The notes under the pieces were generated by a model. It worked only from the letters and a program-made list of their open reading frames with translations, had not been told where the DNA came from and did not search any database. A DNA stretch of 50,389 bases, taken from a virus. Taxonomy: Duplodnaviria > Caudoviricetes. Where the stretch lies: the IMG/VR virus record IMGVR_UViG_3300023099_000003, positions 1 through 50,389 of that record; one strand, written 5' to 3'. The translations under genes were made by a program, and so were the position numbers. Shown one piece after another: positions 1-50,389 of this stretch (the first letter of the stretch is position 1; each line of letters opens with the position of its first letter).

Positions 1-87
1 CTTGCTCGAAGAAACTGCTGCCCTTGTACACCGTTACTTCTTCGGTCCACTCGCGATGCTCGCCGCTGTAGTCTTCCGACCTTTTCA
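1..87. repeat. Terminal direct repeat, left copy (identical to 50303-50389)
   Basis: cttgctcgaagaaac...ccgaccttttca is present at both ends; probably an assembly overlap of a circular or permuted genome. Confidence 0.95.
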
Positions 88-874
88 GCCTGAGAGGGTA
101 TGGCCCTAGTTGCTCTACTATCCGCTCAACCTCCCCAGCCTCAACCGGGCGCGGTTCGGGTTGGGTGCGAGGGCATGGTGTGCAGCGCGTCTTGTCGGTA
201 GGGTATCCTACGTGCGGGCAGTCCTCGATCAGCTTCTCATCCCTAATTTCATGATTAAGAGCGGCGGCGATCTTCTTGATCGTGTCCCTTTCCCATTCCG
301 AGACAGGATGGTCTGTGCTGAGCAGTTGTTCACGTAACGCTTTGAGGGCGAAAGGCAGGCGATTTTCTTCCACCCCCGGCGCGCGCTCCATTGCGGCGAG
401 GGCTGCGCGGGCGTCAGGAACCCGTTTGCGCCATCCACGATGCATCAAGGAAACGCGCTTCTCGCCGCTGATTGCATCGACATAGTCGCGGCGCTCATCA
501 ACGGGCCAATCTTCCCATTCGTGATGCTCGTATAGGGTATCCGGTGACAGCCCCCGCGCTTCACAAAGCGCCCGCGCCACCCGCTCCACCTCGCCACCGC
601 TGTTGATTGCGGGTTGGGTGCTTTCGGGGCGTAGTGCCTGCTCGATGATAGACAGTCGCACGTAACGCGCAGGATTGCCCAAGAGCAACAGCGGTGGCGG
701 AATGTCGGAGTCTGCATCCAGTTCGGGCTGGCGGTCCAGCGAGTAAGGGTTGCGACAGTTGTAATGCCCGACTTCATCATCCCATACCGTTACAACTTGG
801 CCGGGCATGAGCCGCTCGCAGCAGCCGATGCAAATCCCGATTTCTTCCAGCGTCACTTGATTGTCAGCGGTCAT
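1..874 (-). CDS. 5' part of a ~383-aa mosaic hypothetical protein that continues across the junction to 50025
   Basis: Manual translation from ATG 874 (GGAGAA RBS): MTADNQVTLEEIGICIGCCER... is open to base 1 and joins VYKGSSFFEQVVKD of ORF 50025..50333. Confidence 0.8.
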   Translation of the reverse strand, partial: MTADNQVTLEEIGICIGCCERLMPGQVVTVWDDEVGHYNCRNPYSLDRQPELDADSDIPPPLLLLGNPARYVRLSIIEQALRPESTQPAINSGGEVERVARALCEARGLSPDTLYEHHEWEDWPVDERRDYVDAISGEKRVSLMHRGWRKRVPDARAALAAMERAPGVEENRLPFALKALREQLLSTDHPVSEWERDTIKKIAAALNHEIRDEKLIEDCPHVGYPTDKTRCTPCPRTQPEPRPVEAGEVERIVEQLGPYPLRLKRSEDYSGEHREWTEEVTVYKGSSFFEQ

Positions 875-1160
875 GGTAGTGTTCTCCGTTGCGGAGGGCG
901 GTGGCGATGGAAGCGATTTTCTCCGCACGGTCATTCCCAATCACAGGGCTGGGACAAACCGGCAGGTTCATAGCGGCGGCATCTCGCCAGAACTTCGCCC
1001 TCTGGTCAGCCAGCTTTGCAGCCAATTCGGTCGCAGTCCGGGAGCCGTCCTCTCTTGCCTCTGCCACTAGCAGCAGCAGATGATCGAACTCATTGCGCGG
1101 CAATTTACCCATCCACCGCCTCGCCACCGCCAGCATTTCAGGCGTTGTTTCACTCCCCAT
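864..1160 (-). CDS. Hypothetical protein
   Basis: 98-aa ORF overlapping its neighbours in a tightly packed leftward operon. Confidence 0.65.
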   Translation of the reverse strand: MGSETTPEMLAVARRWMGKLPRNEFDHLLLLVAEAREDGSRTATELAAKLADQRAKFWRDAAAMNLPVCPSPVIGNDRAEKIASIATALRNGEHYHDR

Positions 1161-1632
1161 GGCGTTGAGCCTCCTGTTGGGTGGATGGCGGGGGGTGAGG
1201 CATCCAGTGGATGGGGTTCAGAACGTGATCTGCGAAATCCCCATTAAACCAAGCTAACCAAACAGCAGGCATCCAGTAGCCACTGCCGTATTCATCTACT
1301 GTTTCATGCCAGCCATCAGACCAGTGCGCGATTGCGATGCCTGCCCCAGACAGGAAGTCACCGCCCTCAGCGTGACAAGCATATGCTGTCAGTTTGTCTG
1401 ATTCTTCCGGGTCGCTGTAAGGGTCTGCGTCATGGTCAAACCAAACGAGGATTGGCCGATCCTTCGGCGCAGTCTCAATCGACTGCCACTCCCCTACACG
1501 CGCTTGCATGGCGCGGAGGGCTTGGGCTGCTTCGTCAATGGTTTCGACCGCCCAGCTTGCAAGACCGGCACCTTTTACCACTTCCAACCGCTCTATCAGC
1601 GTGTTTACGTCTGTGGGGGTAGGGTTAGTCAT
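1150..1632 (-). CDS. DUF551-like phage protein
   Basis: WQSIETAPKD...PIHWMPHP motifs typical of this phage family. Confidence 0.75.
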   Translation of the reverse strand: MTNPTPTDVNTLIERLEVVKGAGLASWAVETIDEAAQALRAMQARVGEWQSIETAPKDRPILVWFDHDADPYSDPEESDKLTAYACHAEGGDFLSGAGIAIAHWSDGWHETVDEYGSGYWMPAVWLAWFNGDFADHVLNPIHWMPHPPPSTQQEAQRHGE

Positions 1633-1904
1633 TGGGGGTGTCCTGCCTGCTCAGCGCGGAGCCTGGCGCGGGCGCGTTGTGCGCGCTTCCCGGTGCCCTG
1701 AGCGGTTGTGACCATCTTGCGGTGCAAATAGGCTTGGCGCGCTTCGGTGGCGCCTTCCTTGCCAAGGTCGGTCCCGCGATGCTTGATCGCGCAGTCAGCG
1801 TGTTGGGTCCGCCATCCACCGGTGGGATTACGCTCAAAGTGGCCGTCGCCAGCTTCGACGCGATCGTTGCATCGGTAGCAAACGCCGGGGTATTTGTTAC
1901 GCAT
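1629..1904 (-). CDS. Small Cys/His hypothetical protein
   Basis: MRNKYPGVCYRC...QHADC; internal ATG preceded by a purine-rich RBS. Confidence 0.6.
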   Translation of the reverse strand: MRNKYPGVCYRCNDRVEAGDGHFERNPTGGWRTQHADCAIKHRGTDLGKEGATEARQAYLHRKMVTTAQGTGKRAQRARARLRAEQAGHPQ

Positions 1905-2100
1905 GACCTTTCCCCTCTCCCTTGCGTTCGTCTTTCCGTGGATCACACCAGCGGGAAACACGCCGGCGCAAACGCGCCCAAAGCCCATCGTCATATTCCA
2001 TCCCAAACACTACCCCATCGATCTGGTCACGGTTCAGGCCAGAGCGACCACGGGGCATAACCCATTGGCATGGCTGGCTGCTGTGATAACGGCGGCTCAT
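1897..2100 (-). CDS. Hypothetical protein
   Basis: MSRRYHSSQPCQW...; ATGA-coupled to the upstream ORF. Confidence 0.5.
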   Translation of the reverse strand: MSRRYHSSQPCQWVMPRGRSGLNRDQIDGVVFGMEYDDGLWARLRRRVSRWCDPRKDERKGEGKGHA

Positions 2101-2240
2101 TTGACCTCTCCCGTCTCGACAGCGGCAAATCCGGCAGTCACAGGGTCCATCATGGCGACAACTGTAATGAACGCCAGCACGATTGCGATAATCGTCCATA
2201 CATTGTCAGCGGCGTGATCGTTGCTGAACTTACTCACCAT
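2097..2240 (-). CDS. 47-aa single-TM protein (not in ORF track)
   Basis: Manual translation MVSKFSNDHAADNVWTIIAIVLAFITVVAMM...GEVK. Confidence 0.5.
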   Translation of the reverse strand: MVSKFSNDHAADNVWTIIAIVLAFITVVAMMDPVTAGFAAVETGEVK

Positions 2241-2418
2241 CCCACTCCTTCATCAATTTGTCCCACTTGGCCTCGCCCATTTCCTTGCGGGCACTGGCGA
2301 CCTTACGTTCCAGGCTGTTATCCGGTGCCCATTCAGGATTCCATTCCTGCGATGGCGCGGTGCCTTTTAGTTTCTGGGCGTAGAGGTTCATCAAACCAAC
2401 TCCCCAAGTGCGGACCAA
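2230..2418 (-). CDS. Hypothetical protein
   Basis: ORF in the leftward operon; true start probably at MNLYAQ. Confidence 0.55.
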   Translation of the reverse strand: MVRTWGVGLMNLYAQKLKGTAPSQEWNPEWAPDNSLERKVASARKEMGEAKWDKLMKEWDGE

Positions 2419-2663
2419 GCCGCTGCGATATATTCTTCGCGGTATTCCTCAAAATGCCGCACCAGCCAGCCATCTTCCCAAGCGGACAGCAAATAACCGC
2501 CAGCTACGGAAGGTGCTTTCGCCTGCTCCATGGCGCGGTAAAGATGTGTGTGGGCGGCGATTGAAAGGAAATAATCGCGCGCTTCAGGCTTCATGGCCTC
2601 AAACTCTACGCGCTCCCGATCTGAAAGCGTGAATGGCGAATTATAGAAACGTGGATCAATCAT
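2391..2663 (-). CDS. Hypothetical protein, first gene of the leftward early operon
   Basis: MIDPRFYN...; GATGGAGAAT RBS and an upstream promoter-like motif. Confidence 0.65.
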   Translation of the reverse strand: MIDPRFYNSPFTLSDRERVEFEAMKPEARDYFLSIAAHTHLYRAMEQAKAPSVAGGYLLSAWEDGWLVRHFEEYREEYIAAAWSALGELV

Positions 2664-2714
2664 GTCATTCTCCATCTGACCGCCCCATAATACCTAACCC
2701 CGATAGATGTGCAA
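2664..2714 (-). promoter_or_regulatory. Sigma70-like promoter with RBS (repeated cassette motif)
   Basis: Minus strand TTGCAC...GGGGTTAGGTATTAT...GATGGAGAAT. Confidence 0.5.
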
Positions 2715-2778
2715 TATCTTTTTTGCCTTGAATAGTAAAAAAGTTTGTGCCTATATGGTGGCGCATTAGAGGAGTGAA

Positions 2779-2986
2779 AATGCCGACACCTGAAGAAATC
2801 CGAAGCCGCGCGTTTGAAGCGCGCATTTCGATCAATCGCCTTCTGGCCGATGCCAATGTGGCCGCCCAAACTATCTGGCGATGGGAGAGGAAAGTCAAAA
2901 CCCCTCGTCAATCCACCATAGACAAGGTGATGGCCGCGCTGGTGGCCGCCGAAGCCAAGGAGTCAGAAAGATGCACTACGCGATAG
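2779..2986 (+). CDS. Cro-like HTH DNA-binding protein
   Basis: MPTPEEIR...ISINRLLADANVAAQTIWRWERKVKTPRQSTI; GAGGAG RBS; divergent from the leftward operon. Confidence 0.7.
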
Positions 2987-3090
2987 GAGTTATTGGCTTT
3001 TGTATCTTTTGCTGCCTGGTGCTGGGATGGATCGCCTATCTAGCGCCCGAAGGCTATGAGGATGACGATGGATGGCATCCTGACGAGTAA
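2971..3090 (+). CDS. Small membrane protein
   Basis: MHYAIGVIGFCIFCCLVLGWIAYLAPEGYEDDDGWH; one hydrophobic helix. Confidence 0.5.
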   Translation: MHYAIGVIGFCIFCCLVLGWIAYLAPEGYEDDDGWHPDE

Positions 3091-3113
3091 CCCCTAACTG
3101 ATGGAACTATAAC

Positions 3114-3761
3114 ATGGCTTCTCAGCCCTCATACTCTCGCCACCGTCGCATGGTGGCGGGCCAACAACCTGTCAGTAGTGACATATCCAATGATACCCCG
3201 CCAATCTATGCGCGCCGTCTAGCGGGGTATATTCGCGACCCAAGCACTATCCGTGTTCGGGTTCTGGAAAGATATGGGCATTGCCCGCCGCGTGAAGTGA
3301 TTGTGCGAATGCTGGACGATCAGGCGCGGGCCACTGGCAAGCCTTGGAATTTCCTGCAGAAGCGGGAACATGATCACTTGTTTTCCGGCGTCCATCGCAA
3401 GTTGCCGCCGACTGTGGTTGTGCCTGACCCAGACCCGGAACTAACTCCAATGGGGCGCGCCCATCGGACGGCCAAGGATATGATTGCCGAAGCTGCCGGC
3501 GCGTTTGGGTTGACCTATGCTGATATTGTCGCACCTGGCGGCAAGGCGCGGATCAAGCGCGTTCGGTTCATGCTGGCCCAGCTGATGGTGGATCGTGGCA
3601 ACAGTCGCTCGCAAGTGGCCCACTGGCTTGGCAGAACATGCCATTCGACTGTCTGCCATGCCATGAAGGTGTTCCCGCGCATGTTGCAGGATCACCCCGA
3701 CATAGCCCGCGCCTACGCGCACTTCCGTAAAGAATGGGGGATTGATGATGCTGCAGGATAA
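3114..3761 (+). CDS. Protein with a DnaA C-terminal-like HTH domain
   Basis: C-terminal ...SRSQVAHWLGRTCHSTVCHAMK resembles the DnaA domain IV S-x-x-x-I-G-x-x-F-x-R-D-H-T-T-V pattern. Confidence 0.7.
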   Translation: MASQPSYSRHRRMVAGQQPVSSDISNDTPPIYARRLAGYIRDPSTIRVRVLERYGHCPPREVIVRMLDDQARATGKPWNFLQKREHDHLFSGVHRKLPPTVVVPDPDPELTPMGRAHRTAKDMIAEAAGAFGLTYADIVAPGGKARIKRVRFMLAQLMVDRGNSRSQVAHWLGRTCHSTVCHAMKVFPRMLQDHPDIARAYAHFRKEWGIDDAAG

Positions 3762-3948
3762 CCCATTTGCCAAAGGCCTGACCAATAGGGAATTGAGAAT
3801 AGTTAAAGCCTATGGGAAGGGGCGCGCCGCTCAGGAAGTCCATGCCCTTCGCAGCGAAAATCCGCACCTGCCGTCAAACGAAGAATTTTATTGGGCATGG
3901 GACGCGGGCTGGTGCTGGGACGAGATTGCCTATACCGCCAGTGTCTAG
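3742..3948 (+). CDS. Hypothetical protein
   Basis: 68-aa ORF overlapping the end of the previous gene. Confidence 0.5.
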   Translation: MMMLQDNPFAKGLTNRELRIVKAYGKGRAAQEVHALRSENPHLPSNEEFYWAWDAGWCWDEIAYTASV

Positions 3949-4349
3949 AAGGGCGGCTGGGACTGCAGCCCCAGCCAATGCTCGAAGGCCAGTGCGAAAC
4001 CTGTAGCGCCATAAGCCACGCAGGCAAATCCGCCCACATCAGACACATTATTGAGATAAGAAATTTGCTCCGGCGATAGCCTGGCTGACCTTGATAGCGA
4101 TTTAAGTTCACAAGACATACTAGGGCAGCCGTCAATTTTTACATCGGCTGCCCCCTTCACGAATCCGCCTTGAACCTTGATTCGCCGCATAGCCTGAGCA
4201 GTTGCTGCTCGGTCCTCGTTGCGAATGTGCACGGCGACAGCCCAGTATTTAGGATATTCGCGGCGAAGCCAGTTAAAGGCGCTCGCCATTTCTACTTCTT
4301 CGCTTGCCTGCTTGCCTGGAAGCTGTTCGCCGAAAACGGAATAGGTCAT
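3945..4349 (-). CDS. VRR-NUC family nuclease
   Basis: GFVKGAADV...CELKS...LSPEQ PD-(D/E)xK pattern; coupled to the helicase. Confidence 0.8.
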   Translation of the reverse strand: MTYSVFGEQLPGKQASEEVEMASAFNWLRREYPKYWAVAVHIRNEDRAATAQAMRRIKVQGGFVKGAADVKIDGCPSMSCELKSLSRSARLSPEQISYLNNVSDVGGFACVAYGATGFALAFEHWLGLQSQPPF

Positions 4350-6190
4350 GCGTATTTCCTGAGTTTGGCGGTTTCAGCCATTACCTTGTCGGGCAAATCT
4401 TCATCATCGGCGGGCTTGCCAAATGCGATAATCCGATAGAATGAACTATCAGGATCGCGGGCGTAGCTCACAGTATCAGGCGTCCCGTGCCGTGTGGCCT
4501 CTGTGAATTTTGCCAACTCCGATGCCTGCCTTGTGTTTTTCGGGTCTTTCATGAACCAGCAGGAAAATTGCCGGTATGGAGTCACGAAATCAGCGCGGAT
4601 TGTTGCATTCCCTTTTTGAGAAACGCTCTCTCTCCAGTCGAGTGACAAAATACGGTCGGTCTGCGGAAATGTAGGATCTTTCTTTTGCGCGACGAACTGC
4701 GTTATTAGGGCGTCATTCGGATCTACCACCTGGCAACCACAGTGCGCGCACTCGCGGGCGGATATATCCAGTGCCTCGCCACACTGTGGGCAAGGCTTGG
4801 AGTTGTAGCGCATATTGCAGCGGACATACTCCCCGCGCGATCCAGAGCGTACCATTCCAAAGCATCGGCGGCCGTAGTGACTGGCAACAGGACCATGGTC
4901 TGACATTAGGACGTTTCCGAAAACGTCTAGGCAGTAACCCGCCTTGTCGCGCGGGTAGTCCGCATAATCTGGTTGCAATGTAAATTCGTTCACATAGCCG
5001 CAGTCGGGACATTCCGCCTCTATTGGCTCGCCTGGTCCCTTGTTGCTCTTGGCTCGCACAATAGGCTTGAACAAATCCCCATCGGGGCAATGCTTGTCCA
5101 GATTGCCAGCAAAGTCGAGAATGAGGCAATCAGTTTTCCCATCATCCAAGCGCAAGCCCCGCCCGATGCATTGCTGCAGCAACCCTGCAGACTCTGTCCT
5201 GCGCAACATCGCGATCACATCGACATGGGCGCAATCCCATCCGGTTGTGAGAACGGAGACGTTGACGATATATTTGATTTTGCGCTGCTCAAAACGCTTA
5301 AGGACTGATCCGCGATCCTCTGTGCCGCCATGCACCATGGCCGACAATTCAGGGGGCAGGCTTGCAAGAATTTCTTCGGCATGGCGGATAGTGGCGGCGA
5401 AAAAGACAACGCCCTTCCTGTCTTGCGCTTGGGCGACAACATCAGCGACGATCGCGCTGGTCTTTTTCCCGTGCCCGATGAAAGCCGCATCCACACTGGC
5501 GACATCGAATTGTCCGTTGGGGCGCATCACTAGCCCGCTGGTGTCATAGCCGCTGACATTGATTGCGCCAATTACTGGCGGCGTGAGATATCCTTGCTCG
5601 ATCAGATAGCGAGCGTCTATGCTGTAAACACATTTGGTAAAGAACGGATCGCGGCAAACGTCATCATCGTTTACGCGGTCATCGGGGCCGATACGGTATA
5701 TAAAGCCCCTGCCGAGTTTGAACGGCGTGGCCGAGAGGCCCACGACACGCAGGTTCGGATTGGCCTGCTTCATTTCCTCTAGGATCGCCAACACCGTTGG
5801 TGCGATCGTGTGAGCTTCGTCCAAAACCACGCCGCAATAATCACCGCGAGTGAAGCGGGAGATTGATCGGGATACGGTTCCAGGTGTGGCGAATACGATA
5901 TTATGCCGAGTGGATTTGACGCCCGCACTGGCTGAAAAGATTGAGCATGGATGACCGGTCGCGGTCATCTTGGAAGCGTTTTGCAGAGTCAATTCTTTTT
6001 GAGGGGCCAGGCACAGAACGCGTTTACCGCCTGATATATCATGTAGCCAATCGGCCAGCGCAGCCACCACATGACTTTTACCCGAGCCAGTGGGGGCTTC
6101 TATAAGGCAAGGCTCCACACTGGCTTTCAGCCAATCCTTTGCTGCATCAACCGCGTTTTGCTGGTAGTCACGAAGTTCAGACATGACCAT
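4346..6190 (-). CDS. Superfamily 2 DEAD/DEAH helicase with Zn ribbons (RadD/YejH-like)
   Basis: LRDYQ, APTGSGKS, DEAH, SAT, QCIGRGLR, C-terminal CxxC pairs. Confidence 0.93.
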   Translation of the reverse strand: MVMSELRDYQQNAVDAAKDWLKASVEPCLIEAPTGSGKSHVVAALADWLHDISGGKRVLCLAPQKELTLQNASKMTATGHPCSIFSASAGVKSTRHNIVFATPGTVSRSISRFTRGDYCGVVLDEAHTIAPTVLAILEEMKQANPNLRVVGLSATPFKLGRGFIYRIGPDDRVNDDDVCRDPFFTKCVYSIDARYLIEQGYLTPPVIGAINVSGYDTSGLVMRPNGQFDVASVDAAFIGHGKKTSAIVADVVAQAQDRKGVVFFAATIRHAEEILASLPPELSAMVHGGTEDRGSVLKRFEQRKIKYIVNVSVLTTGWDCAHVDVIAMLRRTESAGLLQQCIGRGLRLDDGKTDCLILDFAGNLDKHCPDGDLFKPIVRAKSNKGPGEPIEAECPDCGYVNEFTLQPDYADYPRDKAGYCLDVFGNVLMSDHGPVASHYGRRCFGMVRSGSRGEYVRCNMRYNSKPCPQCGEALDISARECAHCGCQVVDPNDALITQFVAQKKDPTFPQTDRILSLDWRESVSQKGNATIRADFVTPYRQFSCWFMKDPKNTRQASELAKFTEATRHGTPDTVSYARDPDSSFYRIIAFGKPADDEDLPDKVMAETAKLRKYA

Positions 6191-6197
6191 TCTCCCT

Positions 6198-6845
6198 TTA
6201 AATCAAGTAGATAATTTTATCGGATTTAGCCATGTTGTCCTCGGCCCAAAGAGGGCGAAGATTGGTAAAATGCAGAAGTGGGATTAATTCCTCTAATGAT
6301 TTTGCTGAGGCAAGTGGACGGATATGGTCAACATGCCATTCAGTTCTGTTGTCCCAGGCCATTCTCGGAAGGAATTGCCTTTCTATATGCTCATGAAGCT
6401 CCTTCCATGAGCAGCCAAGATACTCGGTTGACCTTTGAGATTTAAGAACCCCTGCGGACTTAAGGCCTTTGTTTATCCTAACCAAGATGTTGTGTCTGAG
6501 GCGGAACAGTGAATTTTCTGCCCTGCGCTTTTTATAATACGCGTTTTTTGCAGGCTTATTATCTTGGTAATGCTTATTGCTTCTTTTTATAATTCTCTGT
6601 CGGTTCGCTTTATAATACTTCTTTTGATTATATTTAATATTTTCTTTGTTTTGCTCTCGATATATCGCTGACCTAACAGAGCATGCCTCTTTATTTGCAG
6701 TATAATATAAGCTGCTATACTCCGCGCGGCATTTTTTGCAGGTATTCCTAAGTCCATCTTTGGATGATGATCGCTCGCCAAATTCAGAGCGCAACTTCGC
6801 AAGCCCGCATTTGTTGCAAGTTTTCGTATCAACGAAATCTGTCAC
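6198..6845 (-). CDS. Free-standing HNH (homing-type) endonuclease
   Basis: N-terminal CxxC...CxxC, WHVDHIRPLAS...NLRPLWAEDN; visibly AT-rich compared with the flanks. Confidence 0.88.
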   Translation of the reverse strand: MTDFVDTKTCNKCGLAKLRSEFGERSSSKDGLRNTCKKCRAEYSSLYYTANKEACSVRSAIYREQNKENIKYNQKKYYKANRQRIIKRSNKHYQDNKPAKNAYYKKRRAENSLFRLRHNILVRINKGLKSAGVLKSQRSTEYLGCSWKELHEHIERQFLPRMAWDNRTEWHVDHIRPLASAKSLEELIPLLHFTNLRPLWAEDNMAKSDKIIYLI

Positions 6846-6942
6846 AAAAACCTCCGCTAGAAGATCGCTAGAAAATACGTGCGGCAGGATCGCTAGCGGA
6901 CGATCGGTTCAGGAGCTACCCTAGCCGCACTTATGGACATTA

Positions 6943-7038
6943 CTAACTTAAGGCGGACCCCGCAAGCTCCGACTGGCGCAGGAATGACAGAGCCTTTTCG
7001 GTGGCGTGGGTCTGATATGGCCGGAGTTGGAACGTCAC
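6943..7038 (-). pseudogene. Vestigial 5' end of an SF2 helicase (31 aa)
   Basis: MTFQLRPYQTHATEKALSFLRQS aligns without gaps to ELRDYQQNAVDAAKDWLKAS of the helicase; GTGA-coupled to the MTase stop. Confidence 0.7.
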
Positions 7039-8942
7039 AGCGAAAACAACCCATCCTCAGGAAGGTCGCCTGCCTTTTTGGTGGCGATGATCTTGCGCTT
7101 CATGGCGTTGCTGCGCGGCGCAAGTTTCATGCGCTCGCGAATGTCGTCTGCATATTCCACTTCGCGCTCAATCAGGATACAACGGAATCCCTCGCGCCAT
7201 GCCGCTTCGCCAGTGCTGCCACTGCCTGCGAATGGGTCCAACACGATGCCCCCCGGCGGCGTTATGAGGCGGCAAAGGTATTGCATCAGGTCCACCGGCT
7301 TGACGGTAGGATGCTTGGAGCCGATGCGGTCCAGGCTGTCGGCTTTGGCCGAGTAGAAGAAACGGGCGGCGGTGCCGCCGTTGTCGTCAACACCACGGAT
7401 TGTGTCCGTGCCTTCTTTTATGTTGCCGCCAATGTCTGCAAGGCCGCCATGCCTTCCGCTGTGCTGCTTCCCGCGATTACCAGCCTTGCTTGGCCCCGTA
7501 TCAGGAAACCCCACCACAACTTCATCGCTACCATCGTGGATTACGTTTGCGGGGAACCTTCCAATAGCGGTCGTTGGCCCGGCGTCCTCACGCCACCCCC
7601 CGCCCATCGCCACTCGCTCATTAATAGAGCCGGGAGGATTGATGCGAACCTCATCCCCAACTCGACACCCATCCACATTAATCGCACCCGTCCCATGCTC
7701 CAGAACATTGCCCGCCACAGTCCCTTTGAATGGCTTGCGCGCGAGCACCCATGGCTCTACGGCGGGTTTTAGAGCCGTTCCGTAACCCTCTGGCACCACC
7801 GGTTTGCTACACCTATTACAAACCGGCCAGCCTCCCCACGCTTGTGGTCCGCGTTTGTCGGCCACAACTCCAAGTTGTCCGGGTGATTGTTTGCCGGATT
7901 GTGGTCCTTGTGATGAACCACCTCTATCCGCGTCAGCAGGAATCCGCACACCCTCGCCATCACCAAACGGTGCTCCATGATGTATCCGTCCTTCCGGGAC
8001 ATCGGGATCGCCCAATCCGGCGCTCTCACATGCCGAACGCCCGTATAATTTCCTTGTGCCCGCTTGAGCGTCACCCCGCCCTTCCATGCTGGATTTTTTT
8101 CCATCCGCATGTCGGGTTTCTTTTTGCGAGATGCTGGCCCCTTGTGACCGTGCCTCGCCCACTCCGCTCCCCGTACAACTCCGTTGCATTGCTTCGAGCA
8201 CATCGGCTGCTTGCCCCGTGCCATGTGCCTCGCATTCCGCCAGAACGTTACTCCGCACACTGTGCATTGAGCCGACGCCATCCCCGGAAGTTGCGAAGGG
8301 TGCTTCTTGACGCCCGCCTTCTTTGCGGAAATCAGTTTGCCCGCACACGCCCGACTGCACGTCGTGTTGCGCGTCGCCTGATAGCGCGTCGTTGGCGTCC
8401 AGTCCGAGTCGCAAATCGCGCAGGTTTTTGTCTGAAACATAGTGACCTGATACAATGGTTTTATGGCATAGACAAGCGAGGCCGCTATCTTTTAACTTCT
8501 TGACGATGTTGTGGGATTTCGGGAATCCGCTCGCATACACCCACATGATGCAGTCTCTAATCTCAAACCCAGCATCCTCAATCGCCACAGCCAGCCGGTG
8601 ATAAGTCCGCGTCCCTGATGCGGCAATCACATGGCCCCCCGGCTTCAGCACACGCATGACTTCGGCCCAGAACGTTACCGCAAACGCTGTTTCGCCAGTG
8701 TCCCATTGCTTGCCCATAAAGCCGGCTGAGGCGCGGGAATAAACATCGCCGTCCTTTGTCGGTGCCGCGCCTTCCGCGCCAAACCGTTTGACGATAGAGA
8801 CAAGCGCATAAGGCGGATCGGTCACAACGGAATCCACACTGGCATCAGGCAGGCCCTTCAGCACGTCGCGGCTATCGCCGTTGAACAGCATGACTTTGCC
8901 ATCCAAATGCAGTTCGCCGCCAAAGTCAGAAAAATCAGTCAT
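7035..8942 (-). CDS. N4/N6 (beta-class) DNA methyltransferase with a ~235-aa insert
   Basis: DPPY, GFPKS, GTALKPAVEP, HPTVKPVDLM, VLDPFAGSGST motifs; GATGGAGA RBS. Confidence 0.92.
   Translation of the reverse strand: MTDFSDFGGELHLDGKVMLFNGDSRDVLKGLPDASVDSVVTDPPYALVSIVKRFGAEGAAPTKDGDVYSRASAGFMGKQWDTGETAFAVTFWAEVMRVLKPGGHVIAASGTRTYHRLAVAIEDAGFEIRDCIMWVYASGFPKSHNIVKKLKDSGLACLCHKTIVSGHYVSDKNLRDLRLGLDANDALSGDAQHDVQSGVCGQTDFRKEGGRQEAPFATSGDGVGSMHSVRSNVLAECEAHGTGQAADVLEAMQRSCTGSGVGEARSQGASISQKETRHADGKKSSMEGRGDAQAGTRKLYGRSACESAGLGDPDVPEGRIHHGAPFGDGEGVRIPADADRGGSSQGPQSGKQSPGQLGVVADKRGPQAWGGWPVCNRCSKPVVPEGYGTALKPAVEPWVLARKPFKGTVAGNVLEHGTGAINVDGCRVGDEVRINPPGSINERVAMGGGWREDAGPTTAIGRFPANVIHDGSDEVVVGFPDTGPSKAGNRGKQHSGRHGGLADIGGNIKEGTDTIRGVDDNGGTAARFFYSAKADSLDRIGSKHPTVKPVDLMQYLCRLITPPGGIVLDPFAGSGSTGEAAWREGFRCILIEREVEYADDIRERMKLAPRSNAMKRKIIATKKAGDLPEDGLFSL
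7769..8440 (-). CDS. HNH endonuclease nested in the +1 frame inside the MTase gene
   Basis: Two CxxC...CSxxC Zn fingers, NPAWKGG, YIMEHRLVM, EVVHHKDHNPANNHPDNLEL; ATG at 8440 (ORF open from 8455). Confidence 0.88.
   Translation of the reverse strand: MFQTKTCAICDSDWTPTTRYQATRNTTCSRACAGKLISAKKAGVKKHPSQLPGMASAQCTVCGVTFWRNARHMARGKQPMCSKQCNGVVRGAEWARHGHKGPASRKKKPDMRMEKNPAWKGGVTLKRAQGNYTGVRHVRAPDWAIPMSRKDGYIMEHRLVMARVCGFLLTRIEVVHHKDHNPANNHPDNLELWPTNADHKRGEAGRFVIGVANRWCQRVTERL
8441..8475 (-). promoter_or_regulatory. Candidate internal promoter for the nested HNH (leaderless geometry)
   Basis: TTGTCT-N17-TATCAG-N6-ATG on the minus strand. Confidence 0.5.
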
Positions 8943-8967
8943 AATCAGGGAGTCTCCATCTCACCGC

Positions 8968-9873
8968 TCACCGGCTTATTGCATTTGGGGGTGGCGGGGT
9001 CAAGGATTGGAGGATTGCTCGTCCAATAAGTTCGGGGATTTGGGGGATGACGGCGTTTCCACAGCATCCAACTCTGTCCACCCAATCGGGAATCCCATCA
9101 CGGCTTCCGCGAAAGAGGGGTGGAGGTATATCGGATCTTCCTCGCAAATCCTCAGCCCTTCGGACATTTTGGCACCACGAAAATGCGGAGATCCCCGAAA
9201 CCTTTTCTTCGATGACCCTTTTGGCTCCTGCTTTCCCGGTGTAGGCAGAAACAACCGCTTGACCGCTGCGGGGAATCCATTCCGCTCGTTGCTTATGTCG
9301 AAATTTCCCCTCTTCTGGCTGTCGTTCTTGCGCGGGGTAGGCAACAATCCATACACGCTCGCGACGATGGGGAGCGCCCATGGTTCCTGCCGGAATGTTT
9401 TCCCATTCCGCATCATACCCGCATTCGGCCAGGTCCCCAAGAACTCGGCCAAACCATCCCCCTGGCCGCTCAGCTGGTCCAGAAAGGAGATTTGCGACGT
9501 TCTCCACGATGATGAACTGTGGTCGTAGCTCGCCAGTAAGTCGGACGATTTCAGACCAAAGTCCGCTACGGGTTCCGCTTCCAAGGCCAGCCTGTTTTCC
9601 AGCTGTGCTAATGTCCTGGCACGGGAATCCCCCGGTGATGACATCGACCTGTCCAACGTCATCCCGAACAAGTTGTCTGCCTGTGAGGGTTCTGACGTCT
9701 CGATAGCAGGGCACGTCTGGCCAGTGTTTGGCGAGGACTTTACGGGGGAACTCTTCGATTTCACAGAAGGCGGCAGTTTCGAAGCCTGTGTATTCACCAT
9801 GTCCAGTCGCCCTTTCAAGGCCAAGGGAAAATCCTCCAATACCACTAAAAAGGTCCAATACACGGAGCTTCAC
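8968..9873 (-). CDS. C5 cytosine DNA methyltransferase, large (alpha) polypeptide
   Basis: LDLFSGIGG (I), GGFPCQDIS (IV), VENV (VI), PHRRERVW (VIII), GNAVIP (X); GTG start coupled to the YqaJ stop. Confidence 0.92.
   Translation of the reverse strand: MKLRVLDLFSGIGGFSLGLERATGHGEYTGFETAAFCEIEEFPRKVLAKHWPDVPCYRDVRTLTGRQLVRDDVGQVDVITGGFPCQDISTAGKQAGLGSGTRSGLWSEIVRLTGELRPQFIIVENVANLLSGPAERPGGWFGRVLGDLAECGYDAEWENIPAGTMGAPHRRERVWIVAYPAQERQPEEGKFRHKQRAEWIPRSGQAVVSAYTGKAGAKRVIEEKVSGISAFSWCQNVRRAEDLRGRSDIPPPLFRGSRDGIPDWVDRVGCCGNAVIPQIPELIGRAILQSLTPPPPNAISR
9000..9863 (-). CDS. Out-of-frame C5 MTase beta polypeptide (TRD-like region + motif IX); true start uncertain
   Basis: LPTP x2 and YLHPSFAEAVMGFPIGWT (motif IX-like), which the alpha frame lacks. 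Confidence 0.75.
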   Translation of the reverse strand: MYWTFLVVLEDFPLALKGRLDMVNTQASKLPPSVKSKSSPVKSSPNTGQTCPAIETSEPSQADNLFGMTLDRSMSSPGDSRARTLAQLENRLALEAEPVADFGLKSSDLLASYDHSSSSWRTSQISFLDQLSGQGDGLAEFLGTWPNAGMMRNGKTFRQEPWALPIVASVYGLLPTPRKNDSQKRGNFDISNERNGFPAAVKRLFLPTPGKQEPKGSSKKRFRGSPHFRGAKMSEGLRICEEDPIYLHPSFAEAVMGFPIGWTELDAVETPSSPKSPNLLDEQSSNP

Positions 9874-10772
9874 CGCAACCCCCAACTCTCGGACGGTTTG
9901 CCCCTGTAGGGTTCCAGATCCACCTTAGGCGCATGATCAGCCACAACCTTGGCATAGGCCACGCTGCCCTGTCTTTGGGTAAGCGTTAATTTACGCCCAC
10001 CAAACTCCGCGTTACGCTCACCCGCCATCTTCACCATATCAGACAGAAGGTCGGCCTTGCGTTCCTTGATCCGCTCTTCCTGCTCCTTAAGGTCATCCCA
10101 CTCCTTGACCATCCGCGCGGCGGCGGGGGTATCGATTGCTATCCGCTTGGGGGCAAGGTAGTCCTCTGGGTCGGCTAGGGCGTCTTGGTATTCAGCCCAA
10201 AACTGCCTCAATTTAGGCAAGTTTTCATTCAGCCATTCATGGTCAATCGGCACCCGGTCGCAGGTCGTTTCCTTGGCAGACCACTGGTAAAACCATGCGT
10301 GTTCGACGCCAGCACACAGCATCTCGATCTGAAGCTGCGCATAGTATTGCGGCTGATCTTCGAGCTTCTTGATTGGCGGCTCTTTACCAGCCTTATCGCC
10401 ATATCGCTTGCGGCGCGAGTATGGGGCCTTGATTTCGCACACGCCGCCATCGCTGGTAAAGCCATCAGGCGATGCCCCCAGCCATGTATCATAGGGCAGG
10501 AATGGGGCTGGATTGACCGTCAGGCCGGTTTCCATCTGGAATTCGATTGTCGCCCCATCCTCGTTATTGCGGCCATATTCGATGGCGATATTATCTTCCA
10601 TCTCGCTTTCCGCGCCCAAGGCATCACGCACCATGCGGCGCAACACATCCGCACGTTTCTTGTTTGGGTCCAGGTTCAGGATTGCGCCGGCCACTGAGCC
10701 GGTCACGCGGCCAATCCGGGCTTTATACCATTCGGGGGAGCGTTGTTCAGGGTCAGACATCTGCTTCTCCAT
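9870..10772 (-). CDS. YqaJ/lambda-exonuclease family protein
   Basis: QRSPEWYKARIGRVTGS, LGASPDG, EIKAP, YYAQLQ. Confidence 0.9.
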   Translation of the reverse strand: MEKQMSDPEQRSPEWYKARIGRVTGSVAGAILNLDPNKKRADVLRRMVRDALGAESEMEDNIAIEYGRNNEDGATIEFQMETGLTVNPAPFLPYDTWLGASPDGFTSDGGVCEIKAPYSRRKRYGDKAGKEPPIKKLEDQPQYYAQLQIEMLCAGVEHAWFYQWSAKETTCDRVPIDHEWLNENLPKLRQFWAEYQDALADPEDYLAPKRIAIDTPAAARMVKEWDDLKEQEERIKERKADLLSDMVKMAGERNAEFGGRKLTLTQRQGSVAYAKVVADHAPKVDLEPYRGKPSESWGLR

Positions 10773-10986
10773 TCAGGGCTTTGCGGGCATCTTCATGCCA
10801 TGTGGTATAAAGCTCTGGCACATTGACTTGCGCCCTAATCAATAAGCCACGCAACCTATCCAATTCATCAGCCGCCTGATCCAGCGCCAATGCGGTCAAG
10901 CTGCTCGCCCGCAGGTCGCCATACCCAGATGCCCGCTCTCGGCAGACTTCGGGCAGGCGTTCGGGGTTGATTTTGGGGGTTGTCAT
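10753..10986 (-). CDS. Hypothetical protein
   Basis: Coupled ORF in the leftward operon. Confidence 0.6.
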   Translation of the reverse strand: MTTPKINPERLPEVCRERASGYGDLRASSLTALALDQAADELDRLRGLLIRAQVNVPELYTTWHEDARKALNGEADV

Positions 10987-11186
10987 TTCCGCACCTCTAC
11001 GCGCGCCGTCTCAATGACATCCCGGTCAATATCCAACATCGCCATCATATTCGCGGCATCCTCAGCCGCGTCCATATCCCCGCAATAAATTGCGCGATAC
11101 AAACCCAACCGCAGTTCATGCTCTTGCCTAACATAGTGGGCCTTTTCAATGCGCGGAACCGCAGTCTTGAAATTACATTCCATCAT
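10983..11186 (-). CDS. Hypothetical protein
   Basis: AGGAGA RBS; coupled ORF. Confidence 0.6.
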   Translation of the reverse strand: MMECNFKTAVPRIEKAHYVRQEHELRLGLYRAIYCGDMDAAEDAANMMAMLDIDRDVIETARVEVRK

Positions 11187-11193
11187 CTTTCTC

Positions 11194-12282
11194 CTAAACC
11201 CTAAGTGGCCAGATCAGGCCGGAAAAACTCATATTCAGATCACCCGAAATCGGACGAACAAGGAATGTGCCCATAGGCTCATCTTGCTCGATAGAGACGG
11301 TTTCGGATTCCGCAGCCTTCAACATGCCTTCAAGGTAGTCCGCATTCACGCCGCTCTCGAATCCGGCAGAACATTCCGCCACAACATCTTCCGAGCCTTC
11401 AAACCCGCTGGTGCCTTCGATGCGGACGGCAAGAACACCATCTTCGCGCTTGAGGCGCAATCGCCGCGTTTGTGCGTCAGATGCAATCCGCACCCGCCGC
11501 ACAGCGCCCAGAAGTTCTTCGGCTTCCACCGCCATAGGTTCGCTGGGGCTGGGGTAAATGCGGTTATAGTCAGGGAACTGGCCCTCGATCATCTTGCCTG
11601 TCACAGTCAGGTTGCCCGCCGTAAAGCGCAGCTTGCCCGCATCCCACTCTAGCGTCACATGGCCTTCGCCAGCGGCCCCGAGAAGCGTGTTGGCTAAGTC
11701 TGACGGCACGATAACGTTGGGCGCGCCCTTGGGCCATTTGGATGCCGTCAGGATGCTGGCCAAGGCATAACCATTGGTGGCGACATAGCGGGCTTTGCCG
11801 CCGTCATCATTCAGGAAGATGCCGCCAAGATAGGAGCGGGCTGGGTCACTGGATGTTGCCCACACAGTGCGGCGAATTATCTCAGCCAGATCCTCGCCCG
11901 ACATTTTCAGTGGCGGGGACAACTTATCCACCGGCATAACCGGGAAATCATCCACGGGCAGCGTGGGCGCAGACCAGCGCGAGCGCCCAGCCTTGATCGC
12001 GATCACACCCTTTTCACCGGGTGTAAGCGTCATGTCGCCCGTCGCGGCGCTGGCCATGGCCGCAAGGCGTTTAGCATCCACAGCGCACTGGAATGGGGCC
12101 GTGACAGTGCAGGGCAGCGTCTGGCGGTATTCTATGTCCAGGTTGGTGGTGGTGATTTCCAGCGCGTCGCCGGACGCCGCGAGGCGCACCATGGTCAGGA
12201 TGGGGATTGTGTTGCGGGCTTCTACAATGCTGGCGGCGGCCTTCAGGGCGGCGGCTAGGGTGGTGCTTGGGATTGTGATCAT
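11194..12282 (-). CDS. dnaN: DNA polymerase III beta sliding clamp
   Basis: RNTIPIL, TNLDIE, DDFP, VATNGYAL, IEGQFPDY, GVNADYL, terminal IWPLRV; 362 aa. Confidence 0.92.
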   Translation of the reverse strand: MITIPSTTLAAALKAAASIVEARNTIPILTMVRLAASGDALEITTTNLDIEYRQTLPCTVTAPFQCAVDAKRLAAMASAATGDMTLTPGEKGVIAIKAGRSRWSAPTLPVDDFPVMPVDKLSPPLKMSGEDLAEIIRRTVWATSSDPARSYLGGIFLNDDGGKARYVATNGYALASILTASKWPKGAPNVIVPSDLANTLLGAAGEGHVTLEWDAGKLRFTAGNLTVTGKMIEGQFPDYNRIYPSPSEPMAVEAEELLGAVRRVRIASDAQTRRLRLKREDGVLAVRIEGTSGFEGSEDVVAECSAGFESGVNADYLEGMLKAAESETVSIEQDEPMGTFLVRPISGDLNMSFSGLIWPLRV

Positions 12283-12509
12283 GACTTGGGTTCCGTTAAG
12301 GCCTGTTCAATCGCTTCCTTGAGGGGCGCGGCTATCAGAGTGTCAACTCTGGCCCTATTGGCAGCCAAACTCTTTAGCATGGCGTGACACTGAGCGACCC
12401 CGGAGATAGTGGTCGCGCCGCCCGCATCATTCACCCGGTCAAGCCATTCATAGACGGTTGCGATAAACGCCCCTGCGTTAATCGAGCACTCAAGTAATCT
12501 ATCACTCAT
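12279..12509 (-). CDS. Hypothetical protein
   Basis: MSDRLLEC...; GATGGAGG RBS. Confidence 0.6.
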   Translation of the reverse strand: MSDRLLECSINAGAFIATVYEWLDRVNDAGGATTISGVAQCHAMLKSLAANRARVDTLIAAPLKEAIEQALTEPKS

Positions 12510-12522
12510 AACAACCTCCATC

Positions 12523-12557
12523 AAAAAATTGGCAGGCATTCTCACCCATGGCCTGCC
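12523..12557 (-). terminator. Hairpin with T-run after the SSB-like gene (terminator or attenuator)
   Basis: GGCAGGC/GCCTGCC stem followed by AATTTTTT on the minus strand. Confidence 0.45.
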
Positions 12558-12587
12558 GCATGGCTTCCAACCCTTGCGGGTGTGAGA

Positions 12588-13154
12588 TCAGAAGGGAATC
12601 GAATCCTCCAAATCATCATCGGCGGTCCGACTTGATGCCGCCGCTGGCTCAACCTTCGTCACATCAAGAGTGCCGTTTTTGGGTGCGACGTGCGAAACCC
12701 AATTTCGCCTATTCCCATCCTTATCCGGCGGGGTAAGCATCAGCTTGATCATGATGGCTTTGCTTGTAAGCCCCAGCGCAAGATCGTCGTCATCAGGCTC
12801 ACGTCCATTTTTTGCAAGTTTCCCGCCAGCAATGGCATCAATTGTTGCAAGCATTTTCAGATCAGAATCGCGCTTTTTATCTTGTTCGGCTTTGGTTTTC
12901 TTGTCGGGGTTCGGGTCTTTCACCCAGAGGTTGTGCCGAACCTTGCGGCGCGAATATTCGGACGGCTCTTCAATTGTATATTCTACTTCAACATACCGCT
13001 CGTCGCTGTCACGCTTGGTCGCCCACCGTGCGTTAGAGATGAATGCAAGGCAGTTGGTTTTCTCCGGGATGGGGTCAAAATTGCCCCCCGACGAATACTC
13101 CTTCTCGACGCCTTTGGTGACGCTTTCACCATCGCTAGTATTCCAGAAACTCAT
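12588..13154 (-). CDS. DUF669-like single-stranded DNA-binding protein
   Basis: Acidic tail DDDLEDSIPF; lies next to the Sak4-like ATPase. Confidence 0.8.
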   Translation of the reverse strand: MSFWNTSDGESVTKGVEKEYSSGGNFDPIPEKTNCLAFISNARWATKRDSDERYVEVEYTIEEPSEYSRRKVRHNLWVKDPNPDKKTKAEQDKKRDSDLKMLATIDAIAGGKLAKNGREPDDDDLALGLTSKAIMIKLMLTPPDKDGNRRNWVSHVAPKNGTLDVTKVEPAAASSRTADDDLEDSIPF

Positions 13155-13975
13155 TGGGATTCTCCTTCAAAATCGCTTGGGTCTACTTCTTCTTTCTTCG
13201 CGGCCTTCCCTGCCTTTTTCACCGCAGGCCACAGATATGGGGCCAATGGATTGGTGCCTTCCTCAAATTCCAGAGGTTCGCGGATGCCCAGCCCGTTCTT
13301 GGCCACAGAAGCCGCCGTGGCGTGGCAGACAAATTCGCGGTCGCCGTTTGAGATGACCATCTTGCGCTCATCCTCATCACCGCGCAGCGCAGCATGGAGG
13401 CGAACGTAACCCACCAGATCCACATCATCGATAAAATGGGTCAGGCTCTTTTTCGACAGCCGGAGCGAATAGCGCATGTAATCGTCGCGATCCGGCAGGC
13501 GCATGGTTTCCAGGTCGGCATGGGCAATAAAGATCACCGTCATGCCTTTCTTGGCGTTCAAGATGCCTGCAGCCTTGCGGACGCGCCCATGCATAGCCGC
13601 TAGTGCGTCATAGCCGGCACCGTAGCCGCCCAATGCGGTTGACAAAGTCTTGGCCCGACCATCGCGCTTTAGGATGTCCTCCGAAAAGATGCTATCCAGC
13701 TTGGTGGTGCTGTCGATCACCAGAGTTTCAAAGTCGTGATCCTCATTCAACAGGGACAGCAGTTGATTGAATACGTCATCAGCTTCGCGGATGGGCGGGA
13801 ATGCGTTGGGTGTTTCCACAAGGCTGGAAATCCGGTCCACGCCGTCCTCTGCGCGGATAAAGATAGGCTTGGGGAAGCTGGCCGCCAGACTGGTCTTGCC
13901 GGTGCCGCCCTCGCCCACAATCGTAATCAGCGGCGAACGCTTTTCCGGCTTGGTGATTGATTCAAGGATGCTCAT
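13151..13975 (-). CDS. Sak4-like AAA ATPase (recombination/annealing)
   Basis: GEGGTGKTS Walker A, LVIDS Walker B, IFIAH, AKN. Confidence 0.85.
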   Translation of the reverse strand: MSILESITKPEKRSPLITIVGEGGTGKTSLAASFPKPIFIRAEDGVDRISSLVETPNAFPPIREADDVFNQLLSLLNEDHDFETLVIDSTTKLDSIFSEDILKRDGRAKTLSTALGGYGAGYDALAAMHGRVRKAAGILNAKKGMTVIFIAHADLETMRLPDRDDYMRYSLRLSKKSLTHFIDDVDLVGYVRLHAALRGDEDERKMVISNGDREFVCHATAASVAKNGLGIREPLEFEEGTNPLAPYLWPAVKKAGKAAKKEEVDPSDFEGESQ

Positions 13976-14125
13976 ATTGGTTTCTCCACAAAAAACACGA
14001 CATTGCCCACCATTCACAGCCCTTCGATGATGCCCGCTGCCCGGAAGCCGTTTGATACTTCTGCTGGTGGACCGTTAAACCCGCTGTCGTTGTCGGGTTT
14101 TGAGGAAAGTCCGGGCGGGGTGTTC

Positions 14126-15118
14126 TTATTTGTTGTAATTAAGCGCCAACTCCACAGCAGCCCGGTTTTCGTCATTCACGACGCCGGGATTGGCGGCGAT
14201 GAATTGGGCGAGGGGTGTGGCGGGGGTGGTGATGCCCATTTCAGCTAAGCAGGCGATAAAGTCGTCACCGTCAAACATCTCATCCCACAGATCCCGCGCC
14301 TCCTCCTCAGTCATCCGCTTCACCACAACCGTGCTTTCATCCATGTCCGCCAAAGCGTCCAGAATGCGCAGGTGACGAGGGTTGTCTGTGCCGATCACCG
14401 CGCCACCAAACTCTTGATAGAAGTCTGCGGCCATGTCTTCGGGGGTGGTGGGTTCGGGGGTGGCGGTGAGGATTGACCACTCTGACCCGCCGCCAAAGCT
14501 GGGGAGAGAGGCAAGGAAATCTTCGTTTGTGATAGCCCGCTTGCGATAGCCGATGATGTCGCTCGGACATGGGTCATCGTGATTCCAGCAAGGGGAATCT
14601 TTGAAAATTGAGCCTGCGTCGCCATCAGCAAACAAAACCTCACCCCCATCCCAATCATCAGGCGCACTCTCGCCGCCGCCCCAAGGGGTAAAGCCAGCGG
14701 CTAGAGCGTTGTAGGCTGGGTGGTCGCGGGGGAGGCGGATGGCTGATGTGCTTTCCCACCAAATCTGCCGGACATGAAGTTCTTGCGGGCCAGTGCCGTA
14801 GCTATCCATCGACAGCTTGATCACAGTAAGCTCATCATCCCCCAACCACTCAGGCCGGACGCCGTTCACTTCGATGGGGCCGCCCCATTTGTCGGGGGCT
14901 GCATAATGCGGGTGGTCGGCGGGGAGCTTGATGTGGGTGAAGAAGTGGCCCCCGCCAACGAAGAATAACCAGCTCTGTCCTCGCGACTGGTGCCTTGACC
15001 AGGCGTCAGGCGCGTGACCCCAACAAACAATAATATCCTGATCATCCGCAAGCCAGTCCGGCTTATTGGGGTAGTCCACCGCAATCGGTTCACCCCATAC
15101 AATCTCAGTCTCCATCAC
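14126..15118 (-). CDS. Trp/Pro-rich internally repeated hypothetical protein
   Basis: Two WG.PI.V...P.WL.DD...I.LP.DHP.Y units. Confidence 0.7.
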   Translation of the reverse strand: MMETEIVWGEPIAVDYPNKPDWLADDQDIIVCWGHAPDAWSRHQSRGQSWLFFVGGGHFFTHIKLPADHPHYAAPDKWGGPIEVNGVRPEWLGDDELTVIKLSMDSYGTGPQELHVRQIWWESTSAIRLPRDHPAYNALAAGFTPWGGGESAPDDWDGGEVLFADGDAGSIFKDSPCWNHDDPCPSDIIGYRKRAITNEDFLASLPSFGGGSEWSILTATPEPTTPEDMAADFYQEFGGAVIGTDNPRHLRILDALADMDESTVVVKRMTEEEARDLWDEMFDGDDFIACLAEMGITTPATPLAQFIAANPGVVNDENRAAVELALNYNK

Positions 15119-15242
15119 TCACTCCTGTTCGCCATTGGCGGTGGCCGACAGCGACGGCCTCTCTGCGCTGTGAATGCCTACTTGCCACGCCTTTATCCCC
15201 GTGGCAATAGTGAAATCGTCACCGCACAGAGGTATTTCATAA

Positions 15243-15422
15243 ATGACTGATTTGCATTGGATTAGGCAGGCCCTTGCCGACCGGAGGCCGGGAATCGTCG
15301 CCCAAAAAACCGGCCTACATATTAACACGATCATCCGCATTCGCGATGCCGACGATCAAAACCCAAAGCTTAAAACGCTGGAAAAGCTGGCATCCTACCT
15401 GATTGGAGATGGAGAGAAATGA
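15243..15422 (+). CDS. 59-aa Cro/XRE-like HTH protein (not in ORF track)
   Basis: MTDLHWIRQALADRRPGIVAQKTGLHINTIIRIRDADDQNPKLKTLEKLASYL; GAGG RBS; ATGA-coupled to the next gene. Confidence 0.8.
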   Translation: MTDLHWIRQALADRRPGIVAQKTGLHINTIIRIRDADDQNPKLKTLEKLASYLIGDGEK

Positions 15423-15622
15423 CCATGCTGAACGCTATGACACGGGCCATTATGGAACAGACCGGAGAGAACAAGATAGTTTGCGAAAAGGCCGCGCGAG
15501 CTGGAATTTTAGCCATTCAGCCAAGTTCTGAAATGCTGGAAATTTTAAACGGTGGGGGCCTTCCGTCTTATGTTTGGCAGGACCTTGTGGCCGTCATCCT
15601 AAGCGAGAGGGATGCGGCATAA
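15419..15622 (+). CDS. Hypothetical protein
   Basis: Coupled between the HTH gene and the primase. Confidence 0.6.
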   Translation: MTMLNAMTRAIMEQTGENKIVCEKAARAGILAIQPSSEMLEILNGGGLPSYVWQDLVAVILSERDAA

Positions 15623-18075
15623 TGGAAAAAATGAATAAAACTGAGTGGCAGCAACTCAAGGACGATCACCCGATCGCCACTGTGGTGGGGAATGCGATCA
15701 AGCTAAAAAAGGTCGGGCAAGAGTTCACCGCCTGCTGCCCATTCCATGCTGAAAAAAATGCCAGCTTTACCGTCGTGCCCGCCAAACAATTCGCGCACTG
15801 CTTTGGGTGTGGCTGGCATGGAAATGTCGCCCAATTCGTTGCGGCTTTCAACAATATCCCCATGTGGGAGGCCATCGATTTTCTGACTGGCGGGAAAAAA
15901 TCCAAACAGTCGGACGAGGATATCGCCAAGCGCGAACGCATCATGCAAGAACGCGAGGAAGAAGAAAGGCAATATCGCGAAAAGGCGATCCGGCGCGCCC
16001 GCACGATCTGGGATAATGGAGACCGGATAGACCCATTCCATCCCTACCTTGTCCGCAAGGATGTAAGCGCCAGCTACCTGCAGCAGAACAGTGATGGGCT
16101 TATTCTGGTGCCTGTGTTCGGCCCTGATGGTGAAATCCAGTCGATCCAGACAATTGACGACGCAGGAAAAAAGAAGAACCTGCCTGGCGCACCCATGGCT
16201 TATGGCCGCATGAATGTCGGAATATTCGCGGGCCGGAAAATCCTGTGTGAGGGATATGCGACTGCCGCCAGCATCAATGATGCCACAGCCGATATGACAG
16301 TGGTGACATTTGGCGTCGAGAATATGGAGAAAGTCGCGCGGGAAATGGCTGAGGCCGGGGAATATATCATCCTTGCCCCAGACACCGGAACAATTGACCG
16401 CATGGTCAAGCTGGGCCGCGAGTTGGATTGCCCTGTCGTTTCCCCCGCCACAGATTTGGTGTTTCCCGATACGGGAGAGATAGGTAAGGACTTTAACGAT
16501 CAGGCCCAAATTCGCGGCAATGATGATGTTGCCAAAGCATTCAAGGTTGCCATCAAAGCCTTTGCTCAGGAAAAAACACGCCGCGATGAACTGCGCCGTG
16601 AGGATACGGGTCCGGTAGATCTTTGGGCCAAGCCTGAGCCGCCAGACTTCCCTCTGGGTATTTTCCCCGACAAGATCGAGCGCATGGCTGTAGCGCGTGG
16701 CGAGCAAATCGGGTGCGACCCAGCCGGTATTGCCATTGCCGGGATTGTCGCTTGTGGCGCGGCTATATCTGACACGATTACGCTCAAAATGAATCGTAAT
16801 GAGCCGTGGTGGGAGCGGGCTTGCATGTGGGGTCTGTTGATCGGGGTTCCGTCAACAAACAAGTCCGCCATGCTCAAGGTTGCGACAGGCAAGATCAAGG
16901 AAATCGATAAAGGCATGATGCTGGCTAATAACCGCGCCATGCTCGATTGGCAGGATGCCGGCGGCACAAAAAGTGGCGATCCATCACCCCCGCACCCGCG
17001 CTTGCGTATTGAAGATACGACAATGGAAGCCGCGCAAGAAGTCTGCCGCTATAGCCCTGATGGAATCCTGTCCATCCAGGATGAAATGGAGGGCTTCTTT
17101 GGGGGTATCGAAAAATACGCCGGGGGCAAGGGCGGTGGCCGTGATCGGTCATTCTGGATTGGCGCATACAATGGTGGGTCCTACACGGTAAACCGCATTG
17201 GACGCGGCGGTCCAGGCGGGTTCATTATCGACAACCTATCCATGTCTATGATCGGGGGGATCCAGCCAGATCCGGTGAAGCGCATTATGTCAGGCCTGTC
17301 CGATAACGGGTTGATGCAGCGCTTTATGCCCATTGTCCTGAAGGATGGATATTTTGGTGAGGATAAGCCAATCCCCCCCGTAGCAGAGGAATATGATGGC
17401 CTGATCGAACAGCTTCATTCCCTGAGGATCAAGCGCGAGGGCGGGTTCTTTTTAAGAGACTATCTCGAATTTGATGATGAGGCGCAGGAGATCCAGTATC
17501 GCACATCGCGCTTCCATTTCGAGCGCATGAAGGCCCTCGAAAGCGTCAACCCGATGCTCTCGACCCACATGGGCAAGTTCAATGGTTTCTTTGGCCGTCT
17601 GTGCATCATCTGGCACTGCATTGAACACGCCGGGGAAGAATTGCCGCAAAAGATTTCAGTTGAAACGGCGTCCAAGGTTGAGGCGTTCCTGCATGATTTC
17701 CTGATGGCCCATTCAACAGCTTTCTATGTCGGTATGCTCGGGATGACACCAGACCATGACCGCCTGACTGCCGTTGCTGGCTATATCGTGGCTCACAAGC
17801 TGGAAACCGTCACCATGCGCACCATTGGTCAGAATGTGCGCGCCATGAAGAAGATTGACCGCCAGGAAGCCGCTGCCGTGTTCGAGCAGCTTGAGGCTCT
17901 TGGGTGGCTTGAGCAGGACCACAAGCGCAAGGATGCACCATCATGGAAGGTGGACCCGCAAGTCCATATCAAGTTTGAAATGAAGGGCCTGAAGGAGGCT
18001 GAGCAGCGCGCCGAGGTTCGCAAGATTATCGCTGAGACGGTTGAGGATCGACGCGCGGCAAGGAGGGGTGAATGA
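15622..18075 (+). CDS. DNA primase (CHC2 Zn finger + TOPRIM) fused to a DUF3987-like helicase/ATPase
   Basis: CPFHAE...HCFGC, CEGYATA, KDFND, GVPSTNKS, QDE, GGIQP, GLMQRF. Confidence 0.88.
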   Translation: MEKMNKTEWQQLKDDHPIATVVGNAIKLKKVGQEFTACCPFHAEKNASFTVVPAKQFAHCFGCGWHGNVAQFVAAFNNIPMWEAIDFLTGGKKSKQSDEDIAKRERIMQEREEEERQYREKAIRRARTIWDNGDRIDPFHPYLVRKDVSASYLQQNSDGLILVPVFGPDGEIQSIQTIDDAGKKKNLPGAPMAYGRMNVGIFAGRKILCEGYATAASINDATADMTVVTFGVENMEKVAREMAEAGEYIILAPDTGTIDRMVKLGRELDCPVVSPATDLVFPDTGEIGKDFNDQAQIRGNDDVAKAFKVAIKAFAQEKTRRDELRREDTGPVDLWAKPEPPDFPLGIFPDKIERMAVARGEQIGCDPAGIAIAGIVACGAAISDTITLKMNRNEPWWERACMWGLLIGVPSTNKSAMLKVATGKIKEIDKGMMLANNRAMLDWQDAGGTKSGDPSPPHPRLRIEDTTMEAAQEVCRYSPDGILSIQDEMEGFFGGIEKYAGGKGGGRDRSFWIGAYNGGSYTVNRIGRGGPGGFIIDNLSMSMIGGIQPDPVKRIMSGLSDNGLMQRFMPIVLKDGYFGEDKPIPPVAEEYDGLIEQLHSLRIKREGGFFLRDYLEFDDEAQEIQYRTSRFHFERMKALESVNPMLSTHMGKFNGFFGRLCIIWHCIEHAGEELPQKISVETASKVEAFLHDFLMAHSTAFYVGMLGMTPDHDRLTAVAGYIVAHKLETVTMRTIGQNVRAMKKIDRQEAAAVFEQLEALGWLEQDHKRKDAPSWKVDPQVHIKFEMKGLKEAEQRAEVRKIIAETVEDRRAARRGE

Positions 18076-18080
18076 AAACT

Positions 18081-18223
18081 GTCTACGGTTGTCTACGGTT
18101 AAAATGGCAAAAACAGGCCCAGACCGTAGACGACCGTAGCTTGTGTGTAATAGATATTTTTAAAACCTTTTTTCTACCGAAAGCGCACGTCGCGCGCGCG
18201 CATAAGCACCACTTGTCTACGGT
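18081..18223. repeat. Candidate replication origin with GTCTACGGT iterons
   Basis: Copies at 18081, 18091 and 18215, inverted copies at 18123 and (partial) 18133, with an AT-rich tract between them; directly after the primase-helicase. Confidence 0.6.
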
Positions 18224-18241
18224 CTGTTTTAGGAGAATTTT

Positions 18242-18415
18242 ATGAGAAAATGCTCGACCTGCCAGTTTTGGGATCGCTACGTGATGAATGACGGGGTTTG
18301 CAGATTTAATCCTCCTATCATGTTGAAGGATGAAAAGTTCGGCGTATGGCCAGCAGTGGAGGGCGATGATTGGTGCGGGAAGTTCGAGCCTAAAGGCATC
18401 GCAATCCAGAAATGA
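18242..18415 (+). CDS. 57-aa four-Cys protein (not in ORF track)
   Basis: MRKCSTCQFW...GVCRFNPP...WPAVEGDDWCGKF; AGGAGA RBS. Confidence 0.75.
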   Translation: MRKCSTCQFWDRYVMNDGVCRFNPPIMLKDEKFGVWPAVEGDDWCGKFEPKGIAIQK

Positions 18416-18603
18416 CCTACACCGGACCCTTACCCCCAACCTTCACCCCCACCCAATGGCGGCGACCCGATACGGGCGAGATGAAACTGCAAGTCGTCTA
18501 TCGCTCAGGCTGGGTGGACCGTGAGCCATGCACCGCTGGCCAACGCAGATGGACTGATACCGGGTCGGAGTGGGATATTGTAGGGGTGAAGAAATGGGGT
18601 TGA
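18412..18603 (+). CDS. Hypothetical protein
   Basis: ATGA-coupled; ends RWTDTGSEWDIVGVKKWG. Confidence 0.6.
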   Translation: MTYTGPLPPTFTPTQWRRPDTGEMKLQVVYRSGWVDREPCTAGQRRWTDTGSEWDIVGVKKWG

Positions 18604-18652
18604 CGGGGTAAAAGGGTTAGTGCATATAAGGGGCATTGAAGAGATGGAGAAT
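18600..18652 (+). promoter_or_regulatory. Repeated promoter/RBS cassette
   Basis: TTGACG...GGGTTAGTGCATATAA...GATGGAGAAT. Confidence 0.65.
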
Positions 18653-18657
18653 TTGAA

Positions 18658-18846
18658 ATGAGCTTTGAACTTCAGCAGACCGTAGAAACAATCACCGCTC
18701 GTTACGACGCCGCACGGATGCTCGACAGCAACCCGGAATATGTTGCCCGTAGGGATGCTCGCCTTGCCGCAGACACCGCAGACTATTACCGCGAACGCCG
18801 CCTCAAGAATATCCGGCGATACTTGCGTGAAAGGGCCGCACGGTGA
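18658..18846 (+). CDS. Hypothetical protein
   Basis: Follows the cassette RBS. Confidence 0.6.
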   Translation: MSFELQQTVETITARYDAARMLDSNPEYVARRDARLAADTADYYRERRLKNIRRYLRERAAR

Positions 18847-19115
18847 AGGTCCACGCCGCAACCTACTGGGGGACGCGTGGCCTCACGTTTTGTGGCATCA
18901 GGGTTACTGGCCGTGTCGGTGACACTGAACGCGCAACCGGCCCCAAGCACAATCCGGTGCGGACGAGCCGCAAGCCATCAGAAATAACCTGTGGTTCTTG
19001 CAACCGAGTTCGATACTAACCCACTTGACACCCCCGCCTCATAAAGCCATACCCCAAACCGCAAGGGTCGAGGTGCTCCATCCCTCCCCTTGCAACCAAC
19101 CCAGCATGGAGATAG

Positions 19116-19562
19116 ATGGGGATTGTTATGTATAGGTTCCTTTTTCCCCTACTGGCTCTAGCCACCCCTGCCACGGCTCAAGTCACCCACAAGGTGAATG
19201 AGTTCACGGGCAAGCAATCCTTCGAGATCAATCGTGGCCCAACTGAACCGGCATGGTCGGTTGATTGCGACCCCGAGTGCCAGCCCCCGGTATTCATCAC
19301 CGCCGTCAAGGCAAGCAGCCGCACGGGGTATAATACCGCTACCATTCGCGGTGGGCAGGAATTGCTGTTTGTGGACGGCGGCAAGGTTGTGGGTGCATGT
19401 GATCGCTATGGGTGCCATGTGACCCAGATTGTTGCGTTGGTGGTCCCTGCGTTCCCCCAAGGCGGTGAAGTCATGCTGACAGGCTCTGCGCCTGATTTGG
19501 TGGTGCAGATGGACCAGAAGGATTATGACGAGCTGATGGAGGCTGTTGGTCGTGGCGGGTAA
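19116..19562 (+). CDS. Putative secreted/periplasmic protein
   Basis: Signal-peptide-like MYRFLFPLLALATPATAQ, Cys pairs; TTGACA at 19025. Confidence 0.65.
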   Translation: MGIVMYRFLFPLLALATPATAQVTHKVNEFTGKQSFEINRGPTEPAWSVDCDPECQPPVFITAVKASSRTGYNTATIRGGQELLFVDGGKVVGACDRYGCHVTQIVALVVPAFPQGGEVMLTGSAPDLVVQMDQKDYDELMEAVGRGG

Positions 19563-19950
19563 GGTTGCTCAATCCAAGCTAGACAACCCGGCTATCATCA
19601 AAGAGCTTTGCACTCGCCTTGCATCGGGCGAGGCCATGCACGTTATCTGCCAAGATAAGCATATGCCATCGTCCAGCATGGTCTATGCGCGTATGGGTGA
19701 GGATGAAGACTTTCGGACAATTATCGCGGGCGCGCGCGAAGCTCAGCAAGAGTTTGAAGCGGACAATATCATCCGCATGGCAGACGAGGCCACCGAGGAA
19801 GATTGGCAGGTAGTGAAGCTCCGTATTTGGGCGCGTCAATGGCGCGCGTCGAAGTTGGCTCCCAAACGCTACGGCGATAAACTGGATCTATCCAGCAGTG
19901 ATGGCTCCATGACCCCAGCGCGAGAGCCTAGCTATAAGCTGGTGGACTGA
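19546..19950 (+). CDS. terS: Terminase small subunit
   Basis: ICQDKHMPS..., RQWRASKLAPKRYGDK; immediately upstream of TerL. Confidence 0.88.
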   Translation: MVVAGKVAQSKLDNPAIIKELCTRLASGEAMHVICQDKHMPSSSMVYARMGEDEDFRTIIAGAREAQQEFEADNIIRMADEATEEDWQVVKLRIWARQWRASKLAPKRYGDKLDLSSSDGSMTPAREPSYKLVD

Positions 19951-21398
19951 TGGCCAGCCTGCCGGTTGATGACGCGCCGGTTTTCGACTGCCCCATCCCC
20001 GGTATATTTCGGCCATTCCTGCAGGCCGCACGATTCAAGTGCGCCTATGGTGGCCGGGGTAGTTCCAAGACGCGGACCGTCATCACCCTTCTGGTCAACA
20101 ACGTGCTACACGCTGGGTGGCGCGTGGTGTGCTTCCGCGAACTGATGGAGGCGATTGCCGAGAGCAGTTACCAGGAAATTGTCGAAGAAATCGATCGCCG
20201 CAATCTGGGCGCGTTCTTCAACATCAAGCAAACCGAAATCACTTGCCCCTCGTCTGGCGGCGTGTTCAAGTTTTCAGGCCTCCGCGCCAGTTCCAAGCGG
20301 CTGCAAAATCAAAAGCTCAAGGGCTTCTCCAATTTCGATGCGGCATTCATTGATGAGGGTGAAAGCATCACCAAGGATAGCTGGAATGCGCTGGTGCCGA
20401 CCATGCGCAAGTCCGGCTCCGAGATTTACGTCTGCTTCAACCCCGCCAGCCCCTTGGATTTCATCTATCAGGCATTTGTCACTGAGCCGATTTACCCGGC
20501 TGAATTGCATGGCAAGCCCTACTGCATCACACTGAAGGTCAACTACACGGACAACCCGTTCTTCCCGCAAGAGCTGGAGGATGATGCCGAGTTGATGCGG
20601 GTGGTGGACCCTGAGCTTTACCGCCATGTCTATCTGGGCGAGCCTGTCGCGGATAATGCGCTGGCGATCATCAAGCCGACATGGGTTGAGGCGGCTGTGG
20701 ACGCCCACCTATATATTCCCAACTTCCCCACTGGCGGCGGGCGGATTGGCGGCATGGACGTATCTGGAGGCGTTGAGGGTGATGTGATCGCGCCCAAGTC
20801 GAACGACCCCAATGCTCTCGCATGGCGCTATGGCTGCGTGTTGTCTGGCCTGGATGAATGGCACGATGAAAACCCCAACAAGGCCGCTGCCTATGCCTAT
20901 CCCATTGTCCAGCGCGAGAAGCTGGACACGTTGCATATAGACGATATTGGGGTAGGCGCGTCAGTGCCGGGTGAGTTCAAGCGTTTGGCTGGCAATGACA
21001 AGAGTTGCGCCTTTGTCGGTTGGACGGCTTCTGAAAAGCCCGTGAATGACGACAAGGAATATCAGCCTGGCAAGACCCATGGCGATATGTTTGCCAACCT
21101 CAAGGCCCAAGGCTGGGGGATGCTGGGCGACCGATTCCGCAACACATGGCAAGCCCGCAACGGTCTGCCCTATGATGCCGATCAGTTGATTTCCATCCCG
21201 TCCGGTCTGCCTATGCGGGCCAAGCTGCAGGCCGAACTGTCGCAACCTCGCCGTGAAAGCGTCAATGGGCGCATGAAGGTGGAGGGCAAGAAGTCACTCA
21301 AGGCGCGCGGCGTTCCATCGCACAACCTTGCCGACGCGGTGGTCATGGCGTATGCGACAGAAAAGCGCACAGGTTATAACTGGGATGCATTCAAATGA
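19950..21398 (+). CDS. terL: Terminase large subunit (PBSX-like)
   Basis: YGGRGSSKT, FIDEGE, FNP, DNPFFP, HNLADA. Confidence 0.93.
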   Translation: MASLPVDDAPVFDCPIPGIFRPFLQAARFKCAYGGRGSSKTRTVITLLVNNVLHAGWRVVCFRELMEAIAESSYQEIVEEIDRRNLGAFFNIKQTEITCPSSGGVFKFSGLRASSKRLQNQKLKGFSNFDAAFIDEGESITKDSWNALVPTMRKSGSEIYVCFNPASPLDFIYQAFVTEPIYPAELHGKPYCITLKVNYTDNPFFPQELEDDAELMRVVDPELYRHVYLGEPVADNALAIIKPTWVEAAVDAHLYIPNFPTGGGRIGGMDVSGGVEGDVIAPKSNDPNALAWRYGCVLSGLDEWHDENPNKAAAYAYPIVQREKLDTLHIDDIGVGASVPGEFKRLAGNDKSCAFVGWTASEKPVNDDKEYQPGKTHGDMFANLKAQGWGMLGDRFRNTWQARNGLPYDADQLISIPSGLPMRAKLQAELSQPRRESVNGRMKVEGKKSLKARGVPSHNLADAVVMAYATEKRTGYNWDAFK

Positions 21399-22732
21399 CT
21401 GAAGCCACAATCGTCAATGATGCCGCGCTGATGGACAGCCTGCGCAATGTCGTGGCCAACCTTGGCACTGCCAGAGACAAGGCCTCGTCAAGCCAATATG
21501 TCTTTACCGAGCAGACCGATGATGATTTAATCCATGCCTATCGCGGTGCATGGCTTCCGCGCGCCATTGTGGATATTCCCGCAGAGGATGCCACACGCAA
21601 GTGGCGGCAGTGGAAGGCTGAGGCTGAGCAGATCACCAAGATCGAGGCGCTGGAAAAGAAGTTGGGTGTTAACCGCAAGGTTGAAGCCGCCCTGAAAATG
21701 TCTCGCCTGCTGGGCGGCTCCGCACTGTATATTTCGACCAATGAAACCAACCCTGAGCAGCCGCTGAAGCCTGAGCGTATTCGTGAGCTGCGCGGGTTGA
21801 CCCTTCTGACCAAGATGGATCTGACGCCTGACGAGATGGTCAAGGACATTGAAAGCGAATATTACGGCAAGGCTGAATATTACAAACTGGCCCGCCGCGA
21901 TGGAACTGCAGAGCAGAAAATCCATGCGTCTCGCCTTGTGCTGTTTGAGGGCAACCCCGTGCCTGACCAGATGCGCCTTGAGCGGGGCTGGGGTGATAGC
22001 GCCCTACAGCCGGTGATGGATGCTGTCCTGTCGCACGATAGTTCGGTTGCCAATATCGTATCGCTGATCTTCGAGGCGAAGATTGACGTTATGCGGTTTG
22101 AGGGCTTTGCTGAAAAGCTGTCCGATGGATGCGGCACCACTATCATGACGAACCGCCTTATCTTGCAAGCGGCCATGAAGGGCATCAACGGTGCGCTGAT
22201 CATGGATAAGCAGGACGAGTATGATTCCAAGACTGCCTCATTTGGTGGGCTGGATGCATTGCTTGAGCGGTTCGGCTATTTGGTGGCCGGCGCTGCGGAA
22301 ATCCCGGCCACTCGGCTGTTTGGTCGTTCTGCTGCCGGCCTGTCTGGTTCTGGCGATGGCGATGAGCGGGTTTATTATGACCGTATCGGTCACGAGCAGT
22401 CTAATCGTATCGAGCCGGCCATGACGGTGCTGGATGAATGTCTGATTCAGTCGGCCCTTGGTTCGCGTCCGCCTGAGATATGGTATGAGTGGAAGCCCCT
22501 GCGGCAGGTTTCCGAAAAGGAGCGCGCCGAGATATTCAAGACGACTGCCGATGCCGCGCGGACGCTGGCCGGCGCAACGGCAGGCGAGATTATCCCGCTG
22601 GATGTGCTGTCCGATTGCGTTACCAATGAATTGATCGAGCAGGGCGTTCTGCCAGGGCTTGAGGCGGCGACCAAGGAATATGGCTCGCTTAGTGAGCAGG
22701 ATATTGTGCCGGGCGAGGGTGAGGATGCTTAA
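21395..22732 (+). CDS. Portal protein (DUF1073 type)
   Basis: IVDIPAEDATRKW, IHASRL, GWGDS, AEIPATRLFGRSAAGL; position after TerL. Confidence 0.88.
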   Translation: MTEATIVNDAALMDSLRNVVANLGTARDKASSSQYVFTEQTDDDLIHAYRGAWLPRAIVDIPAEDATRKWRQWKAEAEQITKIEALEKKLGVNRKVEAALKMSRLLGGSALYISTNETNPEQPLKPERIRELRGLTLLTKMDLTPDEMVKDIESEYYGKAEYYKLARRDGTAEQKIHASRLVLFEGNPVPDQMRLERGWGDSALQPVMDAVLSHDSSVANIVSLIFEAKIDVMRFEGFAEKLSDGCGTTIMTNRLILQAAMKGINGALIMDKQDEYDSKTASFGGLDALLERFGYLVAGAAEIPATRLFGRSAAGLSGSGDGDERVYYDRIGHEQSNRIEPAMTVLDECLIQSALGSRPPEIWYEWKPLRQVSEKERAEIFKTTADAARTLAGATAGEIIPLDVLSDCVTNELIEQGVLPGLEAATKEYGSLSEQDIVPGEGEDA

Positions 22733-22771
22733 CCCTTGCGAAACAAACCCTGACGCTGTAAAGGCCAGCCT

Positions 22772-23893
22772 ATGACAATGTTGCGCTTCACCGATGCTGT
22801 AACGCTAGATGGCTCCGTCAATGTAACGGATCGCGGTCTGGTCGCTCTTGCAAAGGCCGCGCGCACCGGCATTCAGGAATATCTGGGGTCCGAAGTCGGG
22901 CGTCCCGATATTCCGATTGTTCGTGTCTGGCGTCCTGCTGATGAAGTGTTTGCCGATGCCGCTCTGGCGTCATTCAGCCATGCTCCGATCACGATGGACC
23001 ACCCCAGCGAACTGGTGACGCCGGATAATTGGGATAACTATGCGGTTGGCGAAGTTTCCACCGCAGCCGAGATTGACCGCCAGTGGGTTTCGCTTCCGCT
23101 GATCGTCAAATCGGCCAATGCCATTGATGCAATCAAGGGCGGAAAAAACCAGTTATCAGCGGGCTATTCCTGCCGGATTGACTGGACTGCAGGGACTACC
23201 GAAGATGGGGAAACATACGATGCCGTCCAGCGCGGCATTGTGATCAATCACGTTGCCATTGTGGATGCCGCCCGCGCAGGGCCGGACGCCCGCATTGGCG
23301 ATGACAAGAAAGTCTGGGGTGTTTCCCCCATTCACTCGGGCGGTCCGCCCGCCATCCAGACGGACAAAGGAGTTGCCATGTCCACTGTTACTGTTGTGCT
23401 GGGCGATAAGGCTGTGCAGGTTGCTGCCACCGATGCGCCCGCTGTTGAAGCCTTCAAGGCTGAGGCGGTTTCCAATCTGGCGGCGCTTGCTGCCACCCAT
23501 GATGCTGCCTTGGCCGCCAAGGACGCCGATCTTGCCAAGAAGGACGCCGAAATCGACGCCCTCCAGGCCAAGGTTCTGGACGAAAGCGCCCTTGACGCTG
23601 CTGTAGCGGCTCGCGGCGATCTTATCGCCAAGGCCAAGGCTATCGCGCCTGATGTCAAGACTGACGGTCTTTCGGACGCTGGCATTCGCAAGGCTGTTGT
23701 GCTTGCGATTGTGGGTGATGCGGCAAAGGATAAGGCTGACGCCTATATCGATGCCCGTTTCGACATTCTGGCTGAGGATGCGGACAAGGTTGATCCCGTT
23801 CGCTTCCAGATTGCCACCACCGGAGTCTCGGATTCCGACAACAAAGCTCATGCCGGCTATCTTGGCCGCATGACTGGCCGCAAGGAGGCTTGA
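22772..23893 (+). CDS. Head maturation protease/scaffold (DUF2213 type)
   Basis: ARTGIQEY, PITMDHP, LSAGY, NHVAIVDAARAG; Ala-rich coiled-coil C-terminus. Confidence 0.88.
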   Translation: MTMLRFTDAVTLDGSVNVTDRGLVALAKAARTGIQEYLGSEVGRPDIPIVRVWRPADEVFADAALASFSHAPITMDHPSELVTPDNWDNYAVGEVSTAAEIDRQWVSLPLIVKSANAIDAIKGGKNQLSAGYSCRIDWTAGTTEDGETYDAVQRGIVINHVAIVDAARAGPDARIGDDKKVWGVSPIHSGGPPAIQTDKGVAMSTVTVVLGDKAVQVAATDAPAVEAFKAEAVSNLAALAATHDAALAAKDADLAKKDAEIDALQAKVLDESALDAAVAARGDLIAKAKAIAPDVKTDGLSDAGIRKAVVLAIVGDAAKDKADAYIDARFDILAEDADKVDPVRFQIATTGVSDSDNKAHAGYLGRMTGRKEA

Positions 23894-23896
23894 ACT

Positions 23897-24400
23897 ATGG
23901 CACTTCTCCCCGCTCCCAAGACCAAGCCTGCCAAGGGTTCGCCCGGTCAGTTCCAGAATATGGAAGAATGGAACGCCTTTACCGCGTTCGCTTCCGGCAC
24001 CAGCACCAAGGCCATCGGCTTCGGCGTTCCCGTATCGCTCAACGGCGTTGCGGCTGACGGCACGGCCAATGTCAAGACGCTTGCGACTACCGAGCGCCTT
24101 GCCGGCATCACGCAGGAAAACATCTCCACGCGCGGCACCACTCAGCTTCTTTATGCTGATGGCGAAACGCTTGGCGTTGTAACCATGGGCGTGATCTTCG
24201 GCGCACCTGCAGGTGCAGCCCTGACTGCTGGCGGCGTTGTCTGGTGGAACCCCGCTGACAACACCTTCCGTGCAGCCACGGGCACCGGCTTTATGCTGCT
24301 TCCCGGCTGCCGCTATGACCAGTCGGTTGCAAGCGGTGAGCCTGCGATCATCCGTATCAATGTTGCGCCTGACAGCGCAGCTATCACCGCTGCCACGTAA
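23897..24400 (+). CDS. Capsid decoration/cement protein
   Basis: 167 aa between scaffold and capsid; IGFGVPV, GVVTMGVI. Confidence 0.7.
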   Translation: MALLPAPKTKPAKGSPGQFQNMEEWNAFTAFASGTSTKAIGFGVPVSLNGVAADGTANVKTLATTERLAGITQENISTRGTTQLLYADGETLGVVTMGVIFGAPAGAALTAGGVVWWNPADNTFRAATGTGFMLLPGCRYDQSVASGEPAIIRINVAPDSAAITAAT

Positions 24401-24413
24401 GGGGGCCTGACCA

Positions 24414-25409
24414 ATGAATATGATGATCTCAGACGCGCAGGGCCTTAATTTCCTTCGCCAGCAGACGCATGTCCTTTCGAACCGTGCGTTCGAACAGGAA
24501 TACGACCTTGTAAACTGGGCCGAACTGGTCCCGGTCAATACCGACTATCCCGAATGGGCCAGCGGTGTTGACTTCCAGGTTGGCGACATGACGGGCGCCG
24601 CTCAGTGGCAGTCCGGCTATGCCAAGGATGTTCCGCTTGCAGATGTAAAGCTGCTTTCCGTATCCTCGCAGTTTGCGATGTATGCGGTGGGCTATCGCTA
24701 CAATGTCGAAGAAGTGGGTAAGGCGCTGTTCGCCGGCTATCCGCTGACCGCCCGCAAGGCTATTTCGGCCCGTCAGGCTGCTGACATCTTCTGCGCTGAA
24801 ACTGCGCTTTATGGTGCCGGTCATCCCGGTTGGTCGGGTCTGCTTAACCTGACTGGTGTAACGCCTACCGTTTCCCCGAATACGGGCACGGGTTCGGCGC
24901 GTAACTGGGTTGATGCTAATGGTGTTGGCCTCAAGGAGCCGGAACAGATTGTTGCAGAACTGGATCTGCTGCTTGTTGGCCCGTCACTGACGACCGGCAT
25001 TCTGGCAAGCCTGATCGGCAACACGCTGCTTCTGCCGCCTGCTGCATACCGCTATCTGGCGACTACGCCTTATGGTGTGACTTCACCCAATGCCACGATC
25101 CTGTCGTGGTATATGGCGAACAACATCTACACCACGCGCACTGGCCAACCTCTGACCATTCGGGATATGCCAATCCTCGCCAGCGCTGCCACGGCCACAT
25201 CGCCAAACGTAGCGGGCCAGGGTCGCGCAGTTGGCTATCGCAATTCTTCGGATGCGATGGAATTGCCGATGCCTATGGTGTTCAACTTCCGTCCTGTTTA
25301 TCAGGATGGTCCGTTGCAATATGCGGTCCCCGGAATTGGCCGCGTTGGCCAGCTGATCCAGATCCGCGACACTGTGCGCTATCTGGATGGCGTTACGCCC
25401 GCGCCGTAA
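24414..25409 (+). CDS. Major capsid protein (DUF2184 type)
   Basis: 331 aa, strong codon bias, DVPLAD, GYRYNVEE, RYLDG; followed by a terminator. Confidence 0.88.
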   Translation: MNMMISDAQGLNFLRQQTHVLSNRAFEQEYDLVNWAELVPVNTDYPEWASGVDFQVGDMTGAAQWQSGYAKDVPLADVKLLSVSSQFAMYAVGYRYNVEEVGKALFAGYPLTARKAISARQAADIFCAETALYGAGHPGWSGLLNLTGVTPTVSPNTGTGSARNWVDANGVGLKEPEQIVAELDLLLVGPSLTTGILASLIGNTLLLPPAAYRYLATTPYGVTSPNATILSWYMANNIYTTRTGQPLTIRDMPILASAATATSPNVAGQGRAVGYRNSSDAMELPMPMVFNFRPVYQDGPLQYAVPGIGRVGQLIQIRDTVRYLDGVTPAP

Positions 25410-25411
25410 TG

Positions 25412-25447
25412 AAAATGGGGGTCTGGGTAACTGGACCCCCACATTTT
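25412..25447 (+). terminator. Rho-independent terminator after the capsid gene
   Basis: GGGGGTC..GACCCCC stem followed by CATTTT. Confidence 0.65.
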
Positions 25448-25460
25448 GAAAGAGCCGGAC

Positions 25461-25907
25461 ATGGTTGCTGTAGCTGGTCGCAATCGGGTAAACCGCCCGT
25501 TCTTCTTTTCAGACGTAGATGGTGAGCGCGTTGAGTTTCCTTCTTTCGGGACGGGGCAGGGTGACCTTGTAGGCAATGACCTGCGCATGTTCCGCATGTA
25601 TGTTTCTGCCAAGCAGATCGACACTGCCACACCAGAAGCGCCCAACGCCTTTGTGGCAGGCAACTGGTCTGTGGCCGCCACTGAAACAGGCATCACAGTC
25701 ACCATCACCGCACTGCCGGACGATAACGGCATTGACATGACCGGAATTGCCATTCGGGTTGATGGCGAGGATGTGACGATTGTTGATCCTGAAACCGGGG
25801 CCTATCCGATTGAACTGGATGCTGGCGAATACACTATTGACATTGCGGCAATCTCTGCCGCTGGCCAGTCGGCATGGTCTGATGAAAAGGCGGTGGAGGT
25901 AGAATGA
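25461..25907 (+). CDS. Virion-associated protein with an FN3/Ig-like C-terminus
   Basis: LPDDNG...YTIDIAAISAAGQSAWSDEK resembles an FN3 end. Confidence 0.6.
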   Translation: MVAVAGRNRVNRPFFFSDVDGERVEFPSFGTGQGDLVGNDLRMFRMYVSAKQIDTATPEAPNAFVAGNWSVAATETGITVTITALPDDNGIDMTGIAIRVDGEDVTIVDPETGAYPIELDAGEYTIDIAAISAAGQSAWSDEKAVEVE

Positions 25908-26038
25908 AGATCATCAACACCAGCAAGGTCGAGCAGACCTTCCAAGGAATAACCCTGAAGCCCGGCGAATCCACCGATGGGGCTACGGTGGAAAAACCTA
26001 AGCGCGGTCGTCCGCGTAAGGACAGCAAGGATAAGTAA
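25904..26038 (+). CDS. 44-aa AT-hook microprotein (not in ORF track)
   Basis: MKIINTSK...EKPKRGRPRKDSKDK; GGAGG RBS; coupled at both ends. Confidence 0.7.
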   Translation: MKIINTSKVEQTFQGITLKPGESTDGATVEKPKRGRPRKDSKDK

Positions 26039-26283
26039 TGCCAAATGAGCCGCTCGGCATCACGTTTATTGTCCCTGACGGCCAGGAGGCAACAGGGGTT
26101 TACGAGGCAGATGGCGGGGCCGAAGTGTTCGAGACTGACAGCCCTTATCTGTTGAGCGACGGCGTGACATTGCAGCCACCCTTGCCTGTCAAGGTTGTGA
26201 CCGGCCCGACTTTCACAGATAGCATGGGCAATGCGCAGACGGCCTTGGCCGTATCAGGCCTACCCGAAGATGAGGTCGAATAA
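26038..26283 (+). CDS. Hypothetical structural-region protein
   Basis: TAATG-coupled. Confidence 0.6.
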   Translation: MPNEPLGITFIVPDGQEATGVYEADGGAEVFETDSPYLLSDGVTLQPPLPVKVVTGPTFTDSMGNAQTALAVSGLPEDEVE

Positions 26284-26777
26284 TGGCAGGCTATGGCACT
26301 GATCAGGGTTTTACCGACTGGCTTGCGGCTAATGGCCTTAGCCTGCCCGTTGGTGCGCCTGCGGTTGCCATCCTGCGCGAAGTGGGTAGCAACTATGTGG
26401 ATGGAGCCTATGAGCCTGGACTAAGCTGCAGCAAGCGCACGGGCGGCTTTGCGCAGGATCGGGCTTGGCCGCGTGTTGGCCATACAGTGCAATGCGAGGT
26501 GGTGCCTTCCAGCTTGATCCCGCAGGCATGGATACTGGCGTCCTATCGGGCCGCATATCTGCAGGCTGTTTCCGGTTGGGCGCAGGGTGGCACAGATCCG
26601 ACGCGCGTCACCAAGCGGGAAAAGGTCGATGTGCTTGAGGTTGAGTATTTCGCATCAGGTGACGGGGCTGCTGCTGGCAATGCCGCTGCTGGCTTCCCCG
26701 TCGATCCCCTGATTGATGGATGGGTTTCTATCTGGCTTTGCTCGAAGGCGCGGTCGATTGGGTTCTTGGTGGTTTGA
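26283..26777 (+). CDS. Head-tail adaptor (DnaT-like family)
   Basis: QDRAWPR, IPQAW, KREKVDVLEVEY. Confidence 0.8.
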   Translation: MAGYGTDQGFTDWLAANGLSLPVGAPAVAILREVGSNYVDGAYEPGLSCSKRTGGFAQDRAWPRVGHTVQCEVVPSSLIPQAWILASYRAAYLQAVSGWAQGGTDPTRVTKREKVDVLEVEYFASGDGAAAGNAAAGFPVDPLIDGWVSIWLCSKARSIGFLVV

Positions 26778-26789
26778 TATCGTCACGGG

Positions 26790-26818
26790 AAAGGGCTGGC
26801 TTAGGCCGGCCCTTTTTT
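26790..26818. terminator. Bidirectional terminator
   Basis: AAAGGGCTGGC-TTAG-GCCGGCCCTTTTTT between convergent genes. Confidence 0.8.
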
Positions 26819-26984
26819 ATGTGTGGCAGTGAATGCCCATGCCGAACCCTTGAACAAACCCTTCGGCAAAATCCTTGTTGGGGAATACGCCGTAATCGCA
26901 TGTCTCGCCGTCAGGCCATGTTACGATAACCCAGAAAACCCCATCGCGCTTCTTGATCTCAAAGCCCATCATCATTCTCCTTGA

Positions 26985-27146
26985 TTAAGCCGTGAATCGC
27001 TTCCAACGGCCATTGATGCGCTTCTCAATCTGCACCGGTCCGTCACGCGAATAGACCAAGGCGTAATGCCTGATCTCACTCAGAGACGTTGGCCCATCTG
27101 TCCAAGCAACAGGAATGCCTCCCTGTAAAAGGCGGTAGCGCTCCAT
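26985..27146 (-). CDS. Hypothetical protein
   Basis: MERYRLLQGG...RWKRFTA; start approximate. Confidence 0.5.
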   Translation of the reverse strand: MERYRLLQGGIPVAWTDGPTSLSEIRHYALVYSRDGPVQIEKRINGRWKRFTA

Positions 27147-27385
27147 CACCCTTCCTCCAATGCCTTGTCGATCATGGCCTGAAACGTGCCCTTGGACCAC
27201 GGCCAGTCACCGCCCGCAGAACCAGCCTCAATCATCCCCTCACTCGGCTCCCTGATCGCCAGAAGTACGGCGCGGACTGCGTTCATGTAGTCCTCTTTCC
27301 ATTCGATTTCGCCGCCAAGGCTTTCATCAAAGTCCCCGCCTAAGGCTTTGGCCAAGTCCCTCGCAGCACGTTCTAGCGGTGTCAT
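27146..27385 (-). CDS. Hypothetical protein (paralogue of 27762..28025)
   Basis: MTPLERAARDL...AIREPSEGMIEAG...FQAMIDKA. Confidence 0.65.
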   Translation of the reverse strand: MTPLERAARDLAKALGGDFDESLGGEIEWKEDYMNAVRAVLLAIREPSEGMIEAGSAGGDWPWSKGTFQAMIDKALEEG

Positions 27386-27765
27386 TGGCCACGCTCCCGT
27401 TCGGCCATCATAGCGTCTGCTATGTCGTAGGCCTCGGATGCCACGCAAACGCTGTCGAGAGGGCCGCCCCATTTCGGGCGCGGTATCCAGGTCAAAGCTG
27501 CCATGGCAAATTCATCGCGCAGGGTTTTGGGTTGTTCTGTGGGGGCGGCGCGATTGCGGACTTCCACTTTACCCCCCGGATAGCGAGTGCCATCAAACCG
27601 AAAACAGTCTGTGTTGATAGCGTCCTCCTCTTCCCCTTCCTCGACGGTCCAGTAATCGCCATCATCATCCGGGTTAGTGCAGTCGCCATAATCTAGGCCA
27701 TGCTTGGCCAACACCACAGGCGTCCCATCCATAAACTCGATTGGCTTGGTCCAATCAATAGTCAT
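27382..27765 (-). CDS. Hypothetical protein
   Basis: MTIDWTKPIE...TLRDEFAMAAL...AYDIADAMMAER, a common phage motif. Confidence 0.7.
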   Translation of the reverse strand: MTIDWTKPIEFMDGTPVVLAKHGLDYGDCTNPDDDGDYWTVEEGEEEDAINTDCFRFDGTRYPGGKVEVRNRAAPTEQPKTLRDEFAMAALTWIPRPKWGGPLDSVCVASEAYDIADAMMAERERGQ

Positions 27766-28025
27766 TGCGTATCTCCCATCGCGGCATCAATCATGGCTTG
27801 CCAGATTTCCTCTGGCCCGCCGCTATCAAAATCAAAGCGGGCCGCTTGATCCCCAGCATCCAGCATCTTCACGCTAACAGGCCTAACCGCCTCCAGCACC
27901 AAGCGCACCCGCCCAACGTAGCGCGGCCATGTGCGGTCAACATATGCCGCCAGTTGCTCGGCGTTGCACTTGCCCGCCCAATAGTCTTGCGACAGGGCGC
28001 GGGCTGCGGATTCGATGGGGGTCAT
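27762..28025 (-). CDS. Hypothetical protein
   Basis: MTPIESAARAL...IWQAMIDAA. Confidence 0.65.
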   Translation of the reverse strand: MTPIESAARALSQDYWAGKCNAEQLAAYVDRTWPRYVGRVRLVLEAVRPVSVKMLDAGDQAARFDFDSGGPEEIWQAMIDAAMGDTQ

Positions 28026-28381
28026 GCGCCGTCTCCAATACGGTTATACTGGTCGCACACAGTTAAATGCGTAGTCGTGGGAATGGTAATCTTGCCGGTA
28101 GATACGGCTCCCCTTCTGGTTTCAGTGTGCGATTCTGAACAGGCCCATTCGGCCTTTTTGAGTGTTTCCAAGTTGGGACTAGCAGCGGCATCCATAGCCA
28201 TCCAAGGCAAAAAGGCCATGAAGCACCCTAGCGGCCAGATAAGAAGAAGTAGGGCTGCCGACATTCCATATTCTCGATCATATTTTTCGAGACCGAATGA
28301 GAAATGCCAAGCGCCCCAGAGCGGCAACCCGAAACATCCAAGTGACCAAAGGCCAGCCAGCCCATATCCGAAATATTCCAT
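28022..28381 (-). CDS. Two-TM membrane protein
   Basis: MEYFGYGLAGLW...; two hydrophobic segments; cassette RBS. Confidence 0.65.
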   Translation of the reverse strand: MEYFGYGLAGLWSLGCFGLPLWGAWHFSFGLEKYDREYGMSAALLLLIWPLGCFMAFLPWMAMDAAASPNLETLKKAEWACSESHTETRRGAVSTGKITIPTTTHLTVCDQYNRIGDGA

Positions 28382-28385
28382 CTCA

Positions 28386-28433
28386 ATTCTCCATCTCTCC
28401 AGCACCAATGCACTAACCCATTAGCAACGTCAA
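28386..28433 (-). promoter_or_regulatory. Repeated promoter/RBS cassette
   Basis: Minus strand TTGACG...GGGTTAGTGCAT...GATGGAGAAT. Confidence 0.65.
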
Positions 28434-28488
28434 CCCCCTTTCAATATCGCCCCCAACAAGCTATGTATCCCCCAAAGGAGATGACCCT

Positions 28489-28659
28489 ATGCGTATCAAG
28501 ATCACTGCACCGATTGTCGATGGCCTCAAGGTTGGCAGCATTCTGGATGTTGGCGAGAATATCCCGCGCGATTGGGCTGGCGGGTATGTTGTGCTGGACG
28601 AACTTGACCATGACGGTGATGGCAAGAAGGGTGGCGTCCGCAAGCCCGAGAAGGATTAA
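28489..28659 (+). CDS. 56-aa hypothetical protein (not in ORF track)
   Basis: MRIKITAPIVDG...LDHDGDGKKGG; AAGGAG RBS. Confidence 0.65.
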   Translation: MRIKITAPIVDGLKVGSILDVGENIPRDWAGGYVVLDELDHDGDGKKGGVRKPEKD

Positions 28660-28662
28660 CCC

Positions 28663-30588
28663 ATGAACCCCATCGGCGGATCAAAGCTGTATATTGGCCT
28701 GCGGGTTGCTGGGAAGTCTGAAGTCACGGAGGTGGATTTCATCGGCCAGGATTGGCTTGAGATTGGCGGGCTGGTCACGCTTGGTTCGCTGGGTGATAGT
28801 CAAGAGGTTGTGTCGCAGGCGGTCCTGTCGGGGCGTCTTGCCCAAACCAAAGGCACCGTTTCCGGGCAGGTGATGGAGAATACGTTCCTGCCTATTGCGG
28901 GTGACCCAGGCCAGCAGCGATTCTTGGCCGCCATGGAATCGTGCAGCCCTTATGCATTCAAAGTGGAGTGGAATGAGGGATGCGAAGATGACCCCATGGT
29001 GGATCTGTTCTATGGGCTGGCGATGCCAGGTTCACGCGCTGGCGGGGACGCAAATACTGCGCAGCTTCGCAGCTGGGCTATCGCGGTGGATAGTAATGTG
29101 GTGGAGGCCCCGTTCATCTGGGATTCTATGCCTTACTTGCTATTTCTCGGGGACGTTAAAGGAACAGCTCTCGACTACAGCGTTGCCGATTCCCGTTTCC
29201 AGGATGTTTTTGCCGCGACCCCGGCACTCGCGCTAGATGATCCTGTTGCCAGATGGAACGATCAAGGACCGAACGGGATGTTCGCGTTTGTAACTGTCTC
29301 GTCTGAAAGACCTCTAGTTAAGACTAATGGACTGCTTTTTAACGGAAGCAACAATAGCCTGAGTGCGTTTAAAAGAGATGCCCTGGCGGCATCTAATGCT
29401 GTGACCATGCCTGACTTATCAGACAGCGCGCCGGGGAAGGGTTTCACATGCACCGGGCTGACGCTTGACACATCGACCAACACCCTTTGGGCGGCAAATT
29501 ACGGCAGGGCAACACCCTCAGGTGGGACGTTCAGGCCAAGTATAGTAAATATCACAAAAGACGGCGCATTTATCAGTGAGGTCGATATGACCTCGACAAT
29601 TCCTAGCATGACGCAAATCCAAGGAATTGCTTACGACGCTTCAGACGACACATTCTGGCTGTGCTCTATTGTCGAGAATCTCGTCCGCCACGTTGGACGG
29701 GATGGAACAAGCATAGGCTCGTTCTCATCAACAGGACCTAGCGGGATTGCCATTGATCCGACTAATAACCAGATTATTGTCTGCGATGAACACGGGGTAT
29801 TCACAGTATACAGCAAGGCTGGCGTACTGTCGTTTACGTCACTTTCAATAAGATCATCAACTGACCAGCTGTTTTACGACAGCGTTAACGAAATTCTATA
29901 TTATACGTCAGACGTTGACCCGGACCACATAGGGGTGATCCACTACCCAACGTGGCAACCTATTATGCGTTTTGAAGTCACACCGTCTGTCGGTGCAATA
30001 GAAGGGCTTGTTCTGGACGGGTCCAAAATGTATGTCTGTAACGATGCTTATTATCATTCGGTCCAGCCTGGCTTGAATAAAATGATCACATTCGATGTTC
30101 CCGCAGTTCCGGCATTTAATGAAGATCCCAAAATTACAATGTTCGGGAGAGTGAAGCTTAATGGCACGCCATCCGCCACCCGTGCGATTGCCAGCATTGG
30201 GGGTGCGTCATCATATGCCGGGGTCGGTCTTTTCAGCATCAGCAGCTCTACTACCTCGCTGAGACTCTTTGTAAATTCCTCCAGAGGGACAGCCAAAAGA
30301 GACCAGATAGACTTTACCGGATTGCCAGATCTTACGACAATCAGGGCATTCGTCGTTGAAGTTGATTTTAACACTGAAATAGCTAGGCTTTGGATCGATG
30401 GCGTCCAGTTTGGGGGTGATCAGTCACTTGTCAATGCCTCAGGCGGAGTGGCTACTGGATGGTTTGGTGTCGCTCGGCAATACACGGGTGCATCACCCTT
30501 AGCCATAAGTGTTGAGAAAGCCGGTTTCGCAGCAACTATCTACAACCAGACGATGCGCGCTAAACTTGATGATTGGCTTTCAACCTAA
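28663..30588 (+). CDS. Tail-tube paralogue fused to a ~490-aa beta-rich (propeller/lectin-like) region
   Basis: N-terminal ~150 aa align with 35674..36393 (GSLGD.QEVVSQ, MENTFLPI..DPGQ, YAFK.EW, GLAMPG...GGDANT.QLR, AVDSN.VE); repeated G(I/L)..D strands downstream. Confidence 0.8.
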   Translation: MNPIGGSKLYIGLRVAGKSEVTEVDFIGQDWLEIGGLVTLGSLGDSQEVVSQAVLSGRLAQTKGTVSGQVMENTFLPIAGDPGQQRFLAAMESCSPYAFKVEWNEGCEDDPMVDLFYGLAMPGSRAGGDANTAQLRSWAIAVDSNVVEAPFIWDSMPYLLFLGDVKGTALDYSVADSRFQDVFAATPALALDDPVARWNDQGPNGMFAFVTVSSERPLVKTNGLLFNGSNNSLSAFKRDALAASNAVTMPDLSDSAPGKGFTCTGLTLDTSTNTLWAANYGRATPSGGTFRPSIVNITKDGAFISEVDMTSTIPSMTQIQGIAYDASDDTFWLCSIVENLVRHVGRDGTSIGSFSSTGPSGIAIDPTNNQIIVCDEHGVFTVYSKAGVLSFTSLSIRSSTDQLFYDSVNEILYYTSDVDPDHIGVIHYPTWQPIMRFEVTPSVGAIEGLVLDGSKMYVCNDAYYHSVQPGLNKMITFDVPAVPAFNEDPKITMFGRVKLNGTPSATRAIASIGGASSYAGVGLFSISSSTTSLRLFVNSSRGTAKRDQIDFTGLPDLTTIRAFVVEVDFNTEIARLWIDGVQFGGDQSLVNASGGVATGWFGVARQYTGASPLAISVEKAGFAATIYNQTMRAKLDDWLST

Positions 30589-30974
30589 TGGACATCTTCA
30601 CCCGAATGGCCGGCGTCTCCACCCGCCTGCTGCGCCCCGCTTCGGAGGGTGGCTTTGGCTCGGGCACAATATCCCTGGTGCGCCTGACCAGTGTGCCGGG
30701 TGTTGAGGTTTACGATCCACCTACCACCACGCGCGTCGTGACCCCGCTGCGAGCCAATGCGTTCGGCGTGTCGGCGCAGCTGGTGGGTGTGGAGTATAGT
30801 CCCGGCAATGCCATTGTGGCGTCTGACAAGCGTGTGATTAGCGCTCCGATTGCTGGGGGTTATGAACCGGAGGATATTATGGAGATCGATGGCAAGCCGG
30901 TTACTGTGCTGCGGGTGAAGAATATTGTGGGGGCGGGTGTTGTCTCGGCGGTGGAGTTCATCGTGCGGGGTTGA
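30588..30974 (+). CDS. Head closure/stopper-like protein
   Basis: YDPP, IVASDKRV, IDGKPVTV pattern; size and position. Confidence 0.65.
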   Translation: MDIFTRMAGVSTRLLRPASEGGFGSGTISLVRLTSVPGVEVYDPPTTTRVVTPLRANAFGVSAQLVGVEYSPGNAIVASDKRVISAPIAGGYEPEDIMEIDGKPVTVLRVKNIVGAGVVSAVEFIVRG

Positions 30975-31020
30975 CGGGGTGCGCGGGATGCAATAGGTGG
31001 GTTGCAGATTGATGGAGAAT
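30971..31020 (+). promoter_or_regulatory. Repeated promoter/RBS cassette
   Basis: TTGACG...GCAATAG...GGGTTGCA...GATGGAGAAT. Confidence 0.6.
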
Positions 31021-31024
31021 TGAG

Positions 31025-31237
31025 ATGACCCTAGAAGATGTGAATGAAGGGCCGATCCTCGACTTAGAGGATTCCGTTCTTGCCCATGTGGGCTTTGATT
31101 ATGCAAAGCACGGGCACCCGGATGAGTTTCATAATTGGCAGGAGGCGACAGCCCACCTCTTAGACCATATGAGCAACAGCGATTTTCTGAGGTATATTAG
31201 CATAGGCCTCGCCTCCTTTATGGAGCGCCAGCCATGA
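31025..31237 (+). CDS. Hypothetical protein
   Basis: Follows the cassette RBS. Confidence 0.6.
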   Translation: MTLEDVNEGPILDLEDSVLAHVGFDYAKHGHPDEFHNWQEATAHLLDHMSNSDFLRYISIGLASFMERQP

Positions 31238-31590
31238 CCAACAAAATCAACCTCTCCGAACTGCTGGCCGACCGTGAAGCGGGGACGGGTGGGGAGTGGG
31301 CTGTGGGCCGTTTCTTTAATGGGCGTGAAGTAGTCTCCGGCCATGCCTGCGTTGCATTCGCCCGGAAAGATTTTAAGAAAACGGAAGTTGCCCAAGTCAA
31401 CGCCCGCCGCATAGCCCGCCTACCCGCATTGGAGGCGGCTTATATTGAGGCTGTGGGGTTGTTGGATGAATTGTATGGCGCAGCAGAAGATTGCATCTGC
31501 ACGGATGATGGACGCCTAACGGATGATGCTTGGGCGCGCTACCATAAGGCCCGCATGAATGTTGGGCAGTTTCTAGGAGATGGGGAATGA
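31234..31590 (+). CDS. Hypothetical protein
   Basis: GTGGEW...NARRIARLP; ATGA-coupled. Confidence 0.6.
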   Translation: MTNKINLSELLADREAGTGGEWAVGRFFNGREVVSGHACVAFARKDFKKTEVAQVNARRIARLPALEAAYIEAVGLLDELYGAAEDCICTDDGRLTDDAWARYHKARMNVGQFLGDGE

Positions 31591-31751
31591 AGGATGATCT
31601 ATATGAGAATCTTCTAAGTCAGCCCATCAATGCTGACACCTATAAATTCTGGGAAGCTGTATCTGATCACTTGGCAGGCTATATAAATTGGGAGCCACTA
31701 GCCTTTGCTATAAGAGCCGGATTGGAAACGCTGCCGCTTAAGGAAGAATAG
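31587..31751 (+). CDS. 54-aa hypothetical protein (not in ORF track)
   Basis: MKDDLYENLL...LPLKEE; AGGAGA RBS. Confidence 0.5.
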   Translation: MKDDLYENLLSQPINADTYKFWEAVSDHLAGYINWEPLAFAIRAGLETLPLKEE

Positions 31752-31758
31752 CCCCACC

Positions 31759-32769
31759 ATGCCAACCCTAGACCAACTCCTAGCCCAACTCTCCCCAGCC
31801 CTGCGCGCGGCGTTCCTGCAGGCCATGGAAGAGTTGCGCGCAGGCGTGGACGTGAAGGCGCTAACCGACGCTCTGCGCCGTAACGATATTGAAGCGGCCA
31901 TTGCCGCCCTGAATATAGAACCGGCTGCATTCAGCGCCTATTATACCGCCTCGCTTAACCTATATGCCACAGCCGCTGTCCTCCAAAGCCCGCCAGGAAC
32001 ACGGTTCGACATGACCAACCCACACGCCGAGGCGTGGATACGCGAACTGGCGGCCACAAGGATCACCGGCTATACGGAAGAGCAAGTTACCGCCGCACGG
32101 GAAACTATCCTGCGCGGCTATCAGCAAGGCAATGGCCCGCAACAGATTGCCGTTGAGATTGCCGGTCGCGTTGATCGCGTGACCGGACGCCGAAAGGGCG
32201 GGATTATTGGCCTGTCCGCACCGCAATCGGAATATGTTGGCAGCGTGAGGGAATTGCTGGGCGGCGACCTGCGCGCACTGTTTGTCAAGGATAGGGTAAC
32301 GGGCGAATACAAGCCGCGCTATACCCGGATGGATGGGCGTGACTTGCGGACTATTCGGGCGCGCATCCGGTCAGGGAAGCCGCTGACCAAGGCTGAGCAG
32401 GAAAAGATTGCTGGTCGCTATGCCGACCGCCTCCTAGCAAGGCGCGCCGATGACGTTGCCCGCACCGAAACGGCCACCAGTGTTATGGGTGCGCGGGCCG
32501 AATCCTACAGGCAGGCGCTGGATAAGGCCGGGTTGCCGCCAGAGGCGTTGCGGAAGCGGTGGAGGCACCTCGGTGCTAAAGGTGAAGATGCGCGGGTGCA
32601 GCATATTGTGATGAACAACAAGACGGTGCAGGGTCTGGATAGCCCGTTTGTGCTGCCCGATGGGACGCTGATGCAATATGCCCATGATCCTGCTGGCGGG
32701 GCTGCGCAGGTGGTGAATTGTAAGTGCGATACGGTGTTTGAGATAGATTTTGGATGGGGAGTTGAGTGA
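31759..32769 (+). CDS. MuF/SPP1 gp7-like head morphogenesis protein
   Basis: RADDVARTET, KRWRH, R..H, PF, HDP..GAAQVVNCKC. Confidence 0.88.
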   Translation: MPTLDQLLAQLSPALRAAFLQAMEELRAGVDVKALTDALRRNDIEAAIAALNIEPAAFSAYYTASLNLYATAAVLQSPPGTRFDMTNPHAEAWIRELAATRITGYTEEQVTAARETILRGYQQGNGPQQIAVEIAGRVDRVTGRRKGGIIGLSAPQSEYVGSVRELLGGDLRALFVKDRVTGEYKPRYTRMDGRDLRTIRARIRSGKPLTKAEQEKIAGRYADRLLARRADDVARTETATSVMGARAESYRQALDKAGLPPEALRKRWRHLGAKGEDARVQHIVMNNKTVQGLDSPFVLPDGTLMQYAHDPAGGAAQVVNCKCDTVFEIDFGWGVE

Positions 32770-33020
32770 TGAAGATTTGGCTGATTTCATATAAATGGCC
32801 CGGAAAATATACGCCTTATGACGTATTTGAATCTGCTGTAGTGGCAGCTGAAACAAGCGAAGTGGCGTCAAAAATTCATCCATCTGGATATGATGAATGG
32901 AACCATTCATATAAATCATGGGCACCGTCACCTGATGACATTGATGTTGAGTATATTGGTGAAGCCGCCGCTGACATGGATGCTGGGCGGATTATCTGCG
33001 CCAGCTTTAACGCGGGATGA
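32766..33020 (+). CDS. Hypothetical protein
   Basis: YDVFESAVVAAET...IICASFNAG, a common phage family pattern. Confidence 0.65.
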   Translation: MMKIWLISYKWPGKYTPYDVFESAVVAAETSEVASKIHPSGYDEWNHSYKSWAPSPDDIDVEYIGEAAADMDAGRIICASFNAG

Positions 33021-33277
33021 CCTGCCTCAATTGCACCGAACGCCGCGATAAATTGCGCGCTGCCTTTGTTGAGGCTAAGATAGCCGAGGCCGTCAAGCAG
33101 GCGGCTTTGGGCTTAGGTGAGATGGTGGGTCTTAAGAAGGAGAAGGGTGATGGCGAACAAGCATAAAAAGGAAATGGACGGGATAGAAATATTCTGCGCG
33201 ATGTTTTTAGGTGCCATCTTTTTGATGGGCGCTGGCCACGCGGTGTATCTTGCCGCCTCCTTTATCACCCCCACCCA

Positions 33278-33727
33278 ATGACCTGGAAAAACACCAACCC
33301 CTCCGATTGGGTGCGTGAAACCAAGGAACGCATTCAGGCGGTCCATCGGGGATCTGTGCAGGCCTTGGCCGCCGAGATGACGCAAACCATTCCCAATGGC
33401 GGGCGGGTGCCGGTCAAGACTGGCAATCTGGCGCGTTCGCTTTTGGCGTCCACATCGGGTATGCCGACAACGGGGCCTGGGCCTTTTACTGGCGGCGATG
33501 TTGGGCCTGTGCTGCTGACGCTGGATCCGGGAGATACGATTTGGCTTGGCTATCAGGCTAGATACGCCCGGAGGCAAAACTGGGGCTTCGTGGGCGAGGA
33601 TAGTTTGGGCCGGGTATATAATCAGAGCGGCTTCGGCTTCGTGGAGGCGGCTGTAGCCAATTGGTCGCAGATTGTGGACCGTGTGACGGTTGAGATGGCC
33701 TCCACGCCTAGTTCTGGGGGTAGGTAA
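33278..33727 (+). CDS. HK97 gp10-like tail completion protein
   Basis: PVKTGNLARS, ARYARRQ, FVEAA. Confidence 0.78.
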   Translation: MTWKNTNPSDWVRETKERIQAVHRGSVQALAAEMTQTIPNGGRVPVKTGNLARSLLASTSGMPTTGPGPFTGGDVGPVLLTLDPGDTIWLGYQARYARRQNWGFVGEDSLGRVYNQSGFGFVEAAVANWSQIVDRVTVEMASTPSSGGR

Positions 33728-34026
33728 TGGGGCGGGTATCTGAAAATATTCGCGCGACTGTCTATAAGCGAGATAATTATAAGTGCCGCTATTGCGGTTG
33801 TGTGGTGCAACGTGCCGACCCGCATGCGGAAGATGCCGCGACAGTGGACCACGTAAAGCCACTTGCGAAAGGTGGCTTGTCTGTCGCGGGCAATCTTAAA
33901 ACTGCGTGTCGCGCTTGCAACATGGCTAAAGCCAGTATGAGCCTTTCCGAATATAAGGCTGCGGGAATGCCGCGTCATCACGTCAGGCTTTCTCCTGCTG
34001 CCTGCCTAAAGAGAGGTTGGAGATAA
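33727..34026 (+). CDS. Small HNH endonuclease
   Basis: RDNYKCRYCG, TVDHVKPLAKGG, NLKTACRACN. Confidence 0.88.
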   Translation: MGRVSENIRATVYKRDNYKCRYCGCVVQRADPHAEDAATVDHVKPLAKGGLSVAGNLKTACRACNMAKASMSLSEYKAAGMPRHHVRLSPAACLKRGWR

Positions 34027-34027
34027 T

Positions 34028-34471
34028 ATGCCCTCATCCATAGACACCAAAATCTGGCTCGCCCTAAAGGCCAAGATAGCCACGATCGCCACAACCCCGA
34101 CGTTGCCGGTCTATGACCCCAACGCGGCTATTCCCGCACCAGTCGCAGGCGGCAATCCAGCGCCATTCCTTATCATCAGTGATGCCCGCAATGATAATCA
34201 GCGTCTCTCGATTGGCGGCACTGTATCGCGGCGCTCTGGCACGTTGATGCTAGGCGTCCAATGGCCTATTGCCTTGGCCGTCACCCATACCCAGCTTGTC
34301 CAACTGGCGGGATCAATTGCCGACCAGTTCCCCGCCGATACGCATATGTTCCATAGCGGCGTATGCCTGCGCGTCACGCGCGATGCAGGCGCGGACCAGC
34401 CCTATCGTGATGGCGTTTATCATGTGGCCATGATCAGGGTGCCTTGGGAAGTTTTGTATAACAGGGCTTGA
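34028..34471 (+). CDS. Tail terminator-like protein
   Basis: GTLMLGVQWP, AGSIADQF, IRVPW; position. Confidence 0.7.
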   Translation: MPSSIDTKIWLALKAKIATIATTPTLPVYDPNAAIPAPVAGGNPAPFLIISDARNDNQRLSIGGTVSRRSGTLMLGVQWPIALAVTHTQLVQLAGSIADQFPADTHMFHSGVCLRVTRDAGADQPYRDGVYHVAMIRVPWEVLYNRA

Positions 34472-34518
34472 CGGGTTGGGTGTATTGCAATAGTAGGGTT
34501 GCATTGTTGATGGAGAAT
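34468..34518 (+). promoter_or_regulatory. Repeated promoter/RBS cassette
   Basis: TTGACG...GCAATAG...GGGTTGCA...GATGGAGAAT. Confidence 0.6.
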
Positions 34519-34834
34519 GAATGTGAGCAAGCCTGAGAACCCGAGTGCGTTTGATCGCGCATGGCTGAACGACCTGCAGCAGCGCATCAACAGCCTCCGC
34601 ACATCTGGCGAGGATTACCTTATCCTGTCCGTTGGCGTTCGTGGCCCGAACTTTGACTGCGAGGAAGGCAATGCCGTCGCGACAGTCCGTATTGGCAATG
34701 ACACTGCCACCAGTGAGGCGCTGTATCTAGATGACGCCATCCGCCTAGCGCGGGGCAAAATCCAGCGCGAACGTGCGGCCCGTGAAGCCAAGCGCGCCAA
34801 GGATCAGTCCACCCAAAAGGCAGACCCGGCATGA
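34517..34834 (+). CDS. Hypothetical protein
   Basis: Follows the cassette RBS. Confidence 0.6.
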   Translation: MNVSKPENPSAFDRAWLNDLQQRINSLRTSGEDYLILSVGVRGPNFDCEEGNAVATVRIGNDTATSEALYLDDAIRLARGKIQRERAAREAKRAKDQSTQKADPA

Positions 34835-35205
34835 GCGGGGGAACGCCTTGGACGAGCGGACCGGTGCGCATCGAACCACAGGGAGACGGCGCGCGAGGCT
34901 ACTGGCTGCATGACGACGATGGTGAATACGTTGCTATGGTCTGCCGGCGCGAAAACAAAAGCGAGGAACTGGGAAACGCCAACCTCTACGCTGGCGCGCA
35001 TGAAATGGCCGGCTCTTTGATCAGCCTCAGTGGCCATCTTAAGCTGATGCAATCCGCTATGGCGGAACATCTAAAGCCTGATGGTTCATTGCGTGACCCA
35101 GCGGATTTCATTCAGCGCATAATCTACTTGCTGGATGGGCCGGAGCAACGTGCGGCCCAAGAGCCTGCCCGCACCCTCCTAACCAAGATCGGGGCCGCCC
35201 AATGA
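34831..35205 (+). CDS. Hypothetical protein
   Basis: TPWTSGP...NANLYAGA; coupled. Confidence 0.6.
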   Translation: MSGGTPWTSGPVRIEPQGDGARGYWLHDDDGEYVAMVCRRENKSEELGNANLYAGAHEMAGSLISLSGHLKLMQSAMAEHLKPDGSLRDPADFIQRIIYLLDGPEQRAAQEPARTLLTKIGAAQ

Positions 35206-35582
35206 GCTGGCTTCTGGAACTGCTATCCCAATGGTGGGCATCACTTTTCCCAGAGCCATCATTTGCAGTTAATCCTCGTTATCTGCGCCCCATTCAATAT
35301 TGGACAGATGAAGATGAATTGAATGAAGAGCGCCTTTATCTTTCTGGGCGAACCGCCTTCTGGTTGTTTCCCGAAAGGTGGGCAAATGGCCCAACCATGA
35401 AGTTTGATGACGGGTCATGGACGCCTAAAGATAGGTTCGCGCATGGGATTGATATTGAAGTCCCCGTGCAATGGCTGGGATGGAGCGGGCCAAGCGCGCC
35501 AGATAAGGTATCAAAAGATACGGCGCTTGCCATTATAGCGGCTTGTGAGGCGCAAGGTTCTAATAGGGTTAGGATGCCCTAA
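35202..35582 (+). CDS. Hypothetical protein
   Basis: Coupled Trp-rich ORF. Confidence 0.55.
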   Translation: MSWLLELLSQWWASLFPEPSFAVNPRYLRPIQYWTDEDELNEERLYLSGRTAFWLFPERWANGPTMKFDDGSWTPKDRFAHGIDIEVPVQWLGWSGPSAPDKVSKDTALAIIAACEAQGSNRVRMP

Positions 35583-35673
35583 CCCCAACCCAACCCATCT
35601 TGCCTAACCCCTTGCCATGCTGTAAACCACCCTCCAGTTTAACCGCCCATGAGGGCGCACTAGGAGTGTTCAC

Positions 35674-36393
35674 ATGGCGCAGCTGTATGCCGTTGCTGGC
35701 TCAAAGTTCTATATCGGGACCAAAATGGCCCCACAGACTGCTGACGTTACTCTTGCCACCTTTACTGGCCAGACATGGACTGAAGTAAAGGGCTGGACCA
35801 GCGCCGGCTCGCTTGGCGACACACAGGAAGTTGTTTCGCAGCCGGTTATCAGCGAAAAGCGCGTTCGTCAGGCCAAGGGCACTCGCTCGGGCGGCACGAT
35901 GGAAAACACGTTCCTGCCCATTATCAATGATCCAGGCCAGATTGCGTTCAAGGCCGCTACCGAAGGCTGCAAGCCTTACGCATTCAAGATCGAATGGGGT
36001 GCAGGCTGTGCTGAAAGCGCAGTCGTAACCATGACCATCGCCACGCCGGGTGTTATCACTTGGGCTGGCGGCCACGGGCTTACTGTGGATTCTCCTGTTT
36101 CCTTTGCCACCACTGGCGCACTCCCTACCGGCATCACCGCAGGCACGACTTATTATGTTGTTGCGGCGGGTCTGACTGCTACGGACTTTTCTGTTTCCGC
36201 CACTCCGGGCGGCTCGGCCATCACCACCAGCGGCACTCAGTCGGGTGTCCACACCGCTACTGGCCTTCCTGCTGGTCAGACGGATCTGTTCATCGGCCTT
36301 GCCATGCCGGGCGCGAAGTCGGGCGGCGATGCCAACACACCTCAGCTGCGCACCTATGCCGTGGCGGTCGATAGCAATATTGTAGAGGTTTGA
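35674..36393 (+). CDS. Major tail (tube) protein with an internal beta-domain insertion
   Basis: Position before the chaperones and TMP, strong codon bias, AGGAG RBS, GSLGD/KGTR/DPGQ motifs. Confidence 0.85.
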   Translation: MAQLYAVAGSKFYIGTKMAPQTADVTLATFTGQTWTEVKGWTSAGSLGDTQEVVSQPVISEKRVRQAKGTRSGGTMENTFLPIINDPGQIAFKAATEGCKPYAFKIEWGAGCAESAVVTMTIATPGVITWAGGHGLTVDSPVSFATTGALPTGITAGTTYYVVAAGLTATDFSVSATPGGSAITTSGTQSGVHTATGLPAGQTDLFIGLAMPGAKSGGDANTPQLRTYAVAVDSNIVEV

Positions 36394-36588
36394 TTATGGT
36401 CGGCGAACAAGTTCCTGGCGGCATCGAAGGGTGGGGAGGCAATATCCTTCCCACCAAGGATGATATCGACGGCGGCACTGCATTCTGAGACTGGGGGCAG
36501 GTGTTTCGGGTCCACCTGCCCCCACCCCTAAGGCCCGAAGAAATCCCGGATGTGGTCGAGACGCGGATGGGATGGAGAATCGATTACC

Positions 36589-37002
36589 ATGGATATTGCC
36601 AACCTCAAGAAAAAGGTCGATCTGACCGAGGGTGAGTGGATTGATGAAATCCCCGATAATCCCGGCCTGCGGCTTCGCGTTCGCAGCACCAACTACAAGC
36701 CTTTCCGCGTAGCCACCGCGGGCCTTGCTCGCCGGTCTGGTAAAACCCTGAATACTGATGAGGGTCTTGTCGGTTTTTCCGTTTCGGCGGGTAAGCCTCT
36801 GGCTGAGCATATCCTGCTGGACTGGGATGGTGTGACCAGCGGCGGCAAGGCTGTGAAATACGAACCCGATACGGCCATGGCCATTCTTACGGCGGATGAT
36901 GACTTCGGCATTGGTGCTGAATACCGCCGCGCTGTGGAATGGGCTGGCAACAAGGTTGCTGAAAACCTTGCATCCCGCACCAGGGAAGCGGCGGGAAACT
37001 AG
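36589..37002 (+). CDS. Tail assembly chaperone (gpG-like)
   Basis: GEWID, LRVRS, ILLDWDGV; ends at slippery G GGA AAC. Confidence 0.8.
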   Translation: MDIANLKKKVDLTEGEWIDEIPDNPGLRLRVRSTNYKPFRVATAGLARRSGKTLNTDEGLVGFSVSAGKPLAEHILLDWDGVTSGGKAVKYEPDTAMAILTADDDFGIGAEYRRAVEWAGNKVAENLASRTREAAGN

Positions 37003-37367
37003 TCGAGATGCTTTTGTGGGCCATGCGTTCTGCATCGGCCCACAAGGCAGCAAAAGACGCGGGACAGGTTATAGTCGAACTTGAACCGCCCGAGTTATTG
37101 CCAGGGTTAGGTGGATGGTATGAAGATTTTCTTGAACTATCCACCAACCGCCAAATGGGCATGGGCTTGGGCGAAATTCCTTCGCTTGCTATCGACGCGC
37201 ATGTTGCCGGTTGGTCGTATGATGACGCCGACTGTTTCCGCGCCTGCATCCGCAAAATGGATGCTGCCTATCTGGCTGAGGTCAATCGCAAGGATGACGC
37301 AGATCCAGAAATCGCCAAAAGTAGCAACCCCGCTCGCGATGCCTTCCGTGGCACATTCAGGGGGTAG
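36993..37367 (+). CDS. -1 frameshift extension (gpT-like) of the tail chaperone
   Basis: GGGAAAC at 36993-36999; the -1 frame reads GGG AAA CTA GTC GAG ATG into ORF 37008..37367. Confidence 0.8.
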   Translation, partial: GKLVEMLLWAMRSASAHKAAKDAGQVIVELEPPELLPGLGGWYEDFLELSTNRQMGMGLGEIPSLAIDAHVAGWSYDDADCFRACIRKMDAAYLAEVNRKDDADPEIAKSSNPARDAFRGTFRG

Positions 37368-37373
37368 CTTCTG

Positions 37374-40300
37374 ATGGCAGATATTGCTGCACTTGGCCTG
37401 CGGGTTGATTCTGACGGGATTGTCAAAGGCACTGCCGATCTAGATAAGTTTGCATCATCCGCAGACAAGGCGGGGTCTGCTGCCGACCGTATGGGCCGTG
37501 AGGCACAGCGTGGGGCATCTGGCACCCGCGATCTGGGCAACGCGGCCAATACGGCGGATTCCGGCATATCCAAGTTGGCCCGCGATGCCGCGCAAGCGCA
37601 GGCCGCGATCGACCGTTACGCAGGCTCGACCAATCGGGCAACTTCCGAAGCCCTTGCCAGTGCGTCAGCCATTGATGCCGCTGGTTCTGCCGCCGCTGCA
37701 TCCGCCTCACAGGTCACGCGCCTTGCGGAAGGTTATGACATTCTGACGGGCAAGGTTAATTCCAATTTCCTTGCCATTGGGCGCAACTTGCAAAGCGTGG
37801 GAGCGGTCCCGCGTGAGTTCCAAAAAGTCAGCGGCGCTATCAAACTGACCGCCCGTGATGGTTTGAACTTCTCTCGCCAGTTTGCCGATATTGGTGTGAC
37901 AGCCGCGATGGGCATGAACCCATTGATGATTGCCATCCAGCAAGGCCCGCAGTTATTCGACATTCTGCAAGAGCGGGCAATCGCTACAGGCGCGACTATC
38001 GGCGCGGTGGCCAAGGCTGCTGGCGCACAGATATGGGCTGCACTTGCTCCCATCTTGCCTATCGTGCTGGCCATTGCGGCGGCTGTCGCTGCTGTCGCGG
38101 CTGCATTCGCCTTGGGTGCCCGCAATATCCGTCAGGCCAACGGCGATATAATCTCTGGCCTTGGGCTGACTGAAAAGCAGCTTGAGCGCGTCAAGAAGTC
38201 CGGCGTTGAAACCGGCGTGACAATTGGCGACACGTTCTTCGCATTCTTTGATGTTGTGGGGGACCGTCTCACCAGCGCGTTTGAAGGCCCGCTCAAGTGG
38301 CTGGCTGATGCATGGAACTGGACGCTCGACACGGTTACGACCGTAGCCCTGACAGCAATCAAACTGATCGCAGGCACATGGACTGGCCTCATCCAAGGCA
38401 TGATCGCCTCATGGCGCATTTTGCCGGGGGCGATTGGCGACACGTTCATGCAAATCGTGAATGGCACCGTCGCGGGTATTGAGTTCCTTATCAACAAGGC
38501 GGTGATGGGCATCAATTCGGTGCTGGACTTCGCCAACAGCATCCCCGGCGTCGATCTGGGGAATCTGGGCGATGTATCGCTGGGGCGTTTTGCCAATCAG
38601 TTTGAAGGTCAAGGCAAGGCCTTGGGCGATGCCTTCACCAAGGGCTTTGACGATGGGATGCAAAGCGCGTCAGGGGCAATTGACCGCTTCCTGTCCGATG
38701 TTTCCAATCGCGCAGCCCAACGTCGCCGCGAAGCCATCCTTGCTGCTGCCGGTGATCCAGGCGCGGCGCGGGAGAAAAGCGGCGGCAAAACCGAAGCCGA
38801 GAAGTTTGCCGATCTGGTGGGCGATGTCACCCGCGAAATCGCACTGATTGAAACCAAGACGCGGGCAGTCGGGCTTAGCGCCGATGCAGCCCTGCGCATG
38901 GAAAACCAGCAGAAGCTGCTGAACGATGCCCAGGCCAAGGGCATCACACTGACCGACGCGCAGACGCGCGTATTGATGGGATTGGCCGACGAACTGACGG
39001 CGGCCCAGATTGCGCTCAAGAACGCCGAAGGATTCAAGGCCATCAATGATGGGTTGGACAAGCAAATTCGCGCCCTGTCGCAGGCCAACACGAATGTCGG
39101 GCTGTATGGTGAGGAACTGTATTCCTTGGTCGCCCTGCAAAACCTGATGAATGAGGCTCTGGATAAAGAGCTTACCCTTACGCAGGACCAGAAACAGGCA
39201 TTGGCTGACAAGGCCAAGGAAATTGGCAAGATCCAGGCTGCTGGTGACACTTCCAAATTCATGGAAGATATGCGCGTCCAGTCGGAAGCCTCCATGAAGG
39301 CAATGGCTGCCGAACGCGCAGAGATGGGTCTCTCTGGCGCAGCGCTTGCCGCTTATCGGTTTGAGCAGGAATTGCTGGCCAAGGCTGAGCGCGACCATAT
39401 CATTCTGACGCCCGACATGGTTTCCGCCATAAAGGAGCGCGCCAAGGCCTACGGCGAGGAACGTGCGCAAATAGACAATGCCGCTGCCGCCCTTTCGGCC
39501 CTGAACGGGGTGATGGGTAGCGGTTCGTTCGGGCAAATCTTGGGCATCCTCACCAGTGGTAATCCTGTGGCATCCCTCTTGGGTTCTGGCGGCATCGGCA
39601 CCATGATTGGCCTTCTCACCAAGGACGGCCAGCAAGCCTATACCCAGCAGCGCAAGGCCATTGAGGCAGGACTGGTTTCGGTGTTTGGCGAGAAGGCTTC
39701 CGGGCTGGCCAAGACCTTGGGCGGGTTGATCCAAGGAGCGGCCACCGGCTCCATGGCGGCTGATACCATATTGGGGGGCAACCGGGGAACGGCCAGCAAT
39801 ATCGGCGCGGCAATCGGCGGTGCAGCAGGACAGGCAATCGGCAATCTGATTGGCGGGCCAATCGGCGGCATGATTGGGTCTGCCATCCTTGGCACCCTTG
39901 GTGGGTTCCTTGGCTCTATCTTCGGCGGTACCCCCAAGGGCGCAGTCACGGTCAACGGCAATCGCATCACTGGCACCACTGGAAAGGGCGACCAGTTGAA
40001 GGCGGCAACGCAGGCGGGCGATGCCATTATCGGCTCGCTAGCCAGCATTGCCAAGGCGCTTGGCGGAACGGTTGGCACAGTGCGCGGTGTAACCATCGGG
40101 ATGCGCAAGGACGACTATATTGTTGACCCTACCGGACAAGGCCGCGTTAAGGGTTCTGGCGTAATGAACTTTGGCAAGGATGCCGAAGCCGCTGCATTGG
40201 CTGCGACGAAGCTGCTGATTGAGCGTGGTGTTATTCAGGGCATTCGTGCATCCACGCAAAACATCCTGAAAGCTGGTGGTGATCTCGAAACCCAGCTTAA

Positions 40301-41621
40301 CAAGGCCATAGCTTTCGAAGCTGTATTCAAGGAATTGGAGGCAGCCTCCAGTCCATTCGCTGCATCCCTCAAGGAAATGCAGGCAGGCTTCACCGAGCTG
40401 ACGGCCATCTTTGTGGAGGCGAAGGCTTCGGCTGAGGAATACGCACAGCTGCAAGAATTTATCGCCCTGCGTCAAAAGCAGTTGGTCGATCAGGCCATGG
40501 CGAATTACCGCAGCACGTTCTATTCGGACGCGGAAAATACCGCCTATGCCCGCCAGACCATATCCAGCACCCTAACCCCGCTGGGCTATGGCAATATCGC
40601 CACGGTCGCGCAGTATCGCGCGCTGGTAGAGGCAACGGATGCCTTGGCAAACCCTGAACTGTTCGGGGCGCTGATGGATTTGTCTGATGAGTTCGGCACT
40701 TTGCAGCAGGCGGCTGACAACGCCAAGCAGGCATCGGAAGCGGCTGCGGCTGCGCAAGAGGCCCTGAACGCACAGCGCGGCCAGATGGAAGTGCAATTAC
40801 TGCGCCTGCAGGGCAAGGAACTGGAGGCCACGGCCAAGGCTCGCCAACAGGAACTGGCAGCAATGGACCCATCGCTGCGCGCCTTGCAGCAGCAGATCAA
40901 TCTGTGGACTGACATTGCCGCTGCGCAGGATGTTTTGCGCACATCATACGAACGCGAAAAGGGCGCGCTGGAAGAAGCCGCTGAAGCCCTGCGCGGTCTG
41001 GGCGATACCTTGCGCGACTTCCGCAAGAGCCTGGATGCGGATGAAATCGGTTCCAACCCTGCAGCCATTGCCGCACGGTTCCGTGAAGTCAGCCGCATGG
41101 CATCCATGGGCGACCAAACGGCCATGGGCAACCTGCCGCAATCGGCCCGTGACTATCTGGATTCGGTTAGGTCTAATGCCCGTAGCGAGCAGGAATATCT
41201 GCGCGCATTGGCGGAGGTTCGCCGCGCAACGGATAGCGCCATCGGGGCGGCTGACGCGGGCGTTACTGAAGCAGAGCGCCAGTTAGAGCAGTTGAAGCTG
41301 CAGGTCGGCGCGCTGATTAACATCAACGACAATGTGGTTACGGTGGCGCAGGCGATTGACCGCCTCACCGCCCTGTGGAATCCCGCCGCGCCTGGAACGC
41401 CCACGCCCGTCAATTCCGACACGCGGGACCGCCAGGATGAGCGTGATGAGCGGATGAGGGAAACATTTGACCGCTTGAGCGACTTCTTCCGCATCGGTTT
41501 GGACAGGCTTGGGGCCAAGCAGGACCAGACCAATCGCCTATGGGGCCAGATTGCTGCCGGCGTTGTGCCAATTACCGTTCGCACCGATCCGATTGAACCG
41601 CTAGAAGTGGTCACGCCATGA
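37374..41621 (+). CDS. Tail tape measure protein
   Basis: 1415 aa, Ala/Gly-rich, QFADIGV...NPLMIAIQQGPQ lambda-type motif. Confidence 0.92.
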   Translation: MADIAALGLRVDSDGIVKGTADLDKFASSADKAGSAADRMGREAQRGASGTRDLGNAANTADSGISKLARDAAQAQAAIDRYAGSTNRATSEALASASAIDAAGSAAAASASQVTRLAEGYDILTGKVNSNFLAIGRNLQSVGAVPREFQKVSGAIKLTARDGLNFSRQFADIGVTAAMGMNPLMIAIQQGPQLFDILQERAIATGATIGAVAKAAGAQIWAALAPILPIVLAIAAAVAAVAAAFALGARNIRQANGDIISGLGLTEKQLERVKKSGVETGVTIGDTFFAFFDVVGDRLTSAFEGPLKWLADAWNWTLDTVTTVALTAIKLIAGTWTGLIQGMIASWRILPGAIGDTFMQIVNGTVAGIEFLINKAVMGINSVLDFANSIPGVDLGNLGDVSLGRFANQFEGQGKALGDAFTKGFDDGMQSASGAIDRFLSDVSNRAAQRRREAILAAAGDPGAAREKSGGKTEAEKFADLVGDVTREIALIETKTRAVGLSADAALRMENQQKLLNDAQAKGITLTDAQTRVLMGLADELTAAQIALKNAEGFKAINDGLDKQIRALSQANTNVGLYGEELYSLVALQNLMNEALDKELTLTQDQKQALADKAKEIGKIQAAGDTSKFMEDMRVQSEASMKAMAAERAEMGLSGAALAAYRFEQELLAKAERDHIILTPDMVSAIKERAKAYGEERAQIDNAAAALSALNGVMGSGSFGQILGILTSGNPVASLLGSGGIGTMIGLLTKDGQQAYTQQRKAIEAGLVSVFGEKASGLAKTLGGLIQGAATGSMAADTILGGNRGTASNIGAAIGGAAGQAIGNLIGGPIGGMIGSAILGTLGGFLGSIFGGTPKGAVTVNGNRITGTTGKGDQLKAATQAGDAIIGSLASIAKALGGTVGTVRGVTIGMRKDDYIVDPTGQGRVKGSGVMNFGKDAEAAALAATKLLIERGVIQGIRASTQNILKAGGDLETQLNKAIAFEAVFKELEAASSPFAASLKEMQAGFTELTAIFVEAKASAEEYAQLQEFIALRQKQLVDQAMANYRSTFYSDAENTAYARQTISSTLTPLGYGNIATVAQYRALVEATDALANPELFGALMDLSDEFGTLQQAADNAKQASEAAAAAQEALNAQRGQMEVQLLRLQGKELEATAKARQQELAAMDPSLRALQQQINLWTDIAAAQDVLRTSYEREKGALEEAAEALRGLGDTLRDFRKSLDADEIGSNPAAIAARFREVSRMASMGDQTAMGNLPQSARDYLDSVRSNARSEQEYLRALAEVRRATDSAIGAADAGVTEAERQLEQLKLQVGALININDNVVTVAQAIDRLTALWNPAAPGTPTPVNSDTRDRQDERDERMRETFDRLSDFFRIGLDRLGAKQDQTNRLWGQIAAGVVPITVRTDPIEPLEVVTP

Positions 41622-42511
41622 AGATGATTGAAAACATTCCGGTGACGGATGCTGTGTTTGGCAGTTCCAACGCTACTGAAAGTGCACCGGAATGGGCTGT
41701 GGGCACCTCCTACGCGCTGGATGACATTGTGCAGGTTGCAGCCGCCAAACGGCGGTATCAAAGCCTTGTCGGCTCTAACACGGGCAATGACCCCACGGTT
41801 GCGGGCAGCACATTCTGGCTGGATATTGGCCCGACCAATCCTTGGGCTATGTTTGATGAATACTCAGACACCCAGACCGTTCGCGCGGAAAACATCACTG
41901 TCGTATTAAACCCGCCATCACGGGTTTCATCCATCGCACTGTTCAATCTGGACGCGGCAACGGTCACGGTGACAATGACGGACCCTGTAGAGGGTATTGT
42001 CTACCAAGAAACGTTCACCCTTACTTCGGCTGAGAATGTGGCCGACTATTGGGATTATTTCTTTGCGCCTATCCTGCGCAAAACGGATTTGTTTGTTGAC
42101 GACCTACCGCCATATGCTGGCGCTTCGATCACTGTTTCAGTGGATCACCCAGATGCCGATGCCAAAGTTGGTAAAATGGTAATAGGCACTATGCGGGACA
42201 TGGGCGCCACCATCCTTGGGGCTGAGTTTGGTCGCATATCAGGAACACGGTTTATTGAGGATGACTTCAACAACCTTACTCCGGTTCGCCGCGCATCGCG
42301 CCGCCGCATGAGCTTGACAGTGATCGTGCCTAAAGAGGACGTGGACGAAGTTGGCCGCATTCTGGACGAACGCGACGGCATCCCGACAACCTTTGTCGGG
42401 GCTGACCAATACACCCAGACCCTGATTGATGGCATTTTCAGGGAATGGCGTGTAGTTATCGAGCAGAATGTGCAATCCATGCTGAGCATTGACATAGAGG
42501 GGCTGCGCTAA
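41618..42511 (+). CDS. Tail tip (distal tail-like) protein with a CBM-like insert
   Basis: Directly after TMP; WAVGTSYALDDIV...YQSL...NDP...W pattern, TNPWAMFD. Confidence 0.65.
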   Translation: MKMIENIPVTDAVFGSSNATESAPEWAVGTSYALDDIVQVAAAKRRYQSLVGSNTGNDPTVAGSTFWLDIGPTNPWAMFDEYSDTQTVRAENITVVLNPPSRVSSIALFNLDAATVTVTMTDPVEGIVYQETFTLTSAENVADYWDYFFAPILRKTDLFVDDLPPYAGASITVSVDHPDADAKVGKMVIGTMRDMGATILGAEFGRISGTRFIEDDFNNLTPVRRASRRRMSLTVIVPKEDVDEVGRILDERDGIPTTFVGADQYTQTLIDGIFREWRVVIEQNVQSMLSIDIEGLR

Positions 42512-42514
42512 GCC

Positions 42515-43747
42515 ATGGTCGATCTGATTACCCCGCTTCCCGATCCGCCATCACGGTCCACACAGGACCGGCAAGAGTTTGTTGTCGCCACTGACAACTG
42601 GCTGCTGGCCATCCAGACCTGGACGCCGCAGGTTAATGCGCTGGCGTTGCAGATAGAAGGCCTGACGGTTGATGCGCAGACGGCTGCCGCGACAGCGACT
42701 GATGCTGCCAACAGGCTGGATAATGCCGCCGCGTTTCAGGTTTCCTTCGCAATGGAAAGTTGGGCAGGCCTAGCCGCCATTGTCGGTGAATACGCGGGAC
42801 AAAGCGCCGCTGTATTTGACGATGCTGGAACGCATACCGATCCCGTTGTCGGCGGCACTGTCCAGAATACGGGCCGCTATCGCTGGTCAACATCTCCTGC
42901 TGGCTGGAAGTGGCTCGATAGTGGCGCGGGGACAACCGTAGCATGGGGCGACATTACCGGAATCCCCAGCACCTTCACGCCGTCTGCCCATACCCATGTC
43001 ATCTCCGATGTAACCGGGCTGCAGGCCGCGCTGGATAGCAAGGCGGTTGCTGGCGCTATCGGGTCGTCAGGCATAACCATGTCCACCGCGCGCCTATTGG
43101 GCCGCTGGACGGCATCCACGGGGGCTGTGCAGGAGATCACTGTAGGTTCTGGTCTTGATTTGTCGGCGTCGGGCGTCCTGACCGCTACGGGCGGCGGTGG
43201 CGGCTCCATGGTTTATCCGGCTTCGGGTATTGCGGTATCCACTGGATCGGCTTGGGGAAGTTCTTTGGCGGTTCCTGGCGGCTCATTGGTTGGCACAACT
43301 GCAAGCCAGACCTTGACCAACAAAACACTTACCAACCCCGCGATCAACGGGGGGACGCTGAATAGCGTATCATTGGCAAGCGGAACACTGTCGCCATCTG
43401 TGACTGTAACAAATTTGGGAACGATGAACCCGAATAGCCCTGGTTTCAGAGGTCTTCCCAGAACGGTGGCCGCTTCCCGGACGTTGGTTATCGAAGATAC
43501 CGGGGGGATGCTTCACCTTAGCGGAAATCTGTCTATCCAGGCCAATGCGACCTACGGTTTCCCGATAGGGTCAACCATTGTCATATCCAACAGCACCTCG
43601 TCATCCATCACCGTCAGCATCACCAGCGACACCCTCCGCCTTGCGGGGACGACCAGCACCGGAACGCGCACCATTGGGCCTTATGGGTTGGCCACGTTGG
43701 TTAAAACCAATACGACCGAGTGGAAGATATCGGGGACCGTAACATGA
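42515..43747 (+). CDS. Tail fibre protein 1
   Basis: ITPLPDPPSR anchor, HTHVISDVTGLQAALD, QTLTNKTLT, FPIGS, WKISG. Confidence 0.8.
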   Translation: MVDLITPLPDPPSRSTQDRQEFVVATDNWLLAIQTWTPQVNALALQIEGLTVDAQTAAATATDAANRLDNAAAFQVSFAMESWAGLAAIVGEYAGQSAAVFDDAGTHTDPVVGGTVQNTGRYRWSTSPAGWKWLDSGAGTTVAWGDITGIPSTFTPSAHTHVISDVTGLQAALDSKAVAGAIGSSGITMSTARLLGRWTASTGAVQEITVGSGLDLSASGVLTATGGGGGSMVYPASGIAVSTGSAWGSSLAVPGGSLVGTTASQTLTNKTLTNPAINGGTLNSVSLASGTLSPSVTVTNLGTMNPNSPGFRGLPRTVAASRTLVIEDTGGMLHLSGNLSIQANATYGFPIGSTIVISNSTSSSITVSITSDTLRLAGTTSTGTRTIGPYGLATLVKTNTTEWKISGTVT

Positions 43748-44070
43748 CCGGGATTATGTGCGCCATGGCGGGGATCGGCCCCAGCGGAGGTTCCTCATCC
43801 CGCGAACCCGCCAGCGGAGACTATTACGATGCCAACAACAGGGTTACTTATACGACCGTATTGGGGGTAAGTCCGCCATTCTCGTCCTACACTCAGGTCG
43901 TTTTCAGATGGGGCGGGGTGAATGTAGTAGACAGCGGGGCCGTTCCATATCCTGCCGTCTCCCCAAATCAAGCAACAAGTGGTGCCTACACCTATTATAT
44001 GGGTGCGCAGCGAACCAACAGCGGAAGTGATCCAAATTTCGCCACATACGGCATTTACAGGGAAGGATAG
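43744..44070 (+). CDS. Small fibre-associated protein
   Basis: MTGIMCAMAG start; ATGA-coupled to fibre 1. Confidence 0.6.
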   Translation: MTGIMCAMAGIGPSGGSSSREPASGDYYDANNRVTYTTVLGVSPPFSSYTQVVFRWGGVNVVDSGAVPYPAVSPNQATSGAYTYYMGAQRTNSGSDPNFATYGIYREG

Positions 44071-44072
44071 TA

Positions 44073-44990
44073 ATGGTTGATCCAATCGCACCTCTCCCGA
44101 CACCGCCAAATCGCGGCATGGGGAATCGTGAAGAGTTCGTGCAAGTCACGGATGACTTTCTTGCGGCGCTTCCCGGATTTGTTGATGATGTCAACGCCTT
44201 CGCGGCGGAAGAAAACGCGCGCATACTGCAATCCTTTACGGGGTCTTTCACACAGACCTTGACCATCGGGTTAGGCGCTTTGGCGTTTATCGGGCCGCAG
44301 GACATGGCCTTGATCCCTGGCCACACAGTGCTGATTACTGCTGACGGTGCTGCGCAAAACAGCATGACTGCACTGGTTTCAGCCTATGACCCAGACACGG
44401 GTTCAATGTCGGTGGATGTTGGTTCTGTGGCGGGATCTGGCACATTTGATGATTGGTCTGTGGGCCTGGCTGCAACCGCCAACCTGGCCGGCTATGCCAC
44501 ACTCACAGGTGTGGAGACGCTGACCAACAAAACGCTTACCGCTCCCGTCATGGCGACGATCTCCAACACTGGCACGATTACCCTGCCCACGGCCACTGAT
44601 ACGCTGGTGGGTCGCGCCACAACCGACACACTGACGAACAAGACTCTCACCGCCCCCGTGCTGGCCAATCCCGTCATGCAGGGTGCTACTACAGCGGATC
44701 AATTCACGATCACAGATGGCGGATCGGTGTCCATTGATCCCGCCGATGGCGAAGTGCAGGCTTGGACTTTGGGGGCCAGTCGCACCCCCGGCCTGTCTTT
44801 GATTACTGCGGGTAAGTCCGTCTTGCTGCTGGTGGATGATGGGAGCGCCTACACGATTACCTTGTCTGGCGTTACATGGATGAACAATGACGGGGTTGCG
44901 CCCGACCTGAAAACCACCGGATACACACCTATATTGCTGGCGCACTTGGGCGGCTCCTTGCGAGCATGGCTGTGCGGGGATCAGGGATGA
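44073..44990 (+). CDS. Tail fibre protein 2
   Basis: N-terminus paralogous to fibre 1; TLTNKTLT x2. Confidence 0.78.
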   Translation: MVDPIAPLPTPPNRGMGNREEFVQVTDDFLAALPGFVDDVNAFAAEENARILQSFTGSFTQTLTIGLGALAFIGPQDMALIPGHTVLITADGAAQNSMTALVSAYDPDTGSMSVDVGSVAGSGTFDDWSVGLAATANLAGYATLTGVETLTNKTLTAPVMATISNTGTITLPTATDTLVGRATTDTLTNKTLTAPVLANPVMQGATTADQFTITDGGSVSIDPADGEVQAWTLGASRTPGLSLITAGKSVLLLVDDGSAYTITLSGVTWMNNDGVAPDLKTTGYTPILLAHLGGSLRAWLCGDQG

Positions 44991-45625
44991 TCTTGCGGCA
45001 AGCCTTGATGATGGCGGGGGGTAGCCCTGACCCTGAATATGTGGGCGTCACCACTGCACAGCAATATTCATCCACTACATCGCTTGGCATTTCTATACCT
45101 GCTGCGGCCAAGGCAAAGGATTTGCTTTGCCTGATTGTCTGCACAAATGGGGCGATTGCGGACACCCCGGCAGGGTGGGTGAGAGAATGGTTTTCGGGCA
45201 GCACCTCCCCACGCATTACATTCTTCACTCGCACAATGCAGTCTGGCGACACAGCGGTAACTCTGACGGCAACTTCCTCGCGGTGGGCCATCCAGATGAT
45301 GGCATTCCGCCATGCTGCCTATGAAGGGGATTCCGGGGCTGTCACGCGAACGGGGGCTGGAACGCTTACTGCTGCCAGTTTCTCGCTGGCGAGCAGGGGT
45401 TTCATTATGTCTATTTTTGCCATTCAAGGTTCGGGAACGCTTTCGGCAACAGTGCCATCCGGGATGACGTTGGGGGCGAATATCGCTACTTCCACAGCCG
45501 CTCTTTTGCTTTCCACATCTTATGTGCTGCTGCCCACGGCAGGGGCGTCGGGCACAAAAACATCTACGCTTTCGATGAGTTCAGGTGATGGTATAGGCCT
45601 ACTCTATGGGATAAAACGAGCATGA
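44987..45625 (+). CDS. Fibre-associated beta-rich protein
   Basis: MILRQALMMAGG start; TPAGW and PSGMT repeats; coupled to fibre 2. Confidence 0.6.
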   Translation: MILRQALMMAGGSPDPEYVGVTTAQQYSSTTSLGISIPAAAKAKDLLCLIVCTNGAIADTPAGWVREWFSGSTSPRITFFTRTMQSGDTAVTLTATSSRWAIQMMAFRHAAYEGDSGAVTRTGAGTLTAASFSLASRGFIMSIFAIQGSGTLSATVPSGMTLGANIATSTAALLLSTSYVLLPTAGASGTKTSTLSMSSGDGIGLLYGIKRA

Positions 45626-46332
45626 TCTACGCCCTGACAGACCCCAATGGGGAAGTGCTGAAATATCCCTACACTGGCGATCCTGATGCTGAGGGGGTTG
45701 TCGAAGTGGTGGACGTAGCACCACCCACTCTGACCGATGGCCAGACCTTGGACGAGATGGCCCCCGTCAATGACAATGGCGTCTATGTGCGCAATTGGGT
45801 CGTGCATGACTGGCTGGTGATCGAGCCAGGGGAATTGTATGCCAAGGTTGTGGATGGCACCGTGGCTGCGTATCCCTACACCCTTGCAGACCTGAAGCGC
45901 GACTGGCCTGAGACTTCATTCCCGCCAGCCCCAAGGCAGATGGATGATGAATGGGGTGTAGTGGCGGTGGATCGCGTGGATGCGCCGGAGGCGGGGGAAG
46001 GTGAAGTAGCTGAGGAATCCACACCCATTGGTCCGCCGTGGGCACAAGTGTGGACCGTGCGCACCAAGACTTCGGAGGAACTGGCTGTTCCAGTGCCCGT
46101 TGTTGTTACCATGAGGCAGGCGCGCTTGGCGTTGCTTGGGGCTGGGAAATTGGCGGATGCGGAGGACGCGCTGGATGCTTTGCCCTCACCGCAAAAGGAA
46201 GCCGCTCGTATCGAATGGGAATATGCCACTGAGGTTCGGCGCGATTGGCCATTCGTCGGCATGGTGGCAACGGCGTTGGGGCTGTCTTCAGAACAGGTGG
46301 ATGCCTTGTTTATTGCGGCGGCTGAGCTTTAA
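45622..46332 (+). CDS. Tail fibre assembly-like protein with a duplicated domain
   Basis: Two YPYT...W.V units plus VTMRQARLAL...IEWEYA...QVDALF. Confidence 0.7.
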   Translation: MIYALTDPNGEVLKYPYTGDPDAEGVVEVVDVAPPTLTDGQTLDEMAPVNDNGVYVRNWVVHDWLVIEPGELYAKVVDGTVAAYPYTLADLKRDWPETSFPPAPRQMDDEWGVVAVDRVDAPEAGEGEVAEESTPIGPPWAQVWTVRTKTSEELAVPVPVVVTMRQARLALLGAGKLADAEDALDALPSPQKEAARIEWEYATEVRRDWPFVGMVATALGLSSEQVDALFIAAAEL

Positions 46333-46367
46333 GGGTAGGGTGCGCTTGCTTCAGTAGGAGACTAACT

Positions 46368-46439
46368 ATGCGAGCTGTAACCCCAACGCCGACCCCTAGC
46401 CCAACCCCTACCCCCGGCACCGGAAAACCGAAGCCGTGA
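46368..46439 (+). CDS. 23-aa Pro/Thr peptide (not in ORF track)
   Basis: AGGAG-N7-ATG; MRAVTPTPTPSPTPTPGTGKPKP; GTGA overlap with the next gene. Confidence 0.65.
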   Translation: MRAVTPTPTPSPTPTPGTGKPKP

Positions 46440-46852
46440 TTGACGCCATGCTCCTGGCGGCGTTTTTGTGCGGATGCGTATCTGTCCTTATGGGCAATCG
46501 CACCGCCATACCGTTGCTTGCGAGCATGGCATTTTCGGTTGCGCTGATATACGCGGGCGTTCCATTCAACTTCTTCTTCTGGTGGATGATTGATCTGGCG
46601 GTAATTTTCACAATCATCTGCATGGGAATGCAGAAGCGCGAAATCGACATGTGCGACTTTGCCGTGATAGGCTTATTTGCACCAGCATGGATTGCCTACC
46701 AGATGGGCGGAGAAATCCGCTTTTGGGGATCGATTATAGTGGTCGTCATGCAATTCGCTATCGTGTTTCCGTATCGTCAGTTGATGAAGCTGGCCAAAGG
46801 TTGGCTTCTCGCATTCCGCAATGATGACTTCAACATGATGGTGGCGGCGTGA
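46436..46852 (+). CDS. Multi-pass membrane protein
   Basis: About 4-5 hydrophobic segments in 138 aa. Confidence 0.75.
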   Translation: MIDAMLLAAFLCGCVSVLMGNRTAIPLLASMAFSVALIYAGVPFNFFFWWMIDLAVIFTIICMGMQKREIDMCDFAVIGLFAPAWIAYQMGGEIRFWGSIIVVVMQFAIVFPYRQLMKLAKGWLLAFRNDDFNMMVAA

Positions 46853-47193
46853 CAGACAGCATGGGAGACGCAGTCCAGACCAGACTTGTTGCGGAACAGG
46901 TTGCGAAGGCGACCATCAAGCAATTCACTATGGACCATCCTGAGCTGGTAAAGATGGAAGTTCCACCTCCGCTCAAATGGGCCGCCACGATTATCGCCGC
47001 CTTGTTCACCATGGGTGCTGGCGGGCTGTGTTTCTGGCTAATCACCACCGTCAATGAAGTGCAGCTTACATTGGCCCGTGTGGATGAAAGGCTGCAAAAC
47101 CAGACCAGTGCCCAAGGGTCAAGGTTTGACGAGCTGGACCGTCGCGTAAGCACCATTGAAGTTAGCATTTCTGATAAGAGGAATGACAAGTGA
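46849..47193 (+). CDS. Single-TM coiled-coil lysis-region protein (holin/antiholin candidate)
   Basis: One TM followed by a heptad-like tail; directly before the endolysin. Confidence 0.6.
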   Translation: MTDSMGDAVQTRLVAEQVAKATIKQFTMDHPELVKMEVPPPLKWAATIIAALFTMGAGGLCFWLITTVNEVQLTLARVDERLQNQTSAQGSRFDELDRRVSTIEVSISDKRNDK

Positions 47194-47786
47194 GCGATCC
47201 ACGCAAACCCGTATTTGACGCTATCCGAAACGAGCAGCCGATACTGCCCGCACATGTTGCTATTGTTGATAAGGCGCTGGACGACATTGACTTCCCGAGA
47301 GCGGGAGGAACTGGAGTGTGGATCGCTCTTGCCGTTCCGCTGATGCACGAATTTGAAGGATATGCCGACAAGCAGCCGGACGGCTCAGTTAAGGCATATC
47401 CCGACCCAGCCACTGGGGGCAAGCCTTGGACGATAGGCTGGGGCAGCACGACAGACGAACAGGGCAATCCTATTGTTCCTGGCACTATTTGGTCGCGTGA
47501 CCGCGCAGAACGTCGCTTTGAAATGGATCTGGCGGCATTCTCCAGTAAGGTTCGTGCCTTGTTGACCGCGCCCACTAGCGATTCCCAATTTGCGGCGATG
47601 GTTTCTCTGGCCTACAATATTGGCATGGGTAATTTCCAAAGCAGCACACTTCTGCGCAAACACAATGCGGGCGACTATGCTGGCGCTAAGGCCCAATTCG
47701 CAGTTTGGAATAAGGCCAACAAGAAAGTGATGGCAGGACTAACTCGCCGCCGCGCTGCCGAAGCCTCTCTGTACGGTGCAGGATAA
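47190..47786 (+). CDS. Endolysin, GH24 lysozyme
   Basis: EFEG..., AYPDPATGGKPWTIGWGST, SLAYNIG, SSTLLRK, GLTRRRAAE. Confidence 0.93.
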   Translation: MSDPRKPVFDAIRNEQPILPAHVAIVDKALDDIDFPRAGGTGVWIALAVPLMHEFEGYADKQPDGSVKAYPDPATGGKPWTIGWGSTTDEQGNPIVPGTIWSRDRAERRFEMDLAAFSSKVRALLTAPTSDSQFAAMVSLAYNIGMGNFQSSTLLRKHNAGDYAGAKAQFAVWNKANKKVMAGLTRRRAAEASLYGAG

Positions 47787-48154
47787 TGGCTTGGCCCACC
47801 ATCAAGATCGTGGTGACGAAACCGAACGACGCGCGCGGGTGGATCGGGCTGGGCTGCTATTCGCTTGTGCTGGTGATCTTCGCCATGATCTTGGCCGAAC
47901 CTGATTTGCTCGACAATGATGCATTCCTTATCTTGGCCACTGCGGTAGTCATCACGGGATGGGTGCAAGGTCCTGTGGGCTGGGCATATCAGGCCACCAA
48001 GGGTGGCGGGGAAGCCGCTGAGTCTACCGCGCGCATCGCCGAAGAAGCGGCTTCTGCCAATGTCCAGATTGCAAAAAAAGGACCGCAGCAAGTCGAAGTC
48101 GCAAACGACGCTGAAAACCCAATCCCGACAACAACCGGAGGGAAAACGAAATGA
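47786..48154 (+). CDS. Two-TM holin candidate
   Basis: Two hydrophobic helices; lies between endolysin and spanins. Confidence 0.6.
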   Translation: MAWPTIKIVVTKPNDARGWIGLGCYSLVLVIFAMILAEPDLLDNDAFLILATAVVITGWVQGPVGWAYQATKGGGEAAESTARIAEEAASANVQIAKKGPQQVEVANDAENPIPTTTGGKTK

Positions 48155-48435
48155 CATGGCTAACCGCAAAAGCCGCATTCGGACTTGCCCGCTATTGGTG
48201 GATCTTGATCGTCCTTGCTGCCGTGACAGGCCTATGGTTTGCCTACACGGCAACGCTGGACAGGATGACTGAACAGGCCACTGAGGTGGGCACCGTCAAG
48301 CAGCAGAACGCCAACCTCACCGAAACAATCCGCAACGTGGAGAAAGCCAATGTCGCAGCTGAAACTATGCGCCGTGACCCTGCTGTTAGCCGGGCTGAGT
48401 GCCTGCGCAACGCCAGAAATCCCGAAGATTGCTGA
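48151..48435 (+). CDS. i-spanin (Rz-like)
   Basis: N-terminal TM, coiled coil, C-terminal Cys. Confidence 0.7.
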   Translation: MTWLTAKAAFGLARYWWILIVLAAVTGLWFAYTATLDRMTEQATEVGTVKQQNANLTETIRNVEKANVAAETMRRDPAVSRAECLRNARNPEDC

Positions 48436-48598
48436 CAGCGCCTGCACCGCCTTCAACCGCATCCGATACTCTGTGCCGCCACTACAGCCCGATGGGACTA
48501 GAACGGTCGCGGTCGATACGGGCAACCGTTACGACACGGTGGAAACGGTAAGCGATGTTGCAGAGCATAATGCACGGTTTGAGGCGGTTTGTGGTTGA
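48350..48598 (+). CDS. o-spanin lipoprotein (Rz1-like)
   Basis: Lipobox LSAC; overlaps the i-spanin in another frame. Confidence 0.75.
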   Translation: MSQLKLCAVTLLLAGLSACATPEIPKIADSACTAFNRIRYSVPPLQPDGTRTVAVDTGNRYDTVETVSDVAEHNARFEAVCG

Positions 48599-48674
48599 CC
48601 GCCACCTCAGGAAATGCGAATTTTAACCTGCAACGGTTGGTTCGCACACGTCCTGGCGTGGTGATCCTTCATTA

Positions 48675-48702
48675 GGGGCCGGGGTAATTCTCGGCCCTTT
48701 TT
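48675..48702 (+). terminator. Terminator ending the late operon
   Basis: GGGCCGGG-GTAA-TTCTCGGCCC-TTTTT. Confidence 0.75.
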
Positions 48703-48806
48703 GCATCAATCCTTAAATGCCGCGCACATCCACGCGAAAAACAGCCACCAAGACCAATCGCCAACAATGGCGGCGACGATCACAAGAAGTAGGCCTAGAC
48801 AGCCCA

Positions 48807-49070
48807 TTATCCCTCTCCCTGGTTCTGATCCACTGACTGGATGGGTGGGGGTGATCGTGGCTTGAGAACGCAGGCACCAACCCAAAGCGGGCCAAAGCAT
48901 ACAGCCATCCCCCGAGAGCCGCCGGTGATGAACTCAACGCCGAAATACCATGCCGTTGGCGCGAACGCGGCTGCTAGTCCAATAGTGGTAGTGCCAAGCC
49001 TGCGACCGAAAAACCTATACCATTTGGCCGGCGTGATCGTATCGAACGGCTCCCAATCTGAAATAATCAT
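48807..49070 (-). CDS. Hypothetical protein
   Basis: Coupled ORF in the leftward operon. Confidence 0.55.
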   Translation of the reverse strand: MIISDWEPFDTITPAKWYRFFGRRLGTTTIGLAAAFAPTAWYFGVEFITGGSRGMAVCFGPLWVGACVLKPRSPPPIQSVDQNQGEG

Positions 49071-49600
49071 TCCCCACCGCCTTGCCTATGGGGCTGTAGC
49101 GCGCGGATGGTGTTATAGGCGATGGCGGCAATAGCGCCGGGCGACTTGTCACCATCATCCAGGGCATAGTCGCAGATCGCTGCATGGGCTTTATTTGCCG
49201 CCTCTTCCAGCGCCTGTGCGCGGGCTTGTTGGGCGTGACGGGCGAAGGCTTGGACGAATGAAGTCCCATCCATCTTGCCTTGACGAATTTTCTCCATCTG
49301 AAGGTCTGTGAACATAAAATGCAGCGCGCCCAGGTCAGCCGCCTGATCCCTATCCCTCTGAGTAACCCCCAACGCGCCATTTGCAATTTGCTCGGCGGGC
49401 TGCTGGGTGAGGGCGGCTTCCTGGAACGCGCCGATAGCACATGGCTCGCAACGCCAAGCTCGTTTGCCTACGCCGTGGACAGTTTCTTTGCAGTCGTTGC
49501 ACCCGATGAGATAATGGCCCGACCAATAGCCGAACTTCCGTAGTTGCTCAGTGGTCGGCATTTCGTGCTCGATTGCCGCCAGTTCCGTGTTGCTATCCAT
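49067..49600 (-). CDS. Hypothetical protein with a CxxC...CxxC motif
   Basis: CNDC...KRAWRCEPCA; ALEEAA..IRAL tail. Confidence 0.65.
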   Translation of the reverse strand: MDSNTELAAIEHEMPTTEQLRKFGYWSGHYLIGCNDCKETVHGVGKRAWRCEPCAIGAFQEAALTQQPAEQIANGALGVTQRDRDQAADLGALHFMFTDLQMEKIRQGKMDGTSFVQAFARHAQQARAQALEEAANKAHAAICDYALDDGDKSPGAIAAIAYNTIRALQPHRQGGGE

Positions 49601-49823
49601 GATCGGGTTCCTGTGTTTGGGTGCGGGTGTAGGCGGTCAAGGCAGCGGAAAGTGCTGCGCACATGACCTCTCTGGCGGTCTTCTTTTGCGGTTCGTGCCA
49701 CAGGTTCCAGCCCACGTGCTGGACCTGACACGCCCTCTCAACCATGACCTGGGTTATGGTAATCTCGAACGTGCCAGCCACGATCCGCTCGACCTCACCT
49801 TGGGCTTCCCGGTTAGTCGGCAT
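49593..49823 (-). CDS. Hypothetical protein
   Basis: Coupled ORF; GEVERIV, ITQVMVERA. Confidence 0.6.
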   Translation of the reverse strand: MPTNREAQGEVERIVAGTFEITITQVMVERACQVQHVGWNLWHEPQKKTAREVMCAALSAALTAYTRTQTQEPDHG

Positions 49824-50028
49824 GGGGGGTGGCCTTTAGCCAGCGCGCCTTGCCCTTTTCGGTCAAGCGGACCATGTTTCGCGCAGCCCCGCCTTGGGGG
49901 CGCACAAGTTCTGCCTCTTCGTCAGCCACCATTCGGTTGAGGTGAGCTTTGGCCAATTGGAATGACCGGACCCACATCGTTTTATCACGCAGCTTTCCTG
50001 CAATTATAGGTCGGAAGTCAGCCATCAT
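49813..50028 (-). CDS. Small winged-helix-like hypothetical protein
   Basis: ...VRLTEKGKA wing-like motif. Confidence 0.5.
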   Translation of the reverse strand: MMADFRPIIAGKLRDKTMWVRSFQLAKAHLNRMVADEEAELVRPQGGAARNMVRLTEKGKARWLKATPHAD

Positions 50029-50389
50029 TCCCCCTCCCGGCCCTGATCGGTGGAGAGGGCGGCGCGGAGTTCTTCAACTGCTTGGCCTGTATAGTAAGCG
50101 CCGCTATCGACAGGAGAATGACCACAATTGATGGGGTTACTGTGCTTTTCCATGTCGTCACCGCAGCAACAAACACCAGACGTGATCTCGCACTGCGCAA
50201 GGCAGCTTAAAACGGCGCTGGCCTTTGCCCTCAGCCCCTCAATCTCCGCCCGTGCTGCCGAAAGGGATTGCTGGCGGTGGGTGGCGAGGACATCCTTAAC
50301 GACTTGCTCGAAGAAACTGCTGCCCTTGTACACCGTTACTTCTTCGGTCCACTCGCGATGCTCGCCGCTGTAGTCTTCCGACCTTTTCA
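50025..50389 (-). CDS. 3' part of the junction-spanning protein starting at 874
   Basis: Frame is continuous through the terminal repeat; SGVCCCGDDM...HSPVD. Confidence 0.8.
   Translation of the reverse strand, partial: KRSEDYSGEHREWTEEVTVYKGSSFFEQVVKDVLATHRQQSLSAARAEIEGLRAKASAVLSCLAQCEITSGVCCCGDDMEKHSNPINCGHSPVDSGAYYTGQAVEELRAALSTDQGREGE
50303..50389. repeat. Terminal direct repeat, right copy
   Basis: Identical to 1-87. Confidence 0.95.

What the first reader, a model, noticed from the sequence alone, without database searches (positions are those of the whole stretch)
7035..8942. Homing-type HNH endonuclease overprinted inside an uninterrupted DNA methyltransferase gene
Seen: the 635-aa MTase has all its catalytic motifs, but between GFPKSHN and GYGTALKPA it carries about 235 aa of non-motif sequence. 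The same bases in the +1 frame on the same strand encode a complete HNH endonuclease (two Zn fingers, NPAWKGG, EHRLVM, HHKDHN..NN..DNL), whose stop falls inside the GTALK codons. The MTase frame has no stop over roughly 230 codons, which suggests selection on both frames. Established: homing endonucleases normally avoid disrupting their host gene through introns, inteins or intergenic positions. Inference: this is another strategy, a non-splicing dual-coding element whose alternative frame is tolerated as a loop in a variable region of the host protein. It could alternatively act as a nested nuclease-methylase pair.
Basis: partly seen in the sequence, partly recalled or inferred. Interest (0 to 1): 0.92.

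Follow-up and report, generated by a model that had tools for sequence, protein, structure and literature searches.

The report
Hidden nuclease gene inside methylase gene
A phage DNA-methylase gene is read straight through a selfish nuclease gene that sits inside it in another reading frame, an arrangement first described in 2025 for mycobacterial phages and shown here to be widespread and kept by selection.

Summary
On the minus strand a 635-aa beta-class N6/N4 DNA methyltransferase ORF (7035-8942) runs without a stop through a complete HNH_3 endonuclease ORF (7769-8440/8455) that lies in its +1 frame, between the GFPKSHN and GYGTALKPA motifs.

The open host frame is not chance. Window genes carry about one stop per 20 codons in that relative frame. 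Across 28 distinct related elements (GC 0.38-0.67) there are 0 host-frame stops, against about 210 expected from synonymous permutation. Five free-standing relatives carry 8-39 each.

No intron or intein is detectable in the window. Some relatives of the same HNH sit out of frame inside inteins of the same methylase family, which must be translated through.

The arrangement is already in print for actinobacteriophages ("ShiLan domain / hidden HNH", Genes 2025). This window is a new member with a different HNH family in a non-actinophage.

Leads I did not find in the papers I searched:
- four host-frame cysteines (CxC...CxxC) flank the loop and may form a zinc clasp;
- several relatives have an internal Shine-Dalgarno sequence before the HNH start;
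- one relative carries the methylase as two separate ORFs around a different HNH.

Splicing, protein products and homing remain untested.

The parts
7035..8942 (-). Uninterrupted ORF of a beta-class N6-adenine/N4-cytosine DNA methyltransferase, 635 aa. It is the host gene of the element.
   Evidence: ORF, 0 stops. Pfam N6_N4_Mtase 7.3e-27; phrog_67 8.3e-66; the AF2 model matches CcrM 6pbd at 4.8e-8, plus M.BceJIV, M.RsrI and M.PvuII, with alignments spanning about 600 columns, so both halves form one MTase fold.
8508..8942 (-). MTase N-terminal half, aa 1-145. It includes motif IV DPPY (8808-8819) and ends with GFPKSHN (8508-8528).
   Evidence: motif positions; pLDDT mostly 83-98 for aa 11-40 and 81-130; the block of aa 41-80 scores 56-70; invariant columns across 44 MTases.
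7788..8507 (-). Host-frame loop, aa 146-385. This 240-aa low-complexity read-through replaces the native 12-155-aa linker. About the first 8 residues (IVKKLKD) still resemble the native linker start.
   Evidence: insert-less linkers of relatives; pLDDT below 50 for aa 163-370; host-frame identity to relatives is only 17-45%.
7769..8440 (-). HNH_3-type endonuclease gene in frame +1 of the MTase, 223 aa from ATG 8440 (the mechanical ORF starts at TTG 8455, 228 aa). It has two N-terminal CxxC...C...C zinc-finger modules and an HNH core. The stop at 7769-7771 lies over the Leu391/Lys392 codons of GTALK.
   Evidence: HNH_3 7.1e-6, above cut-off. PHROG HNH families; 28-sequence alignment with invariant N116 P117 W119 G121 G122 ... 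H157 R158 ... N185 N189 ... H199. AF2 mean pLDDT 80.9.
8445..8448 (-). Shine-Dalgarno-like AGGT, 4 nt upstream of ATG 8440. It is the proposed site of internal translation initiation for the HNH on the MTase mRNA.
   Evidence: 18 nt upstream of the ATG; relatives show clearer SD-like runs before their starts, for example GGAGG in L134 and GGGGAAGAAG in L083; no promoter-like site on the minus strand inside the gene. The function is inferred.
8466..8474 (-). Host-frame Cys157-Leu-Cys159 (CxC). These codons lie upstream of both candidate HNH start codons, so they are coded for the MTase frame only. They are the proposed N-side half of a zinc clasp.
   Evidence: the aa 151-160 block has pLDDT 78, next to a loop scoring below 50; the same motif is present in relatives.
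7809..7820 (-). Host-frame Cys375-Asn-Arg-Cys378 (CxxC), overlapping the non-conserved tail of the HNH. It is the proposed C-side half of a zinc clasp.
   Evidence: HNH tails diverge after HK..E; the aa 371-380 block has pLDDT 80.
7035..7787 (-). MTase C-terminal half, aa 386-635. It runs from GYGTALKPA through the TRD-like region and HPTVKP to motif I DPFAGSGST (about 7215-7240).
   Evidence: pLDDT 91-96 for aa 551-610; 598 viral relatives of this half confirmed.
6198..6845 (-). Neighbouring gene directly downstream, an endonuclease VII-like / HNH-motif protein of 215 aa. This is context only. An endonuclease VII gene also flanks the homologous MTase in mycobacteriophages Molly, Briton15 and Monet.
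   Evidence: phrog_1035 endonuclease VII 3.8e-24; annotation of the mycobacteriophage loci.
8968..9885 (-). Neighbouring gene directly upstream, a C5 cytosine DNA methyltransferase of 305 aa. This is context only; see Noticed in passing for its own open +1 frame.
   Evidence: Pfam DNA_methylase 3.2e-40; phrog_363 6.1e-79.

Best explanation
A mobile, homing-type HNH_3 endonuclease gene occupies the naturally hypervariable linker between the GFPKS and GTALKP motifs of a phage beta-class DNA methyltransferase gene. The two genes share one strand, and the nuclease is in frame +1 of the methylase.

The element is not removed from the RNA or the protein. Ribosomes that started at the methylase ATG read through the nuclease gene in the other frame and produce a roughly 240-aa disordered loop between the two halves of an otherwise intact methylase fold. 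Selection on synonymous codon choice in the nuclease gene keeps that frame free of stops.

The nuclease itself is made by internal initiation at its own start (ATG 8440 after an AGGT), presumably from the same mRNA.

By analogy with other homing endonucleases, it cuts element-free methylase alleles during co-infection. Repair then copies the whole linker cassette, which replaces the native linker.

What is shown here: the dual coding, the selection on both frames, the lack of detectable splicing signals, and the patchy distribution. What is inferred: translation of both products, methylase activity with the loop in place, and nuclease-driven homing.
For: 1. Anatomy.

2. Stop avoidance in the window. 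It is far beyond chance.

3. Nesting across viral relatives. One search returned 47 viral loci with relatives of the HNH. I examined the 32 with E <= 1e-16.
- In 29 of 32 the HNH ORF is enclosed by a longer ORF in the same relative frame with 0 stops. The remaining frame has 4-28 stops.
- All enclosing ORFs printed are DPPY...GFPKS...GTALKP...FxGSGST methylases (Pfam on 6 of them).
- The 3 non-nested relatives have 23, 39 and 8 stops in that frame.

4. Nesting in genomes. Three of the four genome-collection hits with E <= 1e-32 (L134-L136, from Pseudomonadota, Actinomycetota and Bacteroidetes MAGs) are scored as nested with 0 host-frame stops. The fourth (L133, Myxococcales) shows the same flanks but its frame was not resolved. 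Two distant free-standing hits have 19 and 18 stops.

5. Family-wide totals.
- Over 28 distinct elements there are 0 host-frame stops in 5842 open codons, against 354 in the third frame.
- Over 4779 core codons there are 0 stops against 210 expected under within-gene synonymous permutation. GC ranges from 0.38 to 0.67, so this is not a high-GC artefact.

6. The HNH is the primary coding frame: 42-72% aa identity against 17-49% in the host frame.

7. Relatives inside inteins. In 5 relatives (L005, L013, L014, L017, L136) the same HNH lies out of frame inside a segment running from CL[ST]EDTEI to TGN|SGFPKS. A profile of four of these (L005, L013, L014, L017) hits a solved intein (6zgq, 6.2e-6; 9hth, 4.3e-4). 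An intein can only work if translated through, so this HNH lineage is read through in that frame elsewhere.

8. No splicing signal. Rfam gave no hit at E <= 1 over 6800-9200. Only about 45 nt of non-HNH sequence lies 5' of the HNH start, and essentially none lies 3' of its stop.

9. Structure. AF2 gives confident MTase halves and a loop with pLDDT below 50. The model matches single-domain beta-class MTases across both halves.

10. A tolerant site. Insert-less relatives have linkers of 12 to about 155 aa at this position.

11. Mobility.
- Only 3 of the 80 nearest MTase relatives carry this HNH.
- On a FastTree of 94 MTase C-domains (25 with the element), presence needs at least 13 changes, 6 of them forced by well-supported branches. 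Element-bearing rows are often sisters of element-free ones.
- L006 carries a 63%-identical HNH at a different site, before GSGFPKS.

12. A hint from other samples. In contigs of 4 runs from 4 studies, the 6 listed pieces with 0-2 differences over 151-211 nt all lie within 7974-8536. Listed pieces on the MTase flanks differ at 4-22 positions in 44-153 nt.

13. Prior literature. The same conclusions were reached for actinophage elements (PMC11855218).
Against: - No RNA or protein data exist. No RNA run holds the sequence, so splicing, bypassing or proteolytic removal are excluded only by the absence of known signals and by the logic of stop avoidance.
- MTase activity with a 240-aa loop is untested.
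- HNH activity and target are untested. The fold match to I-HmuI is not significant (E 0.36) and phmmer against PDB found nothing relevant.
- The SD before ATG 8440 is weak, at 4 nt.
- The mobility evidence has limits. The tree is FastTree only and mixes rows chosen in two different ways. The near-identical contig pieces could also come from low-coverage copies of the same phage, and 34 pieces were not shown.
- One related locus with a different HNH family (L081) has 12 host-frame stops and a split methylase. Read-through is therefore not the only viable state at this site.
Confidence: 0.82

Rival explanations
1. The insert is an intron, either a group I type with its ORF filling nearly all of it or an unknown ribozyme. 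It is spliced from the mRNA, so the host-frame reading is never used.
For: HNH ORFs are common cargo of phage group I introns (stated in PMC11855218, section 3.5). No RNA data are available to exclude splicing.
Against: - Rfam gave no hit at E <= 1.
- Only about 45 nt 5' and about 0 nt 3' lie outside the HNH ORF.
- A spliced insert would not need a stop-free host frame. Yet 28 distinct elements have 0 stops against about 210 expected, and the third frame has 354.
- Relatives of this HNH sit inside inteins, which must be translated.
- The authors of PMC11855218 likewise found no intron signals in the actinophage elements.
Confidence: 0.04
2. The loop is removed after translation, by a cryptic intein-like or proteolytic step. 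The read-through is translated but is not part of the mature methylase.
For: The same HNH lineage occurs inside true intein-like segments in 5 relatives, so a degenerate descendant is conceivable. The loop is predicted to be disordered and would be accessible to proteases.
Against: - The window protein has no Hint or intein hit in Pfam or NCBIfam, even at E <= 1.
- The insert lacks the CL[ST]EDTEI start and the TGN|S end of the intein-type relatives.
- Instead it carries the CxC...CxxC pairs, which the 5 intein-type elements lack.
Confidence: 0.05
3. The HNH and the methylase form a functional, restriction-modification-like or addiction pair. The nuclease cuts DNA that lacks the methylase's mark, and the nesting ensures co-inheritance. 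It would then not be a purely selfish homing element.
For: - The physical nesting guarantees linkage.
- Two unrelated HNH families, HNH_3 here and PF01844 in Molly and L081, have settled in the same methylase linker.
- A C5 MTase and an endonuclease VII-like gene are adjacent.
Against: - The distribution is patchy: 3 of the 80 nearest MTases carry this HNH, and at least 13 changes are needed on the tree.
- Free-standing and intein-borne relatives exist.
- The same HNH occurs at a second site (L006).
All three are hallmarks of homing elements rather than of a fixed two-gene system.
Confidence: 0.07
4. The open host frame is an accident of composition or of a very recent insertion, and the methylase is effectively a pseudogene.
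For: The local GC of about 0.6 lowers stop frequency. PMC11855218 notes that the actinophage methylase is not essential for the phage.
Against: - The window-level probabilities are 1e-5 to 2e-3.
- The state is kept in 28 distinct elements that have diverged to 42-72% HNH identity, including AT-rich ones (GC 0.38-0.45) where 8-18 stops are expected per gene.
- The MTase motifs and fold are intact.
Confidence: 0.02

Closest known systems
ShiLan domain / 'hidden' out-of-frame HNH endonuclease in actinobacteriophage DNA methylases (PMC9957025, 2023, passages read; PMC11855218, 2025, sections 1, 3, 4 and legends read; PMC12613952, listing only)
   Same: - The host gene family is the same. Molly, Briton15 and Monet MTases align with the window's at 41-42% identity and share its motifs.
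- The element sits in the same linker between GFPKS and GTALKP.
- A complete HNH ORF lies on the same strand in another frame, with no host-frame stops.
- No intron or intein is detectable.
- The distribution is patchy, and the loop is predicted to be disordered.
   Different: - The nuclease belongs to another HNH family. The window has Pfam HNH_3. Molly and L081 have PF01844. Pairwise, only the zinc-finger modules match (E 9e-4).
- The hosts are not actinophages. The closest annotated MTase is in a Caulobacter phage at 57% identity, and related elements occur in MAGs of several bacterial phyla.
- SD-like sequences precede the HNH starts here, whereas the paper proposes leaderless initiation.
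- I found no stop-avoidance statistics in the sections of the paper that I read.
Inteins with out-of-frame or antisense homing endonucleases (bioRxiv 10.1101/2025.01.02.630785, passages read)
   Same: A homing endonuclease gene lies in another frame of a sequence that must be translated through. Five relatives of the window's HNH (L005, L013, L014, L017, L136) have exactly this layout inside an intein-like segment of the methylase.
   Different: The window's element has no Hint domain. The preprint passages I read report an endonuclease VII-like enzyme in DNA polymerase, capsid, terminase and thymidylate synthase inteins. They do not report an HNH_3 in a methylase intein.
Free-standing homing endonucleases that split a host gene into two ORFs
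   Same: A nuclease gene is lodged inside a conserved host gene with no splicing element. Locus L081 shows this state in the same methylase linker: an N-half, an HNH and a C-half as three ORFs, with 12 host-frame stops.
   Different: In the window the host gene is not split. One continuous polypeptide is encoded.
Group I intron-encoded HNH endonucleases such as I-HmuI (PDB 1u3e)
   Same: It has an HNH_3-type catalytic module with N-terminal DNA-binding modules, and I-HmuI is the best structural match to the model.
   Different: That match is not significant (E 0.36). No intron RNA was detected.
Viral overprinting, meaning de novo genes in alternative frames (review PMC8227390, listing only)
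   Same: Two long same-strand ORFs share about 670 nt.
   Different: The direction is reversed. The nuclease is an old, independently occurring gene. The secondary reading is a structurally undemanding loop of the host protein, not a new functional protein.

Membership tests
Out-of-frame 'hidden HNH' insertion elements of phage DNA methylases (ShiLan-domain kind) | The insertion lies inside a DNA methylase ORF and adds no stop codon in the host frame. | tested here: met
   0 stops in 635 codons; the insert is shown against the insert-less DMCA MTase.
Out-of-frame 'hidden HNH' insertion elements of phage DNA methylases (ShiLan-domain kind) | A complete HNH endonuclease ORF lies on the same strand in an alternative frame within the insertion. 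| tested here: met
Out-of-frame 'hidden HNH' insertion elements of phage DNA methylases (ShiLan-domain kind) | No recognisable self-splicing intron or intein is present. | tested here: met
   Rfam, 0 hits at E <= 1; no Hint or intein family for the window protein.
Out-of-frame 'hidden HNH' insertion elements of phage DNA methylases (ShiLan-domain kind) | The distribution among methylase homologues is disjunct, which is the signature of homing. | tested here: met
   3 of the 80 nearest MTase loci carry it; at least 13 changes on a 94-row tree (FastTree only).
Out-of-frame 'hidden HNH' insertion elements of phage DNA methylases (ShiLan-domain kind) | The nuclease is homologous in sequence to the ShiLan-type HNH. 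| tested here: not met
   only the zinc-finger modules align (E 9e-4 over 30 aa). HNH_3 against PF01844. It is the same kind of element but a separate nuclease lineage.
HNH_3 / I-HmuI-like homing endonucleases | It matches the family profile above the curated cut-off and has conserved His/Asn catalytic positions. | tested here: met
   26.0 bits against a cut-off of 24.8. H157, N185, N189 and H199 are invariant in 28 sequences.
HNH_3 / I-HmuI-like homing endonucleases | The structure resembles a solved member. | tested here: inconclusive
   1u3e is the top hit, but with E 0.36, probability 0.84 and 86 columns.
HNH_3 / I-HmuI-like homing endonucleases | It cleaves element-free alleles site-specifically, and the element is then copied in. 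| not testable with these tools
   This needs an in vitro cleavage assay and a homing assay.
Beta-class N6-adenine/N4-cytosine DNA methyltransferases (Pfam N6_N4_Mtase) | It has motif IV DPPY before motif I FxGxG, matches the profile and has the fold. | tested here: met
   CcrM, M.RsrI, M.PvuII and M.BceJIV at E 5e-8 to 4e-4.
Group I intron | A conserved catalytic RNA core is present. | tested here: not met
Intein | Hint-domain splicing blocks lie at both ends of the insert, in the host frame. | tested here: not met
   for the window. For contrast, the relatives' profile A3 hits solved inteins.
Overprinted (de novo) gene | The nested ORF has no independent homologues outside the host gene. | tested here: not met
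   free-standing HNH_3 relatives L023, L035, L036, L137 and L138.

The most novel reading that the evidence does not exclude
The element carries its own protein-level substitute for splicing. In the methylase frame it encodes a CxC pair at its 5' edge and a CxxC pair at its 3' edge. Together these would bind one zinc ion and clasp the two ends of the roughly 230-aa out-of-frame loop, restoring the geometry of the minimal native linker, in which GFPKS and GTALKP are only 12 aa apart in some relatives.

On this reading the same HNH lineage uses three interchangeable solutions to the problem of not breaking its host: the zinc-clasped loop, residence inside an intein, and a split gene whose halves end and begin with the Cys pairs (seen with another HNH family in L081).

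Evidence:
- 16 of 21 distinct loop-type elements with both ends on the contig have both pairs. None of the 5 intein-type elements has them. No insert-less linker has more than 3 Cys.
- In the window the CxC codons lie outside the HNH coding region.
- The unrelated ShiLan-type element of Molly and Briton15 has CDC...CSWC.
- AF2 gives pLDDT 78-80 to just these two short segments, beside a loop scoring below 50.

Caveats: shared ancestry among the elements and constraints from the HNH frame on the 3' pair are not excluded, and no model coordinates were available to measure Cys-Cys distances.
Probability: 0.35. Interest if true: 0.8.

Novelty: new member of a known kind. Interest (0 to 1): 0.55.

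Why it matters
Homing endonucleases are thought to survive inside genes only by hiding in introns or inteins, or by sitting between genes. A third route was proposed only computationally, in 2025, and for a few mycobacteriophages: being translated through in another frame as a harmless loop.

This window and its relatives extend that proposal in several ways:
- The route is used by a second, unrelated HNH family.
- It occurs in phages and prophage-like regions of several bacterial phyla.
- It has been kept by selection over deep divergence.
- The relatives include natural loop, intein-borne and free-standing forms of the same nuclease, and another HNH family supplies a split-gene form at the same site. 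Together these make the questions experimentally tractable: whether the loop is tolerated, how the nuclease is translated, and whether it homes.

It also warns annotators that long same-strand nested ORFs in phage methylase genes can be real.

Tried and rejected
- Rfam scan of 6800-9200 at E <= 1: nothing.
- phmmer of the HNH against PDB sequences: only an unrelated zinc finger at E 0.11.
- Foldseek of the HNH model: I-HmuI on top but not significant.
- Intein HMMs on the intein-type relatives were below curated cut-offs: Hint_2 at 0.0072 and intein_Nterm at 0.091. The intein reading rests on the four-sequence profile hit to solved inteins and on end motifs.
- The look-up of sequencing runs: no RNA holder listed. 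Expression and splicing could not be examined.
- Read laying reported one joint, 7787->8070 skipping 282 nt, in one contig of X2. It had 26 letters on the shorter side at 85% likeness, below the tool's own reliability advice, so I ignored it.
- Complex prediction on the two Cys-bearing flanks (aa 146-180 and 350-385) with Zn: no verdict, score 0.10, controls not run. This is not evidence either way.
- Co-occurrence of the two Cys pairs among loop-type elements (16 with both, 2 N-side only, 1 C-side only, 2 with neither) is not by itself statistically convincing and ignores shared ancestry.
- Model coordinates are not exposed, so Cys-Cys distances could not be measured.
- Programmed frameshifting to fuse the MTase N-half to the HNH was considered and dropped. 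The HNH has its own start and SD-like sequences in the relatives.
- The scan for promoter-like sites found none on the minus strand inside the gene. This is a consensus scan and weak.
- Supplementary files of the papers were not consulted. The survey tables and repository of PMC11855218 may list elements outside actinophages that overlap the family described here. [quoted passage not shown]
- The claim that the Cys clasp is not in print rests on term searches inside two papers. 'zinc' and 'cysteine' had 0 hits in PMC9957025. In PMC11855218 they refer only to the HNH frame or to intein chemistry. Three library searches also bear on it.

Full report
**What is there.** The window is a complete 50,389-bp virus record with direct terminal repeats.

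On the minus strand, ORF 7035-8942 encodes a 635-aa protein.
- DPPY is at aa 42, GFPKSHN at aa 139, GYGTALKPA at aa 386 and DPFAGSGST from about aa 569.
- It matches Pfam N6_N4_Mtase at 7.3e-27 and phrog_67 'DNA methyltransferase' at 8.3e-66.

The 240 aa between the two middle motifs are low-complexity. Over the same bases, in frame +1 of the same strand, lies ORF 7769-8455.
- It is 228 aa from the first TTG, or 223 aa from ATG 8440.
- It matches Pfam HNH_3 above the curated cut-off and several PHROG HNH families.
- Its stop overlaps the Leu/Lys codons of GTALK.

**Is the open methylase frame more than chance?** Yes.

A stop in the host frame arises only when an HNH codon ending in T precedes a codon starting AA, AG or GA.
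- The HNH has 50 such junctions and none follows a T-ending codon. Of the other junctions, 31 of 177 do.
- Thirty other ORFs of the window carry 527 stops in 10,617 codons in the same relative frame, so the Poisson probability of none in 228 codons is 1.2e-5.
- Permuting the HNH's own synonymous codons gives a mean of 5.2 stops, and only 0.17% of permutations have none.
- Resampling from window codon usage gave no stop-free case in 20,000.

**Relatives.** Searching viral contigs with the HNH returned 47 loci. I examined the 32 with E <= 1e-16 and did not examine the 15 weaker ones.
- In 29 of 32 the HNH ORF is enclosed by a longer ORF in the same relative frame with no stop. The third frame has 4-28 stops.
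- The three that are not enclosed (L023, L035, L036) have 23, 39 and 8 stops in that frame and are bona fide HNH_3 proteins.
- Every enclosing ORF printed is a methylase of the same family (Pfam on six).

In the genome collection, three of the four hits with E <= 1e-32 (L134-L136) are scored as nested, in MAGs labelled Polaromonas, Solirubrobacterales and Bacteroidetes. The fourth, L133 (Myxococcales), shows the same flanks, but its frame assignment by my script failed. Two distant free-standing hits have 19 and 18 stops.

I pooled the non-identical sequences, including three more found through the methylase (L080, L083, L087). This gave 28 distinct elements.
- In all of them the HNH is at host +1.
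- They have 0 host-frame stops in 5,842 open codons, against 354 in the third frame.
- Over 4,779 core codons, synonymous permutation within each gene predicts about 210 stops. GC ranges from 0.38 to 0.67, so high GC is not the explanation.
- Between elements the HNH frame is 42-72% identical and the host frame only 17-49%.

The nuclease is therefore the primary coding frame. The host frame is constrained mainly not to stop.

**Is the insert removed?** I found no evidence that it is.
- Rfam finds nothing at E <= 1 over 6800-9200.
- Only about 45 nt lie between the end of native-like methylase sequence and the HNH start, and none lie after its stop. That leaves no room for a ribozyme core outside the ORF.
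- The window protein has no Hint or intein hit.
- A spliced insert would not need a stop-free host frame.
- In five relatives (L005, L013, L014, L017, L136) the same HNH lies out of frame inside a roughly 340-aa host-frame segment. That segment starts CL[ST]EDTEI directly after the conserved Gly and ends TGN|SGFPKS. A profile of four of them hits a solved intein (6zgq, 6.2e-6; 9hth, 4.3e-4), although curated intein HMMs stay below cut-off.

If these are inteins, the stretch over the HNH must be translated for splicing to occur. This nuclease lineage would then be adapted to being read through.

**The host protein.** With a 44-sequence alignment, AF2 gives confident N- and C-terminal halves (pLDDT above 90 over much of aa 11-135 and 551-610). 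It gives a pLDDT below 50 for aa 163-370.
- Foldseek aligns the model over about 600 columns to single-domain beta-class enzymes: CcrM 6pbd at 4.8e-8, plus M.BceJIV, M.RsrI and M.PvuII. The two halves therefore complete one fold around the loop.
- The site is naturally tolerant. Among the 80 nearest viral relatives of the C-terminal half, linkers between GFPKS and GTALKP fall into classes of 12-22, about 60-80 and about 140-155 aa.
- Element-bearing alleles lack the native 60-80-aa linker, in this family and in mycobacteriophage Molly compared with Monet. The element therefore comes as a cassette that replaces the linker.

**Mobility.**
- Only 3 of the 80 nearest methylase loci carry this HNH.
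- I built a FastTree of 94 methylase C-domains, 25 with the element and 69 without. Duplicates, truncated rows and L013, L014, L133 and L136 were left out. The two sets were chosen by different queries.
- On that tree, presence needs at least 13 changes, 6 of them forced by well-supported branches, against 22.1 for shuffled labels. Several element-bearing rows are sisters of element-free ones: L080/L063, L010/L064+L079 and L012/L053+L112.
- L006 carries a 63%-identical HNH at another site, before GSGFPKS.
- As a weak hint, in contigs of four runs from four studies the six listed pieces with 0-2 differences over 151-211 nt all fall within 7974-8536. Listed pieces on the methylase flanks differ at 4-22 positions. 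34 pieces were not shown, and low coverage of the same phage is not excluded.

**Expression of the nuclease.** ATG 8440 is preceded by AGGT at a spacing of 4 nt. Relatives show clearer Shine-Dalgarno-like runs about 12 codons before the first zinc finger, for example GGAGG in L134. No promoter-like site lies on the minus strand within the gene. Internal initiation on the methylase mRNA is the simplest reading, but it is inferred.

**Comparison with what is known.** A literature search found that this architecture is published.
- Gosselin, Arsenault and Gogarten described the 'ShiLan domain' in an actinophage methylase family in 2023 (PMC9957025, passages read).
- In 2025 they showed that it hides an out-of-frame HNH, adds no host-frame stops, shows no intron or intein signals, and probably forms a loop (PMC11855218; sections 1, 3, 4 and legends read).
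- A genome announcement annotates another case (PMC12613952, listing only).
- Molly gp60/gp61 are annotated this way in GenBank.
- Those methylases are homologous to the window's at 41-42% identity and the site is the same.
- The nuclease is different. ShiLan-type enzymes are PF01844 and the window's is HNH_3. Only the zinc-finger modules align.

The window is thus a new member of a known kind, in a non-actinophage. The closest annotated methylase is Caulobacter phage DMCA at 57% identity.

**Leads that may be new.**

*A possible zinc clasp.* In the host frame the loop is flanked by CxC and CxxC. In the window these are C157/C159, whose codons lie upstream of both possible HNH starts, and C375/C378.
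- Sixteen of 21 distinct loop-type elements with both ends on the contig have both pairs. Two have only an N-side CxxC, one has only the C-side pair, and two have none.
- None of the five intein-type elements has them.
- No insert-less linker has more than three Cys.
- Molly and Briton15, which carry the unrelated nuclease, have CDC...CSWC.
- AF2 gives pLDDT 78-80 to precisely these two short segments.

This suggests a zinc clasp pinning the base of the loop. It remains a hypothesis.

*A split form at the same site.* Locus L081 has the methylase as two ORFs around a ShiLan-type HNH, with 12 host-frame stops. The N-half ends ...CQCDD and the C-half begins ...CSCCGKP. Read-through, intein residence and gene splitting therefore all occur at or next to this site.

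**Verdict.** It was already described in 2025 for a sister system. Splicing, protein products, methylase activity and homing are untested.

Noticed in passing
window 8968-9885 (- strand), alternative ORF 9000-9863: The neighbouring C5 cytosine methyltransferase gene has a 287-aa ORF in its own +1 frame.
- It has 0 stops over codons 8-293, where synonymous permutation predicts 4.4 (P(0) = 0.0022).
- The alternative-frame product hits phrog_1008 'DNA methyltransferase' at 6.5e-17, has no Pfam family, and matches 324 predicted proteins, mostly unnamed or 'hypothetical', of about 176-324 aa among the 120 listed.
- In 20 viral relatives the +1 frame has stops only in the first 20-90 and last 30 or so codons. 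The centre is stop-free in 19 of 20. The +2 frame has 7-20 stops, and GC3 is about 0.5.
This is either a conserved overlapping gene or a family-specific bias that misleads gene callers.
   Followed up: partly
L005 2712-3743; L013 2712-3737; L014 2736-3749; L017 396-1394; L136 (host-frame segment around 801-1625): These are intein-like segments (CL[ST]EDTEI ... TGN|SGFPKS) in methylase genes. Their endonuclease region is occupied by an out-of-frame HNH_3 gene related to the window's (40-51% identity). The profile of four of them hits solved intein 6zgq at 6.2e-6. In the passages I read, the published cases of out-of-frame intein endonucleases involve other enzymes and other host proteins.
   Followed up: partly
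L081 1924-3858: A split methylase. The N-half ORF (1924-2382) ends in CQCDD. A PF01844 HNH ORF (2375-2953) overlaps both neighbours by a few bases. The C-half ORF (2920-3858) begins near CSCCGKP. There are 12 stops in the methylase frame across the HNH.
   Followed up: partly
L117 and L129, linker of the methylase: A 61-aa linker without an HNH carries KCTCQ...HICH. It may be an empty or decayed clasp-type cassette.
   Followed up: no
L053, L096-L101, L104, L119-L122, L127; also L006 downstream of GFPKS: A third class of native linkers, about 140-155 aa long, contains a conserved in-frame segment (...FTAWMR.TG.T.RQ.D..T.TNMGGHY...QPAIPT...) that looks like a small helix-turn-helix-type domain. 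It is another sign that this loop accepts cargo.
   Followed up: no
window 6198-6845 (- strand): An endonuclease VII-like gene with an HNH-type motif (phrog_1035, 3.8e-24) directly follows the methylase. In mycobacteriophages Molly, Briton15 and Monet an endonuclease VII gene directly precedes the homologous methylase.
   Followed up: no
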